DNA of 64,000 nt from Candidatus Aenigmatarchaeota archaeon (lineage in GTDB: Archaea; Aenigmatarchaeota; Aenigmatarchaeia; CG10238-14; SCSR01), in NCBI GenBank assembly GCA_038998335.1, contig JAVZHQ010000001.1, positions 480,001-544,000 on the forward strand, in the 5' to 3' direction. Shown in pieces: positions 1-64,000 of this stretch (its first letter is position 1; each line of letters begins with the position of its first letter). A program made the position numbers and the translations under genes. Under the pieces are notes generated by a model that did no database searches, had not been told where the DNA came from, and worked only from the letters and a program-made list of their open reading frames with translations.

Positions 1-2
1 GG

Positions 3-2408
3 TTAAAAACATTACATCAATTTATATCAGGACCAATTTTAGAATCTTTGAAGAGAATTTTAGAGACAGATAGCAAATTTAGGAAAATTTATTCAGAATG
101 GCTTGACAAACAAGGATTTTCTTATAATGAAGAAACTCATAATAAAATTGCTGTAGAAGCTGCTTATTTGCTAATAAACAAGATTCTATTTTACAAAATT
201 CTCGAAACAAAGTATAAGGATTTACCAAGATTATCAAAAATTTCTCTTTTAGCTAAGGATACATCAAAATTAAAAGATAAATTAGAAGAGTGTTTTAACA
301 AAGCATTAAAAATTGACTACAAAGCAGTTTTTCAGCCAGGAATATATGACGAAATACCATTACCACAACAAATTATAGAAACACTGAATGAGTTTTTAGA
401 AGAAGTTTCTACTTATGATTTAGATAAAATCCCAAGCGATATTATAGGAAGAATTTATGAAGGACTTATACCAAAGGAAGAAAGACATAAATTAGGGCAA
501 TATTACACCCCTCCACCTATATGCGAGTTAATAACTAAAATGTGTATAAATTCTCCGGATGCCTTTGTTTTAGACCCAGGATGTGGCAGTGGTGGATTTT
601 TAGTTAAATCGTATTACAGAATCTTGGAGCTAATGGGTAAAAAAGAAGCCGATGAAGAAACTCATCAAAAAATTCTTAATCAATTATGGGGAATTGATAT
701 AAACCAATTTGCGGCTCATCTTTCAGTTATTAATTTGAGTATGAGAAACATAAATGTCAAAAGTGATGTTGTAAACATTTTACCAATTGATTTTTTCAAA
801 GTATTTCATACACAAAGAACTTTAAAACCTTACAAAGGTCTTACACTAGAAGAGGCAAAAGGCATACATTCTTTACCTTTAACTTTTGATGCTATAGTGT
901 GTAACCCACCTTATACAAGACAAGAGCAGATTGGAGACAAAAAATATAAAGAATATATAAGAAAAGTTGCTTTAACATTTGACGGAAAGCAAATTAAGAT
1001 GAGTGCTAGAGCAGGAATTTATGCTTTATTTTTCACACATTCTACGCATTTCCTCAAAGAAAGAAGGATGATGGGGTATATAGTTTCGAATTCTTGGCTT
1101 GATGTAGAATTTGGTAGGGATTTACAAAAATTTTTCTTAGATAATTTCAAAATTCATTCAATCATCGAATTTGATAGAAGAGCGTTTGAGGAAGCAGCGA
1201 TAAACACAATAATAATAATATTGGAAAAATTAACTGGAAATGAGAATAAGGAAGAGAGAGATAATAACTTTGTAAAATTTGTTAGGATTAAGAAGCAACT
1301 TACAACAGATGAAATCAAAAGCCTAATAGAAAGAGCCAAAGAGGTGTGTGAAGACGAAACTGCTCGCGTAATTCTTAAAAAACAAGGGGATCTTTACCAA
1401 GAAGAAAAGTGGAGCAAATACTTAAGAGCACCTCCTATATTTTTCGAAATAATTAAGAACCCTAAAATTACAACTTTAAAAAATATAGCAAAAGTTACTG
1501 AAGCTATAAGATGCGGAGCTATACCATTTTTTATTTTATCAAAAGAGCGAGCAATGGAGTGGGGGATAGAAAAGAAATATTTAAAGCCAATTATTACAAG
1601 CCCCAGAAACATTAAAAACATAAAGTTAGAAGAGAATGAAGTAAAAGAATATATTTTTTTAGTTAATGAGCCAAAACAAAAATTAAAAGGTACTAATGCT
1701 TTGGAATATATAAAGTACGGCGAAAATGCTAAAATAAAAATAAAAAGAGGTTCTGAAGCAGGAAAAATAGTGATAGGTTATAATAACTTGCCGTCATTTA
1801 GAAATAAGAAAATTTGGTACAGTTTAGGTGAGAGAAAACCGGCACTCATATATTATCCTAAAACAATTTGGGAGAGGTCATTTGCAGTTTGGAACGTTAT
1901 AGATAGTTTTGCTACTGACAATTTCTGCGAAATACATACAAATAAAAAGGATATACTCGTATTATTAGGAATTTTGAATTCATCCCTAACTGCTTTCTTT
2001 ACAGAGCTTTATGGTAGAACAGCATTGGGAGAAGGGGCATTAGTAGTAAAGGTATACGAGATTGAAAACTTACCTGTTTTAAATCCTTCAAAATTATCAC
2101 AAAAAGAAAAAGAAAGAATTGAAAAAGCATTTATTAAACTCTGTGATGCACAGAAAAACTCTGAAAAGTTAGAGGAAGAAGCTAGAAAAGAGCTGGACGA
2201 TTCTATATTTGATACTTTAGGTTTAAACGAGAAAGAAAGGCAACAAATAATAGAAAGTCTTAACCAATTAAGAGAAATGAGAAAAAGAAGAAAAGAAGTT
2301 GAAATTTTAATCGAACACCCCGAAACTATAAAAGTAGAAAGACAGAAGAGAATAAAAGAATACAAAAAACCAGAAAAAGTTTCTCTTAAGAAATGGTTAG
2401 GTAGTTAA
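3..2408 (+). CDS. N6-adenine DNA methyltransferase, Type IIG/Eco57I-like restriction-modification protein (5'-truncated by window edge)
   Basis: Motifs GQYYTPP, VLDPGCGSGGFL (SAM binding), NPPY (catalytic) and a C-terminal TRD-like region. The frame is open from position 3, so the gene starts upstream of the window. Confidence 0.9.
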   Translation, partial: LKTLHQFISGPILESLKRILETDSKFRKIYSEWLDKQGFSYNEETHNKIAVEAAYLLINKILFYKILETKYKDLPRLSKISLLAKDTSKLKDKLEECFNKALKIDYKAVFQPGIYDEIPLPQQIIETLNEFLEEVSTYDLDKIPSDIIGRIYEGLIPKEERHKLGQYYTPPPICELITKMCINSPDAFVLDPGCGSGGFLVKSYYRILELMGKKEADEETHQKILNQLWGIDINQFAAHLSVINLSMRNINVKSDVVNILPIDFFKVFHTQRTLKPYKGLTLEEAKGIHSLPLTFDAIVCNPPYTRQEQIGDKKYKEYIRKVALTFDGKQIKMSARAGIYALFFTHSTHFLKERRMMGYIVSNSWLDVEFGRDLQKFFLDNFKIHSIIEFDRRAFEEAAINTIIIILEKLTGNENKEERDNNFVKFVRIKKQLTTDEIKSLIERAKEVCEDETARVILKKQGDLYQEEKWSKYLRAPPIFFEIIKNPKITTLKNIAKVTEAIRCGAIPFFILSKERAMEWGIEKKYLKPIITSPRNIKNIKLEENEVKEYIFLVNEPKQKLKGTNALEYIKYGENAKIKIKRGSEAGKIVIGYNNLPSFRNKKIWYSLGERKPALIYYPKTIWERSFAVWNVIDSFATDNFCEIHTNKKDILVLLGILNSSLTAFFTELYGRTALGEGALVVKVYEIENLPVLNPSKLSQKEKERIEKAFIKLCDAQKNSEKLEEEARKELDDSIFDTLGLNEKERQQIIESLNQLREMRKRRKEVEILIEHPETIKVERQKRIKEYKKPEKVSLKKWLGS

Positions 2409-2850
2409 GTATTCATCTTTTTAATTTCTTTCCTACTTTCTCTTGAATTTTCCATAAACATTGCATTCAGCTTAATAATCAAACATCAGAACTTTTGTTA
2501 TTGTCTTTTTCCGACAATGCTCTGAAGCTACTTTTCTTGATGCTAATAGCTCCAGGAATATACCACACTTGTATTTTTTTCTTTATCATAAAAAGAACAT
2601 AGCTTAATTCCACATACTTCCTCCTCTTCTAGATAAAAACTAGTCAGAAGAAAAAATTTAAAAGTTTGTTTACTCTTTCCTTATTAAGCTTGCAATCTTT
2701 TTTCTTCATCACTTCCCATATCCAAAATATAAAAAGAAGGAAGGTGTATGAAAAATGGTTAATGAAGCCAAGGTAGATTACGATGAAAAAACAACATTTT
2801 ATGGGTATATGCTCCAGTCCAAACAATTTCTACCTAAACTTTTTTATAAT

Positions 2851-3672
2851 TCAACTCAAATGCAACTCAACAACATCCTTATCCTTAAGCAAATAATTCA
2901 ACCCAACTTTCCTACCAGAAAATTCAGTTTCATCAAAAATTCTTGCAAACTTAAAACTTTTTAACCAATTTTTATTTATTCTTTCGATCAAATCTTTCAA
3001 GCTACTTCCTTTCTTCAAAACCAAAGCCTTTTCTTCTTTTGGCTTTCCAATTGGCTTAGTGAAAACCCTAACAATTTCAGCCTCTTCCAAAATTTTCTTT
3101 AGCAATTGCTTGTAATCCTTTCTTTCAATCGACCAAAAAATTTTCTTCTTTTCAATCTTATGCTCAGAAATAATCCTTTCCACTTTTGCTTTTTCTTCTT
3201 CACTATTAGCCAAAATTAAAAGCAAGTCAGCAGAATGAGCTATGCTTAAGTGCCTAGGCAAGAAAAAGGAGGGAATTTCCACAAGTTGAATTGCCACGCC
3301 TTCAAAAAAGCAAATTCCAGTTACAGGCTCTTTTGTAGTGTAAGGCTCTAAGCTAACTTCAGCCTTAGCATTAGTTAAAGCGTTAAGCAAGCTACTCTTG
3401 CCACTTTTTGTTAAGCCTAAGATTGCAACAAGCAAATCACCAGACTTTTTTATCGAAACTTGCTTCCTTCCAGGCTTCCTTGCTTTTTTCTCGAGCTGCT
3501 CTTCAAGCCTAGAAAGTTTTTTTCTTAAATCAGCCAAAAGGTTTTCTGTTCCTTTGTGCTTTGGTGTAACTGAAATTAACTTTTTCAAAAGCTCTATTTT
3601 CTTTTCCAAGTTTTTCTCTTCCAAGTATTCTTTTTGAACAGCAAACCATTCAGCTGGCAAGTTAGCAGGCAT
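2851..3672 (-). CDS. OBG/DRG-family GTP-binding protein with C-terminal TGS domain (shortened)
   Basis: N-terminus MPANLP...PKHKGTE typical of archaeal DRG paralogues, P-loop GLTKSGKS, YTT switch I, TGS-like end (VGLNYLLKDKDVVELH). Confidence 0.85.
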   Translation of the reverse strand: MPANLPAEWFAVQKEYLEEKNLEKKIELLKKLISVTPKHKGTENLLADLRKKLSRLEEQLEKKARKPGRKQVSIKKSGDLLVAILGLTKSGKSSLLNALTNAKAEVSLEPYTTKEPVTGICFFEGVAIQLVEIPSFFLPRHLSIAHSADLLLILANSEEEKAKVERIISEHKIEKKKIFWSIERKDYKQLLKKILEEAEIVRVFTKPIGKPKEEKALVLKKGSSLKDLIERINKNWLKSFKFARIFDETEFSGRKVGLNYLLKDKDVVELHLS

Positions 3673-3788
3673 AAGTTAAATTTATAAAAATAAATTTAAT
3701 TCTCTTCCTCTAAAAGCCATTCGCAAGACTTGCATTTTCTCTTTGAATTGCAAAACTAGCAAAAATTGCTGCACAATTCTTTTTCAAG

Positions 3789-4910
3789 TTAGCTTTTTCT
3801 AAAGTATAAAAGAAGCAAGAAAGAATAAACAAGGAAAATCAAGGCAGAAGAAATGAAGAGAAAAGAAAAACCAAGGAAAGAAATTAGAAAACCTGAAAAG
3901 ATTAGGCTTATGGTTCTTCCTGCATGAAAAGTTGTCATTAGCAATCCTATATCAGTGCCGTAAGCAAAATTGTTTGTAGTAACTCTTGAAAAAATTGCTT
4001 CTATCCCGCTTGTAATAATTCCGTTAGCTATGCCAAAAAGAATTAGAATTAAACCTGCCCAAAAATTTTTAAGGAAGCAAAGCAATAAAAGAAAAGCAGG
4101 GTAAAGAAATGCCCCGAAAATTATCGTTTTTCTGAAGCTAAGTTTTTTGGATAAATAATGGAGAGAAATTCCGGTAATAAAAACTTGAATTCCAAGAACA
4201 ATTCCAATACTTTCTATTTCGTAGCCGTTTTCTTTAAGGAAAAGAGGAAAAACATAATAAGCTGTTAGGCCAAGGGATAAACCAAGAACAAAAAATATTA
4301 CCAAAGCTTTCCTGAAAGTTTCAGTTTTTTTGGTTAAATTCAAAACCTCAAAAATTTCTTTTACATTAAGCTTTCTCTTCTTCTCTGGAATTTTTAGAGA
4401 AGTTGGAATCGAAAGAAAACTTACGAAAGTGCAGAAAATCAAAGCATTAGAGTAAAAAAGAAAAACTATAAGAAAACCTGCTAGCAAAGTGCCTAAGGCT
4501 TCTGAAATAAAGTCAAAGACTCTCATTTCTACCAAGCTTCTCCATTTTTCCTTGCTTTGCTCAAGGATAAAAGCCCTGTTAACAGCCCAGAGAGAAGCGC
4601 TGCTTGCTCCTTCTGCAATCTTTCCGAACAAAAATTCTAATGGAGAAAAAGCAAAGTAGTAAATCAAGTTGTAAAGAACTCTTAGAATCCCGTTTAAAAG
4701 GAAAAATATTCTTCTTCCTATAAAGTCTGAAAGAATTGCAAAGGCAAACCTTGTTAGTTGGAAAATTATTGGCAAGGCTGAATAAACTAAACCGATAGAA
4801 ATTATGTCTATTCCTCTTTCAAGCATTAGCAAAGGCAAAAGAACAGTAAGGATTCCACTAACAAAAGAGTCTACTCCTTGAATGAAAAAGGCTTTTTTGT
4901 TCTCGCTCAT
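3789..4910 (-). CDS. MFS transporter
   Basis: About 12 hydrophobic segments and motif A-like LSDFIGRR. Confidence 0.85.
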   Translation of the reverse strand: MSENKKAFFIQGVDSFVSGILTVLLPLLMLERGIDIISIGLVYSALPIIFQLTRFAFAILSDFIGRRIFFLLNGILRVLYNLIYYFAFSPLEFLFGKIAEGASSASLWAVNRAFILEQSKEKWRSLVEMRVFDFISEALGTLLAGFLIVFLFYSNALIFCTFVSFLSIPTSLKIPEKKRKLNVKEIFEVLNLTKKTETFRKALVIFFVLGLSLGLTAYYVFPLFLKENGYEIESIGIVLGIQVFITGISLHYLSKKLSFRKTIIFGAFLYPAFLLLLCFLKNFWAGLILILFGIANGIITSGIEAIFSRVTTNNFAYGTDIGLLMTTFHAGRTISLIFSGFLISFLGFSFLFISSALIFLVYSFLLLLYFRKS

Positions 4911-5359
4911 TCCTTGCCCTTTGGTCTTTTCATGCTTTCTATTCTTCTGTTTATCAGCTCGTAAACAGCTTCTGGGTTTTTTATTCCTTTCATTATTATA
5001 TCATCTTTAACTCCTTTCACTATTATATTGCCGTAATTGAAAATTCTTCCAACTATGCTTTTAACAACTCTAACGTCAGCAACGCTTTGGTAAGGGATTG
5101 AAATTCTTTTTTTAGTCAAGATTCCTTCTACTTTTATAACTTCCGCGTTTGTTATAAAATATTCTCTTATAGCTCTTTCTGCTTCTGGCTCAAGAATTAA
5201 AGCTAGAATGAGCAAAAGGAGAAAATAGTAAACTAAAAAACCAAAGGAAAAGTTAAGGTAAGGGATTAGCAAGAAAGTTAAGATTAAAACTAGAATTACA
5301 AGAAAATAGTTAAAAAGGAAGGAAATTCTGGAAGTTTTGTACTTGAGCTTTTCCTCCAT
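4907..5359 (-). CDS. Membrane protein with bacterial PH (bPH_2) domain
   Basis: Two TM helices then YFITN...GILTK...IPYQSV.DV......GRIFNYGNI pattern. Confidence 0.8.
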   Translation of the reverse strand: MEEKLKYKTSRISFLFNYFLVILVLILTFLLIPYLNFSFGFLVYYFLLLLILALILEPEAERAIREYFITNAEVIKVEGILTKKRISIPYQSVADVRVVKSIVGRIFNYGNIIVKGVKDDIIMKGIKNPEAVYELINRRIESMKRPKGKE

Positions 5360-5379
5360 AATTTATATTGTAGTTGTAA

Positions 5380-5937
5380 TTAGCTTAACTTTTTCATCAT
5401 CCAAATGTCGTCAACATACTTTCCTTTGTAAATAAAGATTTTTGGGATTCTTGCCACTTGCTTAAAACCAAATTTTTTGTAAAGTTTTATAGCAACTTTA
5501 TTGTTAGCCATAACCCCAAGTAAAAGGTACTTAAATCCTAATTTTTCCCCAAAGTTTATCAGAAGTGAAAGCAACCTTTTTCCTATTCCTAAATTTCTGT
5601 AGGACTTAAGAACTGCTAACCTTATTTCACCAACATGCGGGCTCCTTTCCCCATTCCCTATTTCAACGCTTCCATGAGCTACAATTTTGTTTTTGTACAA
5701 GCCTACAAGCCAGACTCCTTTTCCTTTTTTCATCAAGCTTAAAATGTTCTTTAAGTATTCTTTTTCTTCTTTTATAGTCTTTCTCTTTGCTGTTAGAATA
5801 AAAGTATCTTCTTTCACTAAAGCGTTAATGAAGTTAAGCAATTGAAGTAGATCAGAATTTTTTGGAGTGCGAAAAATTATTTTTTTACCATCTTTTGCTT
5901 TGAATTCTTCTATTAATTGACCTGGCTTAATTTTCAT
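5380..5937 (-). CDS. GNAT-family acetyltransferase
   Basis: Acetyl-CoA motif VLKSYRNLGIGKRL and N..AIKLYKKFGF. Confidence 0.9.
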   Translation of the reverse strand: MKIKPGQLIEEFKAKDGKKIIFRTPKNSDLLQLLNFINALVKEDTFILTAKRKTIKEEKEYLKNILSLMKKGKGVWLVGLYKNKIVAHGSVEIGNGERSPHVGEIRLAVLKSYRNLGIGKRLLSLLINFGEKLGFKYLLLGVMANNKVAIKLYKKFGFKQVARIPKIFIYKGKYVDDIWMMKKLS

Positions 5938-5967
5938 ATAATTAATTTAAACAACAAAATAATTTAT

Positions 5968-6312
5968 ATGGCAACAGTTGAAATTTCTCACGCTATCCTG
6001 CCAGAAAAGCTTGAGATTCAGGAAGAAGTTAAAAAATTTTTGGAAAAATTTGAAGAAAGATGGAAAATCTCTAGCTTCAAGCTTGATGTTAGAACTTACA
6101 GCCCAGGAGGAAGAAAGAAGTATTCATTTCATGCAAAAGTTGTTGCTAGCGATAAAGTTTTTATAGCAAAGGCAAGCTCCTGGGATATCCCTTCAACGTT
6201 AAGCATTCTTTTAAAAAAATTGGAAAGGGAAATAGGAAAAAAATTGAAGAAAGAAAGGCTGAAGAAAATTTCTACTGCAAGAAAAATTTTGATGAAATCA
6301 CTAGAGGCTTAA
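5968..6312 (+). CDS. Putative HPF/RaiA-like ribosome-associated (hibernation) protein
   Basis: Likely start is ATG 5968 (MATVEIS). Beta-alpha-beta-beta-beta-alpha pattern with KKYSFHAKV...FIAKASSWD...LKKLEREI and a basic tail resembles archaeal HPF-like domains. Confidence 0.55.
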   Translation: MATVEISHAILPEKLEIQEEVKKFLEKFEERWKISSFKLDVRTYSPGGRKKYSFHAKVVASDKVFIAKASSWDIPSTLSILLKKLEREIGKKLKKERLKKISTARKILMKSLEA

Positions 6313-7041
6313 TTCCTTAATTCTTCCGAAGTTTAAAGCTCCTGTCTCTTTATCTAAAGCTATAGCTGAAAGGTTTTCAAAATCAACATCTTCTCTTAAA
6401 ATTGGTGAAAGCAATTCCTCTTTTGAAATTGCGTTTATTTCAACCCCAGAAGCTAATGGAGAAAAAGCAGGCAAGCAAATGAAATTTTTTCCTTTTTTTG
6501 TTTTTCCATAAAGCAAGCAAGGAACTTTTATTCTATCAAAACCTTTCCTCAAAATTAAAGCAGGCTGTTCATGACCAATAATCAAAACTTCCATTTCTTT
6601 AGGAAAATCTATTTTTTTATGCCCATGAGCAAACAAAATTCCTTGGGAAAAGTAAAAAGGTTGGAAAACTTTTAGCTCAAGCTTGCTCGCTATGGTAAGC
6701 AAATAGTTGTCATGATTTCCTCTCACCAAAACTATTTCCTCAACTTTTTTTCTCAAGAAATTTACCAAATCCTTTACTTCCCTCCATTCTTGTTGTGAAG
6801 CTTCCCCAAACTCATGCTTTAGATCGCCATTTATTATTACCTTTTTAGCTTTTGTTTTCCTTAGAATTTCTTTCAAATCAGCTTTCATTTCTTTTAGCTG
6901 GAATTGAGGAACAAAGATTCCCTGCTCAGCCAAATAAAGCTCTTCTCCTAGTTGTAAATCAGAAATAGCTATAGCTTTAAGCTTTTCTAGATAAATTGCT
7001 TTAAACCCATTTACGGTGAAAATTCCTTCAAAAATTTCCAT
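6301..7041 (-). CDS. Metallophosphoesterase (Lhr-associated MPE/PdeM-like)
   Basis: ISDLQLG, NGDLKH, RGNHD, HGH, GHEQP, PAFS motifs. Located downstream of lhr. Confidence 0.9.
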   Translation of the reverse strand: MEIFEGIFTVNGFKAIYLEKLKAIAISDLQLGEELYLAEQGIFVPQFQLKEMKADLKEILRKTKAKKVIINGDLKHEFGEASQQEWREVKDLVNFLRKKVEEIVLVRGNHDNYLLTIASKLELKVFQPFYFSQGILFAHGHKKIDFPKEMEVLIIGHEQPALILRKGFDRIKVPCLLYGKTKKGKNFICLPAFSPLASGVEINAISKEELLSPILREDVDFENLSAIALDKETGALNFGRIKELSL

Positions 7042-7042
7042 C

Positions 7043-7210
7043 CTATCTTTCCTCTAAATAGATTACAGCATCTTTATGAATGTACTTAATTTTTCCTTTA
7101 GTTTCCAGAGCTATCCATTTATCAACCTCTTTCAAAATTCCTTCTAGAGGAATTGTTGTGTCGCCCATTGCTATTATTATCCTAACTTTTTTGCCAACTA
7201 GCTCTTTCAT
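7043..7210 (-). CDS. Small 55-aa Sm/Hfq-like fold protein (not in ORF track)
   Basis: Translation MKELVGKKVRIIIAMGDTTIPLEGILKEVDKWIALETKGKIKYIHKDAVIYLEER. ATGA overlap with the lhr stop, GGAG SD upstream, stop ends 1 nt before the MPE start codon. Confidence 0.7.
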   Translation of the reverse strand: MKELVGKKVRIIIAMGDTTIPLEGILKEVDKWIALETKGKIKYIHKDAVIYLEER

Positions 7211-9912
7211 TTTTCTCCTCCTGTTTCCCCAACCCTTTCCATAACTTTTTTGTGTAGCTCCAATAATAATTTTTTCCTGTCTTCCATTAAAACTACGTCG
7301 CTTTCACCAAGAGCTATTAGCGAATGAGAGAAAGGACTTGGAACATTACTTTCAGGTAAAAATTCATACTTCATTCTTCCTTTTTCCACTTGCTCCAAAA
7401 CCCATTTTGCATGCTCTAAATCCATAAAATCTTGCATTACTTCACGATAAGTTTCTTCCACAACAGGAAAATTTTCAAATTTCTCGCAAACTCTTAGCAA
7501 GCGATCAGCATTCATTTGTTGCCTAGCAACTTTTATCTCGTAACCTTTATAATTTCTCAGAATCATCAAGCTTCGAGTAGCACAATGCCTGAAACGCCTT
7601 TTTATCAGCTCTGTTTGTCTTAAAGCTTTTCTCAAAACTTCTTCAAGCTCAGAAGATTTCAACAGCTTAACTAACTCCTTAGGATCAATTCTTTCTTCCT
7701 CTCTTCTCTTTATTTTTGCTTTTAAAGTTATCAAATCGAGCCACTCGCTTCCTATGCTTTCTGAAGGAATTGAAATTACAAAACCATTATCGCTAACCGT
7801 TAAGCCTACAGATTTTTTAATCTTTTTTGTTAGCAAATAACCAAAAGCTCTTGATAAAGCGTCGTTTATTCTTCTTCCAAACAAAGTGTGAAAAATTATG
7901 TTTTGGTTTCCTTTTTCATCGATATAATTTTCGATTAAAATTGTTTTTTCGTCAGGTAAATTCTTTGCTCCTAGCGATTTAAGGAATTTATATTCCCAGA
8001 GAAAGTATTCATAAATTGAATTTGCACTCCACTCGTCAAGATAATAATTTTTTAATAGCCATTTTATTACTTCTTTCTTGCTTTTGTTTTTTACTAGCTT
8101 GAACATTTTCCCTCTAAACTCTTGAATTTTTAGAGCAAGCTCAAAGCTTAGAGGAAGCATTTCTGAAAACCAGGCAGGAACTGTAGGTCTTTTTTCTTTT
8201 ACTGGTTTAACAAAAGCAGTCACTTGCCTTGCTTTAATAAATTCATAAGTTTTTCCTGCTAAAACAAAAATATCTCCTGGCAAAAGCCTTTGCAGGAATT
8301 CTTCCTCTATCGAACCAATATATCTTCCGTCTAAACTTCTAACTTTTATTTTCACTTCATCTGGTATTGTTCCTATATTTAAAGAGTAAATTACCCTTGC
8401 ATATTTTCCTCTTCTCCCAAACATCATATCCTTAGGATCAAACCAGATTTTTGCATAAACTTTCTTATCTTCTAGAGTATGGTAAGCTCCTGACAAAAAT
8501 TCTAAAACAGAAACAAAATCCTCCCATTTTAAGTTTCTGTAGCAATAAGAGTTTCTTATAAGGTTAAAAGCTTCCTTTACATTCCATTTCTTTTCCAAAC
8601 TCATTCCCATCAAGTGCTGAGCTAAAACGTCAAGACAATTTTCTGGGATTTGGATTTTGTCTAAGAAGTAGCGATAAGCTTGCTGAATCATTACTGCACA
8701 TTCTACCAAATCATCCCTATCCATGCAAATTATTCTTCCTTTTGAAACTTCGTGCAAGCGATGGCCTGCCCTTCCTATTCTTTGAATGCATCTTGTAATG
8801 CTTTTTGGGCTTCCAAGCTGGCAAACTAAATCTATATAGCCTATATCTATCCCTAATTCAAGACTTGTGCTTGAAACCACAACTTTTAACTTTCCGTTCT
8901 TAAGTTTATCCTCTATTTCTAGCCTTATTTCACGAGAAACTGAGCTGTGATGGGCTCCTATTTGCTCGTCTGTATAGACTTCTGGGAACATTTGTTTTAA
9001 GTGATGCACGCATCTTTCAGTTCCGCTTCGCGTATTAGTGAAAACTAGGGTAGTGCGATGCTGTTGAATTAACTTATCTAAAAGCTTGTACATGCTATTT
9101 GTTATGGTTTCGGCTTGTGTGTAAACTAAGTCTTTTACTGGAGAAAGAAGTTTTATGTCTAAAGGTTTAACAAATCTTGCATCAATTATTTTACAATCTC
9201 TCTCTTTCCCGTTTTCATAACCAACTAAAAACTTTGCAACCTCTTTCAAAGGTTCGAGCGTGGCTCCCATACCTATTCTTACAAAAGGTTTTCCAACAAA
9301 ATTTTGAAGTCTTTCTAAACTTAAGCTTAAATGTACTCCACGCTTAGAATTAGCTAACTCATGAATCTCGTCAACTATAACCCATCTTACTTTTTTAAAT
9401 TTTTCTTTAAACTTTCTTGTCGACAAAACTATTGCTATGGTTTCAGGCGTAGTCACAAGAATGTGGGGCGGAAGCCTAAGCTGCTTTTGCTTTTCATGAG
9501 GTGAAACATCTCCTGTTCTCACTGCAATCCTAACTTCAGGTAATTCTATTCCCATTTCTTTTGCTATTTCTTTTATTTCTTTCAAAGGAATTATTAGGTT
9601 TTTGTATATGTCGTTATCTAAAGCTTTGAGCGGAGAAATGTAAACGCAATAAATAACATCTTCTAATTCCTTCTTTTCACCAAGGATAAAAAGCTCATCA
9701 ATTATTGCCAAAAAAGAGCTTAAAGTTTTGCCTATTCCTGTTGGAGCAGTAATCAAAACATTTTCTCCTTTTTTTATTAAAGGGATGGAAAACTTTTGTG
9801 GCAAGGTTAATTGCTTAAAATTTCTTTTAAACCATTCTCTAACATAAGGTCTAAGTAAAGCTAAAACTTTCTCATCTTTCGGCAATTTTTTTGTGTTAAC
9901 AAAGCCTATCAT
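7207..9912 (-). CDS. lhr: Lhr-family ATP-dependent SF2 helicase
   Basis: APTGIGKT, YISPLKAL, DEIH, SSTSLELGIDIG, QRIGRAGH, GTIPDE and W.SEMLPLS motifs. Probable start ATG 9912. Confidence 0.93.
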   Translation of the reverse strand: MIGFVNTKKLPKDEKVLALLRPYVREWFKRNFKQLTLPQKFSIPLIKKGENVLITAPTGIGKTLSSFLAIIDELFILGEKKELEDVIYCVYISPLKALDNDIYKNLIIPLKEIKEIAKEMGIELPEVRIAVRTGDVSPHEKQKQLRLPPHILVTTPETIAIVLSTRKFKEKFKKVRWVIVDEIHELANSKRGVHLSLSLERLQNFVGKPFVRIGMGATLEPLKEVAKFLVGYENGKERDCKIIDARFVKPLDIKLLSPVKDLVYTQAETITNSMYKLLDKLIQQHRTTLVFTNTRSGTERCVHHLKQMFPEVYTDEQIGAHHSSVSREIRLEIEDKLKNGKLKVVVSSTSLELGIDIGYIDLVCQLGSPKSITRCIQRIGRAGHRLHEVSKGRIICMDRDDLVECAVMIQQAYRYFLDKIQIPENCLDVLAQHLMGMSLEKKWNVKEAFNLIRNSYCYRNLKWEDFVSVLEFLSGAYHTLEDKKVYAKIWFDPKDMMFGRRGKYARVIYSLNIGTIPDEVKIKVRSLDGRYIGSIEEEFLQRLLPGDIFVLAGKTYEFIKARQVTAFVKPVKEKRPTVPAWFSEMLPLSFELALKIQEFRGKMFKLVKNKSKKEVIKWLLKNYYLDEWSANSIYEYFLWEYKFLKSLGAKNLPDEKTILIENYIDEKGNQNIIFHTLFGRRINDALSRAFGYLLTKKIKKSVGLTVSDNGFVISIPSESIGSEWLDLITLKAKIKRREEERIDPKELVKLLKSSELEEVLRKALRQTELIKRRFRHCATRSLMILRNYKGYEIKVARQQMNADRLLRVCEKFENFPVVEETYREVMQDFMDLEHAKWVLEQVEKGRMKYEFLPESNVPSPFSHSLIALGESDVVLMEDRKKLLLELHKKVMERVGETGGEK

Positions 9913-9974
9913 GGAAACGCGCATATTATATGAAAAAAAGAAAAGATAAAGTTTACTGTTTTCTTATAGTAATC

Positions 9975-11081
9975 ATGGGAGTTTGTAAAATTTGCAAGAA
10001 AGAGTCTGAACTAATTTCTTCTTTTTTAGGGCTTTGTAGAGAGTGCATTCTTGGAAAAAAGGAAAAGGCAATAGAAATTGCTAAAAAAGCGCATGAAATT
10101 TCAAGAAAAAAATTTGGCTTAACTCCTTTTGTTCCTAAAGGCCCTGGATTGCAATGCTTTGGTTGTGGGAATGAATGCAAAATTCCTGAGGGAAGCAAAG
10201 GGTATTGTGGCTTGGTTGAGAATAAGAATGGAAAGCTAATAAGGTATGCAGGCGATGCTGAAAAAGGTTTGTTAGAATGGTATTATGATGCTTTACCAAC
10301 AAATTGCGTAAGCATAAACTTTTGTCCTGGAGGTACTGGAATAGGTTATCCAAAATATGCTAAGTGTAAAAGTGCGGAAATAGGTTATTATAATCTTGCG
10401 GTTTTTTATGGAGCTTGCAACTTTAATTGCTTGTTCTGCCAAAACTGGCATTTCAAGCATTTAACTCAGGAATTAAAACCATTAGTTTCTGCAAAAGAGC
10501 TTGCAAGCAAAGTTAACAAAAAGGTTAATTGCATTTGTTACTTTGGGGGAACTCCTGAACCTCAGTTAATTCATGCAATAGAAACTTCTAAGCTTGCTTT
10601 GGAAAAAAAGAAAAACGAGATTTTAAGAATTTGTTTAGAATCTAACGGAAACGCTAATTGGAAATTACTAAAAAAATTTGCTAAGATTTCTTTTGAAACA
10701 GGAGGGAACATAAAGTTTGACTTAAAGTTTCCTAAAAAATCAGCTTTAAACCTTGCTCTTTGCGGCATAGACAATAAAAAAACTTACGAGAATTTTAAGA
10801 AATTGGCAAAATTTCACAAGAAGAGAGAGATTCCTTTTTTAACAGCAAGCACTTTGCTTGTTCCAGGTTATGTTACAGAAGAAGAAATAAGGGAAATTGC
10901 AAGCTTTATTTCAAGCTTGGACAAAAGCATTCCTTATTCTTTGCTTGCCTTTTATCCTCATTTCATGCTAAAGGATTTACCCTTAACTTCAAGAAAATTA
11001 GCTGAGAATTGCTTAAAAATTGCAAAGGAAGAAGGTTTGGAAAATGTGAGAATTGGGAACGAGCATTTGCTTGTGGATTAG
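9975..11081 (+). CDS. Radical SAM protein (PFL-activating enzyme-like) with N-terminal Cys clusters
   Basis: CNFNCLFCQNW (CxxxCxxC), YFGGTPEP, N-terminal CKIC...C..C. Probable start ATG 9975. Confidence 0.85.
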   Translation: MGVCKICKKESELISSFLGLCRECILGKKEKAIEIAKKAHEISRKKFGLTPFVPKGPGLQCFGCGNECKIPEGSKGYCGLVENKNGKLIRYAGDAEKGLLEWYYDALPTNCVSINFCPGGTGIGYPKYAKCKSAEIGYYNLAVFYGACNFNCLFCQNWHFKHLTQELKPLVSAKELASKVNKKVNCICYFGGTPEPQLIHAIETSKLALEKKKNEILRICLESNGNANWKLLKKFAKISFETGGNIKFDLKFPKKSALNLALCGIDNKKTYENFKKLAKFHKKREIPFLTASTLLVPGYVTEEEIREIASFISSLDKSIPYSLLAFYPHFMLKDLPLTSRKLAENCLKIAKEEGLENVRIGNEHLLVD

Positions 11082-11082
11082 T

Positions 11083-11694
11083 ATGAGTATAAAAGAAGAA
11101 AAAGCAAAGTTAAGGGAAAAGATTTGGAAGATTATGGAAGAAAAAAATATAGCAAGATTTCCTCTTCCTGTTCGCGATAAAATACCAAACTTTGAAGGAA
11201 GTGAAAAGGCTGCAGAAAAAATTAGAGAATTAGAGGTTTATAAAATGGCAAAGATTATTTTTGCAAACCCTGATTATGCGCAGAAAAAGATAAGGGAGTT
11301 TGCTCTTAAAGATGGGAAATTGCTGATAATGGCAACTCCAAGGCTTAAGCAAGGTTATCTTTTGATAGAGCCAGAAAAGGTTAAGGGAAAGGAAGAGTTT
11401 GCTTCAACTATAAAAGGTGCTTTTTTGCTAGGAAAAAGAGCAAAAGAAATACCAAAACCTGATTTGTTAATTACTGGTTGTGTGGCTGTGGACAAAAAAG
11501 GGAATAGACTTGGTAAAGGTTATGGCTATGGAGATAGGGAAATAAAATTTTTTCTTGAAAAGTTTGGCAAGATTCCTGTTTTAACTACAGTTCATGATGC
11601 TCAAATAGTTGATTCTGTGCCTATAGAAAAAGAAGATGCAAAAGTTGATATCATAGTTACTCCTAGCAAAATAATTGAGGTGAAAGATGAGTAA
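11083..11694 (+). CDS. 5-formyltetrahydrofolate cyclo-ligase family (archaeal/MTHFSD type)
   Basis: IPNFEG, NPDYAQ, GNRLGKGYGYGDRE, TTVHDAQ, VDIIVTP motifs. Confidence 0.88.
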   Translation: MSIKEEKAKLREKIWKIMEEKNIARFPLPVRDKIPNFEGSEKAAEKIRELEVYKMAKIIFANPDYAQKKIREFALKDGKLLIMATPRLKQGYLLIEPEKVKGKEEFASTIKGAFLLGKRAKEIPKPDLLITGCVAVDKKGNRLGKGYGYGDREIKFFLEKFGKIPVLTTVHDAQIVDSVPIEKEDAKVDIIVTPSKIIEVKDE

Positions 11695-12472
11695 GGTTGT
11701 GATTGCAGAAGGAAAGGATATAGTAAAAAGAACTTACCTTGCTTTAAAAGAGCTCAAGCTAAAAATGCCAGAAGAAGGAGAAAAAATTTTGATAAAGCCA
11801 AACTTAGTCGAGCCTATGCCAAACTATTCAGGAGCAATAACAAGGAAAGAAGTGATTGAAGGGATAATTCAGTTTTTTGATGATAAGAAGTATGAGATTT
11901 TGATAGGCGAAGGTGCAGCAATTTTTGATACTGAAGAATGTTTTGAAAAGGCAAACTATTATGAGCTAGAAGAGAAGTATAAAGTGAAGCTTGTGAATTT
12001 AAACAAAGATGAGTTTATAGCAGTAAAAGGAAAATATTGGGATTTTGAAATTTCTAAAATTGCAAAAGAATCTTATTTAATTTCTGCCGCAGTCTTGAAA
12101 GAGCATGCTTTCAAAGTAACTTTAAGCCTGAAAAATTTGATGGGGATTTTAAAACCAAAAGGAAGTTATCCTGTAAAATCTTACATTCATAAGGAAAATG
12201 ATGAAAAAATTTGGGCAGAAAGGCTTTGCGATTTGATAAGAGTAGCGAAACCAAAGCTAGCAATAATAGATGCAACTACTGCAATGTTTGGCTCGCATTT
12301 ATACGGAAGGCTTAAGAGCTTAAACTTAACCTTAGCTAGTGAAGATGCCTTAGCTTGTGATTTAGTTGGAGCAAAGCTTTTGGGTTATGAAAAAGTTTTT
12401 TACTTGGACTTAGCTTTAAAAGAAAAACTTGGAAGAAAACCTTCAGAAGTAAAAGAGATAAAATTAATTTAG
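11687..12472 (+). CDS. DUF362 domain protein
   Basis: ILIKPNLV, LKEH...VTLSLKNLMG, D.LACD motifs. Confidence 0.85.
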   Translation: MSKVVIAEGKDIVKRTYLALKELKLKMPEEGEKILIKPNLVEPMPNYSGAITRKEVIEGIIQFFDDKKYEILIGEGAAIFDTEECFEKANYYELEEKYKVKLVNLNKDEFIAVKGKYWDFEISKIAKESYLISAAVLKEHAFKVTLSLKNLMGILKPKGSYPVKSYIHKENDEKIWAERLCDLIRVAKPKLAIIDATTAMFGSHLYGRLKSLNLTLASEDALACDLVGAKLLGYEKVFYLDLALKEKLGRKPSEVKEIKLI

Positions 12473-12867
12473 TAAAGAGATTTGGAGTAATCCTCAAAAG
12501 GAACGATCAAACCTTTTTGGATCATAGGCTTTACTACATGTTTGTACTCTATCCTTCTTCCTTCTTGGTTGATTTCCATCCCAAGCGTTAACAAATCTTT
12601 AGGTTGAAGGCTTAAAATTCTTAAGATAAGAAGTTCAAGTTGAACTTTTCTAACTTTTCTTGCCTTCATTTTGCCCATGTAAGGAAGATTATAAGAGCTT
12701 ACGCTGCTTGCAATTTTTTCCATGTATTCCTTACCTTTTTGTGTAATGAAATAGGGTATTTTTGGGTCAAGCCCTAGTTTCTCTAAAGCTTCTAACTTAT
12801 TTTTTAAGTTATACCACTCTTTAAGGCTAAAGCGCTTTTCTGACTTTGAAACACAAATCGACATCAT
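12469..12867 (-). CDS. Hypothetical protein (possible winged-helix elements)
   Basis: 132-aa ORF filling the gap. YFITQKGKEY and MIQKGLIV resemble wHTH wing segments. Confidence 0.5.
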   Translation of the reverse strand: MMSICVSKSEKRFSLKEWYNLKNKLEALEKLGLDPKIPYFITQKGKEYMEKIASSVSSYNLPYMGKMKARKVRKVQLELLILRILSLQPKDLLTLGMEINQEGRRIEYKHVVKPMIQKGLIVPFEDYSKSLY

Positions 12868-12919
12868 TTTTTAATATACATTAAAAATTTAAGTTGATTT
12901 TGTGAGATTATTGAAGAAT

Positions 12920-13654
12920 ATGATCAATTTTCCTTTTAATCCAATAAAAAGAGCGGAAGAAGTTGAAAAAGTTGTAATGAAAGATTTGGAAAGGAAGTAC
13001 TATCGTTTTAGGTATGCTAGCTATTATGGAGGAATAGCAACTGCTGACACTATAGGATGCTGCTTTCTTTGCGCTTATTGCTGGAATTACTTTAAAAATT
13101 TAAAGCCAGAAAGATTCGGAGAATTTTATTCTCCAGAAGAAGTTAGCAAGAAAATTTTGGAAATAGTTGAGAAAAAAAGCTTGGATAGAGTTAGAATTAG
13201 TGGAGCAGAACCAATTTTGGGAGAAAAATCTTTTGACCATTTAGAAAAAGTGATTCAAGAAATTTATGAAAGAAAATCTAGCTTAGATTTTATTCTTGAA
13301 ACTAATGGCCTAATTCTTGGCTTGAACAAAAAATTTTGTTCAAGGCTAGCTAAATATCCTTTAGCTGTAAGAATTTCTGTTAAAGGTTGGGATGAAAAAA
13401 GTTTTGAGAGAATTTCTGGTGCAGAAGGAAAATTCTTTATTTATCAACTAAAGGCAATAAAAAACTTGCAGGATTTTGGTTTAGAAGCATGGCCTGCTGT
13501 CATGTATGAAATTTTTGGAAGAAAAGAGATTGAAATTTTGGAAGAAAAATTAAGAGAAATTGGAGTAGAAAGTAGAATAGAAGTTGAGTACTTAGAAAAA
13601 TATCCTTTTGTTGTCGAAAATTTAGAGAAAAGGGGGATAATTCTCAAAAGTTGA
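12920..13654 (+). CDS. Radical SAM protein (archaeal)
   Basis: GGIATADTIGCCFLCAYCW (CxxxCxxC), RISGAEP, FILETNG. Confidence 0.85.
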   Translation: MINFPFNPIKRAEEVEKVVMKDLERKYYRFRYASYYGGIATADTIGCCFLCAYCWNYFKNLKPERFGEFYSPEEVSKKILEIVEKKSLDRVRISGAEPILGEKSFDHLEKVIQEIYERKSSLDFILETNGLILGLNKKFCSRLAKYPLAVRISVKGWDEKSFERISGAEGKFFIYQLKAIKNLQDFGLEAWPAVMYEIFGRKEIEILEEKLREIGVESRIEVEYLEKYPFVVENLEKRGIILKS

Positions 13655-14177
13655 AGTTAAAATAAGAGTTTTGTTCCTTGAGAAAAAGTGAAAAGCTACT
13701 TGTTTCAAATTTTTTTGGATAATTTATCTTCATTCTTTTTGCTCTTTCCAAATCTTCAGGTTTGATATCGTCTGCTACTAAGGTTAAGTGAGGAAAATAG
13801 TTTTCCATTTCTTTATAGCTTCTATCTTTTCTGTCGCTGTATTTTTTAAGCGAAAGAACCAATTTTTTGTGTAGCTCGAGTAGCTTTTCACTTTTATTAA
13901 CAGAAATGTAGATTCCTGGTATATCTTCTCTGCTCCCGTAAAACCTTAAATTTTCAAGCTCGATCGAAAAAGGTTTTGTAGTTCTAGCTACATGTTCAAG
14001 CTCTTGCTTAATTTTCTCTAGTTTGCTTTCATTTATTTTTCCCAAGGATTTCAAAGTTATGTGAGGCTTGTAGTCTAGGGCTTTTGAAGTATTGAAAAAA
14101 GAATTTAGTTCTTTCATTAGTTCTTCCAACTCAGAGAGAATCGGTTCTGGAGGAATGATCATAACTACAGCGTACAT
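13644..14177 (-). CDS. 2H phosphoesterase / 2'-5' RNA ligase family protein
   Basis: Two HxT motifs, PHITL and PHLTL. Confidence 0.88.
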   Translation of the reverse strand: MYAVVMIIPPEPILSELEELMKELNSFFNTSKALDYKPHITLKSLGKINESKLEKIKQELEHVARTTKPFSIELENLRFYGSREDIPGIYISVNKSEKLLELHKKLVLSLKKYSDRKDRSYKEMENYFPHLTLVADDIKPEDLERAKRMKINYPKKFETSSFSLFLKEQNSYFNFNF

Positions 14178-14206
14178 AAAAAAGATTTAAATAAAAAAAT
14201 TTAAAT

Positions 14207-14956
14207 ATGGAAGTTTTTGTTGGATGTTGCGGTTTTCCAATTTCCATGAAAAAGTACTTTCAAGAGTTTTCTTTAGTAGAAATCCAGCAAACCTTTTATA
14301 AACTTCCTGAAATTAAAACTGTTGAAAAGTGGAAAAGAGATGCTCCTAAAAATTTTATTTTCACTGTTAAAGCTTTCCAAGCTTTAACTCATCCTATTTC
14401 AAGCCCAACTTGGAAGAGGAGCGGACTAAAAGAAGAGGAAATGAAAAAATTAAAGGATAAGGTTGGTTTTTTAAAACCTACAAAAGAAGTTTTTGATTTT
14501 TGGAAGAAAGTTTTAGAAATTTGTAAGGTTTTGTCTTCGCCTGTTTGTTTAATTCAATTGCCAGCAAGCTTTAAGGAAAATGAGGAAAATAAGAGAAATG
14601 CTGAAAAGTTCTTCTCAAAAATTGAAAGGGATAATATTTCAATTGCTTTAGAGTTAAGAGGCTGGAGCAAAGAAGGGTTTAAGGAAATTTGTAAAAAATT
14701 TGATTTGGTTTCTTGCGTTGATCCTTTAGCTTCTGAACCTTTTTACTTTTCTAGCAAAAAAATTGCCTATTTTAGGCTTCATGGGAAGTATGAGAAAGGA
14801 AGAATTGATTACAAGCATAAGTATAGCGAAGAAGAATTAAAAAGACTTAAGGAAATCGTTGAGAATTTGAAAGTTAAGCAAGCTTTTGTTCTTTTCAACA
14901 ATGTTTTCATGTATGAAAACGCTACCCAGTTTCAGAAGTTTTTCAAGAAGATTTAA
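14207..14956 (+). CDS. DUF72 domain protein
   Basis: VGCCGF, VEIQQTFY, FTVKA, QLPASF, YFRLHG, FNN motifs. Confidence 0.9.
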   Translation: MEVFVGCCGFPISMKKYFQEFSLVEIQQTFYKLPEIKTVEKWKRDAPKNFIFTVKAFQALTHPISSPTWKRSGLKEEEMKKLKDKVGFLKPTKEVFDFWKKVLEICKVLSSPVCLIQLPASFKENEENKRNAEKFFSKIERDNISIALELRGWSKEGFKEICKKFDLVSCVDPLASEPFYFSSKKIAYFRLHGKYEKGRIDYKHKYSEEELKRLKEIVENLKVKQAFVLFNNVFMYENATQFQKFFKKI

Positions 14957-14976
14957 AAACTAAAAAAATAAAAAAA

Positions 14977-15681
14977 TTAAGCCCCGTAAAGTATTTGCAA
15001 TCCTGTGATGTCTGGTTGCTCAAGAGTTCTTTTTTGGATTTCTCCGTAATCAGAGTAGCCATACATTGTTACTTCTGAGCAAGCATCCTGGTAAACGTCT
15101 CCTAAGCCAACTGCATGGCCTAGCTCGTGAGTTGCAATGTTTTGCAAATCCATTTTGCTTGAATCTTGAGTTGCGTCTCCCCATTCATAATCTGTATCAA
15201 ACATTATGTCAAACTCCACTATTTCCCTTGTTCTTGAGTTATACCAAACAGTTGTTACTGCTATCACTCCTGAAGTTGGGTAATTTCCAAAGGTTATCGC
15301 GTTTTTGTAATCTTGCACGCCATAAGCTACTGAATAATCTATAGAGGAAAAGTTGTTCATAAGCTCTTTGCTTGTTGCTGCGTCCCAAGTTTCTGCAGCA
15401 TCAAATATTGCAGATTTTATGAAATCTTCTGAAAGACCTTGAGGGTTTGTTGGGTTGATCACATAGCTAACTGTTGAAGGCCATTTTACTCTCAACGGTG
15501 AAAGGAACTTGTAGCAAGTAGGTTGTTTTGCTCTTGCGGTTATAGTGTTTCCTTTCCAGTGAATGAATTCTATTTTTTCTAAAGGTTCTCTAGGCTTAGC
15601 TTCTGCTTTTGCTGAAAAGAATACTGCAATTGCTGAAACTAATAGCAAGCTTACTAAAAATGCAAAAAGCAGTTTTTTCAT
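14977..15681 (-). CDS. Secreted matrixin-like (M10) zinc metalloprotease
   Basis: Signal peptide, HELGHAVGLGD zinc motif (third ligand D), Met-turn TMYG. Confidence 0.85.
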   Translation of the reverse strand: MKKLLFAFLVSLLLVSAIAVFFSAKAEAKPREPLEKIEFIHWKGNTITARAKQPTCYKFLSPLRVKWPSTVSYVINPTNPQGLSEDFIKSAIFDAAETWDAATSKELMNNFSSIDYSVAYGVQDYKNAITFGNYPTSGVIAVTTVWYNSRTREIVEFDIMFDTDYEWGDATQDSSKMDLQNIATHELGHAVGLGDVYQDACSEVTMYGYSDYGEIQKRTLEQPDITGLQILYGA

Positions 15682-15762
15682 TTTCTCACTTTAAGAAATT
15701 ATAAATGTTTATTTTTAAATAGTTTGATAAAACTTATTTAACTTGGAAACAAGAAGAAAATT

Positions 15763-16098
15763 ATGAAGAAAAAGTTTATTTCTTATTTCCTAACTTTTTT
15801 GCTTGGTTTAGTGTGTGTAATAACAATAGGATATACTCTTGGCTTTTTTCCAAAAACTTCTGTTGAAGAAAAAAATAAATTGTGCTTAAGTGAGAATGAA
15901 ACTTTATACTCGAGATATGAAGGGCCAGAAAAGGATAACGAATGCACAAAAGATGAAGATTGCAAGATAAGCGGTTGTAGTTCGGAAATATGCCATTCTG
16001 AACGTTTATTTTCAGCCTGTGAATTAATTACTACTCCTATAGATTTAGGTTGTACTGCTTGTAAGTGTGTTAAAGGAAAATGTAAATGGGTAAGATAA
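15763..16098 (+). CDS. Membrane-anchored eight-cysteine-cluster domain protein
   Basis: N-terminal TM and C..D.DC...GCS.EIC.......C...C.C..GKC.W pattern. Confidence 0.75.
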   Translation: MKKKFISYFLTFLLGLVCVITIGYTLGFFPKTSVEEKNKLCLSENETLYSRYEGPEKDNECTKDEDCKISGCSSEICHSERLFSACELITTPIDLGCTACKCVKGKCKWVR

Positions 16099-16144
16099 TT
16101 TTTGCAATCAACAGAAGTGAATTTCCGTTAAATTTATATAGAAG

Positions 16145-16160
16145 TGCCATACGTATGACA
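16145..16160. promoter_or_regulatory. Near-perfect palindrome (putative operator) just downstream of a TATA box
   Basis: TGCCATACGTATGACA with one mispair, following TTTATATA at 16133-16140 and preceding SD AGGTGA and ATG 16180. Confidence 0.5.
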
Positions 16161-16179
16161 TTCCTAAGGTGAACTAAAA

Positions 16180-16275
16180 ATGAATTTCATTTTAGCTTTT
16201 GACATCCCAAGAGAGAATACAACGCTAGAAAAGAGAATAAACGCTAAAAATTTCTTTCAAAGAAATAAAAAATAA
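16180..16275 (+). pseudogene. Truncated remnant of a small Cas2/VapD/PaaX-like protein
   Basis: MNFILAFDIPRENTTLEKRIN then an abrupt switch to A-rich sequence and a stop after 31 aa. Good TATA and SD are present. Confidence 0.45.
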
Positions 16276-16298
16276 AGAAAAAAAGACTTCATCCAAAT

Positions 16299-16655
16299 TT
16301 ATTCAGTCTCTTCTTCGGTTTCTTCTTCTGGGATTTCTTCCGGCTCTTCCTCTGGCTCCTCGGTCTCTTCTTCCGGAACTTCTTCAGGCTCTTCTGTTTC
16401 TTCTTCAGCTTTAGCCTCTGAAACCTTCTCTCCTATCGCAAACCTGTTTCTCACTTCTTTTATTCTTATGTGAGCCTTTTCTCCTTTCTTTGTGTTTCCC
16501 ACAAAGACTACAAAGTTCTTTATTCTTGCTATTCCGTCGCCTTTTGAGCCGACTTCATTTATTTCTACATCGTACTCTTCCCCAACCTTTATTGGTTTGG
16601 GAAGGTTTGTGCTTTGACCAAACCTTTTAAAACCCCTTCTTTCAAACCTTGGCAT
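16299..16655 (-). CDS. TRAM-domain RNA-binding protein with acidic repetitive tail
   Basis: PIKVGEEYDVEI...GSKGDGIARIKNFVVFV...KGE TRAM signature, EETEEPEE repeats, GGAGGT SD. Confidence 0.92.
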   Translation of the reverse strand: MPRFERRGFKRFGQSTNLPKPIKVGEEYDVEINEVGSKGDGIARIKNFVVFVGNTKKGEKAHIRIKEVRNRFAIGEKVSEAKAEEETEEPEEVPEEETEEPEEEPEEIPEEETEEETE

Positions 16656-16674
16656 TTTAAAACCTCCTTTCCTT

Positions 16675-16704
16675 ATCTACTCAGAAATAGAAATCTGAGT
16701 AGAT
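16675..16704 (-). promoter_or_regulatory. Perfect 11-bp stem hairpin in the putative 5' UTR of the TRAM gene
   Basis: ATCTACTCAGA-8 nt-TCTGAGTAGAT, just upstream of the SD. Confidence 0.6.
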
Positions 16705-16847
16705 TTAGTTAAGAAAAAGCATTATCCTTACTTCTCAACCTCCACTTATTTCTTCTTGTTTGATATATTTAAGCTTATCGCTACTTAAAAGTGAGTAGAT
16801 TTAAAAACAAGTTAGTAAAGTTTAAAGCTTTTACTTCCTAAGTTTTT

Positions 16848-17408
16848 TTGATGCCCGAAAGCAATAAAGTAGAGGAAGTTTACATAGATGCTGTGAAAAA
16901 GCTAAGGGCAAGCTTTCCAAAGTTTGTTATCTTCTTGGGCTTAGCTTACATAGTATGGCTTCTTTATTCCCATTTCTTCTTCCAGCTAAGCAAAGAAAGC
17001 ACTTTGGGAAATATAGAAGTTGCAAGGCTTGATAGCTTAATAATAATCTCAGCAACTTTAATCTTAATTATTGCCTCTTTTATCGAGATAAAAAACGTTG
17101 CAGATGCTTGCGCAGGCTTAGTAACTTCTTACATTTCTTCAGAAGGAAAAATAGAAGAAATAAGAGTAGCAAAAGTAAGAAGAGCTTTCAGAACAACTTT
17201 TTACATTCTGCCTTTCACCATAGCTTACTTGATGTTTTCTAATCTTTTTGAGCAAGTTTTTCCTTTGCTAACAACCATAATTCCTTTGATTATAGTAATC
17301 TGGGTTGTTATAGCATCTATTATGCTAGCTATGGTTTTAGGTTTGGAATTGGAGGAGGCTGCAAAGAATTTTGTTGAAAGGTTAAGAAAAATAAAACCAA
17401 AAAAGTGA
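16848..17408 (+). CDS. Hypothetical membrane protein (4 TM)
   Basis: 186-aa ORF with four hydrophobic segments. Confidence 0.7.
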   Translation: MMPESNKVEEVYIDAVKKLRASFPKFVIFLGLAYIVWLLYSHFFFQLSKESTLGNIEVARLDSLIIISATLILIIASFIEIKNVADACAGLVTSYISSEGKIEEIRVAKVRRAFRTTFYILPFTIAYLMFSNLFEQVFPLLTTIIPLIIVIWVVIASIMLAMVLGLELEEAAKNFVERLRKIKPKK

Positions 17409-17580
17409 CGAATAGAAAAACTTATTAGCTTATTTTTTCATAATTTATTTGATTAAAAATGAATAGAATGCCCCATCTCAGGAAGTCATGGTATACTTTT
17501 TCTGGAAAAATTGACTTAGAGTTGGGGCTTTAAGGGATGATCCTTCTAAAAATTCTCTACTAAACGGGGACCATGCAACT

Positions 17581-17988
17581 ATAGACTTTTGTGAGATTTG
17601 CGAGCTTGAAACAGACGAGCTAATAAACGCAAATTCATTTGTAATCTGTAAAGATTGTGCAGAAGATTTCGATTTGAAAGAAGTTGAGTGCGATTCTTCT
17701 GAAAAATGTATAGTTTGCAACTGGCCTATAAACAGAAAGTTAAGCAAGGAAAACATAAAAAAATTCTTGGAAGGGATAAAGTCTTGGTTAAAAGAAAATT
17801 CCTCTCAAGAATTAAGAGAAAAAATTGAAAAAAAGCTAAAATTTCTAGAGAACAAAGAAATTAGTATTTGTAGGTATGATTTTTTCTTGACAGTAAAAGA
17901 AATTGTAGAGAGCGAAAGTGAAGAATTAAGCAAAAAATTCGAAGAAATTTTGAAAGCTTTTGATTTTGGAGGAAGCTTAATAAGCTAA
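17581..17988 (+). CDS. Hypothetical Cys-rich (putative zinc-binding) protein, start uncertain
   Basis: The frame is open upstream of TTG 17674 and adds FCEIC...ICKDC pairs. A possible ATA start at 17581 lies after GGGGA. Confidence 0.6.
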   Translation: MDFCEICELETDELINANSFVICKDCAEDFDLKEVECDSSEKCIVCNWPINRKLSKENIKKFLEGIKSWLKENSSQELREKIEKKLKFLENKEISICRYDFFLTVKEIVESESEELSKKFEEILKAFDFGGSLIS

Positions 17989-18006
17989 AAGCTAAAATAA
18001 AAAAAT

Positions 18007-18699
18007 ATGACAAAAAAGCTTTTTTGGGAAGACTCTTACCTTAAAGAGTTTGAAGCAAGAGTCTTGAGAATAGAAGGAAATAAAGTTATTCTTGACCAAA
18101 CATGCTTTTATCCTAGGGGTGGAGGCCAGCCTTGTGACACAGGAGAAATAGAAGGGATAAAAGTTTTGGAAACTTTAAAGCAAGAAGAAGAGATAATTCA
18201 TGTTCTGGAAAAAGAACCTTTTTTTAAAGTTAACGATTTGGTAAGAGGAAAAATTGACTGGGAAAGAAGGTACAAGCTAATGAGAATGCATACTGCAGCT
18301 CACATCATAAGCGCAATCATCAATAAAGAAACTCAAGCTTTGATAACAGGGAATCAACTTGACTTGCAAAAGTCAAGAATCGATTATAGCCTAGAAACTT
18401 TTGATAGAACTTTAATAGAAGATTGTATAAGAAAAGCTAACGAAATAGCAGCTCAAGGCTTAGAGGTTAAAACTTACTTCTTAAAAAGGGAAGAAACGGA
18501 AAAAATCCCAAGCATTACTAAACTTGCAAAAGGTTTGCCAAATTTACAAGAATTTAGAATTGTTGAAATCGTTGGTTTAGATTTACAAGCTGACGGAGGA
18601 ACTCATGTTAAAAATACAAAAGAAATAGGAAGGATAAAAATTGAAGGGATGGAAAACAAGGGAAAAGATAACAGAAGAATTTACTTTTCTCTTGAATAA
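18007..18699 (+). CDS. alaX: Alanyl-tRNA editing protein AlaX-M
   Basis: LDQTCFYPRGGGQPCDTG, MRMHTAAH, QADGGTHV motifs. Confidence 0.92.
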   Translation: MTKKLFWEDSYLKEFEARVLRIEGNKVILDQTCFYPRGGGQPCDTGEIEGIKVLETLKQEEEIIHVLEKEPFFKVNDLVRGKIDWERRYKLMRMHTAAHIISAIINKETQALITGNQLDLQKSRIDYSLETFDRTLIEDCIRKANEIAAQGLEVKTYFLKREETEKIPSITKLAKGLPNLQEFRIVEIVGLDLQADGGTHVKNTKEIGRIKIEGMENKGKDNRRIYFSLE

Positions 18700-18752
18700 A
18701 GAATTTAAGCTTTTTCTTTCGATTTTTAATCATGAGTGAAGTTCCGTAGTGG

Positions 18753-18962
18753 ATGGAAAAGTCCGAGTTTAAAGAAATAGTCAAAAGACTTAAAGAACTG
18801 GAAAATTCTGAAGCTTATGAAAAAGCTGGAATTTACTGCGATATAATTTGCAAGAAATGGAAAGTTAACCCTATGAGTTGCGCTTATAAATGCGAGGTTT
18901 GGTTGTTGAAAAGTGAAATTTTAAACAAAAAGAAAAGTGCTCAAGTTTCTTCTTCAAAATAA
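18753..18962 (+). CDS. Hypothetical small protein
   Basis: 69-aa ORF with four Cys and typical composition. Confidence 0.5.
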   Translation: MEKSEFKEIVKRLKELENSEAYEKAGIYCDIICKKWKVNPMSCAYKCEVWLLKSEILNKKKSAQVSSSK

Positions 18963-21400
18963 CTTTCCTTAATCTCTGGCCTTACATAGCCGCATTTCTT
19001 GCACTCATACATTTCTATGTTTCTTCCAGAATATGTTTTTTCCATCTTCAAGAAACATCTTGGGCAGATAACTTCTTTTTCTAGCTTAATCTCTTTTTTA
19101 GGTTTGAAAAGTTTTCTAAGGTATAAAATGAGAAGAACTATCGGAACAAAAGCAAGTAAAGCTAAACCAATATAAAGCAAACTTAAACCCTCTTCCTCCT
19201 TTTTTTCTTCTTCACATTCTTGCTCTTCGGTATATTGTAAGCAAGTAAAGTTTGTTTCTTCGCTGCAGGTGTATAAAGTTCTGTTTCTTCTTCCTTCTTT
19301 ACATTCGCTCCATTCGCTTGCTCCAGGACAAATAGGGCATTGAGGCAAGGGTAAAACTACTTTTTCCTCTCCTCCTATAGTAAAAAGAGAAAACCCTGGA
19401 AGCTCTGATTCAAAGTAAAGAAAAGAAGAATCTTCATCTATCTTGTAAGTTGGTAATTTTTCCCAGGAAGTTGTAAGCCTATAAAGGCTTATTGTGCTTG
19501 CATTTATATTTTCAGAGTAAACCCAAGATTTTTCTACCCTAAACCTTGCTATTATTTTTGCTAGATTTTTCTCGTTCAAGTTTTCCCTAGAAAATTCAAG
19601 GTAGTAATAAACCTTTTTATCCAGCCTTATACTTTGATCTATGAGAGACTCAGACAATCTCTGAATTCTGATTATGAAATTGTAAGTTGAAACGTTTGCT
19701 TTTAAAGTCAGGTTATACAAAAGAAAGTTAGAAAAAGTGAAATTTCTTGTTTGATTCTTATCCATACATTTAACAACTAGAGTTGCATTTTTTTCTTCAC
19801 TTAAAGTTATAAAGTCTTGGGAGCATGTTGGTGGAGAAGGAATAGGAGAAGGTTGAGAAGGTTTTACACAATTATTATTTACACAAACATATCCTTCTGG
19901 ACAGCCGCACCTGCTACCACAACATCCTGGTGAACCTGGACAAGAGCAATCATCTAGGCAATTAAAACATGTTTCCCCTGAATCACATTTTCGATTTCCA
20001 CAATAAACTTCTGGAAATGTTGTGAAAGAATAGATTAAAGAGGAATTCCAGTAGTTGTTTGAGTTGTTAGCATGGAAACGAAAAGCAATTTTTGCTCCTA
20101 CTGTTGAGTTAATCACTTTTGTTACGTTAGACCAACACTCTTTATAAGGGTTTGAGCACACATCAGAAGTGAAAGGAACCCAGCTGTCAATTATCCAAGC
20201 ACTTTCTTCTTCACCAAAGCTTATTGTTGGTTCTGGATAAGAGTACTTCCTTATTCTTACAAAATCCCAGTAAGCATCGTAAGAAATTATTCCATCACAA
20301 CTCCACCAACAAGCTCCAGCGTTACTTACTAGTTGGAGCTTAAAAGGTAACTCAAAAATTCCTACGGGATTTCTGGTTGCAAAGTAATTACCTATCATCA
20401 TTAGAGTAACGCTTTCTCCAAGTTTTGTATAAGTAAAATTCTCTATAGCATTAGTGTAGTCTGAAGGATTAGAAGACCCTGAAGCTCCATCTTCCCACCA
20501 ATTAATCGCAACATAATTGTCTCCTTGCAAGTTTATTCCAATTCCCCAGTAATGGCTTTGATTATCTACAAGAATAGGAGCAATTACTGAACCAAATCCT
20601 CTGCAATAATCTAAATTTGAATAATTTGCTAAAACTTCTACTATAAAGTTTGAAGTTTCTATATCACTTGTGGTAAAAGTATAGCCGCATGGCCCTGGAC
20701 ATGATTGATCTAGAACAGGGTCTTGAGACCAGGAATAAACATGCAATTTCCCGTCTCTAACCTCATAATATTTATTGCAATTTTGCGTGGAGTATTCGGT
20801 AACGTTCCACTTGCTTAGATTCAAACTTGTACCAGCAAAATCTTCGAAAAAATCAAAAGTTTCTTCTGGGTTTGAGGCAGAGCTCATTTCAGAATTTCCG
20901 TAGTACAGATAAATTGTCTTTTTACTTGAAGCAGGAATAGAAGGAACTTTTACCCAGATTATTGTTTGTGAAGTATTGCAACCAGACTCTAACCAATAGC
21001 TTAAGAATTTATCATCATCCTTAAACCTTATATCCTCGCAATCGCTTTGCATTTTACCTTGCGAAATTAAAGCTTGAGTATCTAAAACTATTCTTACCTG
21101 ATAATCTGTTAAACCATTAGAGTTTGCAGTATTGTCTATTACTAAAGCTTTCCTGTATAAAAAATTTGGGTCAAAGCTTAAACAATGACTTCCGTTCCAT
21201 GTGCCGTTGCAAAATTGAAAAACAAAACCTGATAAACCAGAATCATCAAGCCATTTAAGACTAAACAAGGTAGGTTTTCCCGCTACTGTTGAGTTTGTTG
21301 AATTACAACAATATTGAGGATAAGACTCGGGAGAAGCATAAGACTTGATAAAGAAAAATAAGATAAGAGTTAAAGTAACGAGCAGCATCAACACTTTCAT
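18941..21400 (-). CDS. Secreted membrane-anchored surface protein: DUF2341 + Cys-rich + PGF-pre-PGF domain + TM + cytoplasmic Zn ribbon
   Basis: Signal peptide, DIRF...LSYWLE...IWVKVPSIP...IYLYYGN (DUF2341), F.VEKSW...LPT......YFESELPGFSLFTI (PGF-pre-PGF), TM, CPRC...CKKCGY. Confidence 0.82.
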   Translation of the reverse strand: MKVLMLLVTLTLILFFFIKSYASPESYPQYCCNSTNSTVAGKPTLFSLKWLDDSGLSGFVFQFCNGTWNGSHCLSFDPNFLYRKALVIDNTANSNGLTDYQVRIVLDTQALISQGKMQSDCEDIRFKDDDKFLSYWLESGCNTSQTIIWVKVPSIPASSKKTIYLYYGNSEMSSASNPEETFDFFEDFAGTSLNLSKWNVTEYSTQNCNKYYEVRDGKLHVYSWSQDPVLDQSCPGPCGYTFTTSDIETSNFIVEVLANYSNLDYCRGFGSVIAPILVDNQSHYWGIGINLQGDNYVAINWWEDGASGSSNPSDYTNAIENFTYTKLGESVTLMMIGNYFATRNPVGIFELPFKLQLVSNAGACWWSCDGIISYDAYWDFVRIRKYSYPEPTISFGEEESAWIIDSWVPFTSDVCSNPYKECWSNVTKVINSTVGAKIAFRFHANNSNNYWNSSLIYSFTTFPEVYCGNRKCDSGETCFNCLDDCSCPGSPGCCGSRCGCPEGYVCVNNNCVKPSQPSPIPSPPTCSQDFITLSEEKNATLVVKCMDKNQTRNFTFSNFLLYNLTLKANVSTYNFIIRIQRLSESLIDQSIRLDKKVYYYLEFSRENLNEKNLAKIIARFRVEKSWVYSENINASTISLYRLTTSWEKLPTYKIDEDSSFLYFESELPGFSLFTIGGEEKVVLPLPQCPICPGASEWSECKEGRRNRTLYTCSEETNFTCLQYTEEQECEEEKKEEEGLSLLYIGLALLAFVPIVLLILYLRKLFKPKKEIKLEKEVICPRCFLKMEKTYSGRNIEMYECKKCGYVRPEIKESYFEEET

Positions 21401-21439
21401 GAATATTAATTGTTGTTTATTTGATTATTATTTTTTAGC

Positions 21440-21973
21440 TCAAAATATCCAAGAATACAAACTTCTTTGCTTTTCTGTTGCATACTCAGAAAATATTTCT
21501 GAGAAATCGTAGCTTGATTTTAAGTAATTTTTATTTTGTGAGTACTCCTTAAGCAAACTTTCCAGTTTTACCTTTAAATCATTTAATTCCTTGTATCTAA
21601 AAAATTTTTTTATAGCAGGGTTTCCTATTATTGTAACACTTACGTTAGCATCTTCTTTTGCTATGGCGATTACGTCAATATCGTATTCGTCACAAATTCT
21701 TAGTTCTGCACCAACACCAAAAGAAGGGTTTGTTAGTTCTGCTATAACCAAATCACAACTTTTAACCTTTTCTAAATCAAAGTTGTAAAGGTTCTTTACT
21801 ATTTCTTCTGCTTCTAGAAAAATTTTTTTCATCTCTTTTCTTGTGTCTCTGTGAGGAAGCCAAACCTCAAAACCTAGAGATTCACAAACTTCTGCAATAA
21901 TTTCATAAATTTTTTGATTCTCTGGCTTACTTTGGTCAAGTCTTCCTGCAACAAAAACTTTAACTCTTTCCAT
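21440..21973 (-). CDS. Nucleoside 2-deoxyribosyltransferase / nucleotide N-hydrolase family protein
   Basis: VFVAG, VWLPHRD, D...VKSCDLVIAELTNPSFGVGAEL. Probable start ATG 21973. Confidence 0.82.
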   Translation of the reverse strand: MERVKVFVAGRLDQSKPENQKIYEIIAEVCESLGFEVWLPHRDTRKEMKKIFLEAEEIVKNLYNFDLEKVKSCDLVIAELTNPSFGVGAELRICDEYDIDVIAIAKEDANVSVTIIGNPAIKKFFRYKELNDLKVKLESLLKEYSQNKNYLKSSYDFSEIFSEYATEKQRSLYSWIF

Positions 21974-22163
21974 AAAAAAGTGATTAAAATTAAAGCTTAA
22001 ATATAATTTTATTTTCTTTGAAAGCATCAAGATATCGAAAAACGATTTGATAGCAAATAAAATTTTTAGCTTATTTAAACTTTAAGAGAAAAAAGCAAGT
22101 TTATCCTCTTAAAATCTCAAGACTTATTTAAAAATTATTATTCGCTCTAACAACAATATAATT

Positions 22164-24674
22164 GTGAAATGGTGGACTAAAACAAGTGAAGATGTGATAA
22201 AAACTTTGAACACATCCCCCGAAGGCCTCAGCGAAGAAGTGGCAAAGGAAAGGCTAACAACCTATGGCCCAAACGATATTCCAAAGAGGATGGAAAAGTC
22301 AGCATTCAGCTTGTTTATTTCACAGTTTAAAGACCCCCTTCTACTAATGCTTTTAGCAGCAGCGATAATAGCTTACTTTACAGAAAGTGTTACAGAAACG
22401 GTCATCATAGTTTGTATACTTTTAGTGGATTCTTTGCTTGGCTTTTTTCAAGAATACAAATCTGAAATGGCACTTCGAAAACTTTGTAAATACGTAAGAT
22501 ATTGGACCAAAGTTTTAAGGAACGGGAACTTGTTGGAAATTGACACTCGAAACCTTGTGCCTGGAGACATAGTTTTGATTGAAAGTGGAGATAGAATTCC
22601 TGCTGACTTGCGCCTGATAGAGGCAGATGATTTGGAAATAGACGAATCCTTAGTTACAGGCGAAGCTTATCCAGTTCCTAAAGACACTGCTCCCATAATC
22701 GAAGAAAAAATTGAACCGCAAAGGATGAAAAACATGGCTTTCATGGGAACCTTGGTAACAAACGGAAAAGGAAAAGGTGTGGTAGTTTCTACAGGAATGG
22801 AAAGTACCTTTGGAAAGATTGCAGGCTACTTGAAATCTGAAGAGCCCGTAACAAGCTACCACAAAAACATAAGAAAGTTAAGTAAGTTCCTGATGGGAAT
22901 TGTAATAACTGGAGTAATTTTTATATTCATCTTTAATTCGATTACAGGAAAGAAAATTCTTGATTCATTTTTGTTTTCCTTAGCCTTAGCAGTTGGTATA
23001 GTTCCGGAAGCACTACCAATAGTCATAACCATAAGTCTGTCAAAAGGAGCAATTAAAATGACTAAAGTTGGAGTAATAACTAAAAAGCTTGCAGCGATCG
23101 AAGATTTGGGCAACATGGATGTTTTATGCATAGACAAAACTGGCACGCTAACTCAAAACAAAATAAAGCTGGTAGATTATCTTGATTTGGATGGAAAAAG
23201 AGATGTAGAGCTTGTGATTCTTGCATCTACAGCTTTGTCGGTGATAGAGAAAAAAGGAAAGTTCGTAGGGAATTCTATAGATATTGCGATAGGTGAATTT
23301 GCTAAAACTCTGCCGAACAAAAAATATGAAGTTGTGGATACCATACCTTTTGACTTCATGAGAAAGAGGACAAGTAGTGTTATTAAACAAGGAAAAAAGT
23401 ATTTGTTGATATGTAAAGGAGCTCCAGAGAACATAATTGCTGTCTGCACAAAGATGAAAAAGTCCGGTAGAGTTTCTAAATTGGAAAAAGATACGATTGA
23501 AAAAATGCTGGAAGAACTTTTCAAAAAAGGTTATAGGGTAATTGCAGTTGCTAAAAAAATAGTAGAGAAGAAAGACAATTATACAAAAGAGGACGAAAAA
23601 GATTTGGTTTTACTTGGTTTCTTATGCTTCACAGATCCTCCAAAAGCTGGAATTAAACAAACTATAGCTGAACTTAAAAAATTGGGAGTAGAGTTAAAAG
23701 TGCTGACGGGAGATAATGCTATAATCGCGAAAGATGTTATGAAAGAAGTTGGAATTGAAGTTAAAGGAGTTTTAAGTGGGATTGAAATCGATTCCCTGAA
23801 GGACGAAAGTCTTTGCGAAGCTGTAGAGAAAAACAATTTGTTCGTGAAGCTTACTCCAGAACAAAAAGTAAGGATAGTTCAAGCTTTGAAGAAAAATGGC
23901 CATACTGTTGGCTTTTTGGGAGATGGTGCAAATGATGCTCCAGCTTTAAGACATGCAGACGTTGGGATCTCGGTCGAAAATGGGGTTGATGTCGCTAAAG
24001 AAGCTTCTGATATAATTTTGACGAGGAAAAGTTTGAAAGTTATTTTGGATGGTATTGTGGAAGGAAGGAGAACTTTTGGCAATACAACAAAATACATACT
24101 CAACACGCTATCAGCAAATTTAGGAAACATGACAAGCTTAGCCATAGTTTCACCTTTCCTAAATTTCCTACCAATGCTACCATCCCAAATCTTGCTGACG
24201 AACTTGATAAGCGATGGACCATTGCTTTCAATTTCCACTGATGCTATTGATGAAGAAGAATTAAAAATGCCAAAACATTGGGACCTTAGTTTCATAATAA
24301 AATTCTGTGCTTTGTTTGGTTTCATTAGCTCCATTTTCGATTTCATCACGATGGGCATACTTCTCTGGTTTGGAAAAAGCGTCGAAATATTTAGAACAGG
24401 CTGGTTCCTGGAATCTGTGTTATCTGAAATATTTGTAACCTTTGCTATAAGAACAAAGAAAAGGTTTTACAAGAGCAAGCCAAGTGATGTTCTGCTTTTA
24501 GCGTCGATAATTTTCGGTTTATTAGCTTTTGTAATAATTTATTCTCCTCTAGGAGCATTTTTTGAGTTTGTTCAACTAGATATAACTTTTGTATTACTTA
24601 TAGGTTTGATTTTGCTAGCCTACTTTGCTCTAGCAGAAGTCAGTAAGTATATTATCTACAGGAAGTTTTTCTGA
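22164..24674 (+). CDS. mgtA: Magnesium-translocating P-type ATPase
   Basis: VPEALP, DKTGTLT, PFDFMRKR, KGAPE, TGDN, GDGANDAPAL, FRTGWFLES. The actuator motif is TGEA rather than TGES. Confidence 0.88.
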   Translation: MKWWTKTSEDVIKTLNTSPEGLSEEVAKERLTTYGPNDIPKRMEKSAFSLFISQFKDPLLLMLLAAAIIAYFTESVTETVIIVCILLVDSLLGFFQEYKSEMALRKLCKYVRYWTKVLRNGNLLEIDTRNLVPGDIVLIESGDRIPADLRLIEADDLEIDESLVTGEAYPVPKDTAPIIEEKIEPQRMKNMAFMGTLVTNGKGKGVVVSTGMESTFGKIAGYLKSEEPVTSYHKNIRKLSKFLMGIVITGVIFIFIFNSITGKKILDSFLFSLALAVGIVPEALPIVITISLSKGAIKMTKVGVITKKLAAIEDLGNMDVLCIDKTGTLTQNKIKLVDYLDLDGKRDVELVILASTALSVIEKKGKFVGNSIDIAIGEFAKTLPNKKYEVVDTIPFDFMRKRTSSVIKQGKKYLLICKGAPENIIAVCTKMKKSGRVSKLEKDTIEKMLEELFKKGYRVIAVAKKIVEKKDNYTKEDEKDLVLLGFLCFTDPPKAGIKQTIAELKKLGVELKVLTGDNAIIAKDVMKEVGIEVKGVLSGIEIDSLKDESLCEAVEKNNLFVKLTPEQKVRIVQALKKNGHTVGFLGDGANDAPALRHADVGISVENGVDVAKEASDIILTRKSLKVILDGIVEGRRTFGNTTKYILNTLSANLGNMTSLAIVSPFLNFLPMLPSQILLTNLISDGPLLSISTDAIDEEELKMPKHWDLSFIIKFCALFGFISSIFDFITMGILLWFGKSVEIFRTGWFLESVLSEIFVTFAIRTKKRFYKSKPSDVLLLASIIFGLLAFVIIYSPLGAFFEFVQLDITFVLLIGLILLAYFALAEVSKYIIYRKFF

Positions 24675-24695
24675 GTTTTTATCATTTAGCAAGAA

Positions 24696-24833
24696 CGCCG
24701 GGGCTGGGATTTGAACCCAGAAGGGGCAAAGCCCCAGTAGGTTTCTCAGAATTCAAGTATCATCATTATTCAGATACCTCAGAGTTCCTCATTCACTCGA
24801 GCCTACCGCGTTACCTTGTTCCGCCACCCCGGC
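24696..24833 (-). tRNA. tRNA-Ser(CGA) with a 53-nt intron at the canonical 37/38 position (intron 24743-24795)
   Basis: Acceptor stem GCCGGGG/CCCCGGC with discriminator G, anticodon stem GTAGG/CCTAC with CT-CGA-G, long variable arm GGGGC-TTT-GCCCC, T arm CTGGG-TTCAAAT-CCCAG, and a bulge-helix-bulge at the junctions. No encoded CCA. Confidence 0.95.
24743..24795 (-). ncRNA. Putative intron-encoded box C/D guide sRNA
   Basis: Intron reads TGA-ATGAGGA(C)-ACTCTGAGGTAT-CTGA(D')-ATA-ATGATGA(C')-TACTTGAATT-CTGA(D)-GAA. Confidence 0.75.
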
Positions 24834-24858
24834 TCTAATTAAAATTACTTTACTTAAC

Positions 24859-25254
24859 TTAAAAATTGTATTCTACTAATTCTCTTAAATCTTTTTCTCC
24901 AAAGTAAACCAAATGACTTTTACAATTGCAATCAGAAGAGCCAAATTTTTTAACTAAAACTTTTGCTCCAGGCAAACTTGAAACTATTTTGTTTAGCCTG
25001 CACTCAATTCTTTTTTTGCTTTGAAACCCAACCAAATGAACAATTTTAGCACTTTTGCTAGCTAACAAGTAATCTATATGCCAAAACTTTTTCTTTTTCT
25101 TCCTTTTATGTCTTTCCACTCTAGCTTCCAGATTTTTAAGAGCAGAACCAGAATAAACATAAAAACCTTTTTTGAAATTAAAACTTCCAAGCTTCCCAAC
25201 TTTAATTCTTTCATCTTTTTCAAGTTTTATAAAGAGCAAATAAGCTCCTTTCAT
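24859..25254 (-). CDS. GIY-YIG nuclease family protein (DUF123/Uri-like)
   Basis: KGAYLL, YVYSGSA, RVERH, WHIDYLL, FGSSDCNCKSHL. Confidence 0.9.
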   Translation of the reverse strand: MKGAYLLFIKLEKDERIKVGKLGSFNFKKGFYVYSGSALKNLEARVERHKRKKKKKFWHIDYLLASKSAKIVHLVGFQSKKRIECRLNKIVSSLPGAKVLVKKFGSSDCNCKSHLVYFGEKDLRELVEYNF

Positions 25255-25308
25255 AAAAAAATTAAGTTAAGAAAAGAATTTAACTTTTTAAAATTAAATG
25301 AAAATAGA

Positions 25309-25977
25309 ATGAAAGAGGAAATTGATTTTAAAAATGCGTATAAGGCTTTAGCTTATTCCCTCGATAAAAGTTACTCATTTTTAAGTGAGGTTTCGCTTAA
25401 AAGTAGTTTAACAATTGCAAACAAAAAAGACACAAAAATACAAAGAGCTTTCTTAGAATTTGCTAAATCTTTTTTTCAAAATTTACATAAAAATTTTTAT
25501 CAATATGGAGAGAGAACTCCTAAAGAGAGTAGATTAAGTTGTGCTCAATTTTATAAAAATGTAGATATTCTAGAAAAATATGGTTTGCCTCCAAATATAA
25601 GCGGGCGCTGGAAGCTGTCGTATGATTGTATTGGAATGTTTGTTAAAAATGCTTCTACATTTATCCATGAAATTCGTAAAGAACCGTCAGAGAGAATTAA
25701 AGATATATACTATTGTTCCTCTGCTATGAGAGACTTGAACTTAAAAGTTCGCTTGGATGTAGATAGAATGGGTAGACATAAACTAATAGAAAATAAACCT
25801 CTTTCACAATTTACTTCTTCTCTTTCATCCAACGATTTTTACATTTTAATTTATGACACAATTAAAGTTCTTTTAGACCACCAATTTGTAATTCCAAAAG
25901 GTTACGAGCATTACGAAAAAGTTTTTGGTAAAGATGTAGTAAAATTAGTTAAAGAAATTCTCGCTTTTGGTTTTTAA
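25309..25977 (+). CDS. Hypothetical protein
   Basis: Likely start ATG 25309 (MKEEIDF). The upstream extension of the track ORF overlaps the GIY-YIG gene antisense. Confidence 0.6.
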   Translation: MKEEIDFKNAYKALAYSLDKSYSFLSEVSLKSSLTIANKKDTKIQRAFLEFAKSFFQNLHKNFYQYGERTPKESRLSCAQFYKNVDILEKYGLPPNISGRWKLSYDCIGMFVKNASTFIHEIRKEPSERIKDIYYCSSAMRDLNLKVRLDVDRMGRHKLIENKPLSQFTSSLSSNDFYILIYDTIKVLLDHQFVIPKGYEHYEKVFGKDVVKLVKEILAFGF

Positions 25978-26038
25978 ATTTCTATTAAAACTTAAGTTTT
26001 CAACAAAAGAATTATTTATTTAACACTTAAAACTATTT

Positions 26039-26449
26039 ATGAAAGTTTTCCAAGAAGAGTTTGAGGTTAAAAGTTCAAGAAGAAGGGAAGTAATTGATAT
26101 AACAGAAGAAATTGAAAGAATAGTTGAAAAAAGCAAAATAAAAAATGGTTTATGCCTAATTTTTCTTCCTCATGCAACTTCTGCCATAATTTTTGAAGAA
26201 GACGAAGCTGGTTTAATAGAAGATATAGAAAAATTTTTAGAGAAAAATTTCCCGAGAGGAGCAGGCTATAAGCATGATTTAATAGATGATAATGCTGACG
26301 CTCATTTGGCTAGTGGTTTTGTAGGACAATCGAGAATTTATCCTATAGAAAATGGAAGAATAGTAAGAGGGACTTGGCAACATGCTCTTTTAATTGAACT
26401 AGATGGCCCAAGAAGAAGAAGCGTGCATATAACAATAATTGGAGATTAA
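26039..26449 (+). CDS. yjbQ: YjbQ/UPF0047 family protein
   Basis: IDIT, PHATSA, YKHD..DDNADAHL, GTWQ....ELDGPR. Confidence 0.92.
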   Translation: MKVFQEEFEVKSSRRREVIDITEEIERIVEKSKIKNGLCLIFLPHATSAIIFEEDEAGLIEDIEKFLEKNFPRGAGYKHDLIDDNADAHLASGFVGQSRIYPIENGRIVRGTWQHALLIELDGPRRRSVHITIIGD

Positions 26450-27324
26450 TTTTTGAACAAATTAGCAATCAAATCAGCTAGAGAAATCTTGCTGAACTTT
26501 GTTTCTACGCTATCAGTAGAAATTATTTCTTTTATTCCAGCTTTTAAAATCTGTTTTTCGCTTTTTCTGTCTATTAAAGCATGAGTAACTACAGCATAAA
26601 TTTCATCTATGCAATTTCTCAATTCTTTAGCTACTGGTATTAAAGTGCTTCCTCCTGAAGCTAAATCATCAACTATAACAGCACGTTTTTCTCTTTTAAT
26701 ATTCTTTAGATTTTTCAAAGAAGTTTCGTCGAAAAACACTCTTCCATTTTTGTCTCTTCTTTTCTCTAAAGTAACATAACTAGAATCTAAAACTTTTGCT
26801 ATAGTTATTGCTTTTCTTTCAGCGTTTTTGTCTGGTGCTACTATTAAAGAATTGCTTAAACCTCTTTTCTTCAAATAGTTTGCTATAACATTGCTTGGGT
26901 CTAAACTACCTTTGTAAAAGGAATACTTTTGTAAAACAATTTCAGAGTGAGGGTCTACTGTATACAACTCTTTTATTCCAGAACTAGATAAAATTTTTAG
27001 AGCAACTTCAGCATTCCTGCTTTCATTTTTTAGTGGTTTATCCTGCCTTTGGAAAGCAAGATAAGGGATAACAGCTTTAATACAAGAAACCTCATTATTT
27101 AACAAAAGATCTGTTACAAAGCAAGTACGAACTATTGAACCAAATTGGTCTGGATAAAAGCTTTGAATGTAAACTATTTCTTCGTTCCTTAAATTTTTGT
27201 TCAATACATATTTCCCTTCACCATCTTTAAAAGGAATGTAAGGAATGCTAACACATTCTATTCCTAACTTTTGAGCAACTTTTGGGGCCAACTTTCTTGA
27301 AGTTAAAGTAACTACTTTCATCAA
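26446..27324 (-). CDS. prs: Ribose-phosphate pyrophosphokinase
   Basis: FKDGE, IPYLAFQRQDK, VDPHS, VAPDKNA, IVDDLASGGSTL, VTHAL, STDSV. Confidence 0.9.
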   Translation of the reverse strand: MMKVVTLTSRKLAPKVAQKLGIECVSIPYIPFKDGEGKYVLNKNLRNEEIVYIQSFYPDQFGSIVRTCFVTDLLLNNEVSCIKAVIPYLAFQRQDKPLKNESRNAEVALKILSSSGIKELYTVDPHSEIVLQKYSFYKGSLDPSNVIANYLKKRGLSNSLIVAPDKNAERKAITIAKVLDSSYVTLEKRRDKNGRVFFDETSLKNLKNIKREKRAVIVDDLASGGSTLIPVAKELRNCIDEIYAVVTHALIDRKSEKQILKAGIKEIISTDSVETKFSKISLADLIANLFKN

Positions 27325-27365
27325 TTTTTCTTATAAAAATTAATTTTAAATATTCTAAACTAAAA

Positions 27366-28907
27366 TTGAAACTTGTGGAATTAAGCCTTTTGAGAAAAGA
27401 TTTGATAGAGCCAAGAGAATATCAGCTTAGAATAGCTGAAACTGCAAGCAGAAGAAATACCTTAGTGGTTTTACCAACAGGCACAGGAAAAACTTTAATT
27501 TCTCTTTTAGTTGGTTTACATAGATTGGAAAAATTTCCTCAGAGCAAAATCCTAATAACAAGCCCTACTAGACCATTAAACGCTCAACACAAAAAAACTT
27601 TTGAAAATTTTTCAAATATCGAGCCTGAAAAAATTGTTTTAGTAACCGGAAAGATCAAGCCAGAAGAAAGAAAAAAGTTGTATGAAGTTGGAAAGGTAAT
27701 AACAGGTACACCACAATGTTTTCAGAATGATTTGGAAAATGGGAGGCTTAACCTAGAAAACTTCAGTTTCATAACTTTTGACGAAGCACATAGAGCAGTA
27801 AAAGACTATTCTTATACTTTTATAGCAAAAAAGTATATCGAGCAAGCAAAAAATCCTTTAATCCTTGCTTTAACCGCTTCTCCTGGAGGAAGTTTTGAGA
27901 GAATAGAAGAAGTAAAGAAAAATCTTTTTATAGAAGCTGTTGAAATAAGAAGCGAAACTGATGAAGATTTAAAAAAGTATGTTCATCCCATAAAAAAAGA
28001 TTGGGTTTATGTCGAGTTACCAGAAGATTTCGAAAAAATAAAGGTTTTGCTGCAAGAAAAATTAAAAGAAACGCTTGTTTGGTTAAGAGACCATAACTTT
28101 CTTCAAACTCTTAGGCCAAGCAAAAAATCTTTGCTTATGCTTCAAGAAAAGTTTAGCTTAAGAGTAATGGAAGGGGCAAAAAACTATTATATAGCAGCAA
28201 TAATGAAGGTTGCGGAAGCGATAAAGCTTGAGCATGCTTTGGAACTTTTAGAGACTCAAGGAATTTCTCCTTTGCTAGATTTCTTTAGCAAGATAGAAGC
28301 AAGTAAGAAAAGGAGCGATAAGCTGCTAGCAAAAGATTTGAGAATAAAAGAAGCCATAAAAATTGCTCAACAACTTTATTCAAAAGGAATAGAACATCCT
28401 AAGTTAGAAAAACTTTTGTTTATAGTTAAAGATTTGCTGAAAGAAAATTCTTCTAACAGAATAATTGTTTTTGCAAATTACAGAAGCACTATTGACAAGA
28501 TAAATGAGACAATGAGAAAAAATGGAATTAAATCTGAAATTTTGATTGGACAAGCAAAAAGAGAAAAAACAGGACTAACACAACAAAAGCAGATTGAAAC
28601 ATTGGAAAGATTTACAAGAAGCGAGTTTAACGTGCTTTGCGGTACTTCAATTTCAGAAGAAGGTTTATCTATTCCTAATGTAGACTATGTCATTTTTTAT
28701 GAAAGTGTACCTTCAGAAATAAGAGCTATCCAAAGAAGAGGAAGAACAGGAAGGACTAGCCCGGGTAAAATCATTTATTTGATCACCAAAAACACTCGTG
28801 ACGAAGCTTATTATTGGGCTGCTTTCCATAGAGAAAAGAAAATGAAGGGAATTCTGTATAAAATGAAAGAGAAAAGAAGAACATTAAAAGATTGGTTAAG
28901 CTTTTAA
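27366..28907 (+). CDS. hef: Hef/FANCM-like DEAH helicase (helicase part only)
   Basis: PREYQ, VVLPTGTGKT, FDEAHRA, LTASPG, HPKL, SEEGL, QRRGRTGR. No nuclease domain in this ORF. Confidence 0.9.
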   Translation: MKLVELSLLRKDLIEPREYQLRIAETASRRNTLVVLPTGTGKTLISLLVGLHRLEKFPQSKILITSPTRPLNAQHKKTFENFSNIEPEKIVLVTGKIKPEERKKLYEVGKVITGTPQCFQNDLENGRLNLENFSFITFDEAHRAVKDYSYTFIAKKYIEQAKNPLILALTASPGGSFERIEEVKKNLFIEAVEIRSETDEDLKKYVHPIKKDWVYVELPEDFEKIKVLLQEKLKETLVWLRDHNFLQTLRPSKKSLLMLQEKFSLRVMEGAKNYYIAAIMKVAEAIKLEHALELLETQGISPLLDFFSKIEASKKRSDKLLAKDLRIKEAIKIAQQLYSKGIEHPKLEKLLFIVKDLLKENSSNRIIVFANYRSTIDKINETMRKNGIKSEILIGQAKREKTGLTQQKQIETLERFTRSEFNVLCGTSISEEGLSIPNVDYVIFYESVPSEIRAIQRRGRTGRTSPGKIIYLITKNTRDEAYYWAAFHREKKMKGILYKMKEKRRTLKDWLSF

Positions 28908-30310
28908 TCTTTAATAAACCATTTATTCGGGTTTGGAGGCTTTCCTTTAATGCAGGAAACTTTCGATTTTGACAACTTAAGTAACTCATGTAAATGTTTA
29001 GTTACTCCTCTCTTTCCAATTCCAAGCTGCATAGAAATTTCCTTAACTGTTAATGGTTTACCAGCATTTTTAAGTAGCCCAATTATTCTTTCTTTATTTT
29101 TAAAAGGAACCTTGTGTGAACTTAGAAGAATGAAACCCTCTTCTAGTCTTTTCTTCATCTCAGGGAGAAATTCAAATATATTAACTTCAATCATCTTTTT
29201 GAAATTCTTGAAACCGCATATCGTAATATCAGAACTCTTTTCGCTTTCCTCTCCCCCTATTCCAATTTTCTTTAATAAAGACAAAGTTAATCTTCTCCAT
29301 CTTTTTTCTTTTAAAGTTATTGTTACCTCATTTACAACACCTTTTCTTGTTCGTCCACACCAACCTTCTCCTGCAATAACTCCTTTTAGGAAGGACAACT
29401 CAGAATTTGGAACATTGTTAATAATATTTTCTACATTTGAAAGTAAGCCATCAATAAGCAATCTGGACAATAAGAAGTTGCATTCTAAATGAAATGTACC
29501 CATTTCCTTCACAGGAATTCTTTTTATTTTACTCCTATCTTTTTTTATTACTACACTTTTTATTTGTTCTTTCTTTAAACCAGTTACTTTAAGCCAAAAA
29601 TTTTTAACTTTAATTTTGTTATTCTTAAAACGCGATCTTGAATGAACTTGAACCCAACCTGTTAATTTTTCTTTATTTATGCCTATGTGTTCAAAAAACT
29701 TTATCGACTGCTGAATTATCAAGGGCTCACTATTTGAAACTTTTGGTCTTCTTTCACTTTTTGTACCTTCAGCCACCCAAATTCCTAGCCCGACTAGGAA
29801 GTCTTTATTTATCTCGATTAGTGCTGGCAATTTCAATGGTTGGGGATTCTCCTTATTTCTATTTTCAAAAAACACAACAATAAAACGATTAAGAAAAATA
29901 AACTTTATGTCTTTTCCATTAAAATCTCGTGGAAAAAGAAGTGGGGTATTTAAAAACCATTTACCATTTTTGAAAATAAGTACATCTTCCTCCATTAGTT
30001 CTGCTCTTTTTATACATTTCATTTTATTCAATATTTTATCATCTAAAACTAAAGAATTTTTAACTTTCTTTCCAAGCTTAAGTAACTCCTTCAATGGAAT
30101 TTTGTTATTTTTCACAAATGATAAAATCTTAAGTTGAAAATCTTCAGAAATTTCACGCTTTTTATTTAACCAAGAGGAAATGCTACTTACACTCACTTGC
30201 AAAATCTTGCTTAGCTCTCTTTCTGTAATTTTATGAGTAAACAAAATTCCCTGAAGTAAATTGCTCCAGTCTTCTTTACTTAATTTTTCAGCTTCCAATA
30301 TTTTCACCAA
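28904..30310 (-). CDS. Free-standing LAGLIDADG homing-endonuclease-like protein with N- and C-terminal HTH domains
   Basis: Two LAGLIDADG-like helices (LVGLGIWVAEGT, FLKGVIAGEGW), N-terminal XRE-type HTH (ITERELSKILQVSVSSISSW), C-terminal wHTH (LTVKEISMQLGIGKRGVTKHL). Confidence 0.8.
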   Translation of the reverse strand: MVKILEAEKLSKEDWSNLLQGILFTHKITERELSKILQVSVSSISSWLNKKREISEDFQLKILSFVKNNKIPLKELLKLGKKVKNSLVLDDKILNKMKCIKRAELMEEDVLIFKNGKWFLNTPLLFPRDFNGKDIKFIFLNRFIVVFFENRNKENPQPLKLPALIEINKDFLVGLGIWVAEGTKSERRPKVSNSEPLIIQQSIKFFEHIGINKEKLTGWVQVHSRSRFKNNKIKVKNFWLKVTGLKKEQIKSVVIKKDRSKIKRIPVKEMGTFHLECNFLLSRLLIDGLLSNVENIINNVPNSELSFLKGVIAGEGWCGRTRKGVVNEVTITLKEKRWRRLTLSLLKKIGIGGEESEKSSDITICGFKNFKKMIEVNIFEFLPEMKKRLEEGFILLSSHKVPFKNKERIIGLLKNAGKPLTVKEISMQLGIGKRGVTKHLHELLKLSKSKVSCIKGKPPNPNKWFIKD

Positions 30311-30342
30311 TTTTAAATGAATAAAATCTTTTTATATAGTTT

Positions 30343-30360
30343 CCGGGAGTAAACTTCCGG
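30343..30360. promoter_or_regulatory. GC-rich imperfect palindrome beside a TATA box (putative operator)
   Basis: CCGGGAGTAAACTTCCGG next to TTTATATA (30331-30338) in an otherwise AT-rich divergent intergenic region. Confidence 0.5.
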
Positions 30361-30401
30361 TGAATTTTTATAAATTAGAATTATCAAATTTGATTTGAAA
30401 A

Positions 30402-30665
30402 ATGATTGAAAAGTTAAAAGAAATAAGCCGATACACAAGAAAAATTCCTGAAAAGCTAAGCATAGAGGAAATTATAATGTTTGGAATAAAAATTTTAAGC
30501 AAGGAAGAAAATAGCAATCCTATTTGTCTAACTTCTGAGCTCAAGATGGAAAAACAAGGAAACTTTTTTATCATTGGCTTGTATAAAGAATTTTCAAACT
30601 ACTCAGAGCTTGAAAGAATATGGATAATAGACAAGAAAAAAGTTGAATTTTATAAGCTTGAGTGA
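30402..30665 (+). CDS. Hypothetical protein
   Basis: 87-aa ORF with typical composition and no recognised motif. Confidence 0.55.
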   Translation: MIEKLKEISRYTRKIPEKLSIEEIIMFGIKILSKEENSNPICLTSELKMEKQGNFFIIGLYKEFSNYSELERIWIIDKKKVEFYKLE

Positions 30666-30711
30666 AAAATCTTTATATTCTTGCAAAAAATCAAGAAATT
30701 AAGGTGAAATT

Positions 30712-31356
30712 TTGGACACACAAAAAATCCTTAAACCAAAAGAAAAAATTCTTATAGTTTGCGATTATAGAGAAAAAGAGGTTATAGAAGAATTGAAAAA
30801 ACTTGGAGCCTTGGTTAACGTTCAAAGCCTAGAAATTGGAGATTTTGTTCTTTCTGAAAAAGTTTGTGTTGAGAAAAAAACTCATTCAGATTTTATTTCT
30901 TCGATAATCGATGGAAGAATATTCGAGCAAGCTTCTTTGTTAAGAAAAAATTTTGAAAAACCGATAATTGTTATAGAAGGCTATTCAAACAGAGAAATAA
31001 GTGATAATGCCTTAAAAGCTGCTTTAGCATGCTTGCTAATAGATTTTGGAATTTCTCTAGTAAGCACAAAAAATTCTTTCGATACTGCTAAGCTTATTTA
31101 TTGGATTGCCAAAAAAGAACAAAGCGAAACAAAAAGTGAAGTAGCGATAAAAGTTGGAAAAAAACCTAAGGATATAAGAAAAATTCAAGAGTTTATAGTA
31201 TCTTCACTACCAGGAGTTTCGACAAAAACTGCTGTAAAGCTATTAAAAAATTTTGGAAGCGTTGAGAAAGTTTTTAGCGCAAGCGAAGAAGAGCTAAAAA
31301 AAGTTATAGGCAAAAAGGCTGAAAAGATTAAAAAGATTCTAAGCGAGAAATATTAA
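30712..31356 (+). CDS. ERCC4/XPF-type structure-specific nuclease with HhH domain (Hef nuclease part)
   Basis: CDYRE, LEIGDF, VEKKT..DF..SIIDGRIFEQ, SLPGVSTK.A..LL..FGS. AGGTGA SD before the TTG start. Confidence 0.92.
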   Translation: MDTQKILKPKEKILIVCDYREKEVIEELKKLGALVNVQSLEIGDFVLSEKVCVEKKTHSDFISSIIDGRIFEQASLLRKNFEKPIIVIEGYSNREISDNALKAALACLLIDFGISLVSTKNSFDTAKLIYWIAKKEQSETKSEVAIKVGKKPKDIRKIQEFIVSSLPGVSTKTAVKLLKNFGSVEKVFSASEEELKKVIGKKAEKIKKILSEKY

Positions 31357-31367
31357 TTGGTGTTTAT

Positions 31368-31874
31368 CTGACAAAAGGAATTATTGTTGGAATTGATATT
31401 GGCTTAACAGTTGGTATAGCAATTCTTGACACGAAAGGAAATATTGTTGAATTAACGAGCAAAAAGGAAGCTAAAAAAAGTGAAATAATAAGGCATATTT
31501 TAAAATTTGGAAAGCCTTTGGTAATAGCCTCTGATGTTAACCCTGTGCCAAAAACTATAGAAAAAATTGCAAGCTCTCTAGGAAGCAGGCTTTTTTATCC
31601 AGAAGTTTCCTTGTCAAACGTAGAAAAAGTAAAGATAATTCAAAAGTATGAAAAAATTATAAAAGATTCTCATCAGAAAGATGCTTTGGCCGCTTGCCTA
31701 AAAGCTTTCAAGCACTACCATGAACTTTTCTTAAGAATAGAGGATTTTTTGAAGAAAATAAATAAAAAAGAAATTTATGAAAAAGTTGTGGAAGAGGTTA
31801 TGAAAAGTGAGAGCGAAAATATAGTTAATGCTACAAAAAAAATTTTGGAGAGAAAGGATGAAAAAAATAAATGA
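31368..31874 (+). CDS. DUF460 family protein (RNase H-like N-terminus), probable CTG start
   Basis: The frame extends upstream of 31518 to MTKGIIVGIDIGLTVGIAILD. GKPLVIASDVNP and HQKDALAA motifs. GGTG SD precedes CTG 31368. Confidence 0.8.
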   Translation: MTKGIIVGIDIGLTVGIAILDTKGNIVELTSKKEAKKSEIIRHILKFGKPLVIASDVNPVPKTIEKIASSLGSRLFYPEVSLSNVEKVKIIQKYEKIIKDSHQKDALAACLKAFKHYHELFLRIEDFLKKINKKEIYEKVVEEVMKSESENIVNATKKILERKDEKNK

Positions 31875-32379
31875 AAAACTCTTGAAAGTTCTTTTGTTTT
31901 TCATAAAATTGAACATCTTGGTTATTCCTCTTTATGTCATAATTTATCTTGATGTTTCCTTTCCTATGCTTCAAAACTTTTTAGCTTCAAGCTTGCATTT
32001 TATTCTCTCGAAGTTTGATCCAAGTGTTTCTTTTAAAGATTATTATCTCTATGTTCCTTTTAAAACAGAAAAGGGTTTACAAGTAGAGACTTTCATTATT
32101 TCTTTTGACTGCACTGGATGGAAAACTATGTACTTACTTTTTGCCTTAGTCTTGGCAACTCCTTCTGAGCTGAAAAAAAAGTTCAAAGTTTTAGTTATTG
32201 GTTCGCCTTTTCTTTTTTTCTTGAATTTCATAAGAATTCTCACCACTATTCTTTTTTGCATGAGCTTTGGCTTACAATACTTAGAAGTTATCCATAACTT
32301 TCTCTGGAGAGAAGGTTTAATTTTAGTAGTAGCAGCTATATGGTATATATGGTTAAAAAAGGAAAATATAATTAGATAA
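31858..32379 (+). CDS. Archaeosortase/exosortase family membrane protein
   Basis: Multi-TM protein with the candidate catalytic triad: ISFDCTGW (Cys), LNFIRI (Arg), IHNFLW (His). Confidence 0.85.
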   Translation: MKKINEKLLKVLLFFIKLNILVIPLYVIIYLDVSFPMLQNFLASSLHFILSKFDPSVSFKDYYLYVPFKTEKGLQVETFIISFDCTGWKTMYLLFALVLATPSELKKKFKVLVIGSPFLFFLNFIRILTTILFCMSFGLQYLEVIHNFLWREGLILVVAAIWYIWLKKENIIR

Positions 32380-32381
32380 AA

Positions 32382-33308
32382 ATGGATTTTGAAGACCAGC
32401 CTGAATTCGCTACTCGGCCTGAAACTTTTGAAAAAGGCCAGGATATTGAAAGTAGAGTTCTGTTTCTTGAAAGAAGAGTAGAAAGAATTCTTGCAGAACT
32501 AGAAAAAATAAGAGAAAAGCCTAACGTTGAACAAATAATAGTAGATTTTCTTGAAGACTTAGAAAAAATCAAAAAAGAATGGAAAAAGGAAGAGGAAAAA
32601 ATAAATTACATAAAAAGTTTTATGGAAGAGTTTGATAGGAAAGTTGAAGAAATAAGAAAAATTGACATAAAAGGTTTTGAAGAAAAAGTTGAAATGCTAA
32701 ACCAAGCTTTAAAAAGGTTGGAGGAGCAAAAAAAGATGGTAGAAGGAGTATACGATACCATTTTTTCAGCAACAAAACCCTTAAACGAAAGAATAGCTGT
32801 AGTAGAAAATGAAATCAAAAATTTAGAAGCAAAATCAGTTGGACTAAAAGAATTTGACCCTTCTAAAATAAGTGAATTGGAAAATAGAGTTAGCTCTTTA
32901 GAAGATGATTTAAGAAGGCTTGGTTCAACGATCTCAACTTTACCAAACCAAGGAACAAGAGAATTTGAAGAAAGGATGGAAAGTATTGAAAGAAAAATTT
33001 CTAGCTTAGAGTTAAGCTTAACAAGTTTTAAACCAGTTGAGGTTAAAGAAGGTGTTACAACAACAGATGAAATAGCAAAAAACTTTTTGACTTTAAACTC
33101 GAGAATCGATGAGCTAGAGAAAAAAATAAAACTGCTTGAAGAAAGTTTTGATAGAAGTATGGAAGAAATTAAATCTTCGGTTCAAAAAAGTAAAGAAGCA
33201 AAAAAAGCTGAACTTTCTTCTGTTATAGAAGATATAACAAAAAAGATCTCTTCGATAGAAGAAAGGTTAGAAGCTAAGAAAAAAGTCAGCCCAATAGTTA
33301 TAGAGTAA
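32382..33308 (+). CDS. Coiled-coil hypothetical protein
   Basis: Heptad-rich E/K/L/I sequence with repeated RISSLE-like units. Confidence 0.75.
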   Translation: MDFEDQPEFATRPETFEKGQDIESRVLFLERRVERILAELEKIREKPNVEQIIVDFLEDLEKIKKEWKKEEEKINYIKSFMEEFDRKVEEIRKIDIKGFEEKVEMLNQALKRLEEQKKMVEGVYDTIFSATKPLNERIAVVENEIKNLEAKSVGLKEFDPSKISELENRVSSLEDDLRRLGSTISTLPNQGTREFEERMESIERKISSLELSLTSFKPVEVKEGVTTTDEIAKNFLTLNSRIDELEKKIKLLEESFDRSMEEIKSSVQKSKEAKKAELSSVIEDITKKISSIEERLEAKKKVSPIVIE

Positions 33309-33329
33309 AGTTTAAAAGCTTCTTCTCCC

Positions 33330-33349
33330 ATAATTATTATAATAATTAT
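33330..33349. repeat. Perfect 20-bp all-AT palindrome upstream of the topA cluster
   Basis: ATAATTATTATAATAATTAT equals its own reverse complement. Confidence 0.8.
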
Positions 33350-33368
33350 AATTATTAAGGTGAAAAGG

Positions 33369-33428
33369 ATGGAGAAAAAATTTGAGAGCAACTGGGAAAA
33401 GTATGAAATATTCCCCCTAGGCGGATAA
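33369..33428 (+). CDS. Possible 19-aa small ORF or leader peptide
   Basis: MEKKFESNWEKYEIFPLGG with a strong AGGTGA SD at 33358-33363. Confidence 0.35.
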   Translation: MEKKFESNWEKYEIFPLGG

Positions 33429-33453
33429 GCCTTCCGCAATCTGGGCAGTTTGT

Positions 33454-33672
33454 GTGGGAATAGTTAAAGATAACCTAGGAATAAGAAAGTTAAGGATAGC
33501 CAAAGGTAAGATTAAAGGAAAAGTTTTCAGAGATGAGAAAGGAAAAATCAACTTTGAGTTATCAGACGAGAAAAATCCCATAACTCAAGTTAACAGGCTA
33601 AACATTAAAAGTTATGAAGAATGGGAAAAAATTAAAAGCTTGGTTGACAAGTGGATAAAAAAGCTTAAGTGA
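33454..33672 (+). CDS. Small basic hypothetical protein adjoining topA
   Basis: 72 aa, GTG start, stop overlaps the in-frame GTG upstream of the topA ATG. Confidence 0.6.
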   Translation: MGIVKDNLGIRKLRIAKGKIKGKVFRDEKGKINFELSDEKNPITQVNRLNIKSYEEWEKIKSLVDKWIKKLK

Positions 33673-33677
33673 AGTTC

Positions 33678-35750
33678 ATGGGCTACACTTTAATAATCGC
33701 TGAAAAGCCAGACGCAGCAAGAAGAATAGCCGAAGCTTTAGCTGATAAAAAGCCAAAAGTCGTTAAGAAAAGAGAAGTAGAGTATTACGAATTTACAGTT
33801 AACGGAAAAAAGCATGTTTGCGTTCCTGCTGTTGGCCATCTATTTACTCTTTCTCCTTTGTCTAAAAGTAAAAAATGGAACTACCCAATTTTTTCTTATG
33901 AATGGACTCCAACTTATACAAAAAAAGGAACCGAGTGGACAAGGAAATACTTTGAGAATATTGTGGATTTAGCAAAAGGTGCTGACGAGTTTATAGATGC
34001 TGCAGATGTTGACACAGAAGGAGAAGTTTTGCTTTACAATATTTTAAGATTCATTTGTAAGGTTAAAGATGCTAAAAGAATACAATTCTCAACTTTAACA
34101 AAAGATGAACTTGTTGAGGCATACAGAAATATGTCAAACCATATTCTTTTTCCAATGCTTGAAAGCGGTTTAACAAGGCATGAGCTTGATTGGCTATGGG
34201 GAATTAACTTAACTCGAGCTCTAACTCTTGCTCTAAAAAATCATGGCGCTAAAGCTTTTGCTATTCTATCAGCAGGAAGAGTTCAAAGCCCAACTTTAAA
34301 CCTTCTTTTGGAAAGAGAAATTGAAATAAGAAATTTTAAACCAAAACCTTTCTGGCAGCTCGAGCTAAGAGCAAAAGTTGACAATCAAGAAATAGTTGCG
34401 ATGCATGAAAAGGATAAATTTTGGAAGAAAGAAGAAGTTGATAAAGTTTTGAATGACTGTAAAGGAAAGGATGCTTTGGTAAAGGATGTGAAAAAAAGAG
34501 AATATAAACAAAAACCTCCTTTTCCTTTTAATACTACTGATTTGCAAGCAGAAGCTTATGCTTGCTTTAAGTTCTCTCCCACTCAAACCCTACAAATTGC
34601 TGAATCACTTTACCAGCAAGGTTTTATTTCTTACCCAAGATCTTCAAGCCAAAAATTGCCTCCAGTAATAAATTATGAAAAAATTTTGAAAGCTTTAGCA
34701 AGTTTAAAACCTTATGAAAAGTTTGCTAAGGAATTACTAGAAAAAGAAAAACTCATTCCTAATGAAGGTCCAAAAGAAGATCCTGCACACCCAGCAATTT
34801 ATGCTACTCATGAAATTCCAGAATTAAGCAAGCTGACTCCTCAACAAAGGAAGCTTTATGATCTAATTGTGAGAAGGACCTTAGCAACTTTTGCCGAAGA
34901 AGCTTTAAGGGAAAGTATAAACGCAATTTTGGCAATAGATGATAATAAATTCATAGCTGTAGGGAAAAGAACAATAAAGCCTGGATGGACAGAAATCTAC
35001 TCTCCTTATTTGACTTTTGAAGAACAAATCCTTCCTGAGCTTAAGGTTGGACAAACCGTTAAAGTTATTAAAATCAACTTGCTTTCAAAACAAACTCAAC
35101 CCCCTCCAAGGTATACTCAAGGAAGTATAATAAAAGAACTTGAAAAAAGAAATCTCGGGACAAAAGCAACTAGGGCAGAAATTTTGCAAACACTTTATGA
35201 TAGAAAGTATATTTTTGGGAAGAGCATTCAAGTTACAAAGCTTGGGGAAGTTGTTGCTAAAACTTTGAAGGAGTTTGTTCCAAGTATAGTTAGCGAAGAA
35301 TTAACAAGACATTTTGAAGAAGAAATGGAACAGGTTTTTAATGGAAAGAAAAAAAGAGAAGAGGTTGTAGAGGAAGCAAAAGAAGTTTTAAGCAAGATTT
35401 TGGAAGAATTTAAGAGCAAGGAAGAAAGAATTGGAAAAAAATTGCTCGAAGGTTTAACTCTTTCCAGACAAGAAGAAAGAAGACTTGGTATATGCCCAAA
35501 TTGCAAAGGCGAGCTAAGAATACTTTTTTCAAGAGCTAGTGGTAAGCGTTTTGTTGGTTGTTCAAACTATCCAAAATGCAAAACAGGCTTTCCTTTGCCT
35601 TTGGTTGGACAAATAACTTCTTTGAACAAAAACTGCGAAGTTTGTGGTTTGCCTATGATTCAAGTTTGGAGGAAAGGTAAAAGACCTTTTAGAATGTGTA
35701 TTAATCCTAACTGCAAAACAAAAGAAAGTTGGAATAAAAATAAAAGCTAA
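33678..35750 (+). CDS. topA: DNA topoisomerase IA with C-terminal zinc fingers
   Basis: LIIAEKP, AVGHL, D.D.EGE (TOPRIM), SAGRVQSP, catalytic ISYPR, LGTKATR, C4 zinc ribbons. Confidence 0.95.
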   Translation: MGYTLIIAEKPDAARRIAEALADKKPKVVKKREVEYYEFTVNGKKHVCVPAVGHLFTLSPLSKSKKWNYPIFSYEWTPTYTKKGTEWTRKYFENIVDLAKGADEFIDAADVDTEGEVLLYNILRFICKVKDAKRIQFSTLTKDELVEAYRNMSNHILFPMLESGLTRHELDWLWGINLTRALTLALKNHGAKAFAILSAGRVQSPTLNLLLEREIEIRNFKPKPFWQLELRAKVDNQEIVAMHEKDKFWKKEEVDKVLNDCKGKDALVKDVKKREYKQKPPFPFNTTDLQAEAYACFKFSPTQTLQIAESLYQQGFISYPRSSSQKLPPVINYEKILKALASLKPYEKFAKELLEKEKLIPNEGPKEDPAHPAIYATHEIPELSKLTPQQRKLYDLIVRRTLATFAEEALRESINAILAIDDNKFIAVGKRTIKPGWTEIYSPYLTFEEQILPELKVGQTVKVIKINLLSKQTQPPPRYTQGSIIKELEKRNLGTKATRAEILQTLYDRKYIFGKSIQVTKLGEVVAKTLKEFVPSIVSEELTRHFEEEMEQVFNGKKKREEVVEEAKEVLSKILEEFKSKEERIGKKLLEGLTLSRQEERRLGICPNCKGELRILFSRASGKRFVGCSNYPKCKTGFPLPLVGQITSLNKNCEVCGLPMIQVWRKGKRPFRMCINPNCKTKESWNKNKS

Positions 35751-36280
35751 GGCTCAATCATTTCTCTCCTTCTCAAATCGTAAAGCATTCCTTGAAGAAT
35801 TCTATCAATATCCTCCGAAGAAAGTTTCACCGTTAGTTTTCGCTTAACTAATTTTCCAACTTTTTGTTTTGTTTTGTAAATTCCGTTGTATCCTCTATAA
35901 CCTCTGTGAGTTACTGGCACCATTCTTTTGACCAAGCTTTTAATTTCTTTTGCTGGACTTTTAAAAGAAAGAGCTGCTTTCATCACATAAAAAGCGATTT
36001 GGTTGCAAACATAAACTTTTTCCGGTTTATAATCGTGACTTTTGTTAAGAATTAATTCAAGGGTTTCTTTTCCGAGCAAACTCCAATAACCATTTCCATT
36101 CTTACATTTATTGTTTCCGTTAGGCTGATAATAAGCTATTCCTCGCCAGTCAAGCAGTTCAACATTATCAGTTTTTATTCCAACTCCAGCCCCTATAAGA
36201 TTAATTTTTCTTTTATGCTTGTCTGGTAAATTTAAAGTTTTAACGCTTTCGTCAACGTAAAGGTTTCCGTCCCAACTCAT
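35747..36280 (-). CDS. Hypothetical protein
   Basis: 177-aa ORF. N-terminal LYVDES is reminiscent of an RNase H-fold first strand. Confidence 0.6.
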   Translation of the reverse strand: MSWDGNLYVDESVKTLNLPDKHKRKINLIGAGVGIKTDNVELLDWRGIAYYQPNGNNKCKNGNGYWSLLGKETLELILNKSHDYKPEKVYVCNQIAFYVMKAALSFKSPAKEIKSLVKRMVPVTHRGYRGYNGIYKTKQKVGKLVKRKLTVKLSSEDIDRILQGMLYDLRRREMIEP

Positions 36281-36391
36281 CCAGATTAAAATTGAGAAAA
36301 ATAATTAAAATCAAATTTTGTGAAAGAAAAAATATTTTTAAAAACAAAAAAATTTATTTTTTTCTCGACAAAAAATTAAATGTATCGACTT

Positions 36392-36961
36392 CTATAGCTT
36401 AATTTCAACGTCTTTCTTTTCCTCTTCCGTAGCTTTAAACAACTCTACAGGCTTAAACTTGAAAATCTCTGCAACAAATCTATCAGGAATTGATTGTATT
36501 TTTATATTGTAAGTGTTTACGCATTCGTTATAAAACTCTCTTCTGTCTGCAAGCTCATTTTCCAAACCAGAAATTCTTGCTTGCAACTGCAAGAAGTTTT
36601 CGTTGGCCCTTAGCTTTGGATAGTTTTCCACTACTGCAAACAAAGTTTTTAAAACACTTGAGATTTTATTAGAAATTTTAATTCTTTCTCCTTTGGTAGA
36701 AGCTTCTGCCCATTTAGACCTTAATCTTGTAATCTCTTCCAAAACACCCTTCTCATGCTTCATATAACCTTTACACACTTCTACAAGTTTTGGTAGTTCG
36801 TCATGCCTTTGCTTGAGCACAACTTCAACGTTAGCCCAAGCCTTGTCTATGTTCCTTCTCAACCTTATCAAATTATTGAAAACAACGATAACATAGCCTA
36901 TAATTGCTATTAAAACCAAAGCTATTATTACCCCAAGAATAATTTCAATTCCCAATATCAT
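36392..36961 (-). CDS. lemA: LemA family protein
   Basis: N-terminal TM, AWANVEV.LKQRHD, ENYPKLRANENFLQLQ, ENELADRREFYN. Confidence 0.93.
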   Translation of the reverse strand: MILGIEIILGVIIALVLIAIIGYVIVVFNNLIRLRRNIDKAWANVEVVLKQRHDELPKLVEVCKGYMKHEKGVLEEITRLRSKWAEASTKGERIKISNKISSVLKTLFAVVENYPKLRANENFLQLQARISGLENELADRREFYNECVNTYNIKIQSIPDRFVAEIFKFKPVELFKATEEEKKDVEIKL

Positions 36962-36980
36962 TTTTGAGCCCTATTTAAAA

Positions 36981-37742
36981 TTATAATAGCCTGAAGTATA
37001 ATAAAATAACTACTACACCAATAACTATTATTATTGCTCCCAAAACAATTTCCAACAAAGACCTTTTTTTAAGTCTACTCAAAATTTCCTTTTCACTTCT
37101 GTTAGAAATGTAATAAATTTCACCACCTTTTTGTATCATTATATCTTCTACGCCACGAAGGGCCCATCCCTCTTTAACAAAAGGGTTGTCACCTGCATAA
37201 CCCATTATAAAGAGTTTGTCCTTAGGAGCTATATGATATTCGTAAAACTTCATGGTTTTACTGTTGCCAAAATTGTCTTGAAAACTTATATTATTGTTTA
37301 AGAGATAGGCTTTTACTGGCTCAGGAGGTTCTTTATCTCCTCCAGACTTAAACTCAAAATTTGCTGGCAAATCTACTTCAGCACCCCTTGGGTCAACTAG
37401 TACTAAATCTGTTTCGTCTCTAAGGTAAAAATAATCTCTTTTTTCTTCCTCCTTAACAGTTATCCAAATTCTCTGGCCTCTTCTTCCTCTCTTTTCTTCC
37501 TGAACCACGCACTTATAATAAACGCAATCCTCATTCGTGAAAGGAGCCTTAAAAATTCTACCTTCGGCAGGAATTACTTCGCCACGTATTTCAACAAGGC
37601 CAATAGGCAGTGAACGAATCTTAGAAGTTGGTGTACCTTCTATTATCTTTTTCTTCTTGAAAACCTTGAAGCCATGGATAAAAAAAATTAGTCCGCTAGC
37701 AATCCAAACTATGCACCAAAGAGTGAGTAAAAAAAGCGACAT
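36981..37742 (-). CDS. GIDE-domain membrane protein (LemA-associated)
   Basis: TM, TPTSKIRSL..GLVE..G, CVYY, FYLRDET..VLVDP.GA, C-terminal TM. Located directly upstream of lemA. Confidence 0.8.
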   Translation of the reverse strand: MSLFLLTLWCIVWIASGLIFFIHGFKVFKKKKIIEGTPTSKIRSLPIGLVEIRGEVIPAEGRIFKAPFTNEDCVYYKCVVQEEKRGRRGQRIWITVKEEEKRDYFYLRDETDLVLVDPRGAEVDLPANFEFKSGGDKEPPEPVKAYLLNNNISFQDNFGNSKTMKFYEYHIAPKDKLFIMGYAGDNPFVKEGWALRGVEDIMIQKGGEIYYISNRSEKEILSRLKKRSLLEIVLGAIIIVIGVVVILLYFRLL

Positions 37743-37798
37743 ATAATAAAATAAAGTTTTTACGCTAATAATTTAAATTGCTTCAAAAATTGCAAGAA

Positions 37799-39616
37799 TT
37801 ATTTCTTCTTTTCTAGCTTTATCGTTAAAAATACCAATATTATAACCAGAAAAATCAAGAAAATTAAAAAGGCAGTTATTGGATTGAAAAATAGAGCTAC
37901 TAACATACCAGTTATCCCTAAAGGCACTTCTTCTGGCTTAACTTCTTCCTCGCATTCTTCAATTTCTATAGGTTTATTAAGAGTCGTGTTACAGTTGTTC
38001 AAGTCAAAACAAAATCTTGTTCTTGTTTTGTTTGTACATTCGCTCCAATCTGTACAGAACCAACTCTCTTCACAAATTACAGGCTTGAAATAAACGCAAG
38101 ACTGAACTTCTTTTGGTTTCGTTTCATTTTTCCCGCAATTGTTTTTATCGTAGCAAACTCTTGTTTGAATTCCTTTTTCATTACAAGCGCTCCACTCAGA
38201 GCAAATCCATTCAGGAACACAAACCTCAATATAATATACAGGAGCTTCAGGTTTTTTTGCTAAAGGTTTTGGTTCGGTAGTCACATTTATTACCGAAGAG
38301 TTTGCTGAATTTCCTGAAGTATCAAAAACAGAAACAAAGTAATGGTAAGTTTTGCTGTATTGCAAGCCAGAATCTACAAAGCTTGTTTGGTTTGAGCTCA
38401 AATTTCCTGAAATATCTTGGAAAACAGAATCCTCTGCTCTAAAAACTATGTAATGGCTTATAGCTACGTTATCGCTAGCGTTTATCCAAGTTAATGTTAT
38501 GGAATTGCCTGAGACCGAGCTATATAATATAGGTGGAATTGGTGCTTCTGTATCTTTTGGTCCATTCAAAGGATCGCACTCGTTATTCCCTTGCATTAAA
38601 GTTTTGTTTAGAGTACAGCCTTGCTCTGAGCAATCCTTTTCACCCCAATAACAATAGCCTTCATGAATCGTGCCTGGCTCAGGGCAAAATTCTTTTTCTG
38701 AATAATTGCAAGTGCAAGAATTTAAATCACATTCATCCTTAAAGTAGCAGTAGTCTCCTTCTATTCTTGCTTCGCACTTATTTTCTTCGTCACATTCTGC
38801 GTCGCAAACTCCTTTAACGCAGTAACTAACAGGCAAAACTAAGCAGTCTGGAGTGCAATTAGTGCAAGTATGGTTTTCTTGACAAGAATTCTCGCAAGAG
38901 TTTTCTGTCGTTATATTATCTAAAATTTTGTTCGAGTTAAAATCTACAAGCTTCCTTCCTTCACAATAGTCAAAGTAAGTTTGCGAGCAATAGTTTGGTT
39001 TGCAATCCTCATCGCTTTTACACTCATAATAAGCACAAAGAACCTCAAGGTAAGGGTCCCAGTTATGGCAGGAAGTATCTTTGCTGTAAAAGTATTGCAC
39101 AGCACTTTTTCCTGTCTCGTTTAAAAATTTTAAAGAAATGCTTAAGATTTTGCTTCCTTCGAAAGCCTCGCTAGCTGCTTTTGTAACGTTAAAGCTTTTG
39201 TAGCCGGTCGAGCTTATGTTTAAAGAATCTAAAAATTCAAAGTCTGTTGGAGCATTATTCCAGTTTATTCCTGACTCATTCCATTGTTGGTTAGAATCTT
39301 TATAGAATTCTGAAGTTTTGTAAGCTCCTACGTACTCTTTTGAAGCTGAAGTGCTGTAAATTTTAAGAGTTGCTTGCTGAATAGCATCGCAAGTTAAAGA
39401 GCTTAGGTTGAATTTTAAGTAAGACCTTTTTGTACCAGACTCTCTTCCTACTATTAGAGAAGTTGAATTTCCGTAATTTTTGCTTGGATTATAAGCGTCA
39501 ACGTAAGAATCATCGCTAGGATAAATTTTTATTAAATTATCGCCATTGGCAAAAACTAAAGTTATTGAAACAAACAACAAAATTCCTAAAAGTATTGCCA
39601 AAAGCCTTGCTTTCAT
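37799..39616 (-). CDS. Secreted surface protein: DNRLRE/CBM96-like + Cys-rich + FN3 + TSP1-like repeats + C-terminal TM
   Basis: DSYV...P..NYG....L.VG......RSYLKFNLS, WNESGINWNNAP, FN3 (DNVAISHY...DSGLQYSKTYHY.V), two C...W.C..WS.C repeats, C-terminal anchor. Confidence 0.82.
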   Translation of the reverse strand: MKARLLAILLGILLFVSITLVFANGDNLIKIYPSDDSYVDAYNPSKNYGNSTSLIVGRESGTKRSYLKFNLSSLTCDAIQQATLKIYSTSASKEYVGAYKTSEFYKDSNQQWNESGINWNNAPTDFEFLDSLNISSTGYKSFNVTKAASEAFEGSKILSISLKFLNETGKSAVQYFYSKDTSCHNWDPYLEVLCAYYECKSDEDCKPNYCSQTYFDYCEGRKLVDFNSNKILDNITTENSCENSCQENHTCTNCTPDCLVLPVSYCVKGVCDAECDEENKCEARIEGDYCYFKDECDLNSCTCNYSEKEFCPEPGTIHEGYCYWGEKDCSEQGCTLNKTLMQGNNECDPLNGPKDTEAPIPPILYSSVSGNSITLTWINASDNVAISHYIVFRAEDSVFQDISGNLSSNQTSFVDSGLQYSKTYHYFVSVFDTSGNSANSSVINVTTEPKPLAKKPEAPVYYIEVCVPEWICSEWSACNEKGIQTRVCYDKNNCGKNETKPKEVQSCVYFKPVICEESWFCTDWSECTNKTRTRFCFDLNNCNTTLNKPIEIEECEEEVKPEEVPLGITGMLVALFFNPITAFLIFLIFLVIILVFLTIKLEKKK

Positions 39617-39690
39617 TTTTATCGTTAAATAAATAAACAGTTAAAGATTTAAGCTCATCGTTAAGTAGTAAAAAAGCGAAAAAATAATTT

Positions 39691-40329
39691 ATGAGAAAAA
39701 TCGAATTAGCAGCTTTAATCATAGTAATTTTCTCTTTTTTTCTAGCTTTTTACCTTTACCCTCAAATGCCAGAAACCATGGCTTTTCATTGGAATATAGA
39801 AGGAAAAGTAGATAGCTATGCTTCAAAATCTCTTGCTCTATTTTTAATGCCAGCTATAAGCTTTTTACTCTTCTTGCTTTTCTTGGCAATTCCAAGAATT
39901 GATCCTTTGAAGAAAAACATCGAAAAGTTTAGGAATTATTTTGATAGTTTTTTCATTTTGATTCTTTTGTTTTTGCTTTATCTTTACTCTTTAACAATTC
40001 TTTGGAACCTTGGTTTCACTTTTAACATGATTAAAAATTTAGTTCCCGCCTTTTCTGTTCTCTTCTTCTACACAGGAGTTTTGGTCGAAAACGCAAAAAG
40101 GAACTGGTTTGTTGGAATAAGAACACCTTGGACTTTAAGCAGTGAAAAAGTTTGGAACAAAACTCACAAGTTTGGTGGAAAGCTAATTAAAATCGTAGCC
40201 TTTATTTCTTTGCTTGGCTTCTTTTTTGAAAACCTTGCTTTTTACTTCTTGATTTTACCCATCCTTTTTGCTTGCTTTTACTCTGTAGTTTACTCTTACT
40301 TTGAATTCAAGAAAATCGAAAAAAGATGA
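39691..40329 (+). CDS. SdpI/DUF1648 family membrane protein
   Basis: YPQMPE.MAFHWN..G.VD and NWFVGIRTPWTLSSEKVWNKTH. Confidence 0.9.
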   Translation: MRKIELAALIIVIFSFFLAFYLYPQMPETMAFHWNIEGKVDSYASKSLALFLMPAISFLLFLLFLAIPRIDPLKKNIEKFRNYFDSFFILILLFLLYLYSLTILWNLGFTFNMIKNLVPAFSVLFFYTGVLVENAKRNWFVGIRTPWTLSSEKVWNKTHKFGGKLIKIVAFISLLGFFFENLAFYFLILPILFACFYSVVYSYFEFKKIEKR

Positions 40330-40330
40330 G

Positions 40331-41056
40331 TTATTTTTTTCTTCTTGAAATGAACAAGGTTAAAACTAGGATTATAACTGCGATTAATCCTAGGATAAAG
40401 CTTAAGGCATAAACTGGGTTTGAAAGTAAGGCAAAAAAGCCTGTTATTGAGGAAGTTGGTGCTTGTGTTATTGCTTCTTCTTTTTCTTCTCCTATCTCTT
40501 CTATCGGAGGTAATGTTTCACCTTCGCTTTCAGGAATTTGAGGCTGCTCAGGAACCTCTTCTTCACTTGGTTGAGTTTGGCTTTCTTGGGTGCTAGAAGT
40601 TGAATAGCCTCCAGAACTACCACCAGAACCTCCACCGCTTTGAGGAGGAGATGATGGAGCTAGGCCTACAATCACAGACTCGATTATTCCTTCTCCTTCA
40701 TGAGGCTTGTCTTTTACATTATCAACTGCTGTCACTTTGTACCAATACTTTCCTTCAGGCAAAGAAGAAAAGTCGTCAAAGCTTGTTGAATTAGTTATTC
40801 CTATCAAAACAAAATTTGTGCCATCATCACTTCTATAAATTTTATAATAGGCTACGGCAGAAGTGTTGCATGGCCCATCAGTAGCAGGATCCCAAACTAG
40901 AGTTATATTCCCATCAGAATCATAAGGACTATCGTAAATTTTCAAGTTTTTTGGTGCTGAGGGCGGAGTTCTATCTATACAAAAAGCATAAGCGTTACTA
41001 CAAAAAAGAAAGAGAGAAATCACAGTTAAAAATAAAAGTTTTTTGTTGTTTGTAAT
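40331..41056 (-). CDS. Secreted FN3-domain protein with low-complexity linker and C-terminal TM anchor, probable ATT start
   Basis: In-frame extension MTNNKKLLFLTVISLFLFCSNAYA gives a complete signal peptide after a GAGGTGA SD. FN3 (PSAPKNL...W...YYKIYRS...YWYKVTAVD), G/S/E/P linker, TM and RRKK. Confidence 0.8.
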   Translation of the reverse strand: MTNNKKLLFLTVISLFLFCSNAYAFCIDRTPPSAPKNLKIYDSPYDSDGNITLVWDPATDGPCNTSAVAYYKIYRSDDGTNFVLIGITNSTSFDDFSSLPEGKYWYKVTAVDNVKDKPHEGEGIIESVIVGLAPSSPPQSGGGSGGSSGGYSTSSTQESQTQPSEEEVPEQPQIPESEGETLPPIEEIGEEKEEAITQAPTSSITGFFALLSNPVYALSFILGLIAVIILVLTLFISRRKK

Positions 41057-41060
41057 AGAA

Positions 41061-44000
41061 TCACCTCATGGCACAATGGTAAGGATCTACTGAATTAACA
41101 GTAAACAATACTGGGTCGTAAAGGGAATCACAACCTCTTATCGATAAGAAATAAAACTTACCTTCTTCTAGTTCGCTTGCATCAAACATATCTTGATAAG
41201 TTCCAGTTGTACTGTTGTATGTTGCTGTTCTCCAACCACTATCGTAAGGACAAATTCCAAAGAAGCAATAGATTGGACTATACCATGCTGGTGGTTCGAA
41301 AACCCTGTACTGAACTGTTTCACTCGCTATTGGTGAAATTTCATCCGTTACATTTATTTCTATCGGAACTAATGAATCGTAAGTATCTTCATCTTGTGGC
41401 TGTAATAATTCTATTGTTGGTGGAGTGTTATCAAGCATGAAATTGATGCTATCACTAAGCCAGTTTCCAGCTTCATCTTGAACTTTAATCATAAACTTTA
41501 CAATACCATCAGGCAAACCGAATGGAACGTCATAATAGCCTGAGCATTCGTTTCCTATTATTGGTGAAGCATCCCATCTTGTTTCGTTTATGCTTATGTA
41601 GCATGGACTAACTATTCCAGACATGTCTTGCTCAAAGGTTATTCTATACCAAATTCTTTGGCCGGATTTTATTGTTGAGCCTTGCTCAGGATTGGTTTCA
41701 AATGAAACTTTTATTGGAGGCGTGTTGTCTATTCCTATAAGTATAGAAACTTTATCTCTGTAATTACCTGCACTATCCCAAGCATCAACATAAAGGTTTG
41801 CTGGGCTTTCGTTAAACGTTTCGTTAACTGTAACAAAACCTGTACATTTGCCTATTCTTCTATCAAAAGTTAAATTACTGTCAAGTACACTCTCCTTGCC
41901 TGTATTGTCAACTATTCTTGCTATGCAAGTTATTTCTGGTTCACAAATTTCTTTGAATGAAAGCGAATTATCGCTTACTTCAGCCGCTACGTAGAATGTT
42001 GTTCCATAGCCAACCCAGTCTTTTCCTGAGAAAATCCAATGAATTATGGGCTTGGTGTTGTCAAGATTAACAAAAGCTTTGTTATCCAAAAATACTTTGT
42101 TATTTAGTTTATCCACAGCTTCTATATCTATGTAGTAAGTGCCTTCTTGTAAGCAGCAACTCGGCGTCCAGCTACCTTCGTACAATCCTGTTTCTGGATT
42201 GTATACCAAATCTATCTGGTACTTATAAGTACTGATACAGCCTTTGTGTATTGTTATGTTTACTCTTTTCACACCAACCTTTTCATCAGTAACATTAGCA
42301 TAAATCTTCACCGTCTTTCCACAGTGTATAGCACAATCACTAACCCACAATTTTATTTCTGGTGGTTTGTTGTCTACGTCATCTATTTCTGTTTTTGTTT
42401 GTTCTTCATTGCCTAGGGCGTCTACGCAGTAGTATTCAACAATATGCCTGCAGTCTTCTGGTATCTTGAAAGTTACTTGACTACCATCGACTTCAGTAAA
42501 TTCAGGCTTTTCTCCACCTTCTAAGTAGTACCTGTAGTAGATTTTAACTTGGTTTACTGGATGTGGCTGTTGATCTGAACAGCTCAAGGTTATTTCTGTG
42601 TTGCTTGTTATATACAAGCAGTTTTCACCGCACGGGTATTGTGGTTGACCGACATACTTTGTTGTTATTGGTGGCGTGGTGTCGACTATGTCTACTTCTA
42701 CATGCTCGTGCTCTTTATTGCCTAGAGCATCGACACAGTACCAAGTCAGTCTGTGGAACGAGTCTTGAGAATACTTTATGCTCACAAAATTAGAATCTTC
42801 TATCCACGAGCCTTCTGTCCATTCGTCTCCTAAGTTTTCTTTCCAGTCTATCTTGTAGTAGATTTTAACTTGGTCTACTGGATGTGGCTGTTGATCTGAG
42901 CAGGATAGATTGATTTCTGTTTGTTGTGTGACGTACCAGTCGCAAATTTCTTCTATGCATTCTACCTTTGGTTCACCTATTGTTTTATCTGAAATTGGTG
43001 CTTTGTTATCAACATAAACACACTGTATCTTTATTTGTTCAGCCTTATCAACATTATCAACTGAATAATATTCTATCAAGTGACAGGAGTCGTCTTTGAT
43101 TGTAAATGGTTCTGTGTAAGTTAGCCATGAGCCTGAGCCTGTTGCTTCTTCACAAGCCGCTTGGCTCTCACAAAAGCTATCGCTAACTTGAGTTACTCTG
43201 TAGTATGTTGCCTTTATTCCTGATTTGTGTGTGCCTGTATCCTCGACTGATAGTGTGATTGGTGTTTGCGATGTTATCCACTTCGGGTAGCCACTATCTG
43301 TTGTGACAAGTGGTGTACCGTAGGTCTTAGTGGTAGTTGGTGGTGTTTTATCTACGATGAATGTTTCTAAATCAGTTACTGAATTGCCTAGAGCATCTCT
43401 ACATGTGATTGTTAGGTTATGCGTAGATTCTTCTGGGAAGGTTATGTCGAATGGTGGGGTTACTCCTGTTTGACCTTGTCCTTGTTTTTCACCGCCAGTT
43501 ACTGTATAATCCCAGTCACATGTTACATGATTCACTGGGTGAGGCTCGGGGTCTGTTGCTTCTACATGAATGGTTGTCGAGCCGTCTATGTAGCATTCAT
43601 CGATCAAACCAATTTTTGCAACTGCAAATTCGGAGCAGCCATCTTTTTCTGCGTAAAATACAATTTTGTCGGCAACAATAGGCGTCGTATAACTTTTACT
43701 CCAAATGCCGTTCCCTCCTGTCTGAACACCAACAGGATCTTCACTACCAACTAAGTTTTCATTCAAGTAATAACGGATATGAGCCTTTTCTCCACCACCA
43801 TTGCATTCTCCTGCATACAAGCTTCTCAATTCAACATAATCGATTGCATATGCTCTATCAAATGTTATTTCGATTTTCTCTGGGTCGTCTACCTCGTCAA
43901 TCTCACCTGGATATACACCTAAACCTCTTGTACCTCTGTGAGTTAAGTTTCCTAGACCACCATTCTTAAAACCTGTTACTGCTCCGTGGCCAGAAAGAAT

Positions 44001-47000
44001 GCTGAGGGTTGATTTACCAAGATTTACAACATTATCAGTTGTAGATAATCCTGTAGTACTATCAACACCTTCAAAATTATCTGCGTAAAGGAAGCTTACT
44101 TGGCTTGCTTCTGGTGGACAATTGCCGTAACTTGAACCTATAATCGTTTTAGTTATAATTGGTGGTTTGGTATCAACTATATCATATTCTGTGTGCAATT
44201 GCTCTGCGTTACCTAGAGCATCGACACAGTACCATTTAAGTATATGAGCCGAATCTTGGGTCTTTGTTATAGTTACTTGCTCGCTGTTTACTATCGTCCA
44301 TTCAGGCTCTTGTTGCCCAACAATCCAGTCTTTGTAGTAGATTTTAACATGATTTACTGGATGAGGTTGCTGGTCTGAACAGCTCAAGGTTATTGGGGTT
44401 TGCTGTGTTATGAAATAGCAACCATCTGTTGGGTTAGGCAAGCCGGAATAGTAGGCTGATTGTTCTGATTGTGTACATTCATGCTTAGGCTCACCTATTG
44501 ATTTAGTTGAAACCGGTGGCTTGGTGTCGACTATGTCTAGTTCAACATGCTCCTGCTCTTTATTGCCTAGAGCATCGACACAGTACCAAGTCAGTCTGTG
44601 GAATGATTCATCATTTGGTAAATCTTCGTAATAGAATTTAGTATAATTGCCAACAGTTTCTTCTTTTACAGTTTGCCAATTATCTTCCCAATTCATCTTC
44701 CACTCAATCTTATAGTGGATCTTCACGTCATCTACTGGATGAGGTTGTTGGTCAACACAAGAAAGTTCGATGGGAGTTTCGTCTGTCATAAACCAGCAAT
44801 CATCAATTCCATATTGTGACTTTTCCTCTTCTGTACACTCGTGCTTTGGAGTTCCTAATGATTTCTGCGAAATAGGTGGCTTATTCTCTACGAATACACA
44901 TTGTGCTTTTATTTGTTCCTTGTTTCCGAGCTTATCAACACTGTAATATTCTATCATGTGACACGACTCCGTCGTTTTGTAGAAAGGTCCTCTGTATTCA
45001 TTCCATCCTTCGCTTTCGTAGCTGTGAATAGGTTGACAGTATATATCTGGATCGAGACAATAATTATCATCAACAAGTGTGTTCATCCAGTAGATTTTGT
45101 CCACACCAACAGCGCAAATCTCCCCGCCGTCCGTTGCTGTGAGTGTTATCGGTGTGCTCGAGTTTATCCACTTTGGATAGCCACCTTGCGCCACAACAAG
45201 AGGCTGGCCATAAGTCTTTGTAGTCGTTGGTGGTACAGAATCAACATAATCATACTCTACATAAGGTCCAGCTGTATTCCCAAGAATGTCCACACACTTG
45301 TATTCTAAAGTATGAAGAGAGTCTTCATTAAAGTGGAAAGGTCCAGTGTATGTTATCCAATCTGTGTATTGACCATCATCTACCTTGTATCGGTAATAAA
45401 TTGTTACGTGGTCCGATGGATGTGGCATGTCATCAACACAGTTCAATGTTATCATCGTGTTCTGTGTTATGTACCATTTACCATCTTCTACCGGCAGCTT
45501 AGGATCACCTATTTCCTTTGTAAGAATAGGTGGTTTGTTGTCAACAATATCCAATTCAAAATGATGAACTTCTTCCCAACCACAAGCATCAACTGCCCAG
45601 TATTCAACCAAATGATAAGAATCTTTGTTTAATGTGATAGTTACGCCTTGATTCTCATCTCCAACTCCTTCTTGGTCAATAACCCATGGGTCATTTGGAT
45701 TTACCTTATACCAAACTCTCCAATGTATTCTAGTTTTATCAGCATGTTCGCCTGTTTGTTGTGGGTCAGGATCTTCGGCATGGAGAGTTATCTGTGTTCC
45801 TGTTTTTACAAATTGGCAACCGTCTGTTAGTGAAACATCTTGAGGCAAATTAGCAGCATCTATTTCACTTTGTTCGCAAGAATGTGAAACTCCTCCTGCT
45901 GGAGTTAAGGTTTTGGTTGTTTGTGGTGCTAAAGTGTCTTTAACAAAAGAAATGTTCTGCCCACATTGTAACATTTTACCCCAGTTTTCTACTATATCTT
46001 TGCCTCTCAGGTTTATGTAATGAGTTCCTTCAGAGAGGCTTGATACATCAACTTCAGCCCCTATTATAGCACACAACAAACCGTTAGACTGGAAATTGTA
46101 AAGTGGATTCATCCAGTATCCAGACCATGGAGCAGGAACTTCTGCGCTAAGGTTGTAATCAACAAAATATTCTCCGCCTTGTATTGGTGACTGGTCATCA
46201 CAAACTGTTGCATTAAGCCATGGGTTATTTCCGCAAACTAAATATTCTCTTGGGTTTAGTACATCGTTAAGATAAATGTTGTAAGGACATTCTGGAGGTT
46301 CTATGTCTGTTTCAAAGTAAGTACAGACACAATTGCCCCAGTTGTCTGCTACATCTTGAGATTTTACACATACAAAATTTACACCATCGTGGAAGAAGCC
46401 TGCATTGTTTACATAGACATCCTCTATTAGTTCATCGTAACTTCCATCCGCAGGAGACATATTACCAATTACTAGAAATGGATCAGAATCGATGCATCTC
46501 CCATAACTGCCAGCACCTATGTAATATCTGGCAACCTTTATGTTGGAGCATTCGTCTTCTACATGAGCTGTAAAGTTGAAAATGCCGTTGTTAAACAGCG
46601 GGCTGACAAAAACATTTGAAGTAGTTGGTCCGTTGGTATCGAATAAAGTGTGTTGGCAGCCTTGTTGAACATCACATATATCTTCTGTGCATGGATTTCC
46701 GTCATCGCAAAGGGAATTATTTGGCGTATGAATACAACCTTGTAGAGCATCGCAAGAATCGATGGTACATTCAATTCCATCGTCACAACTCATCTGAGAA
46801 TATGAACAAGTACAATTGCTTTGACATTTTCCACCATAAAACCTAACATTTCCTTCACAATAATCCTTACAATCCTCGTCTTTCTCACATTCTGCTCCGC
46901 ATTGACCTTTCACACAACTGAAAGAAAAGCTATCATAAACACATCCACAAGCAGCATCACAATTACCATAAGCGTCCCTTGTTCCTAGCTTATAACCAGA

Positions 47001-48002
47001 ACATTCTTGTGTTGTTTGAGAACAATAAGCATTATTAGTAGTATTTGGAAGTTCGCATTGCTCGTTTCCTTCTAAAACACCATTACCACATTGCGGCTGA
47101 CAATACGGATCATTTACACAATCCGGATCAGCACAATCCACTAAATTATCACAATCGTCATCCACTCCATTATTACAAATCTCTTGTATTCCAGGGATTA
47201 AAATGAAACTTACCATTGCATCTCCTGACTGTTCTGCACCTGGTGGTTGTCCATGGTATAGTTTCACTGTAACATTGACTTGCTTACAGAGATGACTAAT
47301 TCCATAATTATGCGAAAATGTTCCTCTGTTACAATCATCTTTTCCGTCGTTGTCATTACATCCTATCAATGGTAATGTACTGAAATTTCCATAAAATACC
47401 TCATCTTGTTGCCCACCACCTGTTTTAGTTCTATTTATATTAATAGCATCATTTACAGTTCCATCACCCCAATTTACTTGAACCTCGTACTGCCATACTT
47501 GTCCCTCAGGTCGTATAACATGCCAAATACCTTTGATATCAACTGGGTTGATAACAGTAGAGCCAGGTGTTGGTTCTTGTACAATTATCGTATAGATTCT
47601 AGGAGCAGTATCACTAAAACTTGTTGTCGCTGTATTTACCCCATCACTTGCTTCAACAGTATAAGTCCCTAAAATTCCGTTCAGCTTGTAAGCATAATTT
47701 GAAAAAGAACCTGATTCGTCTGTGATTGGTAACTCGCCACATCTTCCTTCAACAGGACAAATATCAACACCGTCTGGCCTTGTAACATTTATGCTAATAG
47801 TTGAACCAGGATTAAAACCTGAACCTGAAATCAAAACAGTTTCCTCAGGGGAATACTCTAACTTATCTGTCCAAATTCTTGTCTCTCCTTCAGGAGCCAA
47901 AACAGGCAAAACAAAATTCAAAACAAAAAACCCAACTAAAAATAAAGCAAAAACTATAAGAGAAATTTTCGCTATACCCTTAGCTAAAGCTTTACTATTC
48001 AT
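41061..48002 (-). CDS. Giant (2313 aa) secreted repeat protein, putative adhesin or surface protein
   Basis: Signal peptide, Cys-rich modules (EICNNGVDDDCD..VDCADPDC, CDDGNPCTED.C), many Ig-like beta repeats ending H...Y/W.CVDALGN.E...D.KPP. No C-terminal TM. Confidence 0.85.
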   Translation of the reverse strand: MNSKALAKGIAKISLIVFALFLVGFFVLNFVLPVLAPEGETRIWTDKLEYSPEETVLISGSGFNPGSTISINVTRPDGVDICPVEGRCGELPITDESGSFSNYAYKLNGILGTYTVEASDGVNTATTSFSDTAPRIYTIIVQEPTPGSTVINPVDIKGIWHVIRPEGQVWQYEVQVNWGDGTVNDAININRTKTGGGQQDEVFYGNFSTLPLIGCNDNDGKDDCNRGTFSHNYGISHLCKQVNVTVKLYHGQPPGAEQSGDAMVSFILIPGIQEICNNGVDDDCDNLVDCADPDCVNDPYCQPQCGNGVLEGNEQCELPNTTNNAYCSQTTQECSGYKLGTRDAYGNCDAACGCVYDSFSFSCVKGQCGAECEKDEDCKDYCEGNVRFYGGKCQSNCTCSYSQMSCDDGIECTIDSCDALQGCIHTPNNSLCDDGNPCTEDICDVQQGCQHTLFDTNGPTTSNVFVSPLFNNGIFNFTAHVEDECSNIKVARYYIGAGSYGRCIDSDPFLVIGNMSPADGSYDELIEDVYVNNAGFFHDGVNFVCVKSQDVADNWGNCVCTYFETDIEPPECPYNIYLNDVLNPREYLVCGNNPWLNATVCDDQSPIQGGEYFVDYNLSAEVPAPWSGYWMNPLYNFQSNGLLCAIIGAEVDVSSLSEGTHYINLRGKDIVENWGKMLQCGQNISFVKDTLAPQTTKTLTPAGGVSHSCEQSEIDAANLPQDVSLTDGCQFVKTGTQITLHAEDPDPQQTGEHADKTRIHWRVWYKVNPNDPWVIDQEGVGDENQGVTITLNKDSYHLVEYWAVDACGWEEVHHFELDIVDNKPPILTKEIGDPKLPVEDGKWYITQNTMITLNCVDDMPHPSDHVTIYYRYKVDDGQYTDWITYTGPFHFNEDSLHTLEYKCVDILGNTAGPYVEYDYVDSVPPTTTKTYGQPLVVAQGGYPKWINSSTPITLTATDGGEICAVGVDKIYWMNTLVDDNYCLDPDIYCQPIHSYESEGWNEYRGPFYKTTESCHMIEYYSVDKLGNKEQIKAQCVFVENKPPISQKSLGTPKHECTEEEKSQYGIDDCWFMTDETPIELSCVDQQPHPVDDVKIHYKIEWKMNWEDNWQTVKEETVGNYTKFYYEDLPNDESFHRLTWYCVDALGNKEQEHVELDIVDTKPPVSTKSIGEPKHECTQSEQSAYYSGLPNPTDGCYFITQQTPITLSCSDQQPHPVNHVKIYYKDWIVGQQEPEWTIVNSEQVTITKTQDSAHILKWYCVDALGNAEQLHTEYDIVDTKPPIITKTIIGSSYGNCPPEASQVSFLYADNFEGVDSTTGLSTTDNVVNLGKSTLSILSGHGAVTGFKNGGLGNLTHRGTRGLGVYPGEIDEVDDPEKIEITFDRAYAIDYVELRSLYAGECNGGGEKAHIRYYLNENLVGSEDPVGVQTGGNGIWSKSYTTPIVADKIVFYAEKDGCSEFAVAKIGLIDECYIDGSTTIHVEATDPEPHPVNHVTCDWDYTVTGGEKQGQGQTGVTPPFDITFPEESTHNLTITCRDALGNSVTDLETFIVDKTPPTTTKTYGTPLVTTDSGYPKWITSQTPITLSVEDTGTHKSGIKATYYRVTQVSDSFCESQAACEEATGSGSWLTYTEPFTIKDDSCHLIEYYSVDNVDKAEQIKIQCVYVDNKAPISDKTIGEPKVECIEEICDWYVTQQTEINLSCSDQQPHPVDQVKIYYKIDWKENLGDEWTEGSWIEDSNFVSIKYSQDSFHRLTWYCVDALGNKEHEHVEVDIVDTTPPITTKYVGQPQYPCGENCLYITSNTEITLSCSDQQPHPVNQVKIYYRYYLEGGEKPEFTEVDGSQVTFKIPEDCRHIVEYYCVDALGNEEQTKTEIDDVDNKPPEIKLWVSDCAIHCGKTVKIYANVTDEKVGVKRVNITIHKGCISTYKYQIDLVYNPETGLYEGSWTPSCCLQEGTYYIDIEAVDKLNNKVFLDNKAFVNLDNTKPIIHWIFSGKDWVGYGTTFYVAAEVSDNSLSFKEICEPEITCIARIVDNTGKESVLDSNLTFDRRIGKCTGFVTVNETFNESPANLYVDAWDSAGNYRDKVSILIGIDNTPPIKVSFETNPEQGSTIKSGQRIWYRITFEQDMSGIVSPCYISINETRWDASPIIGNECSGYYDVPFGLPDGIVKFMIKVQDEAGNWLSDSINFMLDNTPPTIELLQPQDEDTYDSLVPIEINVTDEISPIASETVQYRVFEPPAWYSPIYCFFGICPYDSGWRTATYNSTTGTYQDMFDASELEEGKFYFLSIRGCDSLYDPVLFTVNSVDPYHCAMR

Positions 48003-48060
48003 CCAATCAGCTTATTATTACTAAGAAGAAGTAAGTTTATTAAACCAAATGCTACAGAAA

Positions 48061-48091
48061 TATGACAATATTATGACAATTTTCTGACAAA
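48061..48091. promoter_or_regulatory. Three direct repeats of TGACAA at 11-bp period upstream of the giant-protein gene
   Basis: TATGACAAT (48061), TATGACAAT (48072), TCTGACAAA (48083). A minus-strand TATA-like TTAATAAA lies at about 48036-48043. Confidence 0.6.
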
Positions 48092-48095
48092 AAGC

Positions 48096-48527
48096 TTATA
48101 AGCTTTTAAAATTTCTAAAAGCTTTGTTTTTACTAGTTATCTCTTCCAATTCCTTTTCAGTAAAGAAATAATTCCTTATGTTTTTATAGCACTCTAAAAT
48201 CCAGTTAGGATACTTTAAGTTCAAGCCCCAAATGCTTCTTCTGCTTTTCTCCCCATACTTTCTACTTTTTCTAACTTCTACAAGCTTCCAATCAGCTAGC
48301 TTTTCTAGATGATGAATGCAAACTGAAGGTTTAATTCCAAGTTTAAAACAAAGTTCCTCAACTTGCATCGCATGTAAACTTTCTGGAGAATTTATTAGCA
48401 AATGTAAAATCCCTGCCCTTATTTTGTTGTTACATATAACTCTTATCTCAGGCAAGAACTCAAGCATAACTTGCATTTCAGCATTTTCGTCAACAGGATC
48501 TAATACCCTTAAAGCTACCTTTGCCAT
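48096..48527 (-). CDS. ArsR-like winged-helix transcriptional regulator
   Basis: N..R..ILHLL...M.VEELCFKLGIKPSVCIHHLEKLADWKLV wHTH pattern. Confidence 0.8.
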   Translation of the reverse strand: MAKVALRVLDPVDENAEMQVMLEFLPEIRVICNNKIRAGILHLLINSPESLHAMQVEELCFKLGIKPSVCIHHLEKLADWKLVEVRKSRKYGEKSRRSIWGLNLKYPNWILECYKNIRNYFFTEKELEEITSKNKAFRNFKSL

Positions 48528-48561
48528 AAAAAATAAAATGTGGAATTAAAGATTTAAATAG

Positions 48562-48577
48562 GTTTACCATAGTAAAC
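48562..48577. promoter_or_regulatory. Inverted repeat GTTTAC-N4-GTAAAC between the TATA box and the RHH gene (putative autoregulatory operator)
   Basis: Directly follows TTTAAATA (48553-48560). Confidence 0.55.
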
Positions 48578-48592
48578 TTATAGGTCTTTTGC

Positions 48593-48772
48593 TTGGAAGA
48601 GAGAAAAAAGCCTGAAGAATTCAAATTAGAAACAGTAACAGTAGCCTCAAAAATACCGAAAAAATTTTTTGAAATAATAAACGAGAAAATAATTAAAATT
48701 GAGTACACAACTATTTCGGATTACATAAGGGATTTGATAAGGGAAGATTTAAAGAAAAGAAATTTGCTCTAA
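48593..48772 (+). CDS. Ribbon-helix-helix (CopG/ParD-like) protein, 59 aa (not in ORF track)
   Basis: TTG start. Translation MEERKKPEEFKLETVTVASKIPKKFFEIINEKIIKIEYTTISDYIRDLIREDLKKRNLL, with RHH signature Y.T.SDYIRDLIR. Confidence 0.8.
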   Translation: MEERKKPEEFKLETVTVASKIPKKFFEIINEKIIKIEYTTISDYIRDLIREDLKKRNLL

Positions 48773-48803
48773 ACTCTTATTTTTTTGATCCAAATAATTA
48801 AAT

Positions 48804-49070
48804 ATGGCAAAAAGTCAGGAAGAAAGGCTTTACTTTATAGTCAGAAGCTACTTGATGGGTTGCGTAGGTGGAATAATTTTCCCAGCAATAGTTTTTATTC
48901 TAGGAAAAATAAACTGGATTCAATCAATAATAATAGGTACTTTCGTTTACATCATTTCCCTAGCAATTTCCAGAGTTTTTGAAAAGCAGATAGACAAAAT
49001 TACCCAAAAAATTTTGATTCACTTGAATAAACACAAAAAAATCAAAAACTTTATTTTGAAGTACTTTTGA
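48804..49070 (+). CDS. Small membrane protein (2 TM)
   Basis: Two hydrophobic helices and a basic tail. Confidence 0.65.
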   Translation: MAKSQEERLYFIVRSYLMGCVGGIIFPAIVFILGKINWIQSIIIGTFVYIISLAISRVFEKQIDKITQKILIHLNKHKKIKNFILKYF

Positions 49071-49389
49071 CTTTCACGTAAGAATTTTTTTCCAAAGTAA
49101 CAGCAATTTCTTTTAAACAAAAACAAACATCCTTTAAACCTTTTCTAGCTACTTGTTCGCTTACTTTTTCTAGGTTGTATTGGTTACATTTTAAAACCTG
49201 ATAAATTCTTGATTTGTAAACATTTTTCTCTTCCTTAGGAAGGTTTGAAGCTTCTATAGAATCTTTAATTCTCAGCAAATAATTAAAAATTTCTTTCAAA
49301 TCTTTACCTTTTACCTTATAGCTGTTTTTTCTCTCTATTCTATCTAAAGCTGAGTTTATTTTAGAAACAAGCTTTTCTCTTTCTTCCAT
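49051..49389 (-). CDS. Hypothetical protein
   Basis: 112-aa helical-looking ORF directly downstream of UDG. Confidence 0.55.
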   Translation of the reverse strand: MEEREKLVSKINSALDRIERKNSYKVKGKDLKEIFNYLLRIKDSIEASNLPKEEKNVYKSRIYQVLKCNQYNLEKVSEQVARKGLKDVCFCLKEIAVTLEKNSYVKVKSTSK

Positions 49390-49393
49390 TTTT

Positions 49394-49972
49394 TTAAAAT
49401 TTAGTCGAAAAAGAATTTATTTTTTTGTTTAGCTTAATTAAAATCTTTTTCAACTTTTCCGTATCTTCTTCCATAAGTTCTCTTATTCTTGGAAACCTCA
49501 TCGCGCTAGCAGGATGAAAAGTTGGAAAGCAAATTCTGTTTCCTTTTCTCAAAACTTTTCCATGAACTTCCGAAACTTTTAGCTTTTTTTCAGGAAATAG
49601 ACCTTTTAAAGCAACATTTCCGAGCAAAACAATTATTTTTGGGTTTATCGCTTCAATTTGCTTTAAAGTATGAGTCATACCATGCTCTATTTCTTCCTTA
49701 GTTAAATCCCTTTTTCCAGGGTAGTACTTTACAGGCGAAGTAATAAAAACTTCTTCTCTTTTTATCCCTATTTCATTCAAAACTTTTGTCAAAAATTTTC
49801 CTGCTCTTCCAACAAAAGGCTTTCCTGTTTTTGCCTCTTCTTTTCCCGGAGCCTCTCCCAGGAAGAAAATTTTAGCCTTAGGGTTTCCTTCCCCAGGAAC
49901 AGCCAAGCCAAACTTTCCCTTTTTACATTCTTTGCATTCTTCAATTTCCTTTCTAATTTCTTCCAAACCCAT
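49394..49972 (-). CDS. udg: Uracil-DNA glycosylase family 4
   Basis: VPGEGN, GEAPG.EE..TG.PFVGRAG, LLGNVA, PTFHPA. Probable start ATG 49972. Confidence 0.9.
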   Translation of the reverse strand: MGLEEIRKEIEECKECKKGKFGLAVPGEGNPKAKIFFLGEAPGKEEAKTGKPFVGRAGKFLTKVLNEIGIKREEVFITSPVKYYPGKRDLTKEEIEHGMTHTLKQIEAINPKIIVLLGNVALKGLFPEKKLKVSEVHGKVLRKGNRICFPTFHPASAMRFPRIRELMEEDTEKLKKILIKLNKKINSFSTKF

Positions 49973-50027
49973 GCTAATCTTTTGTTTTGAGAAAAGCTTA
50001 AGTTTTTTAACTTTCTTTTTTATTTTC

Positions 50028-50429
50028 ATGTCCCAGTTAATAAAAGATGGCAGAAAAAGTCAGGAAAAGTATGAAATAATTTTTAGGGCTGACGAAAAAT
50101 GCTTGCTTTTCCCTTTCAATTTAAGCGAAGAAGAAATGAAAGAATTAGAAAACGAGATTAAAAATTTTTATGAAGTTGAAAGAAATTATGTAGGTTTAAA
50201 AGTTATAACAGAAAGAGGAAGCGTTCATTTTTCTCGAAGACTTTATGGTTTCGAAAAAAGGTTTGCGATAGAATCTTTTGTTTATGGTTGTGCAATAGAA
50301 GATTTTAAGAAAGTAGCTAATACAGCAATACAAAAAACAATAGTTGGCGAAAAACTTTTTGGCTACTGGGCAAAAGAAGTTGGAAAGGAAGAAGCCGAAA
50401 AAAGATTAAAAGAAATAACAAAAGATTAA
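50028..50429 (+). CDS. Hypothetical protein
   Basis: Likely start ATG 50028 (MSQLIK). No recognised motif. Confidence 0.55.
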   Translation: MSQLIKDGRKSQEKYEIIFRADEKCLLFPFNLSEEEMKELENEIKNFYEVERNYVGLKVITERGSVHFSRRLYGFEKRFAIESFVYGCAIEDFKKVANTAIQKTIVGEKLFGYWAKEVGKEEAEKRLKEITKD

Positions 50430-51817
50430 TCTTTAATTCCACTTAACCCAATAAACAAAGTCATTATTTCTACTCTTCCTGCGATCATAAGAAATATCAA
50501 AAGCCATTTTAACTCTAAAGGTAAAGAAAGAGAAGTTATTCCTATGGAAATTCCTGCAGTGCTGTAAGCTGACAAGCTCTCAAAAATAGAATCTTCAAAA
50601 GAAAAACCGTAAAAAGTAAAGATAAAAGCTGAAAGGAAAATTATGAAAACTGAAAGTATGACAGTTAAGAAGTGCTTCATAAGCTCAGAATCTTCAACAA
50701 CATTCCCTTCATAAACTAATTTTTCATCTTTTTTAGTTATTTCTCTTTTAATAAGAATCGGAATCGATTTAAAAAGGAGAATAATTCTTTTTATTTTTAT
50801 TCCTCCTGCAGAAGAAAAAGCGCAACCTCCAACAAACATCAAAAGAATGAAAATCATTTTCAACGATTGAACTAAATTAGGAGAAGCAATTCTGTTAAAA
50901 TCAACATAGCTTAAGCCAGTAGTTGAGGAAGTGCTAACCACATGGAAAAGTGATGAAAACAAATCTAAGTTTGAAAAAGCGAAAACAAAGAAAGTTGCGA
51001 GAAGAATTATAAGAATAAAAACTTCAAACTCTTTAGTTATTTGCCTTTTTCTTCCTATGTAGAAGAGCTTATAAATAACCCAGAAGTTTGTCGCACCTAT
51101 TATCATAACCACTATCAAAAGAGCTTTCAAAATCAAGCTTTCAGGAATTGTTTGAATCGGCAAGCTTCCGGTGACTATTGTACTCATTATAAGGGAAGCG
51201 CTATCTATCAGATCGCCATAATTCAAAAAGAAAAACATTGCTGTGAAAATAATCGTCAACACAGCATAAGCTAAAACAACTATAACAAAAGACTTTTTGA
51301 TTTGCTCTGTTATTTTATCAATATCTATAAGCTTGCTAATTCTATCTGCAAAGTCAGCTGGGTAAAAAAAGCTTAAGAGAATAAAGATTAAGCCAATACC
51401 TCCAACCCACTGGATAACGCTGCGATAAAGAATCAAAGATTTTGAAAGTGTAGTGCTTTTCATGAAAGTTAAGCCTGTTGTTGTTGAAGTTGAAACACTT
51501 TCAAAATAACAAACTGTAAATTTTTCTACAGGGTTAGAAATTTCCAAAGGATTAAGGTATTGGCAAGGAATTGAGGTAAACAAGGGAAGAATTAAGAATA
51601 CCAAAACAAGCAATAAACAAGAATTTTTAAAGCTCAAAACTTTTCTCTCACACAAGGCGTTAAGGAAAAAGCCAGAAACAAGCAGGGAAACAGAAGTAAT
51701 GAAAAGAGGGGTTAAAGCTTGATTTTCATTCAAGTAAAAAGCGGCGATTATCGGAATAAGAATAAAGAAGCCTGCAAACTGAAGAACAAAGCCTAGGTTA
51801 GCAAGCAAAGGTTTCAT
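50426..51817 (-). CDS. trkH: TrkH-family potassium uptake membrane protein
   Basis: FESVS...TTGLT, QWVGGIG, STSSTTGLS, FVGGCAFSSAGGIK, FESLSAYSTAG, MIAGRVEI. Confidence 0.9.
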   Translation of the reverse strand: MKPLLANLGFVLQFAGFFILIPIIAAFYLNENQALTPLFITSVSLLVSGFFLNALCERKVLSFKNSCLLLVLVFLILPLFTSIPCQYLNPLEISNPVEKFTVCYFESVSTSTTTGLTFMKSTTLSKSLILYRSVIQWVGGIGLIFILLSFFYPADFADRISKLIDIDKITEQIKKSFVIVVLAYAVLTIIFTAMFFFLNYGDLIDSASLIMSTIVTGSLPIQTIPESLILKALLIVVMIIGATNFWVIYKLFYIGRKRQITKEFEVFILIILLATFFVFAFSNLDLFSSLFHVVSTSSTTGLSYVDFNRIASPNLVQSLKMIFILLMFVGGCAFSSAGGIKIKRIILLFKSIPILIKREITKKDEKLVYEGNVVEDSELMKHFLTVILSVFIIFLSAFIFTFYGFSFEDSIFESLSAYSTAGISIGITSLSLPLELKWLLIFLMIAGRVEIMTLFIGLSGIKD

Positions 51818-51849
51818 AATTTTTCTTTTGATTTATTTTAAAATAAAAG

Positions 51850-52236
51850 TTACTTTGCTCCTAGCCTAAACCTAACACTTTTATAGCCAAAGCTCTTTAG
51901 ATAATCCCTAAAGGTTTTCATTTCTTCTTTTTTTACTTTTTCAAAATATCTTACCAAAACTTTAAGAGTTTCAGAAATTTCTACATCAAACTCATGAGGA
52001 AAAATTCCTTTTATTCCTTCCTCAACTTCTATTTCAACTGATTTACAATCAAACTCTGCCTTAGAAATTGGATAACCTGAAAAGAAAGTTATGTTTAAAT
52101 CGTAATTGCTACCGCTTTCAAGCACCTTTACTTCAAAATTTTCAGGAAAGTTACTTCTATTAAAATACCCACAACTCTTAACTATCCTTACTCTTTTCTT
52201 TTTCAAATCTTCTATCAAAGGTATAGCATAACTCAT
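51850..52236 (-). CDS. Hypothetical protein
   Basis: 128-aa ORF with no recognised motif. Confidence 0.55.
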   Translation of the reverse strand: MSYAIPLIEDLKKKRVRIVKSCGYFNRSNFPENFEVKVLESGSNYDLNITFFSGYPISKAEFDCKSVEIEVEEGIKGIFPHEFDVEISETLKVLVRYFEKVKKEEMKTFRDYLKSFGYKSVRFRLGAK

Positions 52237-52316
52237 ACCATTAAAAGAAAAAGTAAACTTTAAATAGTTTTCAGAACAATTAGTTAGTGTTTAAATAATC
52301 TAAAAAAGGGAAGGAA

Positions 52317-52667
52317 ATGAAAGGAAAAAAAGCTATCTTAATTTGCTTTTCAGTAAAGTCTGGAAAATTTGAAAGTTATTCTGAAAGAAACAAGTTTTTC
52401 AAAAAATTATACGGCTGGAAGCAAGTAATAAAAAAGGAAGTTAGAATGGAGAAAAAAGAGAAGGCTTATGTTTATAAAAGAGAAGGCTTACTAGATGAAA
52501 TTCCTCACTTAAAAGTTGACCAGAGCTCTTTTATTGTTCCTGAAGAAGAGTTTGAAAGAATAGCAGAATTTTTAAAAGAATGGCACGATAAAGTTATTTG
52601 GAAAACTTTCAAAGTTTTATTAGATAAAGAGTTTGAAGAATTAATTAAGGAGGAAATTCATGGCTGA
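52317..52667 (+). CDS. Hypothetical protein, possibly Cas2/VapD-like ferredoxin fold, overlapping the cdc48 start
   Basis: ERNKFFKKLYGW...GLL.EIP..KVDQSSFIVP. Overlaps cdc48 by 8 nt. Confidence 0.55.
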   Translation: MKGKKAILICFSVKSGKFESYSERNKFFKKLYGWKQVIKKEVRMEKKEKAYVYKREGLLDEIPHLKVDQSSFIVPEEEFERIAEFLKEWHDKVIWKTFKVLLDKEFEELIKEEIHG

Positions 52668-55600
52668 GAAAAGTGAAAAGGAAGTAAGGCTTAAGGTTGG
52701 CGAGCTAACAGCAAGAGAAGAGGCTGGAAGAGGAATAGTTAGGCTTGATTCTTCTGCAATGCAAAAGCTTGGAGTAAAAGAAGGGGATGTTGTTGAAATT
52801 GAAGGAAAGAGGAAAAGTGCAGCGATAGCAGTAAGGGCTTATCCTGCAGATGTTGGTTTAAACTTAATAAGAATGGATGGAATAACAAGAAGGAATTGCG
52901 GAGCAGGAGTTGGAGATTTTGTAAAAGTGAGAAAAGCAGAGGTAAAAGAAGCTAAAAAAGTTGTGTTAGCTCCTGCTGAAAAAGGGATAATGATTCATAT
53001 TTCTCCGAACTTGATCAAACAAAACATTTATATGCGTCCTTTGGTTAAGGGAGATATAATCATTCCCTCTCCTGTGGTTAGGAAAAGAAGGCCCTCTGGA
53101 GGAATTCTTGAAGATTTCTTTGGAGAAGAGTTTTTCACCGATATTTTTTTCACACCTTTTCCTGGAGAAACAAAGTTTATAGTTGTGAATACTGAACCAG
53201 GGGGAATAGTAAGAGTTGAAGACATAACAGAACTTGAAATTTTGCCTGAAGCTCCTGAAAAAATTGAGGAAAGAGCAATTCCTACAGTTACTTATGAGGA
53301 TATAGGAGGAATAAAGGATGTTATAGCAAAAGTTAGGGAAATGATAGAATTACCTTTAAGGCATCCTGAGCTTTTTGAGAGATTAGGAATAGAACCTCCA
53401 AAAGGAGTTTTGCTTTATGGACCTCCAGGTTGTGGAAAGACTTTGCTTGCAAAGGCTGTAGCTAACGAAAGTGGAGCTAACTTTATTTCAATCTCAGGCC
53501 CAGAGATCTTTAGCAAGTGGTACGGGCAAACAGAGGAAAACCTAAGGAAAATCTTTGAGGAAGCGGAAAAGAATGCTCCAAGCATAATTTTTATCGATGA
53601 GATAGATGCAATCGCTCCAAAAAGAGAAGAGGTTACTGGCGAGGTAGAAAGAAGAACTGTTTCTCAACTTTTAACTTTAATGGATGGTCTTAAAACAAGA
53701 GGAAAAGTTATAGTAATAGCAGCAAGCGTAACTGGTGATACGCCAATTCTGGTGAAGGAAAAAAATAGGATAAAGCTAGTACCAATAGGAAAATTTGTAG
53801 ACAGATTCTATGAAAAAGGAGAGGAAGGAGTAGAGAAATTTGTAGAAGGAATTTATGTTTTGGGAATGGAAAAAATGAAACCTAAGAGAAATTTCCCATG
53901 GACATTCTTCAAGTGCAGCGCGTTCAAGCCGGTTAGAAGTGTATTTAGACATAAAGTCAAAGAAATTTTTGAAATTGAATTTAACGGCGGAAAAATTAGA
54001 GCAACGGGAAATCACTCCGTTTTTGTTAGAACCAAACACGGAATTGAACCAAAAAGAGTAGATGAGCTTAAAGTTGGTGAATGTCTTGTAGATTTGCCGT
54101 ATAAAGTTAACAGGACAAGCAAGGCGGAAATAAGATCGCACATTTTCCCGAACAATGTAAAACTAGTATTACCTGTCTATAATTTCGAACCACAAATAGC
54201 TTTTGAAACAGCCATTTCAGGTATTTTTTCTGTTCCAGAAATTTGCAAGGAATTTGGCGTGCATCCCTCTACCGTACAAAGATGGCAAAAAGGAATTCAA
54301 CAACCAAGAATTATGAGATACGTTGGAAAAATACCTGTGTATGTTGATGTTACGCCTGAATTAATGAGCCTTTTTGGTTATTATGTCGCAGAAGGGTCTT
54401 CAACAAAAGCACTTGATTTCTGTTTTGGTGCGCACGAGAAAAATCTAATAGAGGATGTTCAAAAGAAAATGAGGAAAGTCTTTGGAGTTAAACCTAGCTC
54501 TGTTAAAGTAACTAAAAACAGATGCAACATAACATACAATATAAAGCCTTTGGCAGAGTTTTTCAGCAGATATTGCGGCAAAGGTGCTAAAAATAAAGAA
54601 GTGCCTTGGTTCCTGTTTGAATTACCTCGAGAACATTTCTTAGAGTTCTTGAAAGCGTATGCTTTGGGGGATGGGCATTTTGACAAAAATGGCAGAATTG
54701 AAATAACTTCTGTCAGCAAAAAGCTCATAGTAGAGTTGAATTGGCTATGCAGAATGCATGGTATAAAATCCTACATAAGTAAGTTTAAAGTTAAGGCTGG
54801 GAGAAAAATTGGAGAACAAACTATAAAGAAAGAAACCATAGCCTATAGGTTAGGGATCGGAAAAACAAACAACCCATTTTCCAACCAAAAAAAGAAAGGT
54901 TTTCAAAAGCTCGCCAGAATAAAAAAGATTACTAAGAAAAAGTATAATGGTTATGTTTATGATTTATGTGGATGTGAGGAAGAAGCTTTCTTTGGCGGAG
55001 AAACTCCTGTACTTTTACACAACACAAATAGGCCCAATGCCTTAGACCCTGCTTTGAGAAGAGCTGGCCGCTTCGATAGAGAAATAGAAATTCCTGTCCC
55101 TGATAGGAATGGAAGACTAGAAATTTTCAAGATTCACACTAGAAACATGCCTTTGGATAAAGATGTTGATTTGAACTGGCTTGCAGACATAACTTATGGT
55201 TACGTAGGAGCAGACATAATGGCTTTGTGTAAGGAAGCAGCAATGTCTGCTTTGAGAAGAGTTTTACCTGAAATAAAATGGAAGGAAGAAGAAGAACTAC
55301 CAAAAGAAGTTATGGAAAAACTTGTTGTTAAGAAAGAAGATTTTGAGAATGCTTTAAAAGTTGTTGAACCAAGCGCAATGAGAGAAGTTTTGATCGAGAT
55401 TCCAAAGGTTAAATGGGAAGATATTGGCGGATTAGAAGAAGTTAAACAACAATTAAGAGAAATGGTTGAATGGCCTTTGAAAAACCCTGAAGCTTTTGAA
55501 AGAATGGGAATAACCCCACCAAAAGGAATTTTGCTCTATGGGCCTCCAGGTTGTGGAAAGACTTTGCTTGCAAAGGCTGTAGCTAATGAAAGTGGAGCTA

Positions 55601-57585
55601 ACTTTATAGCAGTAAAAGGACCAGAAGTTTTAACGATGTGGGTTGGTGAAAGTTTACCTTACGATGAAAAAATACTCATTATAAACGATGGTAAAGTTAA
55701 AAGAATCGACATAAGCAAATATCCAGAAGATAAAAAAGTTTTTGTACCTACGATTGACGATAATTTTAAGGCAAAGAATTCAAAATCTATCAGATTAATT
55801 AAGCATCCTGCCCCGCCTTTTGTTTACAAAATAAAAACTGAAACTGGTAGGGAGATAAGAGTTACTGGAGGACATAGCTTGTTTATTAAAGAAAAAAATA
55901 GCTTCAAGGAAATTTTTGCAGAACAGGTTGAACCTGGAAAAACAAGAATTGCTGTACCAGCCAAGATTGTTGCTCCAGAAAGTGAGAAAGAAATAAACCT
56001 TATCGAGTATCTCAAAAACAAAGGTCATTATATTTTCGTAAAAAACTCTCAGAGGTACTTGAAAGAAGCAGTTAAAAAAATTGGAACAAAAAAAGTTGCA
56101 GAAATACTAGCGATTGAACCAAAAAATATTTACTCTTACTTGAAAAAATCTAACGTTAAATTAGACAAGTTCTTAAAGGTAATGGAAAAGGTTGGAATTG
56201 ATTATAACCCAAGAAAGCTAGAGCTAATTAGTAGAAAGGCTAAGCTACCAGCTGTTATAAAGTTAAACGAAGACTTAGGCTTACTGCTTGGTCTATGGAC
56301 AGCTGAAGGAAGTTATTTTAATCATGGTGTGAGAATTAGCACTAATGAAAAAGAATTAGAAAAAGTGAAAGAAGTCTGTGAAAAATTTGGACCAGTTTGT
56401 GTCTATAAGAAAGGCAAAGGAAGAGATGTCTACATCGATTCTACTCTTCTAAAAATTTTCTTTAAAGATGTTCTTGGCTTGAAGGATGGCGCAAGAAATA
56501 AGCACGTCCCAGAAATTATCTTCTCTTCTCCTCTTCCAACAATAGCAAGTTTCTTAAGAGGATATTTCAGTGGTGATGGGTATTTCAGTAACAAATTTAT
56601 TGAAGCTACTACAGTAAGTAAAGAGTTAGCTAACGACATCTTAACATTATTATTGTACTTTGGAATAGTAGCAAGAGTAAAAGAAAAGAAGGAGAGAAAC
56701 GGAAGCATAAGCTATAGGATTAGATTTGTATGGCAAAAATGGTTAAAAGAGTTTTTAGATAAAATAGGCTTCCTAAGTGAAGAAAAAAACAACAAGCTAA
56801 AAAGATATTTAGAAAAATTGTGGCAAAAAACTAAGGAAAGAACTCCTGAAAAATTTATGGATAATGATGTTTATTGGGATCTGGTAGTTGAAAAGAAAAT
56901 CGAACCTTACAATTATCCTTATGTTTTTGACATAAGCGTAAACCCAACAGAACGCTTTGTAGCAGGTTTTGGCTGTGTTCTTGTTCATAATTCTGAGAGA
57001 AAAATAAGGGAAATCTTCAGAAGAGCAAGGCAAGTTGCTCCAGCTATAATTTTCTTCGATGAAATAGATGCTTTAGCCCCAAGAAGAGGATTTTACAGAG
57101 GAAGCGCAGTAACAGAAACAGTAGTATCTCAACTTTTAACAGAAATTTCTGGAATAGAAGAAACTAAAGGCGTAGTATTAATAGCAGCAACTAACAGGCC
57201 AGACATAGTTGACCCTGCCTTGCTTAGGCCTGGGAGAATTGATAGGTTTGTTTTGGTTCCTGCTCCTGACGAAAAGTCGAGACTAGAAATTCTAAAAGTC
57301 CATACAAGAAACATGCCTTTGAAAAACGTTGATTTAAAAGAATGGGCAAAGAAAACAGAAGGATTTTCAGGAGCAGACTTAGAGGCTTTATGCAGAGAGG
57401 CTGCTATGAACGCTTTGAGAGAAAATATAAAGGCTAAGGAAGTGACTAACAAGCATTTTGAGCAAGCTTTTAGCAAGATTACTCCGAGCATTACAAAAGA
57501 TGTTATTGCTCACTATCAAAAATTTGTTGAAAGGTCGAAAAAGATAAGAGAAGAAGAGAAAGAACCTCTTGGTTACATAGGTTAA
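52660..57585 (+). CDS. cdc48: CDC48/VCP-family AAA+ ATPase containing two inteins (spliced product about 761 aa)
   Basis: N domain, two GPPGCGKT Walker A motifs, FIDEID and FFDEID Walker B motifs, SRH ([20 protein letters not shown]), C-terminal GYIG. Confidence 0.95.
53725..55023 (+). mobile_element. Intein 1 in CDC48 D1 (433 aa) with LAGLIDADG endonuclease
   Basis: Interrupts VIAA|TNRP. Starts SVTGDTP, block [18 protein letters not shown] helices FGYYVAEGS and LKAYALGDG, ends VYDL...LLHN followed by Thr. Confidence 0.93.
55651..56991 (+). mobile_element. Intein 2 in CDC48 D2 (447 aa) with LAGLIDADG endonuclease
   Basis: Interrupts WVGE|SERK. Starts SLPYDE, block [18 protein letters not shown] and LRGYFSGDG, ends VFDISV...LVHN followed by Ser. 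Confidence 0.93.
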
Positions 57586-57624
57586 TTTAAAATTTTTCAA
57601 AACCTAAATAATTAATGTGATATT

Positions 57625-58053
57625 ATGTTGATAAAAGACGTGATGAATAGAAATGTTATCGCAACAAAACCAGAAACTAGTGTAAGAGAAGCTGCAAAGA
57701 TAATGTCAAAGTATCACATAGGCAGCTTAATAGTTCTTGAAGAAGAAAAGATTGCTGGAATAATTACAGAAGGTGACATTTTAAAAAAAGTTATTGTTGA
57801 AGGAAAAGACTTGGACGAAACAAAAGTAAGAGATATAATGACTGAAAATGTCATAACGATTACTCCAGATAAAACAATAGACGATGCGGTAAAAATTATG
57901 ACAGAAAAAAGGATTAAAAAATTGCCAGTAGTTGATAACGATAAACTAATTGGAATAATAACAGCAAGCGATATAATGGTTGTTGAACCAAAGCTTATAG
58001 AAGCTATAGCTGGTTTAATTTCGCTAAAGATTCCAGGTTATCAGGGCGGTTAA
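57625..58053 (+). CDS. CBS-domain pair protein
   Basis: Two CBS repeats (IKDVM...GSL.V....AGIITEGD and VRDIM...LPVVD...GIITASD). Confidence 0.92.
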   Translation: MLIKDVMNRNVIATKPETSVREAAKIMSKYHIGSLIVLEEEKIAGIITEGDILKKVIVEGKDLDETKVRDIMTENVITITPDKTIDDAVKIMTEKRIKKLPVVDNDKLIGIITASDIMVVEPKLIEAIAGLISLKIPGYQGG

Positions 58054-58054
58054 A

Positions 58055-58222
58055 GTGAAAGCAAGATGCTTTTGCCCTAAGCATGGTAAACTCGAGTTTG
58101 AAGAAATAGTAATAAAAGACCATACTCCCTTATGCGCAAAATGTCATTCTGTTTTGGAGTATTGTACAGTAAAGCCAAGGTTTGATGTTAATGGCGGCGA
58201 AAGGAAAAAAAGTAAGAAATAA
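58055..58222 (+). CDS. Small zinc-ribbon protein, 55 aa (not in ORF track)
   Basis: GTG start 1 nt after the CBS stop. Translation MKARCFCPKHGKLEFEEIVIKDHTPLCAKCHSVLEYCTVKPRFDVNGGERKKSKK (CPKH...CAKC). Confidence 0.7.
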   Translation: MKARCFCPKHGKLEFEEIVIKDHTPLCAKCHSVLEYCTVKPRFDVNGGERKKSKK

Positions 58223-58224
58223 GT

Positions 58225-59955
58225 CTAACTTATTACTTCAAAAATATTTTTATAACCTCTTGACTTAAGATATTTTTTCATTCCTTCTTTTATTTCTTCA
58301 AAAACCTTTATGCCTTTATAACCAATAGCACTTCCTATTTGACAAGCAGAAGCTCCACTAGTGAACCTTTTTAAAGCATCTTTCCAATCAAAAATTCCTC
58401 CTGCCGAAATTATAGGCAACTCTATTTCTCTATGCAAGTCTTTCAAAATTTTCTCACTCAATTTTTTTATTCCTTTTCCAGAAATTCCACCAAAGCCAGA
58501 AGAGCTTCCTAACATTTTAACATTAAGCTTTTTGTTTATAGGTTTATACCTTAAAGTGTTTATAGCAACTATACCGTTTGCCCAACCTTCTTCTGCTGCC
58601 TTTGCAACATCAATATAATTTGAATTTGGGGAAACTTTCACTAGAACCGGAACTCCAAAAGGATGTGAAACCTTTGCAATCCTTTTAGTAACTTCTTTAA
58701 CTAAATCAGGATTTTCTTCTATACTTGCAACTTCTGTATGAGGACAAGAAATGTTAACTTCAATAGCATTAACTCCAAAACCTAAACCAATTTCAGCAAC
58801 TTTCTCGTACTCTTCCGGGCTTTTTCCAAAGATACTCAAAATTATCGGAACGTTTGCCTTCTTCATATCTTCTATTTCAGGTTTCATGTTTTCTATTCCT
58901 GGGTTTGGAAGACCCATAGCATTTATTGGCGTGAATTTTTTCAGTTCAAAAAAATTTGGTCCATCAAAACCTTCCCTTTCTTCTAAACAAACAGATTTTG
59001 TAACAATTGCTCCAGCTCCTCCCTCCTTTACGTATCTGTACAAAAGTTTACCAGAAACCCCAAAACCAGAAGAATTCATGAAAGGATTGGGAAATTTTAT
59101 ACCAAACAATTCCATTTCAAAAAACTCATCGTACTCAGGGAAAAATTCTTCAAGAGGAATTTCTTTTTCATCTTTTATTTTAATTCTTTTTCCACTTTTA
59201 GCTCTTATCCATTTTCCAAACTCAGTTTCCAAAATTTTTTCAGAATCAAAAACTGGTCCTTCTTTACATATCCTGTATCCTCCCAAGTCACAAGAACCAC
59301 AAAAACCTTGAGCACATTTTATAACTCTTTCAGTTAAAACTTGAGTTTTAATTCCATACTTTTTTGTAATATCGCAAACTTTTCTCATCATCAACTCTGG
59401 ACCACAGGTTAAAACTAAATCAAATTTCTCTTTTTTTATTTCTTGAGAAAAAAGATCTGTTACCAAACCTTTGTAACCCTCGCTTCCGTTTTCTGTGGCA
59501 ACCTTAACCCTTGCAAAATTTTCTATTTCATCTCTGTAAAGCAATTCTTCTTTTGTTTTTGCTCCAAGAAAAACTGTTAAATCCTTTTTTCTGTTTTTTT
59601 CTGTATAAAATCTTATTGGAGCTGAGCCGTAACCTCCTGCTACTGCGCAAACTTTTTCTCCTTCAAAACTAAACCAATTTCCATAAGGTCCTCTTATTCC
59701 TATGTAATCACCAGCTTTCTTTTCATGTAAAGCTTCCGTTCCCCTTCCAACTTTTGCAACCGCAATTTCTATTGTTTCGTCATACACAGAAGCTATGCTT
59801 ATAGGAAATTCGTCACAACGTGGAACCCAAACCATTAAAAATTGACCAGGCTTTGATTCTTCTGAAATTTTTTTAGAGTTAAACTGAAAACTTTTTACTG
59901 ATGGAGTTTCTTGTTTTACTCTCTTAATCTTGTAGAGTTTTGGTTTATACATCAA
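58225..59955 (-). CDS. pyrK-pyrD: Fused dihydroorotate dehydrogenase electron-transfer subunit (PyrK) and catalytic subunit (PyrD, family 1B)
   Basis: N-half: PGQFLMVW, IRGPYGN, GGYG.AP, CGPE.MM, KCAQGFCGSC....IC.EGPVF. C-half: NPFMNSSG, VTKS, NAMGLPNPG, EVNISCPH, INT, GGISG, GGI, QIGSA. Confidence 0.92.
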   Translation of the reverse strand: MMYKPKLYKIKRVKQETPSVKSFQFNSKKISEESKPGQFLMVWVPRCDEFPISIASVYDETIEIAVAKVGRGTEALHEKKAGDYIGIRGPYGNWFSFEGEKVCAVAGGYGSAPIRFYTEKNRKKDLTVFLGAKTKEELLYRDEIENFARVKVATENGSEGYKGLVTDLFSQEIKKEKFDLVLTCGPELMMRKVCDITKKYGIKTQVLTERVIKCAQGFCGSCDLGGYRICKEGPVFDSEKILETEFGKWIRAKSGKRIKIKDEKEIPLEEFFPEYDEFFEMELFGIKFPNPFMNSSGFGVSGKLLYRYVKEGGAGAIVTKSVCLEEREGFDGPNFFELKKFTPINAMGLPNPGIENMKPEIEDMKKANVPIILSIFGKSPEEYEKVAEIGLGFGVNAIEVNISCPHTEVASIEENPDLVKEVTKRIAKVSHPFGVPVLVKVSPNSNYIDVAKAAEEGWANGIVAINTLRYKPINKKLNVKMLGSSSGFGGISGKGIKKLSEKILKDLHREIELPIISAGGIFDWKDALKRFTSGASACQIGSAIGYKGIKVFEEIKEGMKKYLKSRGYKNIFEVIS

Positions 59956-59979
59956 AACTATTAAGGAGGGAAAAAGATT

Positions 59980-61167
59980 TTAGCTTATTCTTCTTTTAAG
60001 AACAAGAAAAATCAATAAAGCAAAAATTTGTGTTACGAGAATAAAAATTGTTAGGTAGAAAATTGAAAATTCGTAAAAGATTCCAATTAAGGCTGAGCCA
60101 ATAAGGGAGGCAAAACCATAGAATGCGGTAAAAATCCCGTAAGCTGAACCTCTTTTTGAAATTGGTGTTATGTCAGCGATAGCAGCTCTCATTATCGTTT
60201 CGTGCGAACCAATCACTATACCAAAAATTACAACTCCTAAAATTATTAAAGCAAAACTGTAAGCAAAAACTAAGAACGGAATCGTTAAAGTTAACAAAGG
60301 AAGCAAGATTAGAAGAAGCAACCCTAATTTTTTACCTTTTTTCTCAAGCTTATCGTAAGCTTTTCCTATTAGCAAAGCAGTTATCGCATCAACTATCATG
60401 GCTAAGGAATAAATCAAAGGAATTTGAGCTTCAGGAATTATTTTATTAAACTTGAAATGATAGCCTAGAATTACAAAGTTTATAAAGCCGAGTGTTGTTG
60501 CAAAGACAAATAAAACATAAAGCCAAAAAATTCTTGTTAATTTTTTACTTTCCTTTTTTCTTTCTTTTTCAATTTTAGCATGTCTGAAGAAAAGATAAGC
60601 AAACAAAAGAAAAATCATTAAAACAAAAAAAGGAATTAAAAGAAGAGAAAAAGCCTGTTTATATTCTGCTAAGCTTACTGTTTTAAAATTCAAGAAAAAA
60701 ATTGAAATCAACAAAGGACCTAATAAAGCACCAATTTGATCCAAAAATTCATGAATTCCAAAACCAAAGCCTGTGCCAACTTTTTTTGCAGAATAAGAAA
60801 TTATAGTATCTCTTGCAGGATTTCTGATTGCTTTACCAATTCTTTCTAGAATTATGAAAAATATAGCAACTTGCCAGTTTCCTGCAAGAGCAAGCAAAGG
60901 AATAGAAACAAGCAAAGCATAACCAAGAAAAGTTAACAGCCAGTAAGATTTTGTTTTGTCTGAAATGTAACCAGAAACTGCTCTCAAAGCATAGCCAAGA
61001 AATTCTCCCAAACCAGTGAAAAAACCAATTATTGCTGCACTTGCCCCAAGAATTTGCAAGTATTGACCGGTAATTCCTCTTGCCCCTTCATAAATTACAT
61101 CTCCAAGCAAGCTAACTAAACCAAAAATTGTTATCAAGACTAACGCTTGCTTTACCAATTTCTTCAT
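59980..61167 (-). CDS. MFS transporter
   Basis: VSLLGDVIYEGARG, GYISDK, ERIGKAIRNPARD, about 12 TM segments. Confidence 0.9.
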   Translation of the reverse strand: MKKLVKQALVLITIFGLVSLLGDVIYEGARGITGQYLQILGASAAIIGFFTGLGEFLGYALRAVSGYISDKTKSYWLLTFLGYALLVSIPLLALAGNWQVAIFFIILERIGKAIRNPARDTIISYSAKKVGTGFGFGIHEFLDQIGALLGPLLISIFFLNFKTVSLAEYKQAFSLLLIPFFVLMIFLLFAYLFFRHAKIEKERKKESKKLTRIFWLYVLFVFATTLGFINFVILGYHFKFNKIIPEAQIPLIYSLAMIVDAITALLIGKAYDKLEKKGKKLGLLLLILLPLLTLTIPFLVFAYSFALIILGVVIFGIVIGSHETIMRAAIADITPISKRGSAYGIFTAFYGFASLIGSALIGIFYEFSIFYLTIFILVTQIFALLIFLVLKRRIS

Positions 61168-61205
61168 ACAAACACAAGAAATTTTTATTTTTCAAACCTT
61201 AAAAA

Positions 61206-61898
61206 CTATTCTAAGCTTAGGTCATAAAGAAAGTTGTAAATGTCAACATGAGCTCTATATTCTTTCATCAAACTTTCTATAACTTTTTTATTGGGCTTCA
61301 ATTTTTCTATAGCAATTGGTAAGATATTTCTTGCTCTACTCATGCAATATACTGGTACTCCCAAGTAGTTTGTGATGTATTTTTCAGGAAAAGCTCCTCC
61401 CCATCTTCTATCTTCTCTGTAGCAAACTACTATTATTGAATTAACTTTTGCTCCACCTTCGTACAAATGCAGAGCAGTTGTTATAACAGAATCGCCAGTT
61501 GTGGCTGTATCTTCAAGCAAATTGAAAGTTTTGCCTTTAACATCTATGGGTGAAAGACTGTAGGGAAACTTTCCAGAAACACCGTGAGATTTGAGTTGGG
61601 AACGTAGAAAAATAAAATCTTTAAAGTCAAGCTTTTTATTTACTTCTATGGCTGGAAGAGTTGCAGATTCAGGAACTCCAACTAATGGATATTTGTCAAG
61701 ATTTCTTGAAACCACAAAATCCTTAACAAAACTAGCAAATTTATCAAGTTTTTCAAAATTTTCTTGAAGCTCTCTTAAGTTGACATACCATGAACTTTCT
61801 TGTCCAGAGGAAAGTTTTATGGGTTCTTCAAAAAAACCGATACATTTATTTTCCACTAAGAATTCTATAAAATTTTTTTCGTCAAATTTTGCTTCCAT
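61206..61898 (-). CDS. pyrE: Orotate phosphoribosyltransferase (divergent)
   Basis: KLSSGQESSWYVNLR, R...KSHG, PRPP-binding LLEDTATTGDS. Overlaps pyrF. Confidence 0.82.
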   Translation of the reverse strand: MEAKFDEKNFIEFLVENKCIGFFEEPIKLSSGQESSWYVNLRELQENFEKLDKFASFVKDFVVSRNLDKYPLVGVPESATLPAIEVNKKLDFKDFIFLRSQLKSHGVSGKFPYSLSPIDVKGKTFNLLEDTATTGDSVITTALHLYEGGAKVNSIIVVCYREDRRWGGAFPEKYITNYLGVPVYCMSRARNILPIAIEKLKPNKKVIESLMKEYRAHVDIYNFLYDLSLE

Positions 61899-62730
61899 CT
61901 CTTATAGCCTCCTTCAAAATTTTATCCCATTCTTCTGCCTTCTTTTTTATTACCTTGAAAGGGTCTTCCTCCGGATATTTTCTCCATTCCCCAGCAATGT
62001 CTCTTCCAACATTCCCAATTACTCCAGGAAAACTTATTCCTTCTTTTTTAAGATATTTTAAAACTCTAACAGGAACTCCTTGAGCACCTAGACCAGGAGC
62101 AAGTATCACTTGAGTATCGCAAACACCTCTTATTTCGCATGCTAATTCTTCATCTCTTGGACCTGCTACTATTCCAATCGGGGAATAATCCTGTTTAGGA
62201 AGCTTTTGGCTCCATTCGTTCGCAACTTTTAAAGCCAAAAATCTCCACATAGGAATTTCATTTATATTCAAGCTCCAAAACATTTCTGAATTAGGACTTG
62301 TCGTATAAACAAGAACAAAAATTCCTTTTTCATCCAAGTAAGGAGTGAAGGAATCTATTACATCATTTAACCATGGTAATGCGTTTACTGTGCAGGCATC
62401 TGCATCTATTTCTTTCAAATATCTCCTTGCATATTCTGCTGCAGTAAACCCAACATCATTTGCTTTCGAATCGACGATAAACAATCTTCCTTTATCCTTA
62501 GCATATTTGCATATTTCCTTTAGGGAATCTAAATCCTTCCCACTACCCACATAACCTGATAAGTTTGCTTTAAAAGCAAGAGCTACATTATAAGTTGAGT
62601 TGATCATCTCTCTAGCCCACTCTCTTAGGTCATAACTTGGGGGAATAACTTCCGGTAACGGATCCAAACCAACGCAGAGAATACTTTTTGCCTCTTTATA
62701 TGCAGCTTTTACTCTATCTTCAAAAAGCAT
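61882..62730 (-). CDS. pyrF: Orotidine-5'-phosphate decarboxylase
   Basis: LCVGLDP, AFK.N, DSKANDVG.T (DxKxxD), DACTVN, LAPGLGAQG. Probable start ATG 62730. Confidence 0.88.
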   Translation of the reverse strand: MLFEDRVKAAYKEAKSILCVGLDPLPEVIPPSYDLREWAREMINSTYNVALAFKANLSGYVGSGKDLDSLKEICKYAKDKGRLFIVDSKANDVGFTAAEYARRYLKEIDADACTVNALPWLNDVIDSFTPYLDEKGIFVLVYTTSPNSEMFWSLNINEIPMWRFLALKVANEWSQKLPKQDYSPIGIVAGPRDEELACEIRGVCDTQVILAPGLGAQGVPVRVLKYLKKEGISFPGVIGNVGRDIAGEWRKYPEEDPFKVIKKKAEEWDKILKEAIRDGSKI

Positions 62731-62771
62731 ATTAACTAAATAAAGGATTAAAAATAAATAATTTGCCAAAT

Positions 62772-63572
62772 TCAAGGATAAGAATAAATTAAGACCAACC
62801 TTCCTTCTCCATCTTTCAGATAAAGTGTATCTTCATCGTTATTCCAAACTGGGTATTTGCTGTTTAGAAAAATTTCATTTTTAGTGTTATTTCCAAAACC
62901 AGAAAGAATTTTTACTTCTGAGTTAGGTTGAAGTAAAAACTCAGAAAGATAAAAAGAGCTAAAGCTTCTATCCCTAACATTCCATTTAGTGATGTTTATA
63001 GAAAAGTTACAGACATTTTTCAAAACAAAGTATTCGTCATTTAAATTCTTGCTGTCATCACCTTTAGCATCGTAATGAAACTCTTTTACTTTAATACAGT
63101 CGCTAAACTTGGAAAATTTTCCCCAGATTCCAAGCTTGTTCTTTCTTGCGTATTCCTCTGCTTCTAAAAGTTGAGAAGAATATTTTTGGTTTGAAGAAAC
63201 TATGTAAACGCTTGCAAAACCTTGCCTAACCATTTCCAAATTAACAAAAGTATCGCCAACAAAAACATACCTCAAAAGCCTTCCGCTTGAATCTGAATTT
63301 GTAGTATCAGCCTCAAGAAAAACGTTTTTATTTTCTACCATTTCCCTTAACTTTTCCTTTGCTTCTTGGTAAAAGTACTTGTTCTTTTCTGGAGCATCCA
63401 CTCCTAAAAGTCTAACCTTTTTTCCATTAGCTAGTTCAAAAGTATCGCCATCTATAACCCTTGCAACAGTAACAAGAGTTTTGTTCGAAGAATTCTTAGA
63501 AAAAAGAAAGTAAGAGAAAGCTAAAATTAACAGTAAGACAATCAAAATTGGTAGAATTACCTTAAGCTTCAT
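62772..63572 (-). CDS. Membrane-anchored thermonuclease (SNase) with lamin-tail domain
   Basis: VIDGDT, VRLLGVDAPE, GRLLRYV, A...KLGIW, then D..NLNDEY..L.N...VWNND.DT.YL.D. Confidence 0.9.
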   Translation of the reverse strand: MKLKVILPILIVLLLILAFSYFLFSKNSSNKTLVTVARVIDGDTFELANGKKVRLLGVDAPEKNKYFYQEAKEKLREMVENKNVFLEADTTNSDSSGRLLRYVFVGDTFVNLEMVRQGFASVYIVSSNQKYSSQLLEAEEYARKNKLGIWGKFSKFSDCIKVKEFHYDAKGDDSKNLNDEYFVLKNVCNFSINITKWNVRDRSFSSFYLSEFLLQPNSEVKILSGFGNNTKNEIFLNSKYPVWNNDEDTLYLKDGEGRLVLIYSYP

Positions 63573-63658
63573 GTTTTTCTGTTTAAACTTTTACCAATTA
63601 ACTTAATCTCACTACCAAAGGTGGTAATTTTAAGATTTTGTCTAACGAAATTTAAAAA

Positions 63659-64000
63659 GTGAGGCTTTTCGAGATAAACTCAAACTCTGGAATTCCTTTG
63701 GTTGGAGCAATTTGTTTTGGTATAATAGATAGAGGCACAAATCTTTTACAGATTAGACCGAGTACACTTTGCAGTTTAAGCTGCGTCTTTTGCTCAACAG
63801 ACTTAGGACCAAACTCAAGAACAAGGGTTACTGAATATATTGTTGAGCTTGATTATTTGCTTGAGTGGGTAAAAGAAGTTGCAAAATTTAAAGGAAAAAA
63901 ACTTCAGGCTCACGTGGATTTTGGCGAGCCAACTTTATACCCTAAGTTAATAGAGCTCGTTCAAGGATTAAAAGAGATAGAAGGAATAGAAATCGTTTCC
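63659..64000 (+). CDS. Archaeal radical SAM protein (3'-truncated by window edge, not in ORF track)
   Basis: GTG start. Translation begins MRLFEINSNSGIPLVGAICFGIIDRGTNLLQIRPSTLCSLSCVFCSTD...GEPTLYP, with CxxxCxxC. Confidence 0.85.
   Translation, partial: MRLFEINSNSGIPLVGAICFGIIDRGTNLLQIRPSTLCSLSCVFCSTDLGPNSRTRVTEYIVELDYLLEWVKEVAKFKGKKLQAHVDFGEPTLYPKLIELVQGLKEIEGIEIVS

Follow-up and report, generated by a model that had tools for sequence, protein, structure and literature searches.

The tRNA-Ser(CGA) gene of a Candidatus Aenigmatarchaeota archaeon is interrupted by an intron of 53 nt that can be read as a complete box C/D RNA, and the locus raises the question whether this intron is itself a methylation-guide RNA whose production is tied to the splicing of its host tRNA. 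The sequence-only reading of this DNA had proposed such a splicing-released guide and had named two precedents, both of which are borne out by the literature: according to the available parts of two papers, pre-tRNA-Trp introns of Euryarchaeota carry C/D guides (PMC7994747, PMC11408192), and, in the accessible text of a third, the tRNA-Trp intron of H. volcanii and S. solfataricus, with its C/D boxes, is a stable circle after excision (PMC3326292). A further report, available in excerpt, describes the intron of the N. equitans elongator tRNA-Met as a stable RNA with box C/D elements and states that only tRNA-Trp was known earlier (PMC3491384). In the partial texts covered by the literature search, for which "C/D" is unusable as a query, tRNA-Trp and N. 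equitans tRNA-Met were the only hosts named, and no case from tRNA-Ser or from Aenigmarchaeota was found. Intron-borne C/D guides have so far been treated as a curiosity, made up of tRNA-Trp and one tRNA-Met case, modifying their own tRNA.

The DNA that was analysed is a stretch of 64,000 nt (the window) from a genome that was assembled in 9 contigs with 33% G+C and a completeness of 90%, and which is called G000 in the following. The gene is matched by the Rfam tRNA family RF00005 with 42 bits (E 1.2e-7) and an insertion of 57 nt in the anticodon loop, and ARAGORN, when introns are allowed, identifies a tRNA-Ser(cga) in which position 37 is followed by an intron of 53 nt. With this option off, ARAGORN made no call for the gene, and an Rfam scan of the whole window at the gathering threshold gave no match. 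Position, strand and length of the intron, as first read from the letters, are confirmed by ARAGORN and by a base-by-base readback, from which the following parts of the gene emerge:

24696-24833, minus strand: tRNA-Ser(CGA) gene
24796-24833, minus strand: exon 1
24743-24795, minus strand: BHB intron of 53 nt at the canonical 37/38 position, also the putative box C/D RNA
24696-24742, minus strand: exon 2
Minus strand, by sequence readback: anticodon stem GUAGG/CCUAC
24798-24801, minus strand: 5' strand of the central BHB helix, CUCG, tRNA positions 32-35, pairing with UGAG
24745-24748, minus strand: 3' strand of the central BHB helix, UGAG, pairing with CUCG
Minus strand: BHB bulges AGU and AAA
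24791-24794 with 24749-24752, minus strand: outer BHB helix, GAAU with AUUC
24858-24865, minus strand: TATA-like UUUUUAAG, 25-32 nt upstream of the tRNA 5' end, candidate promoter of the gene

The spliced product is a class II tRNA of 85 nt, in which the anticodon loop has 7 nt and the variable arm is long. The tRNA gene is preceded, at a distance of 26 nt and on the same strand, by a DUF123 gene and faces a P-type ATPase gene in convergent orientation. The splice structure is canonical, with two 3-nt bulges, a 4-bp helix between them and helices on both flanks, and every element that had been read from the sequence was found again base by base. A fold in which the BHB is enforced reaches -13.0 kcal/mol compared with -14.7 kcal/mol for the minimum free energy structure; with a gap of 1.7 kcal/mol, the BHB is near-optimal.

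The box parse of the intron is exact, and all its coordinates hold:

24786-24792, minus strand: box C, AUGAGGA
24774-24785, minus strand: D' guide of 12 nt, ACUCUGAGGUAU, the conserved guide, predicted partner 23S rRNA 2732-2741
24770-24773, minus strand: box D', CUGA
24767-24769, minus strand: D'-C' spacer AUA of 3 nt, the loop of the K-loop
24760-24766, minus strand: box C', AUGAUGA
24750-24759, minus strand: D guide of 10 nt, UACUUGAAUU, variable in relatives, target searches negative
24746-24749, minus strand: box D, CUGA, followed by GAA and exon 2

The order of the four boxes is that of a C/D RNA; D', C' and D are canonical, and box C departs from RUGAUGA once, at position 5. The spacers of archaeal C/D guides are typically about 12 nt long, and those of the intron measure 12 nt between C and D' and 10 nt between C' and D. 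In its linear form, the intron starts with UGA, ends with GAA and has no terminal stem. The readback also confirms that the boxes at both ends are shared with the splice structure: the C of box D is part of the outer helix and its UGA part of the central helix, the 3' strand of which is completed by the next G, and box C has its first two bases in the outer helix. With box D and these two bases engaged in the BHB, a C/D kink-turn would form only after the BHB has been opened or cut. Within the intron, a helix of 7 bp is also possible between the 3' part of the D' guide and the stretch made up of the end of C' and the start of the D guide, which would compete with the binding of a target.

In an AT-rich genome, short motifs such as these could arise by chance in an ordinary tRNA intron, and a strict four-box pattern was indeed matched in 2 of 10 shuffled genomes (0, 0, 0, 0, 1, 0, 0, 1, 0, 0 matches). 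In the real genome of 1,009,365 bases, however, the same pattern is matched once, and this sole match falls within a 53-nt intron, namely that of tRNA-Ser(CGA). A relaxed box scan of the whole genome gave two matches, the CGA intron and the intron of tRNA-Ser(UGA), compared with 0, 0, 0, 1, 0, 0, 0, 0, 2 and 2 in ten shuffles. The same two introns rank first and second in a genome-wide search with the C/D family snoPyro_CD (RF00095), with 22.5 bits (E 0.0099) and 21.9 bits (E 0.014), and the third-ranked match has an E value of 1.9. The architecture recurs in 28 genomes from four families and is paralleled in tRNA-Ser(UGA) and tRNA-Ser(GGA) introns. A chance resemblance is contradicted by the conservation of the boxes in orthologous introns and is given almost no weight.

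The CGA intron is matched over its full length by a dozen archaeal C/D families of Rfam, all below their gathering thresholds; the best scores are 25.2 bits for sR12 (gathering 38) and 22.5 bits for snoPyro_CD (gathering 45). It is thus outside every curated Rfam C/D family. Because these families are species-specific, such scores bear on family membership and not on the class of the RNA. The two tRNA-Ser introns are the sole C/D-like RNAs detected in the genome, a statement that is limited to detection, as snoPyro_CD is a Pyrococcus model, foreign to the Aenigmarchaeota lineage, and odder guides may escape it.

Conservation was followed at several depths. When 41 genomes of the order were searched with the gene by BLAST, five of them (G001, G002, G004, G012, G015) yielded full-length orthologues of 84-98% identity, and there were matches of 72-76% to further intron-bearing tRNA-Ser genes, in which the query was wholly or almost wholly covered. 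A degenerate pattern of C box, guide core, D' and C', scanned in one genome per GTDB species, gave 42 loci: 23 tRNA-Ser(CGA) genes, one orphan hairpin, seven free-standing loci resembling archaeal sRNAs and 11 bacterial loci. The latter have no box architecture, and about 6 matches were estimated by chance. The 24 CGA-type loci come from genomes labelled Candidatus Aenigmatarchaeota or Aenigmarchaeota (15) or "uncultured archaeon" (9). With a shorter pattern (D' guide, D' and C'), 32 of the 371 genomes of the phylum were matched, 29 of them within the order of 118 genomes. The three matches outside the order (G053, G254, G341) and that of G019 proved on inspection to be without boxes and without a tRNA, and were discarded as chance. 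This leaves the CGA-type architecture in 28 of the 118 genomes, 16 of which were inspected individually by reading.

An alignment of the 24 distinct CGA-type sequences, which span four families, shows where the constraint lies. The UGA core and the final A of box C are invariant, D' is CUGA in 23 sequences, C' fits RUGAUGA in 22, the C-D' spacer has 12 nt in 21 and the D'-C' spacer 3 nt in 19. In the last 8 nt of the D' guide, which occur in seven variants, the identity is 67-100% at each position. For the D guide, the corresponding values are 38-83% and 17 variants; the C'-D spacer has 12 nt in 12 of the 24 sequences, and box D is CUGA in six, CAGA in ten, AAGA in five, CGGA in two and GAGA in one. 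According to these counts, the D'/C' half is constrained and the D half is drifting, and the D guide looks vestigial in this genus. As the GA of box D doubles as a part of the BHB pairing, the splice structure alone could conserve this box. Of the sequence-only proposal of a tRNA-Ser-hosted, splicing-released guide, the conserved boxes and the encoded machinery described below therefore speak for the guide, but only its D' half is conserved, and the target searches for its D guide remained negative.

The splice structure itself is maintained in a looser form. In the anticodon stem, 100% of the cells of the alignment are paired and each of the 5 pairs has changed on both sides; the stem changes in relatives while the guide stays constant. 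The CUC/GAG pairs are unbroken in 24/24 sequences; two of them are invariant and one varies once, with U-G in place of C-G. Of the central pairs, the fourth, a G-U in G000, exists in 6 of the 24, the genus of G000 included, from which it follows that the relatives use relaxed splice motifs. These would fit the broad-specificity EndA of DPANN lineages, as described in the accessible part of PMC5829648.

The seven free-standing loci of other phyla (L069, L081, L087, L091, L092, L104, L107) share the guide core but were rejected as orthologues. Guides were scored from L069, L091/L107 and L081: two of the three fit LSU 1273-1281 or SSU 726-734 better, and that of L081 alone fits the LSU 2731 site best. 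The LSU of the genomes concerned was not found in 5 MAGs, and none of the loci reaches an Rfam family. For these three reasons, they are not counted as support.

For the D' guide, the best fit is to 23S rRNA 2732-2741, UACCUCGGGG, with which it can make an uninterrupted duplex of 10 pairs (2 of them G-U); the fifth position is paired and position 1 of the G000 guide is mismatched. Of 23 guide variants, 21 have their best rRNA score at this site, and the variant of locus L009 reaches 10 Watson-Crick pairs; two others (L007, L096) have an internal mismatch there and score best elsewhere. In 24 LSU loci of relatives, the site reads CCUC in 16 and CCCC in five, and it is split by a small insertion in three. 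Genomes with CCUC carry the guide GAGG, and the two genomes in which CCCC and the cassette occur together (G028, G033) carry GGGG; this covariation amounts to one compensatory event in one genus. The position given by the fifth-nucleotide rule, LSU 2735 of G000, is a C three nt ahead of a GGGG run and aligns to E. coli 23S 2441, 10 nt upstream of A2451; for this numbering, an E. coli 23S record that runs 3 short of the textbook was corrected by the landmark A2451. The pairing is non-significant when it is considered alone, as its scores of 14-20 are always equalled or surpassed by the best out of 40 shuffles of the guide (20-23; means 15.2-17.3). Taken together, the guide variants and their rRNA sites make it somewhat more probable than an even chance that the conserved D' guide targets 23S rRNA by the peptidyl-transferase loop.

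The D guide had no convincing site in the rRNA or the tRNAs of G000. For its ancestral-looking variant ACGCUCUUGAUU, an exact 9-mer was found only in coding-looking DNA of 5 genomes. An 11-bp match of the D guide to a variable LSU hairpin (2468-2478) is present in three of ten LSU loci of relatives (L045, L046, L056), and G015 alone of the three carries the matching D guide; a further match, in L049, lies in unrelated sequence and was dismissed.

A modification of the host, as in tRNA-Trp, was considered and rejected, since neither guide matches the exons of tRNA-Ser, which is absent from the matches listed for either guide at a score of at least 13, and neither matches another tRNA convincingly. 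The conserved D' guide fits 23S rRNA best and leaves the host unmatched; hence, the intron does not appear to be a self-modifying one of the tRNA-Trp kind. A related proposal is that the guide acts on tRNAs in general, for example that the D guide directs Cm56 in T-loops and replaces aTrm56. The enzyme (PF01994) was not found in this 90%-complete genome, which would fit, and the D guide forms 9 bp (2 G-U) with GGUUCAAGU of a tRNA-like gene at C1:241490, with the fifth nucleotide on C56. Most T-loops of this genome, however, read UUCAAAU and leave 7 pairs with the D guide, 2 G-U included, and the guide base opposite C56 varies within the genus (UACUUAAAUU, UACUUUAAUU, UGUUGGGCUU). As this base is not conserved, Cm56 was rejected as the main function, and an action on tRNAs is regarded as improbable.

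The second intron found by the scans is paralogous to the first. The tRNA-Ser(UGA) intron of G000 (C1:281225-281370) parses as AUGAUAA / AAUGGCUUGACU / CUGA / CUA / AUGAUGA / GUCGGAGGUGAG / UUGA, and both of its guides are predicted to target 16S rRNA. The predicted partner of the D' guide is GUCAAGCCA, which corresponds to E. coli 1405-1413 and has A1408 at the fifth-nucleotide position; that of the D guide is UCACCUCC, at the 3' end of 16S, where C1535 takes this position. In one relative (G027), a G of the sister guide pairs with a C of 16S where G000 has an A-U pair. The sister D' guide together with the D' box is found in 53 of the 118 genomes of the order, and a control pattern was matched once. 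Of 31 sister loci that were read, 20 are tRNA-Ser(UGA) introns, 10 are introns of 16S rRNA and one is unrelated; four of the tRNA loci (L153, L154, L155, L160) were assigned to tRNA-Ser(UGA) by reading, and ARAGORN calls three of them tRNA-Ile and leaves the fourth uncalled. The 16S-hosted copies are inserted close to the end of the 16S gene, on its 3' side, and are flanked by the two sites that their own guides are predicted to target. Box D, UUGA, is kept in tRNA-hosted and 16S-hosted copies alike, and the 16S host imposes no anticodon-pairing constraint. The sister cassette strengthens the assignment of the CGA intron to the C/D class, which on the sequence evidence of boxes, conservation and paralogue is very probably correct: the intron would be a real intron-borne box C/D RNA. 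In two relatives, tRNA-Ser(GGA) introns bear C/D cassettes with other guides.

A different kind of evidence comes from G005, which belongs to the same genus as G000. Here, a CGA-type unit is enclosed in a hairpin with a perfect BHB (CCGAG / CUCA / AGA / GAAU ... AUUC / UGAG / AGA / CUCGG), from which D, variable and T arms are absent. The hairpin precedes, by about 60 nt, another tRNA-Ser(CGA) gene, which has a small intron elsewhere. Since the cassette and its splice signals were kept and the body of the tRNA was lost, the CGA RNA appears to be selected for itself and to depend on BHB processing. Together with the host range of the sister cassette, the orphan hairpin argues for selection on the cassette rather than on its host.

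These observations can be weighed against the view that the K-turn and K-loop motifs are mere binding sites for L7Ae, which aid the folding of the pre-tRNA or the timing of its splicing and direct no methylation. In its favour, a minimal D'-like/C'-like motif, (C/U)UGA-N4-7-RAUGA, is also present in five further tRNA genes of this genome and in its 16S gene; it has 7 matches, the two C/D introns included, in 6.9 kb of tRNA and rRNA genes compared with about 0.9 expected at the genome-wide rate. The degeneration of box D and the D guide in many relatives, and a guide-target pairing that does not stand out from shuffled guides, would also be in line with this view. A role confined to L7Ae binding, however, leaves unexplained why four families have kept the 12-nt spacer as well as the final 8 nt of the D' guide, why the guide changed where 23S rRNA changed, why the unit of G005 is kept without a tRNA body and why the sister cassette sits between the two 16S sites to which it is complementary. 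This explanation is considered unlikely, though less so than an action on tRNAs.

In the preferred reading, the intron serves as a box C/D guide RNA and is produced through the splicing of the tRNA; to this mechanism we assign, from the sequence comparisons, a probability of about 75%. The proteins for it are encoded in G000. With Pfam profiles, and above the respective cut-offs, fibrillarin (282 bits), Nop5 (230 bits) and L7Ae (109 bits) were identified; fibrillarin and Nop5, whose absence the sequence-only reading would have counted against a guide, are encoded by adjoining genes. The splicing endonuclease EndA (95 bits, an open frame of 193 aa) and the ligase RtcB (547 bits) are encoded as well. 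The gene would be transcribed, probably from its own TATA-like element, and the anticodon arm and the intron ends of the transcript can form the canonical BHB seen in the sequence. By analogy with the tRNA-Trp introns of Haloferax and Sulfolobus, EndA would cut in both bulges, and RtcB would join the exons to tRNA-Ser(CGA) and probably circularise the intron. Ligation of the ends of the linear intron would turn C/D into a second K-loop, similar to the internal D'-AUA-C', and L7Ae, Nop5 and fibrillarin would then assemble on the intron RNA. The D' guide is predicted to pair with its 23S site, and 2'-O-methylation would be directed, according to the fifth-nucleotide rule, to the C that corresponds to E. 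coli 2441. As the intron itself would be the methylation-guide RNA, its excision would make the guide at the same time as the tRNA.

Sequence runs were searched for traces of these steps. Of 22 runs found, 4 were examined, at the level of contigs, and one of these is a true RNA run. The metatranscriptome contains one unspliced contig of 269 nt at a depth of 4, which reaches 117 nt upstream of the gene, and neither an exon joint nor a circular junction was seen in it. As the contig is unspliced and extends so far upstream, it may stem from DNA or from read-through and is uninformative either way.

A wider interpretation is more tentative and is held to be less probable than its opposite. In this scenario, the guides for the two functional centres of the ribosome would be made only by the tRNA-splicing machinery in this order, as portable BHB-intron cassettes that form circular particles with two K-loops, and they would constitute the entire C/D set of G000. 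The hosts of such cassettes would be the introns of tRNA-Ser(CGA), tRNA-Ser(UGA) and tRNA-Ser(GGA), the 16S intron between its own targets and the orphan hairpin. If this is true, methylation near the peptidyl-transferase and decoding centres would be tied to the processing of tRNA and rRNA. The genome of this archaeon is reduced and appears to retain two C/D guides, both in tRNA-Ser introns and both with predicted targets in functional centres of rRNA, which points to a minimal set of rRNA methylations kept under genome reduction. The comparative record, in which the same cassettes occur in tRNA introns, in an rRNA intron and in a bare splice hairpin, opens tests of how archaeal C/D sRNAs gain their ends or circularise and of whether they move as BHB-intron elements.

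The closest known systems are the tRNA-Trp introns of Haloferax volcanii, Sulfolobus and Pyrococcus (sR50), with which the CGA intron shares a complete set of C, D', C' and D boxes in a BHB tRNA intron and, presumably, the release by EndA. The hosts differ, tRNA-Trp there and tRNA-Ser here, as do the targets: the guides of tRNA-Trp introns are directed at C34 and U39 of their own tRNA, whereas here the host is unmatched and the conserved guide fits 23S rRNA. With 53 nt, the intron is also shorter than those of tRNA-Trp in Haloferax (105 nt) and Sulfolobus (65 nt). The 66-nt tRNA-Met intron of Nanoarchaeum equitans likewise contains C/D elements and comes from a DPANN host with a reduced genome; in the passage available, however, its box C is mutated, it contains a GC hairpin and a target is not assigned to it, whereas the CGA intron has four boxes and a conserved guide. 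Moreover, the host described there is tRNA-Met, while here it is tRNA-Ser, with a family that extends across an order. Compared with the tRNA-Trp and tRNA-Met introns, the new features would thus be the host, the predicted rRNA target and the membership in a family that switches hosts. Free-standing sRNAs (sR12, snoPyro_CD and their relatives) have the box order, the 12-nt spacing between C and D' and the 3-nt C'/D' K-loop in common with the CGA intron, although it scores under the gathering threshold of each of these families. Unlike them, it has neither a terminal stem nor a promoter of its own, and its ends would be set by the splice sites. Ordinary free-standing C/D sRNAs are also present in relatives of the same order.

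A second C/D RNA is present in the source genome G000, where it forms the 59-nt intron of a tRNA-Ser(UGA) gene located outside the window. Its box C reads AUGAUAA and its box D UUGA, and the equivalents of A1408 and C1535 of the 16S rRNA fit the two guides as predicted pairing targets.

G000 C1:281225-281370, minus strand, tRNA-Ser(UGA) gene with C/D intron

This 16S-directed cassette is not confined to tRNA genes. At 10 of the 31 loci read, the 16S rRNA gene hosts it instead, in an insertion close to the gene's 3' end and between the two predicted 16S targets of the cassette; the copy in the relative G024 is flanked by an 8-bp helix.

L138, G024 C4, about 66700-66870, 16S-hosted C/D cassette
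L164-L167, L170-L172, L176 and L177, other 16S-hosted C/D cassettes

The CGA-type unit can likewise be found without a tRNA body, namely in an orphan BHB hairpin of G005. Around 60 nt downstream of this hairpin lies a different tRNA-Ser(CGA) gene, which carries a small non-canonical intron.

L010 (the same as L095), G005 C1, about 33650-33711, orphan BHB hairpin with CGA-type C/D unit

tRNA-Ser(GGA) genes of two further relatives (L013 in G026 and L021 in G034) contain introns of 54 to 58 nt with C/D architecture, which bear a third pair of guides. Ordinary free-standing C/D sRNAs also occur in the same order (L126 and L127 in G026 and G030, L128-L132 and L139); one of these starts 7 nt past a tRNA 3' end, and two form a tandem pair.

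A D'-like/C'-like motif, (C/U)UGA-N4-7-RAUGA, is repeated across other tRNA genes and the 16S gene of G000. Across 6.9 kb of tRNA and rRNA gene sequence, the pattern matched seven times, twice in the C/D introns, versus about 0.9 matches expected. The motif-like strings at C1:663523 and C1:785187 were spotted by eye only. The motif may represent an L7Ae-binding K-loop.

C1:371540, 405024, 556995, 569471, 663523 and 785187, D'-like/C'-like motif or motif-like string in G000 tRNA genes
C1:408403, D'-like/C'-like motif in the G000 16S gene

The peptidyl-transferase region of the 23S genes is rich in insertions, both in G000 and at the relatives' loci L045, L046, L056-L058, L061, L064 and L065. 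In three relatives, the predicted guide target is split by insertions of about 31 to 33 nt, and in the G000 gene about 45 nt are inserted some 30 nt downstream of the target.

G000 C1:412614-415875, LSU (23S rRNA) gene

Regarding the enzymes, no aTrm56 (tRNA Cm56 methyltransferase, PF01994) was found in the 90%-complete G000 genome. The match to the RNA ligase RtcB is reported with two internal TAA codons, which may reflect an insertion, a gene in two parts or an artefact.

G000 C1:120751-122073, plus strand, RtcB match (547 bits)

The tRNA-Ser(CGA) gene itself is convergent with a P-type cation ATPase gene, and a gap of 22 nt lies between the 3' ends of the two; on the upstream side of the tRNA gene, 26 nt separate it from the stop codon of a DUF123 protein gene.

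Window 22164-24674, plus strand, P-type cation ATPase gene
Window 24859-25254, minus strand, DUF123 protein gene
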